Source: Promethearchaeota archaeon
GTDB lineage: Archaea; Asgardarchaeota; Lokiarchaeia; Sigyniarchaeales; Promethearchaeaceae
Direction: 5' to 3'
DNA length: 32,000 nucleotides
NCBI GenBank assembly: GCA_016933055.1
Contig: JAFGBS010000014.1
Span: 180,001 to 212,000 of the forward strand
Shown: positions 1 through 32,000 of the stretch, in pieces
Layout of the letters: each line of letters opens with the position of its first letter
Numbering within the stretch: the stretch's first letter is position 1
Position numbers and translations under genes: made by a program
Notes under the pieces: model-generated
Database searches by the model: none
Seen by the model: only the letters and a program-made list of their open reading frames with translations
Told to the model about the DNA's origin: nothing

Positions 1-534
1 ATCAATAATAGCATAATCTGGAACTAAATTATTATGACGAAGAGATTTTTTAAAACCATCATCTCCGGGACGGCTCAACACGGCATTTTTAGTAGCTTCA
101 GACCCCGTACCAGAAGTTGTTGGAATGGCAATAAATGGAATTTTTTTACCATCATGTTTTTTGGTACCTATGCCTTCGAGATAGTCCTCCACTGGAACAT
201 CATGAAGAATCATAGCTGATACAGCTTTGCCAGTATCGATAGTAGATCCTCCCCCAATTGCGACCACTATATCAATTTCCGAGTGTTTATATTTTTTTAC
301 AAGCGAATTTATAGAATTTGGGGAAGGTTCTCGCAAAACTGTTTCGTGATATATTGTTTTAGGTTCAATCGCTTCCATTAATTGGTCAAATTTCCCTTTT
401 GAGTTTAAAATATCTTTAGGAGCGGATATTAATAATATCTTTTTTGTATAATTGGGCAAAATAGTGTTTATTTCTTTAACTTTTCCTATTCCAAATAAAA
501 TAGTAGGAATTTTCGTGAAATTAAATGAAAGCAT
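1..534 (-). CDS. Iron-containing (type III) alcohol dehydrogenase, 3'-truncated by the window edge
   Basis: Absent from the ORF track because it has no stop in the window. My translation from the ATG at 534 reads MLSFNFTKIPTILFGIGKVKEI...REPSPNSI...IDIVVAIGGGSTIDTGKAVS...PFIAIPTTSGTGSEATKNAVLS...KKSLRHNNLVPDYAIID. GGGSxxDxxK and IPTTxGTGSE are Fe-ADH family motifs. Confidence 0.93.
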   Translation of the reverse strand, partial: MLSFNFTKIPTILFGIGKVKEINTILPNYTKKILLISAPKDILNSKGKFDQLMEAIEPKTIYHETVLREPSPNSINSLVKKYKHSEIDIVVAIGGGSTIDTGKAVSAMILHDVPVEDYLEGIGTKKHDGKKIPFIAIPTTSGTGSEATKNAVLSRPGDDGFKKSLRHNNLVPDYAIID

Positions 535-646
535 GAATTTTACTTAGATGATTGTGTTTTTATACTCTCTTCATATTTCAACGCTAAAAAATGTTCATTG
601 AATTCTTAAAAGGAACATTTTTCTAGTACAACGGCAATGTGCAATT

Positions 647-3600
647 ATGGTATCAAACAAATCAGTATTATTACTCCGATTGCTTTTTTATATCTTTTTT
701 CTGGGTTTTGCTCTAGCTCAGCTATTTTTTTATGGTATTTTAATGATGATCCCAATGGATCTGATGTTTTTTGCTGAAGAAAATGCGAATGTGTGGGGAT
801 TTTTAGTACCATTTTGCATTGGATCGTTTTCTTTGTATGTTCTTCATATAACAAAAACGAAATCAAACCCAAAATTCACTGAATATTTTCGAAAATTCTC
901 AGTAGGAGTGGGTTTACTGCTGAATATCATTTTTAGTGGAGTTTTATTGCTGATATTTATCCGATTTGCCAAATATAATCATGAACCATGGCTAATTCAA
1001 GGTGGCTGGTTCATGAGATCTCATGGAATTATTTGGAGTTTCCTTCTGGGAGCTCTTGTTTTCACTGGTATTCAAGTAATAGATGAATTAATGCTACTCA
1101 AGCAGCTTTTTGATTCAGATTTATCTCTAAAAATTGGTAAAGCAAAATGGAATTTCACTATAGGCTCTCTTGTAGCCTTATTTACCTTTCTATTCACATT
1201 AGTGTTTTCTGGCTTCCTATTGCTATTTTATCGAGTTTACACCTTATATGGTGCGTTCTTGTTCACCTTTATTATATTAATAGGATTTTCGATAATATAT
1301 ATTGGAACGAAAGGAATTCAATTCCCATTTTATTATAAGATTGCGCAAATTAAGCGTTCAGAACCTAGTACAACTCCGTTAAATACTTCAGAAAGAAAGA
1401 AAAATGTAGGGAAATCAGCTTTATTCCTTTTCATCTCTTCAATTTCTCTAATCATAATGATATTATATTTCTTCGATATCAAATTCCTCTTCCCTTATCC
1501 TCCAGGTGTAAATGCAAACCGTTTTATTTTTCCGATTCAGCAACCTCTAACAATAGTGTTAGGTGTATTTGTGGGAATCGTTGTGATTGGGGGATTTTCA
1601 CGTTTTATCCTACAAAACTCAGTGTTTGGTAAAATTGAACTTACATCTAATAGACAAGCTAACCGAATCATTCGCGCTTTATTCGGTATTGGGATTTTTA
1701 CTGCAGTGACATTCATAATCATAATTTTTGGATTATCTCTGTATATTTTCGAGTTTACTCTTTATCTTCCCCAAGTTATTAGTTACACATTTATATGGGC
1801 GGCACTCGGTGTTATTGTTTTTCTTATAAGTGAGAAACTAGTTCTTAAGTCCAGGTTACGCCAGACCTTATCATTCACTATGATTATTATTGCATTCCTA
1901 TTGATCATTACAAATTTCTGGAAATTAGCTTTGGATTTGAGTGAAAACAATCAGAGTTTTAAAAGTGGAGCTTTTGACATATATTTTCCGTTTGAATTTC
2001 TCTTCAGTAATAAAAACATAATCATGATTGGGCTATCTATGGGATTTCTATTGAGTTTTTTGATGAAAACACTGATAAAAGGATTAAAAACCACAGAAAT
2101 GTCAAAATATAAAAATTCCACATCGATTTTATTCTTTTTCTTAGCACCTGTGGCGATAGGGTGCTTGGTAGGCTTCAGTTCATTGATAATTGATCTTCCT
2201 GGAGGGAATCCCACATTAGCAATGTACAGTTCTGACTTAATCCTTCCTATTATTCGAATAGGCATCATCATCGTTTTGGTCCTCCTATTAGTTCGGTTCA
2301 ATCTGGTAGCAGATCTTGAAGATAAGAAAGAAATTCTGAAAAAACAAAAAGCACCATCTCCACACATAAAGGATGTGTTCACAAATATTACGGAATCTAC
2401 CTCGAGAAATAAAATAAAAGCTACCATGCTAATTAGTATATTTCTTGTGAGTATGGTGTCAGGTGGATTGGGGGTTATTATAGGTATAACCGCCCTAAAT
2501 TCTCGATCCATGCCTTTATTGAAATCTACTTATGGGTATGACCTATGGGTAGCAAATTCCTCTGAACGTTTCAATCATCAAACCAAAATTGCCGTATCTG
2601 CTTCACCACAGATTGACCAAGTTACTTTTAACCTAGCAAAAAATGAGTATTATGCTTTCCAATTAGGATTAACTCTAAAATCAAAAGATCTATACTTCCA
2701 TTCCTACTATTTAACCGATTTCGTGGGAGTTGAGAATAGTTTAGAAGTAATCTCATCCGATTTTGCTCAATTACGATATGAAGATTATATTTTAGAAGAG
2801 GAATTTCCTGATAGACTTCTTCCTATAGAGGGAAATCCAATTCTGTTGAATAAAAGACAAACCCACATGTTTTGGTTTGATATTCGTACTCCTTATAATA
2901 TAACAGCTGGTAATTATGCAGGAATTCTCAAAATTACCTTTAAATTAGGAGACCGATATCTTGAAGAGAACATTCCCATTCGTTTTAATGTATGGGATTT
3001 TGCAATACCTTTTCGAAAACATGTAACCACTAGTGTGGGGGATGAAAGTGTTTCATCCGATGAGATATACAATCAAATGGTTGAAAGCTGGCATAAGCAT
3101 CGATTTAATATGTATGCCGAAGATATCAAAGGAACGGATGACTATCGTGTATTTGAAATTTATAATGGAGAACGCTATATCTATTACTTAAACAAGACAG
3201 ATGGATCCGTTACATTCAATTGGACACTTTGGGATCAGAAAATCGAGGCTCTCTTAAATGTTACAAATGCTCCGATGAATGGAATTCGAGTAGATTATAG
3301 CCTGGGGAGAAGTCTAAAAATTGGCAATGAAACGGAAAATCAATGGTTTCTCAATTGGTTAATCGAAGTAGAACAACATTTAGAATTGAGAGGATGGTTA
3401 AATATCTGCTATTATTACTTTGTAGATGAATTTACCTTATTTATCCCCGAAGAATATGAAAACCGAACCGCTTATTATGAAGCGGTAGAAGCACAACTCG
3501 CATCCATGAGATCTGTAGCACAAAAAATACGGATATTAGTAATTGCGCCCCCTCTTCCCGAATTGGAATCCATTAAGCCTTACATTAACATCTATGTACC

Positions 3601-4201
3601 CTTGAGTTACGATCGAAATGTAGAACAATGGGAACAAACGAAAAATAGGGATAAAAAGGAGATGTGGTTCTATACTTGTATTGGACCTTTCGCACCCTAT
3701 CCCAACGTCCACCTTTACAATCGACTCTTCGAAACACGTATACAAATGTGGAATACTTGGGCATGGGATATGGATGGATACCTCTTTTGGAGAGCAAATA
3801 GTTTTAATCACGGACAATATGGATTTGGGTATAATTCATGGGGGGATGGATGGTTCATTTACATAGATGAAGCGGAAAATCGAATATATGAGTCCATCAG
3901 ATGGGAGAATCTCGGGGATGGACAAGAAGACTATGAAATGTTCTGGTTATTAAATGCTACTCTTAATGAAATAGAAGAAAATGAGTTATTAGCACAAAGC
4001 GAGATAGATTTTTATCGGTCGGAACTCTATACAATAGTAAACACAGTTTCGGATGATTTTTTGGACTATACTAATAATCCTCATGATATCTATTGTGGTA
4101 TCGAGAGAATTGGACAAATTCTCCATTCCTTATCGCCAGTTATAGATATAAATGCAATTGGAGAAGCTCCTTGGTTTCCAATTTCAGGAGTAATCCCATA
4201 A
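647..4201 (+). CDS. Polytopic membrane protein (~15 TM segments) fused to a C-terminal DUF4091/GH123-like glycoside hydrolase domain
   Basis: Residues 1-~620 are a run of hydrophobic helices. The C-terminal half has YYFVDEF (DE pair), WFYTC, GYLFW, GDGWFIY and SIRWENLGDGQEDYE, which resemble DUF4091-family motifs. It also carries several N-x-S/T sequons. Confidence 0.75.
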   Translation: MVSNKSVLLLRLLFYIFFLGFALAQLFFYGILMMIPMDLMFFAEENANVWGFLVPFCIGSFSLYVLHITKTKSNPKFTEYFRKFSVGVGLLLNIIFSGVLLLIFIRFAKYNHEPWLIQGGWFMRSHGIIWSFLLGALVFTGIQVIDELMLLKQLFDSDLSLKIGKAKWNFTIGSLVALFTFLFTLVFSGFLLLFYRVYTLYGAFLFTFIILIGFSIIYIGTKGIQFPFYYKIAQIKRSEPSTTPLNTSERKKNVGKSALFLFISSISLIIMILYFFDIKFLFPYPPGVNANRFIFPIQQPLTIVLGVFVGIVVIGGFSRFILQNSVFGKIELTSNRQANRIIRALFGIGIFTAVTFIIIIFGLSLYIFEFTLYLPQVISYTFIWAALGVIVFLISEKLVLKSRLRQTLSFTMIIIAFLLIITNFWKLALDLSENNQSFKSGAFDIYFPFEFLFSNKNIIMIGLSMGFLLSFLMKTLIKGLKTTEMSKYKNSTSILFFFLAPVAIGCLVGFSSLIIDLPGGNPTLAMYSSDLILPIIRIGIIIVLVLLLVRFNLVADLEDKKEILKKQKAPSPHIKDVFTNITESTSRNKIKATMLISIFLVSMVSGGLGVIIGITALNSRSMPLLKSTYGYDLWVANSSERFNHQTKIAVSASPQIDQVTFNLAKNEYYAFQLGLTLKSKDLYFHSYYLTDFVGVENSLEVISSDFAQLRYEDYILEEEFPDRLLPIEGNPILLNKRQTHMFWFDIRTPYNITAGNYAGILKITFKLGDRYLEENIPIRFNVWDFAIPFRKHVTTSVGDESVSSDEIYNQMVESWHKHRFNMYAEDIKGTDDYRVFEIYNGERYIYYLNKTDGSVTFNWTLWDQKIEALLNVTNAPMNGIRVDYSLGRSLKIGNETENQWFLNWLIEVEQHLELRGWLNICYYYFVDEFTLFIPEEYENRTAYYEAVEAQLASMRSVAQKIRILVIAPPLPELESIKPYINIYVPLSYDRNVEQWEQTKNRDKKEMWFYTCIGPFAPYPNVHLYNRLFETRIQMWNTWAWDMDGYLFWRANSFNHGQYGFGYNSWGDGWFIYIDEAENRIYESIRWENLGDGQEDYEMFWLLNATLNEIEENELLAQSEIDFYRSELYTIVNTVSDDFLDYTNNPHDIYCGIERIGQILHSLSPVIDINAIGEAPWFPISGVIP

Positions 4202-4264
4202 ACAGCTGATACTAAAAAAATCCCGATCAAGGAACTATTAAACTACATCGTATTACCTTCTTGT

Positions 4265-6832
4265 ATGTCTAATAATTTTCAAATTATTGAAGGATTTGCG
4301 AGTACAGACGCCAAACCTCATTATCCTCCTAACTTGCAATTAGAACCCATACATCAGGCTATTAAGCTGACCTTTAATTTAGAAAAGAAAATTGCATGGG
4401 GATCTGTGACCACTACGATACGTGCAAATTCTGATAATGCAACAACAATAAAATTTGATGCCATCGATTTCACGATCAAATCTGTACAAGGAGCGGATTC
4501 CTATTCTTATGATGGCGAAAAAGTCACCATGACATGGAATACTGCTTGGAAGAGAGGGCAAATTCAAGAAATAGTTATTCAGTATTCAATTGAAGAACCC
4601 CTATCTGGATTGTATTTTTCTTATCCCGATGATAAATATCCTAACCGAATAGCTTATGTAGTAACGGATCACGAAACAGAACGTGCACGCTATCATATTC
4701 CATGCATAGATCATCCCGCGATTCGCTGTTCTATTGATTTTTATCTGACTGCAAATGAGAAATATACAATTCTTGCAAATGGAAGGTTAATCGAAGAAGG
4801 TAAGAATGGCGACGGAACTAAAACAGCCCATTGGAAGCAAAAATTCCCTTGCCCTTCCTATTTGATTACTTATGCAATTGGAGAGTTCGTAAATTTCACC
4901 GATAGTGTGGTAGATGCAGGTAAAGGGTCCATTCCCATTGCTTATTTTACGACTAATGACTTCACATCTGAAGCCCTTAAGCGTACCTTTGATAGAACTC
5001 CCGAAATGCTTGAGTGGATGACGAAGAAATTTAAATGCCCCCTCGAATGGGATAAATACTACCAAATTATTACTCCTCATTATGCTGGTGCCATGGAAAA
5101 TATCTCAATGGTAACTTGGGGATCCTTTGCACTGTTACATACCGAGGATGTTGCGAAGGAGTTATGGTGGAGAATAGATGCTATTAATGTCCACGAGATG
5201 TCACATTCGTGGTTTGGAGATATGATTGTTATTAGAGAGTTTACCCACGGATGGCTTAAGGAGTCTTGGGCTGTATACACCGAAAGTTGCTATTATGAAG
5301 ATACGAGAGACGAGGATGAATGGAAATATAATATGTATAATAATTCACTTAGATACAGAGAAGAATCTGACTCAAAATATGCCAGACCAATTGTTAATAA
5401 GACATATGATAGCAGTTGGGATATGTATGACCGTCACTTGTATCCAGGTGGTGCATGGAGGATTCATATGCTTCGGCACTTGATAAAAAACCATGTAAGT
5501 GATGAGTGCTTCTGGGAGGCTGTATCAGATTATTTGAACACCTATAAAGGGAAAGTAGTTGAAACTATAGATTTTCAGCGAAAACTAGAAGAACACTCCG
5601 GATTAAGTCTTCAATCGTTTTTTGATCAATGGTTATATTCTCCCGGTTATCCAAAACTGAAAGTTAAATTTAACTTTGACGAGAAATCTCACTTAGCATC
5701 TCTTAAACTTGACCAAACACAAATTGATGAGAAAAAAAACATTGGTGTATTTCAGTTTCCCCTGGAAATTATGTGGGAAACAGAGAATGGATCGTTTGAA
5801 CGGGAAAAATTCATTATTTCTGAAAAAGTGCAAACCTTGTATTTCAAATGTGTTAAAAAACCCAAGCAGATACGTATAGATCCTGATTATGTACTATTAT
5901 GCTCGTTAGAATTCAATCCAGGTACAGACATGCTAAAACAGCAATTGAAAACGGGTGATAGTATTGCGAAAATCCAAGCAGCAAAGGAATTAACAAAAAC
6001 GGGAAAGAAAAAAGACTTGGAAACCGTATTTCATGCGTATCGGGATGAAAAATACTGGGGGACTAAAGTGGAGCTAGCGAAATTATTGAAAGAGTCTCCC
6101 TCTTTATACGGAATGCGTCTTCTTAGGGATTTATTAGAAGACGAATCGGATCCATTAGTGCTGACTTCCTTGATTCATAATTTTGCAAATGTCAGGGAAT
6201 TCTTTGTATTTGATGCAATGAAGAACTATTTAAAACGACCTGTACACTATCCCTATGCTACAGCCACTGCTTTAGAAGTAATTGGCACTATGCGAACGGA
6301 TGAAGCGTATAAATTTTTAAACACCTATTCCCCACCTAAGGATCCTAAAAATATCGTTAAATCGGGCTTATATCGAGCAATAGGGAGTATTCGTACTGAG
6401 CAAGCTCTCGAATATCTGGTAAAGAAGATCCCATACGGTGAAGACGCAGAAAATTGTCGTTCAAGTATAGCTTCTGCTCTTATTTCCTCTCTGAGTTGGA
6501 TGAAGGAATCCGTAAGGAATCGGTATCTGGAAAAACTAACGGATATCATCCCCGGAGAGACTAACGAATTATTCTTGCATAATTTAGCTCGAATTATAAG
6601 CACCGTTAAGGATCCCTTGGTAATTACTGCGTTGAAAACGATTAAACGAAAACTAGCGAAACAAGATAAACCAGAGATCGATCGATTAATCCAAAAAGTA
6701 CAGAAAAGCTTAAGTACGGAAGAAGAAATTCGAAATCTAAAATCAGAAATAGATTCTGTTAAGAAATCATTGAAGAATTTGAAAGAAGTGGTAGAAAAAA
6801 TCGAAGCGAGAACAGCACCGGAAAAAAAATAA
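4265..6832 (+). CDS. M1-family zinc aminopeptidase (PepN-like) with C-terminal HEAT-like repeats and a terminal coiled coil
   Basis: GAMEN motif, HEMSH-x18-E zinc motif and catalytic Tyr in LYPGGAW. The C-terminal third is helical-repeat-like. Confidence 0.92.
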   Translation: MSNNFQIIEGFASTDAKPHYPPNLQLEPIHQAIKLTFNLEKKIAWGSVTTTIRANSDNATTIKFDAIDFTIKSVQGADSYSYDGEKVTMTWNTAWKRGQIQEIVIQYSIEEPLSGLYFSYPDDKYPNRIAYVVTDHETERARYHIPCIDHPAIRCSIDFYLTANEKYTILANGRLIEEGKNGDGTKTAHWKQKFPCPSYLITYAIGEFVNFTDSVVDAGKGSIPIAYFTTNDFTSEALKRTFDRTPEMLEWMTKKFKCPLEWDKYYQIITPHYAGAMENISMVTWGSFALLHTEDVAKELWWRIDAINVHEMSHSWFGDMIVIREFTHGWLKESWAVYTESCYYEDTRDEDEWKYNMYNNSLRYREESDSKYARPIVNKTYDSSWDMYDRHLYPGGAWRIHMLRHLIKNHVSDECFWEAVSDYLNTYKGKVVETIDFQRKLEEHSGLSLQSFFDQWLYSPGYPKLKVKFNFDEKSHLASLKLDQTQIDEKKNIGVFQFPLEIMWETENGSFEREKFIISEKVQTLYFKCVKKPKQIRIDPDYVLLCSLEFNPGTDMLKQQLKTGDSIAKIQAAKELTKTGKKKDLETVFHAYRDEKYWGTKVELAKLLKESPSLYGMRLLRDLLEDESDPLVLTSLIHNFANVREFFVFDAMKNYLKRPVHYPYATATALEVIGTMRTDEAYKFLNTYSPPKDPKNIVKSGLYRAIGSIRTEQALEYLVKKIPYGEDAENCRSSIASALISSLSWMKESVRNRYLEKLTDIIPGETNELFLHNLARIISTVKDPLVITALKTIKRKLAKQDKPEIDRLIQKVQKSLSTEEEIRNLKSEIDSVKKSLKNLKEVVEKIEARTAPEKK

Positions 6833-6839
6833 AAAAAAA
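6822..6839 (-). terminator. Possible archaeal oligo-T terminator for hsp20
   Basis: The minus strand reads T9-A-T8 about 75 nt past the hsp20 stop. It overlaps the lysine codons ending the convergent peptidase gene, so it is ambiguous. Confidence 0.3.
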
Positions 6840-6915
6840 TTAAAATAGGGTTGAATTTTTGATTATTAGCGCCCAATGCAACTACAATAAACAAGGCATT
6901 GTGTGGGAGTTAACC

Positions 6916-7518
6916 CTATTTTTTTACTAAATGAATGGTAACTATTCCGTGGTTTTCAGTTATTTTTATTTTTTTCTTGGGTTCAAAATTCAAACTTATT
7001 TTTCTCTTGTATTTGATAGTATCGTGTTCGGCGATAATGATCACTTCTTTTCCATCAATATCAACAGTTAAATCCTTTTCTGCTACACCAGGCATTTCAA
7101 GTACAAGTTCAACAGAACCGTTGTCTTCCACAACATCCATTATTGGAACCTTATATTCTGCATCAGAAGGTTTTTCTCCTTCTCCCAAGCCTAGGGTCAA
7201 CGGTTTTTTCTCACTTAAATCAATCAAATGACCGCCAAAGCGTTTCTGAATCCCACTTAGGAATCGGTCTACATCTTGTTCGGTTGCATCTCCAGATACG
7301 CGAATTTCAGGTTCTTTCATTCCAGTTTGATACTTATAAGAGATGGAATAGGATTTAGTTTTTCCATCATCACTGAATTTCGACCTAGGAGAGCGGAACT
7401 CAAAGATTTCATCGACGTCTTGAAACATATCATCGAATTCATCCCCAAAAAACGACCATTCCTTGAACATTTTTTTGATATTTTTATTCATATAATCGAA
7501 AATGTCTTCGTCAGGCAT
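6916..7518 (-). CDS. hsp20: Small heat-shock protein (Hsp20/alpha-crystallin family, archaeal type)
   Basis: Phe/Asp-rich N-terminal arm, then an alpha-crystallin core PIMDVVEDNGSVELVLEMPGVAEKDLTV...NHGIVTIHL. An SD-like GAGGTGA lies upstream of the ATG. Confidence 0.92.
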   Translation of the reverse strand: MPDEDIFDYMNKNIKKMFKEWSFFGDEFDDMFQDVDEIFEFRSPRSKFSDDGKTKSYSISYKYQTGMKEPEIRVSGDATEQDVDRFLSGIQKRFGGHLIDLSEKKPLTLGLGEGEKPSDAEYKVPIMDVVEDNGSVELVLEMPGVAEKDLTVDIDGKEVIIIAEHDTIKYKRKISLNFEPKKKIKITENHGIVTIHLVKK

Positions 7519-7535
7519 ATATTTTTTTCACCTCT

Positions 7536-7558
7536 TATAGTTAACTATAGGTTAACTA
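7536..7558 (-). promoter_or_regulatory. Dyad-symmetry element (candidate heat-shock repressor operator) in the hsp20 promoter
   Basis: TAGTTAAC-N5-GTTAACTA perfect inverted repeat (7538-7558) overlaps the perfect 14-bp palindrome TATAGTTAACTATA (7536-7549). It lies between a TATA-like TTTATTA (7562-7568, minus strand) and the SD. Confidence 0.55.
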
Positions 7559-7601
7559 ATCTAATAAAGGTTTGGATCTGGTTCCCAATAAAAGTGAAAA
7601 A

Positions 7602-9380
7602 TTACATACTAGGACGCATATGCTGAGGAGGAGGTCTTAAACAGAAGCCACATTTACCAAAAGAGATTATGGTCTGATTCCAGCAGTGTTCATGATATAA
7701 GCGTTCGCAACTTGGGCACTGAGTTTGACACTGATCATGAGAGTCACCAGTACTGGATGAGATCTTCAACCCACATTCGGGACAATCTATTTTATGGCAG
7801 ATAACACAACTAAGTATGGATTCAGCGAAGATTGTCTGAGATATCTGATTGAAAAGATCAATTAAGTAGTTAAAAGGATGCCATTGCTGGGTAAAGGACT
7901 GAATTTGATTGTTGATTTTTTCTTTTATTTCTTCATACTCTTCCAATGCTGATAGAAGCTTGAAGTGAGGAACTGTTATTGGATATTCATCATTCATTTG
8001 GACCTCGAATGTGAATGCCAGATCTTTAGTTTTTAGTTGACCAGATATTTCAATTGAAAATTTGTCGGTAGTTTTATCATAATCAACCTTTTTTACTCCC
8101 CCTTTCAGTAGATCTACTTCAAAACTTATGCGAGATGCCTTGTCAACCAACCAAGAAATCTCTCGTAACACATCCACAACGTGGCTCTCTTTTCTCTTCC
8201 AATTTTTTAATACCATCAGATCTTGAGGGGAAAAAGGAAGGACTTCTTGCAATGCTGATGAAAACTGAACTAAAGGCTCGTTAGGATATTTTGAAATATC
8301 TAATGTAAGAATATATTCTTTAAATCCGTATGTAAATAAACCTACTTGAAGATGGGAAATTAAACCATCTACCATTTCTGTCTTGTATTCCCCAAAGATC
8401 ATTTTAGCCTCCTGTTCAATGTCACTCAAAAACCAAAGTTTTCCCTCAACCTCCCGAATTAATTCCACAACATGACGGGGATTGTTCTCATCCCATGACT
8501 TCAAGATTCCAATAGATTCGTCAACATCCCCAAGGATCTTTCTTAAATTATCTTGAACCACCACTTCTGGCTTCTTTGGAAACGAAGAAAAGTCAATACG
8601 AATGATAAAAGTCTGTTCGAGAGTAATCGTAAGATACACTTCCACAACTCCCATAGTATTTCCAACATAATCAATAGCGTATTCTTGCTGAATTAGCGCG
8701 GCTTCGGTTGATACTTTTACATCCAGTTCGGCATCTAAATTTTGTGCTTCGATGGACGGATATATAGGTCGTTCGGTGGGGGTGAGTGCGGGTACATTGT
8801 AAGGATCTGCTGAGGGATCCAAAGTTGGGTAAATGGATTCATTCTCTGGTACCTCTTCTTCGGAATTCCATTCTAAAATTTCATCGGGATTGATATATTC
8901 CTCTTGTTCATATAGATATTGACTCATATCGGGAGTGAGATATTGTTCCTCTTCATCCTTTTCTTGTTTATACGATTGTGATGACAATTCTTCCGTACTG
9001 AATTCTGCATAGGTAGGTTGGACAGATGGTTCCTCAGTAGATATATATATTTCCTTCTCCTCTTCTTGCTGTTCAACATAATTTTTAATTAGTACCGCTA
9101 ATTCTCGTACTGCTGTGACTACATGACTTTCAGGAGTCCAATTATTCAATGCATTAAGTTCAATTTCCTCCGGAACATTGGGAATTGGGAGGGGAAATAT
9201 AAAATCTGGTGGGTAAGTAGGAAAATCTTTGGTATATTTTATCTCTAAAGGATATTTTGTTTCCTTATTGGGGGATTCATAAATGTATCCATATAAATGT
9301 CGGAGATTTCCTTTAACCATATAAAACTTGAATTCGGAAGCAATTAATTGTGCTTCATGGAGTAATTTTCCATTTTCCAT
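7602..9380 (-). CDS. Tandem UEV/RWD (inactive E2-fold, 4 copies) protein with a C-terminal C4HC3 RING-variant zinc finger; putative E3 ubiquitin ligase
   Basis: Four ~100-aa units each carry [FY]PxxP-type motifs (FPTYPP, FPKKP, YPNEP, YPITVP) and W...VV..I/VRE-like endings. The C-terminus is CPEC-x18-CPSC-x4-H-x2-C-x10-CGFC. The ATG at 9380 is preferred over the TTG at 9458 given in the ORF track. Confidence 0.78.
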   Translation of the reverse strand: MENGKLLHEAQLIASEFKFYMVKGNLRHLYGYIYESPNKETKYPLEIKYTKDFPTYPPDFIFPLPIPNVPEEIELNALNNWTPESHVVTAVRELAVLIKNYVEQQEEEKEIYISTEEPSVQPTYAEFSTEELSSQSYKQEKDEEEQYLTPDMSQYLYEQEEYINPDEILEWNSEEEVPENESIYPTLDPSADPYNVPALTPTERPIYPSIEAQNLDAELDVKVSTEAALIQQEYAIDYVGNTMGVVEVYLTITLEQTFIIRIDFSSFPKKPEVVVQDNLRKILGDVDESIGILKSWDENNPRHVVELIREVEGKLWFLSDIEQEAKMIFGEYKTEMVDGLISHLQVGLFTYGFKEYILTLDISKYPNEPLVQFSSALQEVLPFSPQDLMVLKNWKRKESHVVDVLREISWLVDKASRISFEVDLLKGGVKKVDYDKTTDKFSIEISGQLKTKDLAFTFEVQMNDEYPITVPHFKLLSALEEYEEIKEKINNQIQSFTQQWHPFNYLIDLFNQISQTIFAESILSCVICHKIDCPECGLKISSSTGDSHDQCQTQCPSCERLYHEHCWNQTIISFGKCGFCLRPPPQHMRPSM

Positions 9381-9493
9381 TTTGAATACCCGAGTTTTTG
9401 AATAATAAAGGCTTAAATAGTGCTTTATATCTTGTCCAACAACAAAAAGTGAAGACAATAACTATAAAATACCGATATGTCTATAAACTGTAC

Positions 9494-9514
9494 AAAAAAA
9501 GGGAAAAAAGAAAA
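9494..9514 (-). terminator. Oligo-T terminator after the dodecin gene
   Basis: The minus strand reads TTTTCTTTTTTCCCTTTTTTT about 10 nt after the tandem TAA/TGA stops. Confidence 0.5.
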
Positions 9515-9523
9515 TCTCATCAT

Positions 9524-9733
9524 TTATTCTTCGAATTTGAAGGATAGGTTCACGCGCGCTCGGTACATAACAATTTCATTATTCAAAATCTTCGCATCAA
9601 GTTTAATTACTTCTGCAATACGTAGATCCCGCAATGTTTTTGCTGCTGTCTCAACTGCATTATGAATTGCATCTTCAAAACTTGTTTCAGAGGAGCCCAC
9701 TAATTCAATAAACTTATACACAGATTCTGCCAT
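9524..9733 (-). CDS. Dodecin (flavin-binding storage protein)
   Basis: 69 aa with the typical VYKFIELVGSSETSFEDAIHNAVETAAKTLRDLR...YRARVNLSFK pattern. Confidence 0.93.
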   Translation of the reverse strand: MAESVYKFIELVGSSETSFEDAIHNAVETAAKTLRDLRIAEVIKLDAKILNNEIVMYRARVNLSFKFEE

Positions 9734-9999
9734 AGTTTTTCACTTTAATTGTTTATGATATTAAAAATCGGATATGTTTTCCGACGAAAATAATTACCCA
9801 AAAGGCATTATTAAATTCTTCGGCTACATAAAAAAAGGAAGATGAGAAATCGATGCTTTTTCATTCATATAAACCTCAGAGATTTGTACAAAATGAAGAT
9901 AAATTAGCATTCTCTTTCACAAAATTAAAATGAGATACTTAATGTCTTTTTCTTGACTGAAGTGCAATTTCAGTCGATCAATGTTTGTTGTGAAAAAAA

Positions 10000-12900
10000 A
10001 TGCGAGATTTAGGAAAACTCGATTCCCTCCAGTTGGAAGAGAGAATACTCAAGTGGTGGGAATGCGAAAACATATATGAATTAATTAAGCAAAATGAACC
10101 CGAAAAACGCGTTTGGCGTTTTATAGATGGTCCTCCCTACACAAGTGGGGATGTGCATCTTGGAACTGCTTGGAACAAAATAATGAAAGACTTATTGATA
10201 CGTTACAAGCGAATGCGGGGCTATAAGGTACTGGACACCCCCGGATATGATACACACGGGCTCCCAATTGAAGTCGTAATGGAAAAGAAGCTCAATATTC
10301 ACAACAAACAAGAGATTATCGATTACGGCTTAGATAAATTTATTGAAGAATGTCGTAAATATGCAAAAAGCATGATTCCCATAATGAATGAACAATTCAA
10401 GAGATTGGGTTGCTCATTTTGGGATTGGGAACACCCCTATGTCACCTATGAAAATACATACTTACAAGGTGCATGGTGGACATTAAAAAAGGCACATGAA
10501 AATGGATATTTATATAAATTCTATAAACCTCAGAATTGCTGCCCCAGATGCGCCACAGCATTAGCGAAGCATGAATTTGAATATGCAAATATAAAAGATA
10601 CAGCCATTTTCGTAAAGTTCCAGACCATTGAGGACCCCAAAACCTTTTTTGTGATTTGGACAACAACTCCGTGGACTCTTGTTGCTAACACCAATATTAT
10701 GGTCAACCCCGATATTGAATACGTGGAGATGCGTGTAAAGGATGAAACGTGGATAATGGGGATAGCTGCTACCACAAATTTGCTGCAAAACAAGATGGGA
10801 TTACCTTTAAACAAAGATGAGGGATTTTCCTACGGTAGGAGATTCAATGGTAGAGAATTGGAAGGAAAACGCTATATCCATCCTCTTGGGGATGAAGTTC
10901 CAATGCAAGCGGAACTTGAGAAGAAACAGCCCAAAGTACATACCGTGGTTCTCAGTTCGGAATTTGTATCGGAAGGGGAGGGTTCGGGTCTTGTGCATAC
11001 CGCCCCCGGTCACGGACCTGAAGATTTTGAAGTAGGTGTCAGAAACGAAATTCCCATTTTTAATCCTGTAGATCTCTCCGGAAATTATACTGAGGAAGGA
11101 GGATATTTCGAGGGGAAAAATGTTGCGGACACGAATGAAGAAATTATCGATATCTTACATAAGAAAGGTACTTTGCTTCATCAAGAGGAAATCGTACACG
11201 AATATGCTCATTGTTGGAGATGCAAAACAAAATTAGTGTACCGTGCTACCGAACAGTGGTTTCTTTCTTCCTCTGCGATTAAAGATCGAATGATCGAACT
11301 GAACCAAGATGTTTATTGGATCCCCGACCAAGCAGGACATTTACAGTTTGAGTCATGGTTGCAAAATCTTCAAGATTGGTGTATATCTCGACAGAGATAT
11401 TGGGGAATTCCTATACCGATCTGGGAATGTACAAATGAAAATTGCGACCATCTAGAAGTAATTGGTACTGCAGAGGAGTTGGAACAAAAAGCAGGTAAGA
11501 TCCCGGAAGATTTGCATAAACCTTGGATCGACGAAGTCGAGCTTCGATGCGATAAATGTGAAGGTGTCATGAAACGAATTTCCGATGTTCTGGACGTATG
11601 GTTTGATTCGGGATCGGTGATGTGGGCAGCTCAAAAATTCTATGACGGGTACATTCATTACGATACATGGGAAAAAGCTGATTTTATCATAGAGGGAAAG
11701 GATCAAATACGCGGCTGGTTTAACTCATTACTTGGGTGCGCGGTATTAACTTCTGACCGCCGTAGTTATGATGCTTGCTATATGCACGGATGGGTTTTAT
11801 CCCATGGTATTAAGATGTCTAAATCTCTCGGAAATAAAGTGGAACCGAGAGATGTGATCGAGGGAAAAGTAGAGATCCTTACAGAGCGGCAAAAAGAGCT
11901 GCTTCGTGAAGAAGCCCGAGAAATAGAAGCTTCCAAATTTGAAAAAACAAAAAAAAATTTAACTAAGACACGAATTTCTAAGAGAAAAAAGAAATATATC
12001 AAAGATGATAAACGCTGGTCAGATATCAAGGGAATTGAAACATTTAGGTTTTATTGTGTGACTGCAGCTGCGCCAGGTGCTGATTTCAGCTTCAACTATA
12101 AAGAATATGTGGATTCATATAAAGTGTTGAATACATTATGGAATTCATATGTATTCGCTCAGGAAAAAATGAGTTTAAACGAGTTCGATCCCCTCAAACA
12201 CAAATTCAAATGGGAGGATTTAACCCTCGAAGATAAATGGATAATTTCCAAAACGAATGTAGTAATAAAGGAATTATCTCAGATCTTAGATTCCTATGAG
12301 CTTCCGAAATTTCCACAAAGGTTACAAGATTTTATCCTAAATGATGTATCTAGATGGTATATCACCTTAATACGAGAAAAAGTTGAACCCCGTAGTGAGG
12401 ATCCCCTTAAAATTCAGACCCTTGCTGTATTATGGTATGTATTACATCGACTTTTACTGGTATTATCCCCTTTAAATCCGATGATTACAGAAGAAATTTA
12501 TCAAAAAATGTTTGTAGATCATTTAAAAAATCCGAAGAAATCAGTACATCTCGAGAAATGGCCAAGAATTCAAACTAAGCGAATTAATTCGGAAATTGAA
12601 GAACAGATGGAACTTAGTCGTCAAATTATAGAGGCAGTTCGTTCATTGAAAGCTGATAATAAAATTAAATTACGTTGGCCTACCAAAGGTTTGATTATTG
12701 TTCCAAAAAAGAATATTCCAGATTTACAATTGATGGAGTTGATACAGAATATGGCTAATGTGAAAACTGTACGAATAGCCAAAGAGACTCCCGAAGGCAA
12801 GAATTACACATCTGTAGACCATGTTATAGGAAAATTGATTTTAGATCTTAATGACACTGTAGAATTGCAACGTGAACGTATTTTAAGGGATTTACTTCGC

Positions 12901-13251
12901 ACATTACAACATTTACGAAAAATAAATGATCTAAAAACTGGTGAACCAATTCAAGTCATCCTAGCTACGAAATCCGATTTCGCATTTGATACATTACAGC
13001 AAAATGAACCGGAAATTCGATCGAAGATCTCTGCGGAATCTTTTACTATTGAAAGAGAAATTCACTCGGAAGAAAACGGATGGATACATCACCAATTTTA
13101 TTTCTGTTTGAATAAGGGATGTTATGCAAGTATCCGGAAAAAGCACATCGATAAAATACGCGAGGGAAAGGACTATAGTTGTGATTATTGTGAAAAACTA
13201 GTGACTGAAGAAAATCTTGGAGAGATTGACATAAGATTTAAAAAATTATGA
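10000..13251 (+). CDS. ileS: Isoleucine--tRNA ligase (archaeal/eukaryotic type II)
   Basis: DGPPY..G.VHLGTAWNK (HIGH), GYDTHGLPIE, editing-domain WTTTPWTL and GLVHTAPGHG, DWCISRQRYWGIPIP, and KMSKS. Confidence 0.97.
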   Translation: MRDLGKLDSLQLEERILKWWECENIYELIKQNEPEKRVWRFIDGPPYTSGDVHLGTAWNKIMKDLLIRYKRMRGYKVLDTPGYDTHGLPIEVVMEKKLNIHNKQEIIDYGLDKFIEECRKYAKSMIPIMNEQFKRLGCSFWDWEHPYVTYENTYLQGAWWTLKKAHENGYLYKFYKPQNCCPRCATALAKHEFEYANIKDTAIFVKFQTIEDPKTFFVIWTTTPWTLVANTNIMVNPDIEYVEMRVKDETWIMGIAATTNLLQNKMGLPLNKDEGFSYGRRFNGRELEGKRYIHPLGDEVPMQAELEKKQPKVHTVVLSSEFVSEGEGSGLVHTAPGHGPEDFEVGVRNEIPIFNPVDLSGNYTEEGGYFEGKNVADTNEEIIDILHKKGTLLHQEEIVHEYAHCWRCKTKLVYRATEQWFLSSSAIKDRMIELNQDVYWIPDQAGHLQFESWLQNLQDWCISRQRYWGIPIPIWECTNENCDHLEVIGTAEELEQKAGKIPEDLHKPWIDEVELRCDKCEGVMKRISDVLDVWFDSGSVMWAAQKFYDGYIHYDTWEKADFIIEGKDQIRGWFNSLLGCAVLTSDRRSYDACYMHGWVLSHGIKMSKSLGNKVEPRDVIEGKVEILTERQKELLREEAREIEASKFEKTKKNLTKTRISKRKKKYIKDDKRWSDIKGIETFRFYCVTAAAPGADFSFNYKEYVDSYKVLNTLWNSYVFAQEKMSLNEFDPLKHKFKWEDLTLEDKWIISKTNVVIKELSQILDSYELPKFPQRLQDFILNDVSRWYITLIREKVEPRSEDPLKIQTLAVLWYVLHRLLLVLSPLNPMITEEIYQKMFVDHLKNPKKSVHLEKWPRIQTKRINSEIEEQMELSRQIIEAVRSLKADNKIKLRWPTKGLIIVPKKNIPDLQLMELIQNMANVKTVRIAKETPEGKNYTSVDHVIGKLILDLNDTVELQRERILRDLLRTLQHLRKINDLKTGEPIQVILATKSDFAFDTLQQNEPEIRSKISAESFTIEREIHSEENGWIHHQFYFCLNKGCYASIRKKHIDKIREGKDYSCDYCEKLVTEENLGEIDIRFKKL

Positions 13252-13262
13252 GAATTCGCTTC

Positions 13263-14441
13263 CTAAATTTTTATTTTATATATTTCCTCTTGTTTTGGTC
13301 CCGTAACTATTACTTCTCGATTTTCCGAAATATAGACATTGACTTCACTTCTAATTCCGATTTTTTCCTCAGGTATATAGATGCCGGGTTCAATGGAATG
13401 CAAAATCCCAGGAATTACTCTTCGAGTGTCTTTAGTTTCTAAAGAATCCAAGTTCACTGCGTTGCCATGGGTTTCACGACCAATAGAGTGACCTAATCGA
13501 TGGGTGAAATACTGACCAAATCCTCTTTTTGTTATATAGTCCCGTGCTACTTGGTCAATTTCCCATCCAGCGACGGATAGGCCAGATTGTATTTTTTCGG
13601 TTTCAAAATGAATAGCTTTATCTCTTGCTTTTATCACAACATCCCAGATTTCTTGAATTCGAGGTGGGATCACCTCACCGACATATGCCATTCTCGTAAT
13701 ATCGACATAAACGGAATCTTGATCTTTGAACTTAGCCCAGGAATCAATTAGAACCAAATCTCCTTCTTGAATTATGGACGAATTCTTATTTGGAATATAG
13801 TGAGGATCTGTTGCATGGTCATTAACAGCAACAATAGGACTCACATCAGTTACTAATCCATATTCACGGTATTTTTTCTGGATCAATCGGTGAATATCGT
13901 ATTCGGTAACAGATTCTTTTGTTTGCAGTAAATTACCAATCTCTTCGAACGCATTTGTTGTGATTCGATGCATAATCACACTGGCTTTTTTATGAGTTTC
14001 GAATGCCTTTTCAGTAACTAAACCTTCAAATTCTTGAATAAGGTCTTGAGCACTTACCACTTCTACTCCGATACTTCGAATTAAATCTATTGTCCCCCCA
14101 TCCACAATCGATACATAGGGTACGTCACCTAAAGGACTGTAATGCATCGCTACTCGATTATGTTGGTGCAATATAGATTGTAAAGTAGTGTGTAAATCTT
14201 GCCATTTGATAATCACATACTTTTCTCCTGGCAATGTGTCTAAAACATGGGGTTCGACAGAACTAACTATTTTCTGCGGTGTTCCTTGAGCGGGTATGAA
14301 ATAAAACCAGCGACGAGTACAGACCGGATTTCCTAGTCCTAATATACGATAGGATAATGGATCTCTCCCATGAAAATCATAGAATAACCATCCATCTATA
14401 TTCTGGTCATGCAAAGCATTCTGTATTTGATTTACATCCAT
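13263..14441 (-). CDS. M24B-family Xaa-Pro peptidase (prolidase/aminopeptidase P-like)
   Basis: Metal ligands in LIDSW, YVDITR, HRLGHSIG, EPGIY and RSEVNV, plus a creatinase-like N-domain. Confidence 0.9.
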   Translation of the reverse strand: MDVNQIQNALHDQNIDGWLFYDFHGRDPLSYRILGLGNPVCTRRWFYFIPAQGTPQKIVSSVEPHVLDTLPGEKYVIIKWQDLHTTLQSILHQHNRVAMHYSPLGDVPYVSIVDGGTIDLIRSIGVEVVSAQDLIQEFEGLVTEKAFETHKKASVIMHRITTNAFEEIGNLLQTKESVTEYDIHRLIQKKYREYGLVTDVSPIVAVNDHATDPHYIPNKNSSIIQEGDLVLIDSWAKFKDQDSVYVDITRMAYVGEVIPPRIQEIWDVVIKARDKAIHFETEKIQSGLSVAGWEIDQVARDYITKRGFGQYFTHRLGHSIGRETHGNAVNLDSLETKDTRRVIPGILHSIEPGIYIPEEKIGIRSEVNVYISENREVIVTGPKQEEIYKIKI

Positions 14442-14476
14442 GATACAAAAAAGGAAGAAATAAGAAAAAAGGTTGT

Positions 14477-17134
14477 TTATTCGCGAGGGAAAAGTATTTG
14501 TGCCTGTGCTGCTGATAATCTTGCAACTGGAATACGGAATGGCGAGCAGCTCACATAGTTCAAACCTATTTTATGACAGAATTCTACGCTAGCAGGGTCT
14601 CCCCCATGTTCTCCGCAGATTCCTATTTCAAGATCTGGACGAGTGTTTCTGCCTTCCTTAACTCCCATCTTCATAAGTTTTCCAACCCCAATCTGATCAA
14701 GGGATGCAAAAGGATTTTCTTCCAATATTCCCTTTTCCAAATAAAACGGGATGAATTTTCCTTCAGCATCATCCCGGGAAAAACCTAATGTCATCTGAGT
14801 TAAATCGTTTGTACCGAATGAGAAGAATTCTGCTTCTTGCGCAATCTCATCCGCAGTTAATGCAGCACGTGGAATTTCGATCATTGTTCCAAACATGTAG
14901 TGTAATTCCACACCAGATTCCCTGATGATTCTATCTGCGATTTTCTTCAATCCTTCTTTTACGGGTTTTAATTCCGAGATAAAACCGATTAAGGGGATCA
15001 TAACTTCAGGATATACTTCTACTCCTTCTTTTTTCAACTCGACTGCAGCTTCAAATATAGCTTCCACTTGCATATCGTTGATTTCTGGCCATTTCAATCC
15101 TAAACGACAACCCCGTAATCCCAACATTGGATTAGATTCGTGCAATCCCGAAACTAATTCAAGCATTTTCTCTTTTTCTTCTAATTCTGCTTTTACATCC
15201 TCGCCGTTTTTTACGCGGTATCGTAATAATGAAACTTCTGTAGTAATTGAGGTATAATCTGGAAGAAATTCATGCAATGGAGGATCCAATAACCGGATGA
15301 TAACTGGTTTTCCCGCCATGATTCGAAAGATACCTTTAAAATCTTCTTTCTGCATGGGTTTGATCTTTTCAAGTGCTTTTTTTCGTTCATCCGTACTTTT
15401 AGCTATAATCATTTCTCGAACCACAGGTAAACGCTCGGGAGCCATGAACATATGTTCTGTCCGTGCTAATCCTATCCCTTCAGCACCGAACTTGATTGCG
15501 TTTTTTGTGTCGGGGATTGTTTCTGAATTCGCATATACTCCAAGCTTACGAATCTCATCCGCCATCGCAAGTAATTCGTCAAATTCTCCACTAATTTCTG
15601 GTTCTAAGAGAGGAGCAGCTCCCTTGACTACTAATCCCGTGGATCCGTCAATAGTAATTACATCCCCCTCTTTGAATACTTGATTGTTTACACGAAAGAG
15701 TTTCTTTTTCACATCGATGAATAAATCACTAGCTCCACACACTGCAGGTTTTCCCATCCCTCGAGCAACAACAGCTGCATGTGAAGTTTTCCCTCCATGA
15801 ACAGTTAATACACCCTCAGAAGCCATTAACCCATGGATATCATCCGGTTTAGTTTCGGGACGGACTAAGATTACTTTTTTCCCTTGATTTGACCAGGTTT
15901 CTGCATCCTCCGGTTCGAATACAATTTGACCGGACACAGCTCCGGGAGATGCATTTATCCCCTTTGTAAGAAGTTCGTAGGTGGATTTTTCATCAATCCT
16001 TTTAAATAATAATCCAGTTAATTTATCCGCATCTACTCTAAGAATTGCTTCTTCTTTGGTAATTAATTCTTCTTTCATCATATCTATTGCAATTTTTACC
16101 ATCGCAACAGGAGTTCGTTTTCCATTTCGGGTTTGAAGAAGATAGAGGTTTCCTTCCTGAACGGTAAATTCAATATCTTGCATATCCTTATAATGATTCT
16201 CCAATTTTTCCATAAGAGTTGTGAGTTCTGTATAAGTAGCGGGGAATTCCTCTTCCATATCACTGAGTTTTTTTGGAGTTCTAATACCCGCAACAACGTC
16301 CTCCCCTTGGGCGTTTGTAAGATATTCACCCATAAATTGTTTCTCACCTGTAGCGGGATCACGTGTAAATGCAACACCTGTCAAAGACGTGTTTCCCATA
16401 TTCCCAAATACCATTTGTTGGATATTTACAGCGGTTCCAAAATTAGGGATACGGTTGAATTTTCGATAATATACGGCTCGGGGACTATTCCATGAATCAA
16501 ACACCGCACGTATTGATTTATATAATTGTTCTTTCGGATTATCTGGAAAATCTTCCCCAATCTTTTCTTTGTAAAGGATCTTATATTTCTGTATAATCTC
16601 TCTCAAGTGAGGGATTGTTAAATCCGTATCTTTTGCATTGGAACCGATTTTACTTTTAACCTCTTGCAGTATGTGCTCAAAATCATCATGATCGATTCCC
16701 ATTACCACATCCCCGAACATTTGAATAAATCTCCGGTAAGCATCCAAGGCAAATCGCTCATTTCCCGTTTTCTTTACAAGCGCTTCTAAGTTTTTTTCAG
16801 TCAATCCAAGATTTAATACCGTATCCATCATGCCAGGCATGGACATGGGTGCCCCGCTTCTAACACTAACTAATAACGGATCTTCATTGTCATTAAATTT
16901 TTTACCAGCTAATTTCTCTAAGTTTTTTAACGCAGCCTCCACTTTGGGAGTAATTTCTTCCAAAAATTTAGGATTTTTGAAGAATTCCAGACAAGCTTGA
17001 CATGTAATAGTAAATCCCTGCGGAATGGGAATCTTAAGTTTAGTCATCTCGGCAAGATTAGCTCCTTTTCCACCGAGTGTATTTTTAAGTTCCTTCGATC
17101 CTTCCGAAAACATATAAACATATTTTTCTGCCAT
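14477..17134 (-). CDS. ppdK: Pyruvate, phosphate dikinase
   Basis: LGGKGANLAEM, LLVSVRSGAPMSMPGMMDTVLNLG, phospho-His motif GGKTSHAAVVARG, FSFGTNDLTQ and CGEHGGDP. The ATG at 17134 is preferred over the upstream TTG at 17143. Confidence 0.98.
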   Translation of the reverse strand: MAEKYVYMFSEGSKELKNTLGGKGANLAEMTKLKIPIPQGFTITCQACLEFFKNPKFLEEITPKVEAALKNLEKLAGKKFNDNEDPLLVSVRSGAPMSMPGMMDTVLNLGLTEKNLEALVKKTGNERFALDAYRRFIQMFGDVVMGIDHDDFEHILQEVKSKIGSNAKDTDLTIPHLREIIQKYKILYKEKIGEDFPDNPKEQLYKSIRAVFDSWNSPRAVYYRKFNRIPNFGTAVNIQQMVFGNMGNTSLTGVAFTRDPATGEKQFMGEYLTNAQGEDVVAGIRTPKKLSDMEEEFPATYTELTTLMEKLENHYKDMQDIEFTVQEGNLYLLQTRNGKRTPVAMVKIAIDMMKEELITKEEAILRVDADKLTGLLFKRIDEKSTYELLTKGINASPGAVSGQIVFEPEDAETWSNQGKKVILVRPETKPDDIHGLMASEGVLTVHGGKTSHAAVVARGMGKPAVCGASDLFIDVKKKLFRVNNQVFKEGDVITIDGSTGLVVKGAAPLLEPEISGEFDELLAMADEIRKLGVYANSETIPDTKNAIKFGAEGIGLARTEHMFMAPERLPVVREMIIAKSTDERKKALEKIKPMQKEDFKGIFRIMAGKPVIIRLLDPPLHEFLPDYTSITTEVSLLRYRVKNGEDVKAELEEKEKMLELVSGLHESNPMLGLRGCRLGLKWPEINDMQVEAIFEAAVELKKEGVEVYPEVMIPLIGFISELKPVKEGLKKIADRIIRESGVELHYMFGTMIEIPRAALTADEIAQEAEFFSFGTNDLTQMTLGFSRDDAEGKFIPFYLEKGILEENPFASLDQIGVGKLMKMGVKEGRNTRPDLEIGICGEHGGDPASVEFCHKIGLNYVSCSPFRIPVARLSAAQAQILFPRE

Positions 17135-17331
17135 AAAAATCAATTTAATGTGATCATTTCTATCAGAACTGATGAGTGTGCTTATTAATCAATTAAAAAA
17201 AAGTTTGCCTTAGTAAAAATAAGACATTTCCCTTGAAGATAGTTGAAAAATGTCATATCCAAATATTATACTGGTATTTATTTTTAGGATAATCAAGTAT
17301 ACTAAATATAAAAACCGAGGATGCATCCGAA

Positions 17332-19248
17332 ATGATTGCACAACGGTATCGAACCCATTTGAAAAAAGTTTGTCCCGCGATAAATCAATGTATAGCTACA
17401 GCTAAGACTACTGATTCATTGTTTATAGTTACTGGAGATATCGAACACAATGTAACCGTTTATAATGAGCAGCTTGAACAGATTCAACAAATCCCTTTTA
17501 AAGGTTGGATCCGATGCTGTGATGCATACGATATTGATCACAATGGAAATCATGAAATTGCTATAGGTTCCGGAGATAATTCTGTACGTGTATTTCGCTA
17601 TGAAGAAGAAATCGGATATTCTGAATTGTGGAGGTATGATTTTAACAATAAAGTCACCACCATTACGATAGGGGATATTAATTATGATGGACGCGCGGAA
17701 GTTATCGCAGGTGGATGGGATAATTCTCTCAAAGTTTTTGATGGGTTGACCGGAGTTCTTCTTTGGGAATTGACTTTCGACGATTGGGTTACCCTTGCAA
17801 AAGTTTTGGATGTAAACCATGATGGATTACCAGAAGTTGTTGTAGGCTTAAAGAAAGGACAATTTGGAGTAATCAATGGAATCACTGGAGAATGTTTATG
17901 GGATCATTTATTCCAAAAAAGGATCAACGCATGTGATTTAGTTCATCTAGCCAACAATCCTTACCCTCACCTGCTTGCCGGAGGAGATGAAAACATATTA
18001 TATATTTTCGATTTTGAGGGTAATTTGGTGAATAAATTGGAAACTCCAGATCGAATCTTGTGTATTTCTCACGGTGATATCAATAAGGACAACTACAATG
18101 AAGTACTTCTAACATTAGCAGACAAACGATTATATGTGTATGAAAGTGAAGAAACCGGATTACCAGAAAACACTTCCTTAAAAATCCGATGGAGAGCTAC
18201 ATTAGATAACGTGGGTATGGGGTTAGTCATGTCCGATCAATTTAAAGATAATATTCCTCGAATAATTGTTACGGGATATTCCAAGGATGTTCGTATTCTT
18301 GAGGATTTTTTTTATGGAGCTGATTCTCAGAGAATACAAATCGAAGATTCGAACTATATCCCCCCAAAATTATCGAATCATGAGAAAAAAATGCGAGATT
18401 TAATGGGAACGGATGTAGATTTAGAATTTTTTAACGAGCCGAATGCTTTTTTTTTTCCAAAAAAAATTGAAACTTTGAATCAGCTTATTCCCTCACAATT
18501 TGAATCGAAATCGGAAAGCTTCACCTTCATGAATCTAAAGGAGATATATGAGAATAAGTATCTTCTGGAACGTCAAATCGAACAAATAAGGAATGAAAAT
18601 TTAGGAAAAGCAAAACCATTAGTTACATTTCCATCCCGCATTTGTAATTTGAACGAAATTCATGACTATAGCAACAAAATCGAGGTTCACACAAGTGTGA
18701 TGAAATCGGTTTCACAAAAGTCCGAAAGCATACCTACAGTGGAGTCATATAACGAAACCGATACTTCTCTCAAGATAAAATTCATTGAGATATTAAATTC
18801 AACGGAAATCATCAGTTCTAAAGCAAAAATGCAAGACCTTATGGAAGAGAATGGATTTACTGAAGAACAATTCGAAAGAATCTTCACGATATTAAAAGAT
18901 GAAGAAGGTATACTGACGTATAGTCGTTCAACTCCTCGTGGATATAGCATCTCAGTACAAGAAGCTCCTGCCGAAATTACTGAATCTTCCGTTACGATTA
19001 AAATTGAAGAAAGAAAGACTGTTTCAATTGATATTGAACCGAAAGATAGAGGTTTGGGTCTTCCTAATGAAGCTTTTTTCGACTTGATTAAAGAAAATCA
19101 GCCCGTCAGTTCAAAAGATAGACTTCTGGAACTTGCTGAATCTATTAATATTGACAAAAAAACTGCAGAACAATTAATTGAGCAATTTAAAGAACTTGGT
19201 GTAATAGAATACTCAAGAAGCACACCGCGTGGATGGTCTACTATTTAG
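17332..19248 (+). CDS. FG-GAP-repeat beta-propeller protein with two C-terminal winged-helix-like modules and no signal peptide
   Basis: Repeated DxNxDGxxE(I/V) loops (DIDHNGNHEI, DINYDGRAEV, DVNHDGLPEV, DINKDNYNEV) in residues ~1-330. The C-terminal duplication ends in YSRSTPRGY and YSRSTPRGW. Confidence 0.75.
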   Translation: MIAQRYRTHLKKVCPAINQCIATAKTTDSLFIVTGDIEHNVTVYNEQLEQIQQIPFKGWIRCCDAYDIDHNGNHEIAIGSGDNSVRVFRYEEEIGYSELWRYDFNNKVTTITIGDINYDGRAEVIAGGWDNSLKVFDGLTGVLLWELTFDDWVTLAKVLDVNHDGLPEVVVGLKKGQFGVINGITGECLWDHLFQKRINACDLVHLANNPYPHLLAGGDENILYIFDFEGNLVNKLETPDRILCISHGDINKDNYNEVLLTLADKRLYVYESEETGLPENTSLKIRWRATLDNVGMGLVMSDQFKDNIPRIIVTGYSKDVRILEDFFYGADSQRIQIEDSNYIPPKLSNHEKKMRDLMGTDVDLEFFNEPNAFFFPKKIETLNQLIPSQFESKSESFTFMNLKEIYENKYLLERQIEQIRNENLGKAKPLVTFPSRICNLNEIHDYSNKIEVHTSVMKSVSQKSESIPTVESYNETDTSLKIKFIEILNSTEIISSKAKMQDLMEENGFTEEQFERIFTILKDEEGILTYSRSTPRGYSISVQEAPAEITESSVTIKIEERKTVSIDIEPKDRGLGLPNEAFFDLIKENQPVSSKDRLLELAESINIDKKTAEQLIEQFKELGVIEYSRSTPRGWSTI

Positions 19249-19537
19249 ACTCACTTTCTAATTCTCTCTTCTCATCTATTTGCTTTTTCAATAGACCAAA
19301 AGTAGCATCAAAATACTGATCAACCAATGATAATTTTAGTAAAATTACTTTAATTCGCTTGACATCTTCTTCGGAGTTAATTTTTTCATACAATCTCAAA
19401 ATACTGGAACATAAACGCTCTGCAGTGCTGAAATCTTGATTGTTATATAAATCCACTGCGATTTGTTCTAAATCTTTTGCAGATTGTCTGATAAATTCAA
19501 TTTCGCTTTCTCTATCGGTTTCTTCGGAATCAGTCAA
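19241..19537 (-). CDS. Small all-helical protein with a TPR/SNAP-like helix pair
   Basis: 98 aa from a TTG start. AKDLEQIAVDLYNNQDFSTAERLCSSILRLYEKI resembles a TPR-type helical hairpin. The gene fills the gap between the neighbouring genes. Confidence 0.55.
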   Translation of the reverse strand: MTDSEETDRESEIEFIRQSAKDLEQIAVDLYNNQDFSTAERLCSSILRLYEKINSEEDVKRIKVILLKLSLVDQYFDATFGLLKKQIDEKRELESESK

Positions 19538-19607
19538 TAGGAATTAACACCTTATATGATAATTAAAAAAAAATATATTAAGCCCGTTAATTCGGGCATC
19601 GTAGAGT

Positions 19608-21770
19608 TTACATCGATTCTTGTGCATCTGATGGCTTTCCAGTTCCAGAAAGCTTGTATTTGATCTCAAATCGGTCTCCAGATTCGATCTTTTCAATCTT
19701 CCATTTCAAAACATCTAATCCTTCTTTCTTGGTTACTTCAACCGGTTCTAGGCTCAAACCGCTATATTCGAAATTCTCTGGTACTTTGTCTGCTACTTCA
19801 AAATTTCGGAGCACATAATCACCTGTATTTACGACATACAAGATAATCTCATATTCTCCTGTTGCTGCAAGACCAATAATTTCTTTACCACGGATCAATC
19901 TCTTTCTCACATGGATTACTGGAATTTCAATAACAGCAGGTCGTACTTCAAGTGCTTTTCCAGCGGGGTATGTGTTAGCTTGGTAGAGCACATCAGAGGT
20001 GTAAATAACTGTTTTATTTGGCTTGTCCGCAACAATGGGATAAGTTACTTGAATAATATCTCCTGGTTTAAATGCACCCAATGGTTTTTCTTTCAAGTCT
20101 TTCAGTTCCACTGTAACTCCATCCCTGTTAACAATTATCGTATCGACCTCAATTTCATCTCCATTATAAGTTACTACGACATCACTTGTTTCAGGCGGTC
20201 TAAATCCATCTTGGATATTTTCAGTGAGAATAACCTCATTAAGATCCGCTCCACCCGTGTTCTCTACTTTCATATTCACATGAAAAGTACTTTCTCGGAA
20301 GGAGGCAAGTTCTTTTTCATCATAAGATAGTTCCCCTGCAATTGAAGCAACGGCTAGTTCTACATCATTGATTTCCATCAAACCCTCGGTGGACACCATA
20401 TGGTCCGCTATCACGAAGAATTGTACCTTTGTCATAAATACGGGTTCTTGTCCAGGTTCCGATTGGTATTCCCAAATATTGGATTTCCATTTTGCACCCT
20501 CGGGTAGAGGAGGAACCTCACCAGGATCGATGTCTACATACTTCACTGAGGGATTCTTGACGTCATACACATCGGCATTTACTAAACGAAGTAAATATTC
20601 ACTTTTATTTTCAAAGACAAACTGGCATTCATATTTATCAGGTCTCTCATCAGTTTCATAAAATCCCTCATAGAATGAATTATTCGTGTATGCATCAAAT
20701 TTGTCGATACCTAAACCACTCAAGGTAATAGGAGCGTTGTATTTAACGAATATCTTACCAGAACGTACTTTTGTGTCTTTATCTTTGACTTTTACTTCTA
20801 ACTTAAGTTCAAGTTTTTCTTCAGCATTGGGTTTGAGTTCTTCTAATACCCATTTTACACCTCTACCTTCATCAAAATTTCCTTCATCCGCTTTTCCACT
20901 ACTTGATCGTAAAACTTTTGCACGTTCAAACAAATCAGGGATGAGTTTAGTTACTTCGATATTTTCAAGTTTGACATCCGTAATGTTCGTCACGATGATG
21001 GAATAATAAATTTCATTATCAGCATCTAAGACTAAAGAATAACTCTCCGTGTCTGGATCATTTAAGGTGCTAATGAACTCGGAAACGTCAATATGTCGTG
21101 CAGCTTTTTCCTTTACCTCATAGGTTTTCTCTTCTTTTTCCCCAGGAGCCAGCTCATAAATAGATATTGCCTCCTCCTCAAAGTCCGTACTGTCGATGTT
21201 TTTAAGACTTAAATCAATATCCCATAGTCGATCTTTTGTACTTACATTTTCAATACTGAACATACCAGAAGTGACACTTTCTTCTGCCGCATCAGTTCCG
21301 TCATGTTCTAAGTAGATTTTGCTATTTTCTAAAATTTTAACTGGTACAAGCTTCCCCTCTTTCTTTCCCGGAGTAAGTTTGATTACGCCTTCCTTCTTAC
21401 CAGAATCGCGGTCGATCGTCTGAATTTCGTCGGATTCGTAAGCCATCTTTCCGCTATCCATTTGTTTTCGCTTGTAATCTTGTGCTTCTGCATATTCTTT
21501 GCGTTCGTCTGCCCCAAAGCCTAATTTCCCTTGGAGAGACTTGATTTTTTCAAAGTAATCGCTGATTTCAGATGAAGTGCTTCCCCTAATTCGTTCCTCA
21601 GTTCCTTTATCGATTGAATCTCTTATGATATTCACGGAGTCTGTTGATAAATCAGAAGTTAAATTGGAATATTTACCAAAAAGAGCTTCTGAACTGATAT
21701 TCAAATTAGCTTTAAAACTTCTTCGTCCTATCTCAACGATTCCTAAGGGTCCTAAATCTAATTTTGCCAT
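19608..21770 (-). CDS. Cytoplasmic multi-beta-sandwich protein (DUF11-like repeats; mu-homology-domain-like segment)
   Basis: Repeated IxVxNxG...VxDxIP...WxIxxLxPGE-type strands and no signal peptide or TM helix. The ATG at 21770 has an SD-like AGGTTGA and is preferred over 21824. Confidence 0.65.
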   Translation of the reverse strand: MAKLDLGPLGIVEIGRRSFKANLNISSEALFGKYSNLTSDLSTDSVNIIRDSIDKGTEERIRGSTSSEISDYFEKIKSLQGKLGFGADERKEYAEAQDYKRKQMDSGKMAYESDEIQTIDRDSGKKEGVIKLTPGKKEGKLVPVKILENSKIYLEHDGTDAAEESVTSGMFSIENVSTKDRLWDIDLSLKNIDSTDFEEEAISIYELAPGEKEEKTYEVKEKAARHIDVSEFISTLNDPDTESYSLVLDADNEIYYSIIVTNITDVKLENIEVTKLIPDLFERAKVLRSSSGKADEGNFDEGRGVKWVLEELKPNAEEKLELKLEVKVKDKDTKVRSGKIFVKYNAPITLSGLGIDKFDAYTNNSFYEGFYETDERPDKYECQFVFENKSEYLLRLVNADVYDVKNPSVKYVDIDPGEVPPLPEGAKWKSNIWEYQSEPGQEPVFMTKVQFFVIADHMVSTEGLMEINDVELAVASIAGELSYDEKELASFRESTFHVNMKVENTGGADLNEVILTENIQDGFRPPETSDVVVTYNGDEIEVDTIIVNRDGVTVELKDLKEKPLGAFKPGDIIQVTYPIVADKPNKTVIYTSDVLYQANTYPAGKALEVRPAVIEIPVIHVRKRLIRGKEIIGLAATGEYEIILYVVNTGDYVLRNFEVADKVPENFEYSGLSLEPVEVTKKEGLDVLKWKIEKIESGDRFEIKYKLSGTGKPSDAQESM

Positions 21771-21923
21771 TATAATTTCAACCTTTTTTATTTTTAAAAA
21801 TTTTAAAGGATAATACATGATCATCTTTGGTCCTAAAAAAAATGAGCTTTTTTTTTTAAGAAAAAGTGCGATCCTCTATTCACGTATCGATGCAGAGCAG
21901 TTTTCTTATGGCTCTATTCTTCG

Positions 21924-22970
21924 CTAACATACACGAGGGATAGGTTCTCCATACGGTGTATCCAAAAATTTCGTACCTCCCCATTCAGATTGTAACAATA
22001 CCATCCCCAAATTCTCTCTTTGAGCAACGCCGACAATTTTTGCATCTTTACCTAATGGGTGTTCTCGCAATTTTTCAATGATGATATCCGTATAGTCTGG
22101 GTCTACTGCTAGTATTGCTTTGCCCTCAGACGCAAGATGGTAGGGATTTAATCCTAAAATGTCACAAATTGATCGAACTTCTGGTCGAATTCGGATTTCC
22201 TTTTCAGTTAGTAAAATTCCTACTTTCGATTGAGTTGCCCATTGATTTAACGCCGATGCTATTCCTCCCCTTGTTGGATCTTTCATTGCATGAATTCCAG
22301 TGAAATTATGCAAGTGTTCGATCAAATCCAGTAAGATCGTTACATCTGAATTTAATGCTGTCTTTAAATTAATACCATGACGATTTGCTATCAAAGCAGC
22401 TTCATGGTCTCCAAGCGGTCCCGTAACTATGATCGAATCTCCTGGTTGGACATTGTTGTCCGCTATTAGACGTGTTTTAGGTCGTAAACCTATTCCTGTC
22501 GTACTCATCATTAATTGGTCCAACTGGCCTTTCGGTAGTACCTTGGTATCTCCACATATTAGAGCTACACTATGCTTTTCTAGTGCAGAAGTAAACGAAT
22601 CCATTATCGTACGTAAATTTCGAAATGAAAAACCCTCTTCGATAAACACTGTAGAAGAAATCGCGATACATCTCGCTCCCATCATCGCTAGGTCATTAAT
22701 TGTACTCGCCGCACTCAGTAAACCAATATCCCCACCTGGAAAAACTAATGGATGGATAGTATGTCCATCTGAGGTGACTACAATCTCTAGATCAGAGTCT
22801 TGAAGGGGGATAGTAGCCCCATCATCAAACTCATCTATTCCAATACCTTGATCTACTCGTCTGATTTTTGCATTTAAAGTTAGGAATTTGATTAATTGCT
22901 CCTGTAAAACCCCTCCCGCCCCATGTGATAATAATACTACATCTTCGGGAGATTCTTGATGATTTTTCAT
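21924..22970 (-). CDS. hypE: Hydrogenase maturation protein HypE (carbamoyl dehydratase)
   Basis: LSHGAGG, FPGGDIG, NDLAMMGA, GDTKV, MKDPTRGG and the C-terminal PRVC with the reactive Cys. Confidence 0.95.
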   Translation of the reverse strand: MKNHQESPEDVVLLSHGAGGVLQEQLIKFLTLNAKIRRVDQGIGIDEFDDGATIPLQDSDLEIVVTSDGHTIHPLVFPGGDIGLLSAASTINDLAMMGARCIAISSTVFIEEGFSFRNLRTIMDSFTSALEKHSVALICGDTKVLPKGQLDQLMMSTTGIGLRPKTRLIADNNVQPGDSIIVTGPLGDHEAALIANRHGINLKTALNSDVTILLDLIEHLHNFTGIHAMKDPTRGGIASALNQWATQSKVGILLTEKEIRIRPEVRSICDILGLNPYHLASEGKAILAVDPDYTDIIIEKLREHPLGKDAKIVGVAQRENLGMVLLQSEWGGTKFLDTPYGEPIPRVC

Positions 22971-23050
22971 TGACTTGTACTAATAGAAAATTTTTTGTAT
23001 AATCAAATTTACGAATTCTCCTAGTACAACAAAACAAACCGCTTTCTGTT

Positions 23051-23953
23051 ATGTCAAAACTACCTAAATATATCGTTTCTCCATCGGATTCCGATAATTG
23101 GTTTATAATTGATTTGATAGATAAGAATATTAAAATTGATGTAGAAAAACGCGTTCTCACTTCACGATTTGATTGCCAACCGCATGATGTGCATATTTCA
23201 GGTTCCGATAAATCAGTGTGCTGTTCTCGGTATTGTTGTTATATGGGATGCTATATTTCTCCCTTGGAAATCAAATTTATTGAGGATCATCTACCCGAAA
23301 TAAAACGTTACCTCTCAGTAGAGAGTCAAGGTGTCTTGAAACAATATAAAGACGAGTTTTATTTACCTGAAGATTATGATCCCGAGGAAAATCTTTATAA
23401 AACCCGCTGTTCGCCCCATGAATCCACGCGTTTTTATTATGATGAGGATGTAAGTGAGGAAGAGATAGACGAGGATGAGAATGAAATTATCGAAATGATG
23501 GAGAATAATGATTCTGCAGATTTAGAAGATTTAGAATCAACTATTGATGAGATCCCTGATTGTTCGTGTCTTTTTCTAATGGAGGATGGATTATGTGCGG
23601 TACATAAATTTTGTGAGGATCAGAGAATAGATTGGACCCTTCATAAATTTAACATTTGTTCGACTTTTCCCATTGATATTCGCGTGACTCGAAATCAAAC
23701 GGCTAAAGATGCGCCATATCCAGAAGAGAAAAGGGTAGATGATGAATGCAGCACATTGAAAATGATGGATGATTATGAAGATTTTCTTTATACTCATATG
23801 AATTGTATTAATCTTTCTCCAAAGATCAAAGCACAAAAAAAAGTTCCCTATATTCTGGATTCTATGAAATATGCGATTGTGAGTAGATTTGGAGAAGAGA
23901 TTTGGCTTGCATTAAAGGAGTACGCTCTCCAGATACGACACCAAAAATCCTAG
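23051..23953 (+). CDS. Cys-rich DUF3109/YkgJ-like (CxxCxxCC-type) putative Zn or Fe-S binding protein
   Basis: CCSRYCCYMGC, CSCLFLMEDGLCAVH and KFNICSTFPI motifs, with a long acidic insertion. Confidence 0.7.
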   Translation: MSKLPKYIVSPSDSDNWFIIDLIDKNIKIDVEKRVLTSRFDCQPHDVHISGSDKSVCCSRYCCYMGCYISPLEIKFIEDHLPEIKRYLSVESQGVLKQYKDEFYLPEDYDPEENLYKTRCSPHESTRFYYDEDVSEEEIDEDENEIIEMMENNDSADLEDLESTIDEIPDCSCLFLMEDGLCAVHKFCEDQRIDWTLHKFNICSTFPIDIRVTRNQTAKDAPYPEEKRVDDECSTLKMMDDYEDFLYTHMNCINLSPKIKAQKKVPYILDSMKYAIVSRFGEEIWLALKEYALQIRHQKS

Positions 23954-23998
23954 ATTTTTAAATTGCCCGTTTCCCATTTTAATTAGAAGGGAATCAAA

Positions 23999-25234
23999 AT
24001 GCGATCATTGTTAGAATTAGAATTTTACCCGCGTATTTCTTCATCTGAGTTAGAGAACTATATTACGAGATTTAAGAATAACAAGAATCATTGGAATGAA
24101 CCTTTTTTTATGGATGTTTATTCCTACGTAGATGTAGATGAAATTAAACGAATCTGCAACCCTATTTTAGAAAGATCACCCAAAAACATGGTTATACTCG
24201 GAACAGGTGGCTCTATTCAGACTACTATGGCGTTAGAAGGATTATTACAGCGTGATTTCTATCCGGTGGTTTCTTCTCGTCCACGTGAATTACACCAAGT
24301 TTTGCGAAAATGCTCCCCGCAAGAAACAATCGTAATACCCATATCTCGGGGAGGAGAAACTCTAGATGTAAATTCCACTATTGAGGTGTTTGCGTCCTAT
24401 CCTATGTTAGGGCTTAGTTCTCAAGGTCCGATGTATGCGTACTTAAAAAAAAAAGAGATTCCTATATTACCCGTTCCTGACTTATCAGGAAGATTTGCTG
24501 CAAGCATTTCTAATGTGGCTCTAGTTCCCGCTTATTTAGGAGGCATCGATATCGATCTGTTCTTAAGATCATTACAAGATGCATATTCTGAATACAAAAT
24601 GCAAGAGCACCATAATATCAATCTTGCTATGCAACTCGCTATATATTTATTTGTGCATTACGCAAAAGGATTTCGTAATTGCTTCATCATGCCTTACTCT
24701 TCCTATTTAGAAGGTTCAGCGGGATTATTTGTGCAAGAAATAAGTGAGAGTTCAGGTAAAGAAAATGCTGGAATGATGGGGACTAAACAAGAAGCTCCTC
24801 TATGTCAGCATTCCGTTTTGGAATTATTATTGGGGGGTTCGAAAGGTCATACCATTCCCTTTTTGTGGACTACACGATCTGAACCCAGAGACGTTGAAAT
24901 ACACAATGCTTCCTTTGGATTAGAAAATCAAACAGCTTTAAAAATCATCAATCACCAAGCAGATGCGACATTCCAAGCATTGTTAACGCAAAAAGTACCC
25001 TCTGCAATGTTGAACTTGAAAGAAATCACAATTCAGGGAATGGCACAATTAATTGCATTTATCCAATCGACGATTTATTATTTCTGCGTGCTTTTAGATG
25101 TGAATTGGGAAAATAATCCTTTAGTAAATACGGGAAAAAGCATTTGTAATAAAGCCATACAATCTAATCTATCTGTAGAACAACGAAAAGCTCAAAGAAA
25201 GAAAATAGCATCGGAACAATTTTCCGATGATTAA
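23999..25234 (+). CDS. pgi: Glucose-6-phosphate isomerase-like double-SIS-domain protein (divergent)
   Basis: LGTGGS, SRGGETLDV, SGRFA, QEISESSGKE (Glu), QHS (His) and VNTGK (Lys) correspond to PGI motifs. Confidence 0.72.
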   Translation: MRSLLELEFYPRISSSELENYITRFKNNKNHWNEPFFMDVYSYVDVDEIKRICNPILERSPKNMVILGTGGSIQTTMALEGLLQRDFYPVVSSRPRELHQVLRKCSPQETIVIPISRGGETLDVNSTIEVFASYPMLGLSSQGPMYAYLKKKEIPILPVPDLSGRFAASISNVALVPAYLGGIDIDLFLRSLQDAYSEYKMQEHHNINLAMQLAIYLFVHYAKGFRNCFIMPYSSYLEGSAGLFVQEISESSGKENAGMMGTKQEAPLCQHSVLELLLGGSKGHTIPFLWTTRSEPRDVEIHNASFGLENQTALKIINHQADATFQALLTQKVPSAMLNLKEITIQGMAQLIAFIQSTIYYFCVLLDVNWENNPLVNTGKSICNKAIQSNLSVEQRKAQRKKIASEQFSDD

Positions 25235-25383
25235 ATTTGATTTCAAGATCTAGAAATATCTCGTATAAAAAATCATTTAGGGATTTGTTACGTAGATCCA
25301 AGTAACGGATAAAATTTCATTAATACTAGGTTACTTCCAAACGCAAAAAAGGAAAACACTCGAACGAGATTAAACCTAAGAAA

Positions 25384-25761
25384 GTGACAGAGATGAGCGA
25401 AGAACAGTTAAATTTCATATTGAAAACTTTAATGAATGAAGTTGATGGCATACAGAGTGTTGCATTAGTCTCACGAGAGGGTTTAATTGTAAATTCGATT
25501 TTGGAAGAAGATGTCTCCCCTATGCATATTGCTGCAATGTCGGCAATTATACTCTCCACGTGTGAGAGAGTATTATTGGAGTTTAAAAAAGGAGAGCTTG
25601 ATGTATGTATTATTCAAGGAACTGAAGGTAAATTTATCTGTATGGAATGCGGTGAGGATTTTATTTTAGTATGCGTATTGCAAGAAGATGCACGTATGGA
25701 TATATGTTTCACAAAAATGCGTAGTACGGTTGTAAAAGTTGTTGAACTTACCGAGGAATGA
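25384..25761 (+). CDS. Roadblock/LC7 domain protein
   Basis: GIQSVALVSREGLIV, IAAMSA, GELDVCIIQGTEGKFI and ILVC fit the roadblock pattern. The start is either the GTG at 25384 or the ATG at 25393. Confidence 0.9.
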   Translation: MTEMSEEQLNFILKTLMNEVDGIQSVALVSREGLIVNSILEEDVSPMHIAAMSAIILSTCERVLLEFKKGELDVCIIQGTEGKFICMECGEDFILVCVLQEDARMDICFTKMRSTVVKVVELTEE

Positions 25762-25947
25762 GAATTCCCTTTTATGAAAATCCATTCTTCATATTAAGAG
25801 TATTAATTTCTGCACTCTTTTTGACTTTATATGATGCTGTTGTTGTAAGATCTTAAGTTAAGATATTTCTTAATAAACTCCCCGAATTTCAGATTGTTCG
25901 CAACTTAATAGTAACGTTTAATTCTTATCTGAAAGGTGAGGTTTGAT

Positions 25948-27111
25948 ATGGCAAAGAAAAAAACCACCAAAAAAAAAACCAGTAAAAAAACCACTACAAA
26001 ATCAACCAAGAAAGATGAGATGGAACCTGACAATGAAAGCGATGGTGAGGAAATGGTTGATGAGGAGGATGTGAAAGAATTGGTTGAAGAAGAACTTAAG
26101 GAAGAGAAACACACGGGTATGGAAAATACCCAAAATTTCAGTAAAATAAGTCCCTTCGTCGTAGATTCATTGAATTACGATGTCAAAGATCTCCCGGGTG
26201 TAGGAGCAGCCACCTTGAAAAAGTTGGAAGACGCAGGTTATGGAACCTTACAGGCTATTGCCATGACACCGCAGAAGACTATTATGGAAGATACAGGGTT
26301 GGGAGAAAAGACCACAGCTAGTATAATCCAAGCTGCAAGAGAAACTCTCCAATTAACCTATGTTACAGCAGACCAAGTCTGGGAAAGAAGAAAACACTTA
26401 CCAAAAATAACAACGGGATCTGACAAAGTAGATGAGTTAATTGGAGGTGGTATTGAAGTGGGTGGTATAACAGAACTTTTTGGGGAATATCGAACAGGAA
26501 AAACCCAGATTTGCCATCAATTATGTGTAAATGTTCAATTACCTCGCTCAGAAGGGGGTTTAGAGGGAAGGGCACTATATATTGACACAGAAGGAACATT
26601 CCGACCCGAACGATTGATCCAGATGTCGGAAGCTAAAGGTTTGGATTATAAAAAAGTCTTAAAAGATGTATTTGTAATACGAGCACATACTTCTGAACAT
26701 CAAGTATTGTTGGTAAAAAATTCGATTGATACAATTTCAAAAGAAAAAATCAATTTGATTATTGTAGATTCCCTCATCTCTCATTTTCGAAGTGAATATA
26801 TAAGTCGAGGAACTCTCGCCACTCGGCAACAACTATTGAACCAACATATCCATGACTTAATTCGATTGGGAAACATTTATCCTGAACTGGCAATTGTCGT
26901 AACGAACCAAGTACAAGCAAAACCAGATGCATTTTTCGGAGATCCAAATCGTCCAACTGGAGGTCATATTATGGCACATGCATCAACCCTCCGTTTATAT
27001 CTACGGAAGGGGAAAGCAGAACAACGCATTATGATTGTAAAGGATGCCCCTCATCTCCCAGAAGGTGAAGCAGTGTTTACTATTACAGAAGATGGAATTG
27101 GAGATGCATAA
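25948..27111 (+). CDS. radA: DNA repair/recombination protein RadA (Rad51/DMC1/RadA family) with a charged N-terminal extension
   Basis: HhH DLPGVG, Walker [21 protein letters not shown], Walker B LIIVDS, NQV, GGHIMAH and PHLPEGEA. A strong SD (AGGTGAGG) precedes the ATG at 25948. Confidence 0.96.
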
Positions 27112-27126
27112 AAAAAAAGTAAAAAA
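27110..27126 (-). terminator. Oligo-T terminator after the large membrane-protein gene
   Basis: The minus strand reads TTTTTTACTTTTTTTTT immediately after the TAA at 27127-27129. Confidence 0.5.
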
Positions 27127-30100
27127 TTACTTATCTTTTAATTTCCAACCAATTGGTTTAGTTTTTGTTTCAAATCCAATCTTATTCTCTTTACGGAGTT
27201 TTTCGAAAACCTCTTTAATCTGTTCCATTTCTGCTTCTATCCCATGATCTTTCAGCGCTTGGTCAATAGCTTTCCATAAATCATTCTTGGAACGGATGGT
27301 TTGCTCTCTAATTTGGTGAATAGTCGTTTTTTCGATATTTAATTCGATAGAATCCTTCTCATCAATGATAAATTTCTCTTGTTCATCTTGAATTTTCTCT
27401 TCTAACGTATCCCTAGTTTCTTCTTTTTGGGTGGGATCTTCTTGTGATTCCGTCTCTTCTCTTGATGTTTCCTTATGTTTTCCTGATTGTTCTTCTCCTT
27501 CCTCATCAATATTCTCTTCTTTGCTCTTTTCTGTGGTATCTGTAGCCTCTGTTTCGGTTGTTTCCACCTCTTCTTTCTCTTTTTCCAATAAATCTTCAAA
27601 AGTTTCCTCTTCTTCGGTAATTTCTTCTTGCTCCACTTTCCTTTCAATGTCTTTTATCATTCTTTTGGATTTTCTGCGTTTACGTGTTGCAATAAGGGTA
27701 ATGGAACCCGTTACTACTATAAGTCCAAAACCAATTGCTCCGTATGGAAACCATTTTGATAATTGCGAGCTAATGTTTATAGATCCATTATATATACTAG
27801 TTTCAGAATCAAAGGTCTCAGAGAATATAACACTGAATAAGAGTATTGAATCCGAGGATGGTACTGTAAACGTAAAAGTAAGTACTCCTTCCGTGTTACT
27901 GACTTGAGATATGTTAAGGCTACCGATTTGCAGCTCCACTGTTGCGCCACCTAAAGATGTCCATTCCGTACTTCCATCTGGGCGGTATTCAATAATGAAC
28001 CTGAAACTTGTTTCAGTGCCAGGTGTAATTTTAGTTGGTAAGGTGGCCATTGGAGAAATGCGTATTTCATTTTTGTTAAGTACATTTACAGTAAAGGCAA
28101 CAGAAGTATTGTGGAAATACGTACGGTTGAGATTAAGATTAAAATTAAGGATGGGAGTCGCGATGTAAGTTTCTGGAACTATTATCTGGTAGGAGTTCTC
28201 GATATAGGTTCCGTAAAAAGAAGTGCCACCTAAGATTAGCTCTGCAATCCCATCTATTAATTCTGAATTCGTATAATTATCAATGAGATGGACTAAAATA
28301 ATGAGATCGTTCCCAAAATAGGCAAATTCGAACGCTAAGTTTTCTTCCTCCATACTATGACCATAATCCTGCACTTCCAAGTTTTCATATCTAGTGTCAC
28401 GATAGGTTATAGTCACAGTAAATTCATCTATTAGGGGATCGAATTCATCGGGATTTAATTCTACTTTAAAGACATAATCTCCTTCTAGTAAATTTATCGG
28501 GATGTTCCAAATTGCGGTTCCATTCTCATTTGTTTCAGCAAGGAACCAATATTGAGTGCCCATAATAGAAAGATTTACCGTGGTATAAGAAGCAGGTATA
28601 TCATAAGTGGTTTCTTGGAAAGTATATTGAATCAAGCTGCTTGAACCGCTATATAAGCGATAATGATTATCGTCCAATTGCTCTGAATTCTGCCCAAATT
28701 GCTGGATCAATTCAAATTCTGCACTACCATTAAGTTTCTGTAATAAAATATTGTAGGTGAACACTTGTGATTGGTACCCAAGGAGCGTGAATTCAAATCG
28801 TGCATAAAAATAACCGAAAGAAATGGAATCCAGATTTAAAATCCATCGGAAAATGTTATTAAATGTGTCTACAGTAGCTTCACTATTATAAGTTCCATTG
28901 ATATACAGAGATGCAGTAGCAGCATTAGATAGAAATATGGAATTATTTATATCCCAATACCCAAATTCGAAAGTTATATTGTTAAATAACTTATAAGCGG
29001 TTAGGAAGTCTCCATTTTGCGTAAGATTGCCATCATATCCTGGTATTTGATGATAAATTCCCACTTCTGTGTAATTAGTTGGCAAAACCCTGACAATTAG
29101 AAAGAAATTGAAACTTACCGAATCATAATCTAAACGTTGGAAATTTATTGTAACTAATATTTTGGTATTCAGAATTAAGTCATCGGATGGGAAAAGGAAT
29201 GAATAATTCCCATTAGAAAGATCTGAACCGAGAACTGGAATTCCATTATATATTAAATTACAAGTTGCACCTACTATCCCTATTGAATTATTTGTGTCAA
29301 AATATGAAGCAAACACTTGCACATCATACACTTTAAATCCATTAAAAGAGTTATCTGCAATTGTGTATACTAGGGTATCAGTTTCATGACCAAGATGATC
29401 GGGTTGTATGATATCATCGAAGGTATAATCTGTGGGTATAAAGGTGGTGTTAATCGTGAATTCATCCGTGTGATTTTCATAATGAAGTTTTTGTATGGTT
29501 ATGGTTATTGTATAAACTCCTTCTGTGTTTAAATCTGATTCGGGAATAATCCACAGATACAATCCATTGATGTCACTGACGGAGTTGTAGTTTTTTGAAT
29601 TTAGAGCAAGTCGATGCACATCTGCATTTTCGATACCTACCCCATTTTCTGTATCATAATATTCATAGAATATTTGTATTCCATATCGAGTATATACAAC
29701 ATAATGACTTCCTTGTAATGGTAATGGATTTGGAGTATGATCGGTTTGAGTTATGGTTGTGAATGATAAGGTGGTTGGTAAAACCTGCAGCGTGAGATTA
29801 AACTGTAAAGATGCGGTTTGGTAGGTAGACAGTGTAAATGTTACGGAAATCAAATACATTCCCTCCTCCAGGTTTAGAGTCGGAATAGTCCATGTATAGT
29901 TTCCTTCGAATTCGGAATCAATGAAAATGGTTCCACTATTGAAAGAAAGTGTGGGATTTGCACCAGAAATATATGCAGTATTGTTGAGATCGTAGAAATA
30001 TATTGATACTTCTGTGTCATACGCGTTATAGGCCACAAAATCAAAACTTGGTTCTCCATTTTGAGTCAAATTATCGAAATCTCCGTGATCTGGTTGGACA

Positions 30101-32000
30101 ATGCTATTCAAAATCATATCCGTCGGTAGATTGTAAAATGTAATAACAAATGAATAGGTAGCTTGTTCATAGTCATCCAAATCGAACGTGATTCTAACGG
30201 TATATGTACCCAATGCAACCAAGCTCTGATCAATTTGCCACCCATATATCCCATCTCCATAGTATGCGGATGAATAATTCACATTTCGGAATTCTAAGGA
30301 TGAGGTAGTTGCGCCTGGTATAGAGATTAAATGATTTAGATCCCAATAGGATAGGTTTACTGAGAATCCATATGCTACATATGCGAAATATCCCTCGGGT
30401 AATCCTTGGAAAATCAAGGAATCTGTTCCATAAAGCCCATGATCAGGTTGAGTGATATCAAAGTTTTGTGTTTCTGTAGGTAAATTATTCAAAGAAAGAT
30501 TGAATGCGTAATTTTGTGTTTCGTAGAATTGCGATTCCATTATGATCACCACCAGGAAAATCCCTAATGTTAAATCATCGGCTGGAATTAGCCAAGTATA
30601 CTGCCCATCGTCACCTGTATAATCATAATAGGAGAAACCGTTAAAAGATAACGTTGCGGTTGTGGAATTTATACTTACTGAGTTATTGATATCTCTGTAA
30701 GTCAAATATACTTGAACTCCATATTTGGTATATGCAATATAGTAGTAACCCGGAGGTCCAGAAAAGGATAATGTATTCGCATTATCTTCGGATTGAGTAA
30801 TATCAAAATCAAGCACTTCGGTAGGTAGGGGTTGGATGGTTATGTTAAACATAAAATTAACAGATTCCCAGTTGATTTTACTGATAATGATTGTAATTGT
30901 GTACTGCCCTGTTTTATCGAATATGGGAATATTTGTCCAAGTATACACTCCCCCGACTCCGATGGTCTCTACATATGGAGTTCCATCAAAGGTTAAGGTT
31001 GCAGTAGCATCATTGATTCCTCCCCCAAAGAAAGTATCCATATAGGACGCTTCAACACTGAGGTTGTAAGACATATAAGCTTGGTAGGAATATTCGAAAT
31101 AAGGAAGCGTGTTAGAGGTATGATCCGGTTGAATAACATCTTGTAATACTCCATTAGTTGTAATCAATGTTAAATTCAGATTGAAATTAATATTCTGACT
31201 TTGATGATCCTCTTTGGAAAATTCAATATAGCATGTATAAACACCTACAGTTGCGAATTCAGTTTCCAATGTCCATACGGCATATCCTGTCGAATTCGTA
31301 GTTGTCTCATAGATAGTTCCACCAAAGAATAGAAGTGCTGTTGCCCCCGAAATTAAAGAACCATTATCGATATTCCAATACTGGGCAGTTATTGTGGTAT
31401 TGAAATTACGTAATAGATCATAAGTAGCACCAGTTGCAGTGATATTCTGAGAACTACTGGTTTGATTGACTTGGGTTATTAAACTATCAGTTTGCCAAGT
31501 AATGAAGGAAATATAAAATTCAATGTTGGAAGTCTGATAATTCGTTAATGTGATTGTAATTGTAAAATAATAGACTGACCCACTATAATAAAATGAGTTA
31601 TCCAAAATGAATGTTGCTTCTCCAAGCCCATCGGTGATGTCAATTAGATTCCCTTCTGTAGTAGATAATAGTGTAGAAGTCGCACTTGAAACACTTAATC
31701 CGTGAATGATGTCATCAAATCGGACCACAATAGTTATATCAGAACCCCCTTTAGCAGTATAGGTATTTGTAACTGCTGTATAACCCAAAGGTCCATTTGC
31801 GTTCGTATAGGACACATTTGATATTTGAGTGGGGATTAGCAAATAATTCAATTGAAAACTATCATTACCATCAGCATAGTTGCTATGATTTGAATTAACT
31901 GATACCGAGATGATCCCTGAATAGGTTCCAGCCGGAAGAGTAAACATAAAGAAACCGTCCACTGTTCCCGAAGTATTATAATAGGTGATTCCGTTGATGA
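27127..32000 (-). CDS. Very large type-I membrane surface glycoprotein with tandem Ig-like repeats, one C-terminal TM helix, an acidic cytoplasmic tail and a terminal winged-helix-like module; 5'-truncated by the window
   Basis: The frame stays open from 31962 to the window end (...INGITYYNTSGTVDGFF). It has ~12 repeats of ~105-120 aa, many N-x-S/T sequons, a TM helix (WFPYGAIGFGLIVVTGSITLIA, 27688-27753) followed by RKRRKSKR, and then a Glu-rich tail. Confidence 0.88.
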   Translation of the reverse strand, partial: INGITYYNTSGTVDGFFMFTLPAGTYSGIISVSVNSNHSNYADGNDSFQLNYLLIPTQISNVSYTNANGPLGYTAVTNTYTAKGGSDITIVVRFDDIIHGLSVSSATSTLLSTTEGNLIDITDGLGEATFILDNSFYYSGSVYYFTITITLTNYQTSNIEFYISFITWQTDSLITQVNQTSSSQNITATGATYDLLRNFNTTITAQYWNIDNGSLISGATALLFFGGTIYETTTNSTGYAVWTLETEFATVGVYTCYIEFSKEDHQSQNINFNLNLTLITTNGVLQDVIQPDHTSNTLPYFEYSYQAYMSYNLSVEASYMDTFFGGGINDATATLTFDGTPYVETIGVGGVYTWTNIPIFDKTGQYTITIIISKINWESVNFMFNITIQPLPTEVLDFDITQSEDNANTLSFSGPPGYYYIAYTKYGVQVYLTYRDINNSVSINSTTATLSFNGFSYYDYTGDDGQYTWLIPADDLTLGIFLVVIIMESQFYETQNYAFNLSLNNLPTETQNFDITQPDHGLYGTDSLIFQGLPEGYFAYVAYGFSVNLSYWDLNHLISIPGATTSSLEFRNVNYSSAYYGDGIYGWQIDQSLVALGTYTVRITFDLDDYEQATYSFVITFYNLPTDMILNSIVQPDHGDFDNLTQNGEPSFDFVAYNAYDTEVSIYFYDLNNTAYISGANPTLSFNSGTIFIDSEFEGNYTWTIPTLNLEEGMYLISVTFTLSTYQTASLQFNLTLQVLPTTLSFTTITQTDHTPNPLPLQGSHYVVYTRYGIQIFYEYYDTENGVGIENADVHRLALNSKNYNSVSDINGLYLWIIPESDLNTEGVYTITITIQKLHYENHTDEFTINTTFIPTDYTFDDIIQPDHLGHETDTLVYTIADNSFNGFKVYDVQVFASYFDTNNSIGIVGATCNLIYNGIPVLGSDLSNGNYSFLFPSDDLILNTKILVTINFQRLDYDSVSFNFFLIVRVLPTNYTEVGIYHQIPGYDGNLTQNGDFLTAYKLFNNITFEFGYWDINNSIFLSNAATASLYINGTYNSEATVDTFNNIFRWILNLDSISFGYFYARFEFTLLGYQSQVFTYNILLQKLNGSAEFELIQQFGQNSEQLDDNHYRLYSGSSSLIQYTFQETTYDIPASYTTVNLSIMGTQYWFLAETNENGTAIWNIPINLLEGDYVFKVELNPDEFDPLIDEFTVTITYRDTRYENLEVQDYGHSMEEENLAFEFAYFGNDLIILVHLIDNYTNSELIDGIAELILGGTSFYGTYIENSYQIIVPETYIATPILNFNLNLNRTYFHNTSVAFTVNVLNKNEIRISPMATLPTKITPGTETSFRFIIEYRPDGSTEWTSLGGATVELQIGSLNISQVSNTEGVLTFTFTVPSSDSILLFSVIFSETFDSETSIYNGSINISSQLSKWFPYGAIGFGLIVVTGSITLIATRKRRKSKRMIKDIERKVEQEEITEEEETFEDLLEKEKEEVETTETEATDTTEKSKEENIDEEGEEQSGKHKETSREETESQEDPTQKEETRDTLEEKIQDEQEKFIIDEKDSIELNIEKTTIHQIREQTIRSKNDLWKAIDQALKDHGIEAEMEQIKEVFEKLRKENKIGFETKTKPIGWKLKDK
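27770..31962 (-). repeat. Protein-level tandem repeats (~12 x ~110-118 aa beta-sandwich units)
   Basis: Recurring pattern I.QPDH...Y..Y.....Y.D.NN...I.GAT..L.FNG.......G.Y.W.IP...L..G.Y.I.I.F....Y.....F......[LI]PT. The units have diverged at the DNA level. Confidence 0.8.

Follow-up and report, generated by a model that had tools for sequence, protein, structure and literature searches.

An Asgard archaeal protein combining tandem pseudo-E2 domains with a RING finger is probably an undescribed ubiquitin ligase

Within the window (the whole 32,000-nucleotide stretch of DNA that was analysed), a single gene on the minus strand at 7602..9380 encodes a 592-residue protein, P0001, probably an archaeal ubiquitin ligase that has not been described before. 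We put the probability that it serves the Asgard ubiquitin system as an E3 ligase of the RING type, with a domain plan like that of FANCL, at roughly 0.65; there is no biochemical evidence for this activity, which is inferred, and no description of the family was found in the literature searched. According to the open reading frame list and its translation, the coding span without the stop codon runs from 7605 to 9380 inside a larger open reading frame (7602..9458, minus strand), and the start was placed at the ATG at 9380 from an alignment with 53 homologues, because these align from that methionine. From its N- to its C-terminus, P0001 consists of a Cys-less E2-like domain, a disordered acidic linker, three UBC/RWD-like domains and a Cys/His module, and every one of these parts is kept in more than 100 Asgard homologues, which rules out chance as their source. 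The family is matched in 65 of the 301 genomes of the phylum, among them 52 of 69 in the sister family, and P0001 has neither a second copy nor a short paralogue in its own genome.

AlphaFold2 models (pLDDT 76 for the full-length protein; pLDDT 88.4 and pTM 0.66 for residues 216-592) divide the protein into domains at residues 1-109, 216-314, 317-415 and 416-520, in agreement with the borders of four tandem pseudo-E2 units that had been proposed from the sequence alone. That sequence-only reading also gave every unit a [FY]PxxP turn and a tryptophan and denied it an HPN/Cys active site, all of which is borne out across the family: each unit has one invariant proline pair (P54/P58, P268/P271, P366/P369 and P467/P471) and one invariant late tryptophan (W81, W296, W394 and W500), and no cysteine is conserved anywhere in units 1-4. 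A PDB search with the single P0001 sequence returned nothing significant and profiles were needed. Profile-profile comparison (hhalign) relates the units to one another (97.7% for units 1 and 2, 97.2% for units 1 and 3, 98.6% for units 2 and 3) and relates units 1 and 4 to the genome's own E2s (72-89%, taking the better of the two E2s for each).

Unit 1 (residues 1-109; 9054..9380, minus strand; pLDDT 84-93) is a pseudo-E2/UEV domain that passes the Pfam UQ_con cut-off (29.1 bits against 27) and retains the E2 core motifs but has lost the HPN and carries E74 (codon 9159-9161) at the position of the catalytic cysteine. Rad6 matches the family profile (E 1.5e-4), with the family consensus geiqLekLknWt aligned to GEICLDILQNrWTP. 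The catalytic column is occupied by Q (31 homologues), E (13) and other residues, and by Cys in none of 54, and having lost this residue, unit 1 cannot carry ubiquitin as a thioester. Behind it lies an acidic, Pro-rich linker of about 106 residues (110-215; 8736..9053, minus strand) that is predicted to be disordered (pLDDT 28-51); the 109 residues from 107 to 215 include 24 E, 12 P, 11 S and 10 Y. Although most of this linker is variable, it contains a conserved short linear motif (residues 145-158; 8907..8948, minus strand) with the consensus EEY[IL]TPD[L]xxYPPD, in which P150 is invariant and T149, D151, Y155 and P156 reach a conservation of 90% or more, and which is followed by a weaker repeat at residues 161-165.

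The three units beyond the linker stand back to back. Unit 2 (residues 216-316; 8433..8735, minus strand) sits where FANCL has its ELF domain and is assigned a UBC-like fold from hhalign and its model, a helix, four strands and a helix (pLDDT 86-95); Pfam detected no family in the isolated unit. Unit 3 (residues 317-415; 8136..8432, minus strand) has a UBC/UEV-like fold according to VIA structure comparison, with Z 10.7 for the UEV-like domain of VPS37A and 9.4 for the Vps23 UEV, and forms the first lobe of a double-RWD-like pair. The second lobe, joined to it by a long helix (residues 401-428), is unit 4 (residues 416-520; 7821..8135, minus strand), in which both prolines of a YPxxxP turn (Y466-P467-x3-P471) are invariant and which, when cut out, scores 24.2 bits against Pfam RWD (PF05773; cut-off 22.8), a family matched by all 54 homologues. 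The sequence-only reading was to be abandoned if these units failed to model as the E2/RWD fold, and they do not fail: VIA aligns 103 residues of unit 4 with an E2 at Z 11.6 (rmsd 2.5 A) and matches the RWD of RWDD1 at Z 11.3, and units 3 and 4 together match the Knl1 double RWD at Z 10.4 over 177 residues.

An N-terminal UEV ahead of a Pro-rich linker is reminiscent of Tsg101, and this likeness, the resemblance of unit 3 to the UEVs of VPS37A and Vps23 (VIA Z 9.4-10.7) and the conserved TPD/YPP motif could together suggest a sorting adaptor of the ESCRT-I type (Vps23/Tsg101-like) that would recognise P(S/T)xP-like peptides or cargo marked with ubiquitin. We regard this as highly improbable, given that the coiled-coil stalk and steadiness box are absent and a C-terminal RING stands in their place, that no ESCRT genes lie near the P0001 gene or the homologues examined, and that the architecture does not appear in the main text of a survey of Asgard ESCRT proteins (PMC10936438).

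The C-terminal module (residues 521-592; 7605..7820, minus strand) was delimited by ligand conservation, alignment to RBX1 and profile matches in the PDB. Its core C4HC3 ligands are C525/C528, C555/C558, H563/C566 and C577/C580, and these eight residues are kept in the 50 relatives examined with a single exception, a Thr at 555. A further set of putative ligands, C533, C536, C551 and H565, forms an inserted site: the relatives that lack the insert (P0151, P0160, P0164 and P0007) also lack a His or Cys at 565, and insert-less paralogues show the spacing C-x2-C-x12-C-x2-C-x4-H-x2-C-x10-C-x2-C. In HMMER alignments, C525/C528, C533/C536, C551, H563, H565 and C566 fall on C42/C45, C53/C56, C68, H80, H82 and C83 of RBX1, whose roles as zinc ligands are known from the literature. 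It is this covariation and this alignment, rather than distances in the model, that define the geometry and lead us to infer that the RING would bind three zincs, not two. The C4HC3 RING of the sequence-only reading is thus real in its core, with the third zinc site missed; the pattern written for it (C533-x2-C536-x18-C555...C580) does occur in the sequence as written but leaves out the invariant C525 and C528 as well as the conserved C551 and H565, so that the pair belonging to the insert was taken for the first RING pair. The spacing resembles that of RBX1 more than that of listerin, to which the sequence-only reading had likened it.

Whether this finger is a RING at all had been named as a test, since C4HC3 is also the signature of PHD fingers, and a PHD-like or other non-RING treble clef reading peptide, lipid or nucleic acid would leave the protein with no role in ubiquitin transfer. 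Among PDB entries, the family profile matches the RING ligases RCHY1 (E 5.8e-6), RNF4 (1.2e-5), Arkadia (1.2e-5), RBX1 (4.9e-5) and APC11 (2.8e-4), and also RBX2 within the range of 6e-6 to 3e-4, whereas the PHD of DPF3 reaches only 1.4e-3, the leading RING ligases outperforming PHDs by 100-fold or more. Pfam searches with the fingers of 34 relatives point the same way, with Prok-RING_1 as the top family (22 of 34, best E 3.6e-8) and zf-rbx1 in 16, although the finger of P0001 itself has no Prok-RING_1 match at an E-value of 1 or below; in favour of a non-RING finger there are weak matches to RH_dom (18 of 34), C1 (6) and PHD (5). Since the three-zinc layout also follows RBX1 ligand for ligand and paralogues are located in ubiquitin operons, we consider a non-RING reader scarcely credible. 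Beside the zinc ligands lie the invariant residues V526, I527 and W567, whose positions presumably correspond to those of the E2-contacting hydrophobic residues in known RING-E2 interfaces. A predicted complex of the RING (residues 515-592 with three Zn) with the operon-encoded E2, P0260, scored 0.00, which is evidence neither for nor against binding.

The genome possesses the pathway that such a ligase would serve, whose absence would have counted against the sequence-only reading: contig C16 carries a Ubl-E1-E2-JAB operon, and C22 encodes a second E2. It also holds at least five further RING-like candidates, and P0001 therefore need not be the main E3. Distant paralogues in other genomes adjoin the ubiquitin genes directly, P0151 (E 9e-26 to P0001) immediately upstream of a Ub-E1-E2-JAB-RING cluster and P0142 (E 4e-38) immediately downstream of E1-E2-JAB. 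The P0001 gene itself is not part of a ubiquitin operon, with an HSP20-like gene, a dodecin gene and the IleRS gene as neighbours. No conserved operon surrounds it, and the homologues keep neither HSP20 nor dodecin as a neighbour; only IleRS and polysaccharide-synthesis genes recur there, which suggests synteny and not function. An apparent E2 gene 3 kb downstream of the homologue in L016 was rejected, as it proved to encode a shortened version of this family's unit 1 and linker.

If P0001 is a RING E3 ligase, its three-zinc RING would recruit and activate an E2 loaded with ubiquitin, the likeliest candidates being the two canonical E2s of the genome, and the ELF-position unit and the double-RWD-like pair (units 2-4) would provide a rigid platform to hold a partner or substrate, a role played in FANCL by its ELF domain and double RWD. 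Unit 1 would swing on its flexible acidic tether, 67-190 residues long among homologues, and would most likely bind ubiquitin non-covalently in the manner of Mms2/Uev1 or the Tsg101 UEV; it could thereby capture targets that are already ubiquitylated or position the acceptor ubiquitin. E2 binding, ligase activity, the substrate and the roles of the tethered UEV and the linker motif are all inferred.

The FANCL-like plan itself is evident from structure comparison. FANCL, the E3 of the Fanconi anaemia core complex, in which it acts with UBE2T on FANCD2 and FANCI, is a protein of about 375 residues composed of an ELF domain, a double RWD and a C4HC3 RING. Residues 216-592 have FANCL as their best match in the PDB by Foldseek (7kzp_L, E 3.2e-11, TM 0.26) and again among Swiss-Prot entries of the AlphaFold database, where query residues 225-584 align to FANCL 4-366 (E 4e-10); among AlphaFold database clusters, several FANCL clusters (1e-9 to 1e-7) come behind three closer matches at 24-44% identity that bear a generic name or none and whose origin is not shown. 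VIA, which is independent of Foldseek, aligns 310 residues with FANCL 2-370 at Z 9.4 and an rmsd of 26.7 A, the longest alignment among the best 50 matches and the only one of them to span residues 9 to 376. FANCL ranks only 23rd by VIA Z because domain orientations differ, and single E2/RWD domains dominate such rigid-body searches; with a TM of just 0.26 and an rmsd of about 26 A, the two proteins agree in domain order but not in rigid geometry. The suggestion of a FANCL/BRE/listerin architecture in an archaeon thus holds, with FANCL as the best full-length structural match and BRE and the C-terminus of listerin following.

BRE (BRCC45) is the second-best full-length match (Foldseek E 3.4e-6, AlphaFold database Swiss-Prot E 6e-8, VIA Z 8.3 over 278 residues), and the Pfam BRE family is matched by 14 of 54 homologues (best E 9e-7). 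Together with the JAB proteases encoded beside paralogues in operons, this leaves room for a non-catalytic scaffold like BRE, in which the tandem UEV-like domains act as ubiquitin binders or as organisers of a JAB/MPN deubiquitinase complex, with the zinc module confined to a part in structure or assembly. Such a scaffold appears unlikely to us: BRE has no RING, whereas the eight cross-brace ligands of P0001 and the hydrophobic residues at its E2-contact positions are invariant and its finger resembles active RING ligases in sequence, and FANCL outscores BRE by four to five orders of magnitude in the PDB Foldseek search.

Descent from a common ancestor with FANCL is a separate matter, and specific homology beyond the shared architecture has not been shown at the level of sequence. 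The Pfam FANCL models that the sequence-only reading had named as a check gave only matches below threshold: FANCL_d1 in seven of 54 homologues (best E 1.3e-3) and FANCL_d2 in three (7e-4), in units 3-4 and never in unit 2, so that the FANCL_d1 matches avoid the ELF-position unit and lend no positional support. Of the 89 families that match the RINGs, the 25 most frequent do not include FANCL_C (a match in one or two members is not excluded), and the RING groups instead with Prok-RING_1 and Rbx1. The FANCL score, summed over three repeated UBC folds and a RING, could reflect independent assembly of common domains. The tail of P0001 (F-G-K-C-x2-C) may resemble that of FANCL, and Fanconi partners would not be expected in archaea. 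It remains possible, if doubtful, that the P0001 family and its shorter operon-encoded paralogues (three units and a RING) are true homologues of FANCL, surviving relatives of an archaeal stock that gave rise to FANCL and perhaps also to the "atypical" scaffolds with double RWDs in kinetochores and Mediator; if so, the fusion of tandem pseudo-E2 arrays to a RING would be older than eukaryotes.

RING ligases bearing RWD or pseudo-E2 domains (FANCL, listerin and RNF25) and the double-RWD scaffolds of the kinetochore and Mediator are treated as eukaryotic inventions from an archaeal E2. Our search of the accessible literature turned up a single Asgard link, an "RWD-like" sequence (Tromer et al., 2019; PMC6601020). 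An Asgard family with the complete FANCL-type order and with paralogues in ubiquitin operons would place the origin of multi-domain E3 scaffolds before eukaryogenesis; P0001 thus bears on the origin of FANCL-like eukaryotic ligases, and its family offers a simple system, amenable to reconstitution, for cooperation between pseudo-E2 domains and a RING.

Set beside known systems, residues 216-592 of P0001 have the same number and order of domains as FANCL (three Cys-less UBC-like folds followed by a RING with a C4HC3 core), but P0001 carries an additional N-terminal pseudo-E2 on a long acidic tether and, within a RING whose C4HC3 core is invariant, an inserted, putative third zinc site, the FANCL RING not being known to bind more than two zincs. 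Its finger shares with RBX1, RBX2 and APC11 a cross-brace with a zinc site inserted between ligand pairs 1 and 2; unlike these small subunits, it is fused to UBC-like domains, lacks the cullin-binding N-terminal strand and has C-x2-C rather than C-x-H as its second pair. BRE resembles P0001 in its tandem Cys-less UBC-like domains, but has two UEV domains without a RING and is a subunit of JAMM deubiquitinase complexes (BRISC and BRCA1-A), where its partners are BRCC36 and Abraxas, whereas the RING of P0001 is conserved. An RWD adjoining a RING recurs in the C-terminus of listerin/Ltn1 (VIA Z 9.4 over 152 residues, model 200-370; Foldseek E about 1e-4) and in RNF25 (VIA Z 9.9 for its RWD); listerin joins a single RWD to a HEAT solenoid of roughly 1,400 residues that P0001 lacks, and RNF25 has one RWD before its RING where P0001 has an array. 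The kinetochore double RWDs (Knl1 and CENP-O/P), on which units 3 and 4 superpose as a pair (for Knl1 with the Z of 10.4 given above, for CENP-O with a TM by target of 0.59-0.62), have neither a RING nor a link to the ubiquitin pathway, unlike P0001. Prok-RING_1 (PF14446) and the small-RING E3 of the Caldiarchaeum ubiquitin operon (PMC5654768) are archaeal RINGs that are likewise tied to Ub-E1-E2-JAB cassettes; these are short, single-domain proteins, whereas the RING of P0001 closes a 592-residue pseudo-E2 array.

The open frame encoding P0001 occupies window 7602-9458 on the minus strand and has 618 codons if its TTG is taken as the first, but because the 53 aligned homologues begin at the Met encoded at 9380, we take the product to be 592 aa. 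Its best-supported reading is a RING E3, with the parts documented and the activities inferred. The source genome is 3.76 Mb, 91% complete and about 36% GC; named homologues belong to Promethearchaeota/Lokiarchaeota and, in a few cases, to other Asgard bins. Of 301 genomes sampled from the phylum, 65 matched a profile of aa 216-592. The full-length matches are concentrated in the sister family within the order (52 of its 69 genomes) and in two further families of the class whose members have several paralogues; outside these three families matches were only partial and weak.

The sequence-only reading proposed four pseudo-E2 units, here placed at aa 1-109, 216-316, 317-415 and 416-520, and the analysis supports it. 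In Pfam, the N-terminus is recognized as UQ_con (29.1 bits; cut-off 27) and unit 4, when cut out, as RWD (24.2 bits; cut-off 22.8), both families being matched in 54 of 54 homologues. AlphaFold2 with the family alignment produced four helix/four-strand/helix domains (pLDDT about 85-95) and a disordered aa 107-215, and a separate model of aa 216-592 reached pLDDT 88.4 and pTM 0.66. When 48,161 PDB representatives were searched by a Foldseek-independent method (VIA), all 50 matches listed were UBC-superfamily proteins, among them the RWDD1 RWD and UBE2E1 (each Z 11.3) and the GCN2 RWD (Z 10.9); unit 3 matched the UEV-like domain of VPS37A at Z 10.7, and units 3-4 together matched the double RWD of Knl1 at Z 10.4 over 177 residues. 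Profile-profile comparison linked units 1, 2 and 3 to one another with 97-99% probability; for units 1 and 4 it gave 72-89% with the canonical E2s encoded in this genome, counting the better E2 of the two for each. The invariant Pro pair and late Trp occur in every unit, and the Cys is kept in none: the family profile of unit 1, geiqLekLknWt, aligns to Rad6 GEICLDILQNrWTP, so that E74 falls on the catalytic Cys position, a column in which 31 of 54 homologues have Q, 13 have E and none has Cys. With UBC-like folds and no Cys kept, units 1-4 are therefore pseudo-E2 domains.

Within the otherwise variable acidic linker, aa 145-158 (window 8907-8948, minus strand) form a near-invariant EEY[IL]TPD..YPP, with a second, weaker copy at aa 161-165; this peptide may be a docking motif for some UEV-like unit or partner. 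Many proteins without Pfam annotation, 250-735 aa long (P0171, P0182, P0185 and others), contain a lone unit-2-like domain (query aa 196-316). P0259 (170 aa; L016:10740-11249, plus strand) comprises a truncated unit 1 and linker 3 kb downstream of a full-length homologue, with AbiEii-type genes in between, and may be a remnant of duplication or insertion.

For the C-terminal module (aa 521-592), the Cys/His finger described from sequence, with C533 as its first residue, is present, but its ligands were incomplete: conservation extends to C525, C528, H529, C533, C536, C551, C555, C558, H563, H565, C566, C577 and C580. The segment with C533, C536 and C551 is absent from distant paralogues P0151, P0160 and P0164, which retain C525/C528 and have a plain RING, C-x2-C-x12-C-x2-C-x4-H-x2-C-x10-C-x2-C. 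Among the 46 insert-bearing sequences, 41 have H or C at position 565, and none of the four insert-less ones has a ligand residue there; the five insert-bearing exceptions are closely similar sequences with S565, all retaining H529, and P0007, an insert-less orthologue (64% identity), has lost the three insert Cys and H565 together. HMMER aligned C525/C528, C533/C536 and C551 to RBX1 C42/C45, C53/C56 and C68, and H563, H565 and C566 to RBX1 H80, H82 and C83; C53, C56, C68 and H82 make up the third zinc site of RBX1. On the strength of this covariation and alignment, the finger has the C4HC3 RING core predicted from sequence, with a third zinc site inserted as in Rbx1. A PHD finger is disfavored by the matches, which are better to proven RING ligases (RCHY1 5.8e-6, RNF4 1.2e-5, Arkadia 1.2e-5, RBX1 4.9e-5, APC11 2.8e-4) than to the DPF3 PHD (1.4e-3). 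Relatives' fingers match Prok-RING_1 (22 of 34), zf-rbx1 (16 of 34) and zf-RING_2 (10 of 34). V526, I527 and W567 are invariant and, by inference from established RING-E2 interfaces, would lie at the usual E2-contact positions. The same three-zinc module, 44-48% identical, terminates P0172, P0174, P0178 and P0181, otherwise unrelated Asgard proteins with LRR or right-handed beta-helix (NosD) domains, which suggests a modular RING protein family with differing target-binding parts.

A Ubl, an E1 and two E2s are encoded in the genome: contig C16 carries, on one strand, a Ubl (123 aa), E1 (415 aa), E2 (175 aa, with HPN and a Cys) and JAB protease (locus L021, G000:C16:90500-100500, at 2460-6813), and C22 carries a second canonical E2. 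At its N-terminus the Ubl is extended by an acidic stretch of ~50 aa, and it ends in STAGM, not GG; a 396-aa protein without a Pfam RING follows the JAB gene. The P0001 gene lies outside this cluster, beside genes for an HSP20-like protein, dodecin and IleRS; around homologues, the one neighbourhood that recurs is that of IleRS and polysaccharide synthesis. The strongest functional clue to a ubiquitylation role of the family comes from distant paralogues in ubiquitin operons: P0151 (351 aa; E 9e-26 to P0001), made of three units and a plain RING, is encoded 55 nt upstream of ubiquitin-E1-E2-JAB-RING, and P0142 (691 aa; extra N-terminal RING; E 4e-38) directly after E1-E2-JAB. We infer that E2~Ub would dock on the RING, that units 2-4 would form the platform for a substrate or partner, and that unit 1, on its tether, would bind ubiquitin as a UEV.

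The 200-aa HSP20-like protein (window 6916-7518, minus strand), with a long N-terminal extension, is encoded 84 nt downstream on the strand of the P0001 gene and has no conserved place beside the homologue in the three loci compared. At loci L015 and L017 the homologue immediately precedes IleRS on a shared strand, whereas here (window 9524-13251) the P0001 gene and IleRS point away from each other, separated by dodecin, a difference that suggests a local inversion. Elsewhere, an M1 aminopeptidase (4265-6832, plus strand) with intact HExxH, C-terminal HEAT repeats and a TAF2 Ig-like domain match (27.3 bits; cut-off 27) recalls the layout of eukaryotic TAF2, and a 638-aa FG-GAP beta-propeller protein (17332-19248, plus strand) has the BBS7 propeller as best Pfam match (E 1.7e-13).

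The family was undescribed in the literature searched on Asgard FANCL, Fanconi, RWD, UEV-RING, listerin and BRCC45 (subscription journals and supplementary tables were outside its scope), the sole exception being one Asgard 'RWD-like' sequence (Tromer et al., 2019; PMC6601020). Using Foldseek, the full-length model found human FANCL (7kzp_L) as best PDB match (E 2.6e-9) and, among the Swiss-Prot entries of AFDB, FANCL of mouse and of human (query 225-584 on target 4-366; E 4e-10 and 3e-9), followed by BRE/BRCC45 (6e-8), CENP-O, Med14 and listerin; the aa 216-592 model matched FANCL better (3.2e-11), with BRE at 3.4e-6 and LTN1 at about 1e-4. In a comparison with 2.3 million AFDB fold clusters, the closest three are unnamed or generically named (24-44% identity), and several FANCL clusters come next. 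The sequence-level link is weak: the FANCL_d1 and FANCL_d2 matches (7 and 3 of 54 homologues) all fell below threshold and were confined to units 3-4, unit 2 had no Pfam match, and FANCL_C was absent among the 25 commonest of 89 Pfam families listed for relatives' RINGs. The likeness to FANCL-type ligases that the sequence-only reading proposed extends to domain order and kind and not to the FANCL Pfam models, and membership of the FANCL family is not demonstrated. VIA aligned 310 residues over FANCL 2-370 (Z 9.4) at an rmsd of 26.7 A, and TM-scores were about 0.26: P0001 and FANCL differ in rigid shape but share the order and kind of their domains, and we therefore file P0001 as FANCL-like in architecture.
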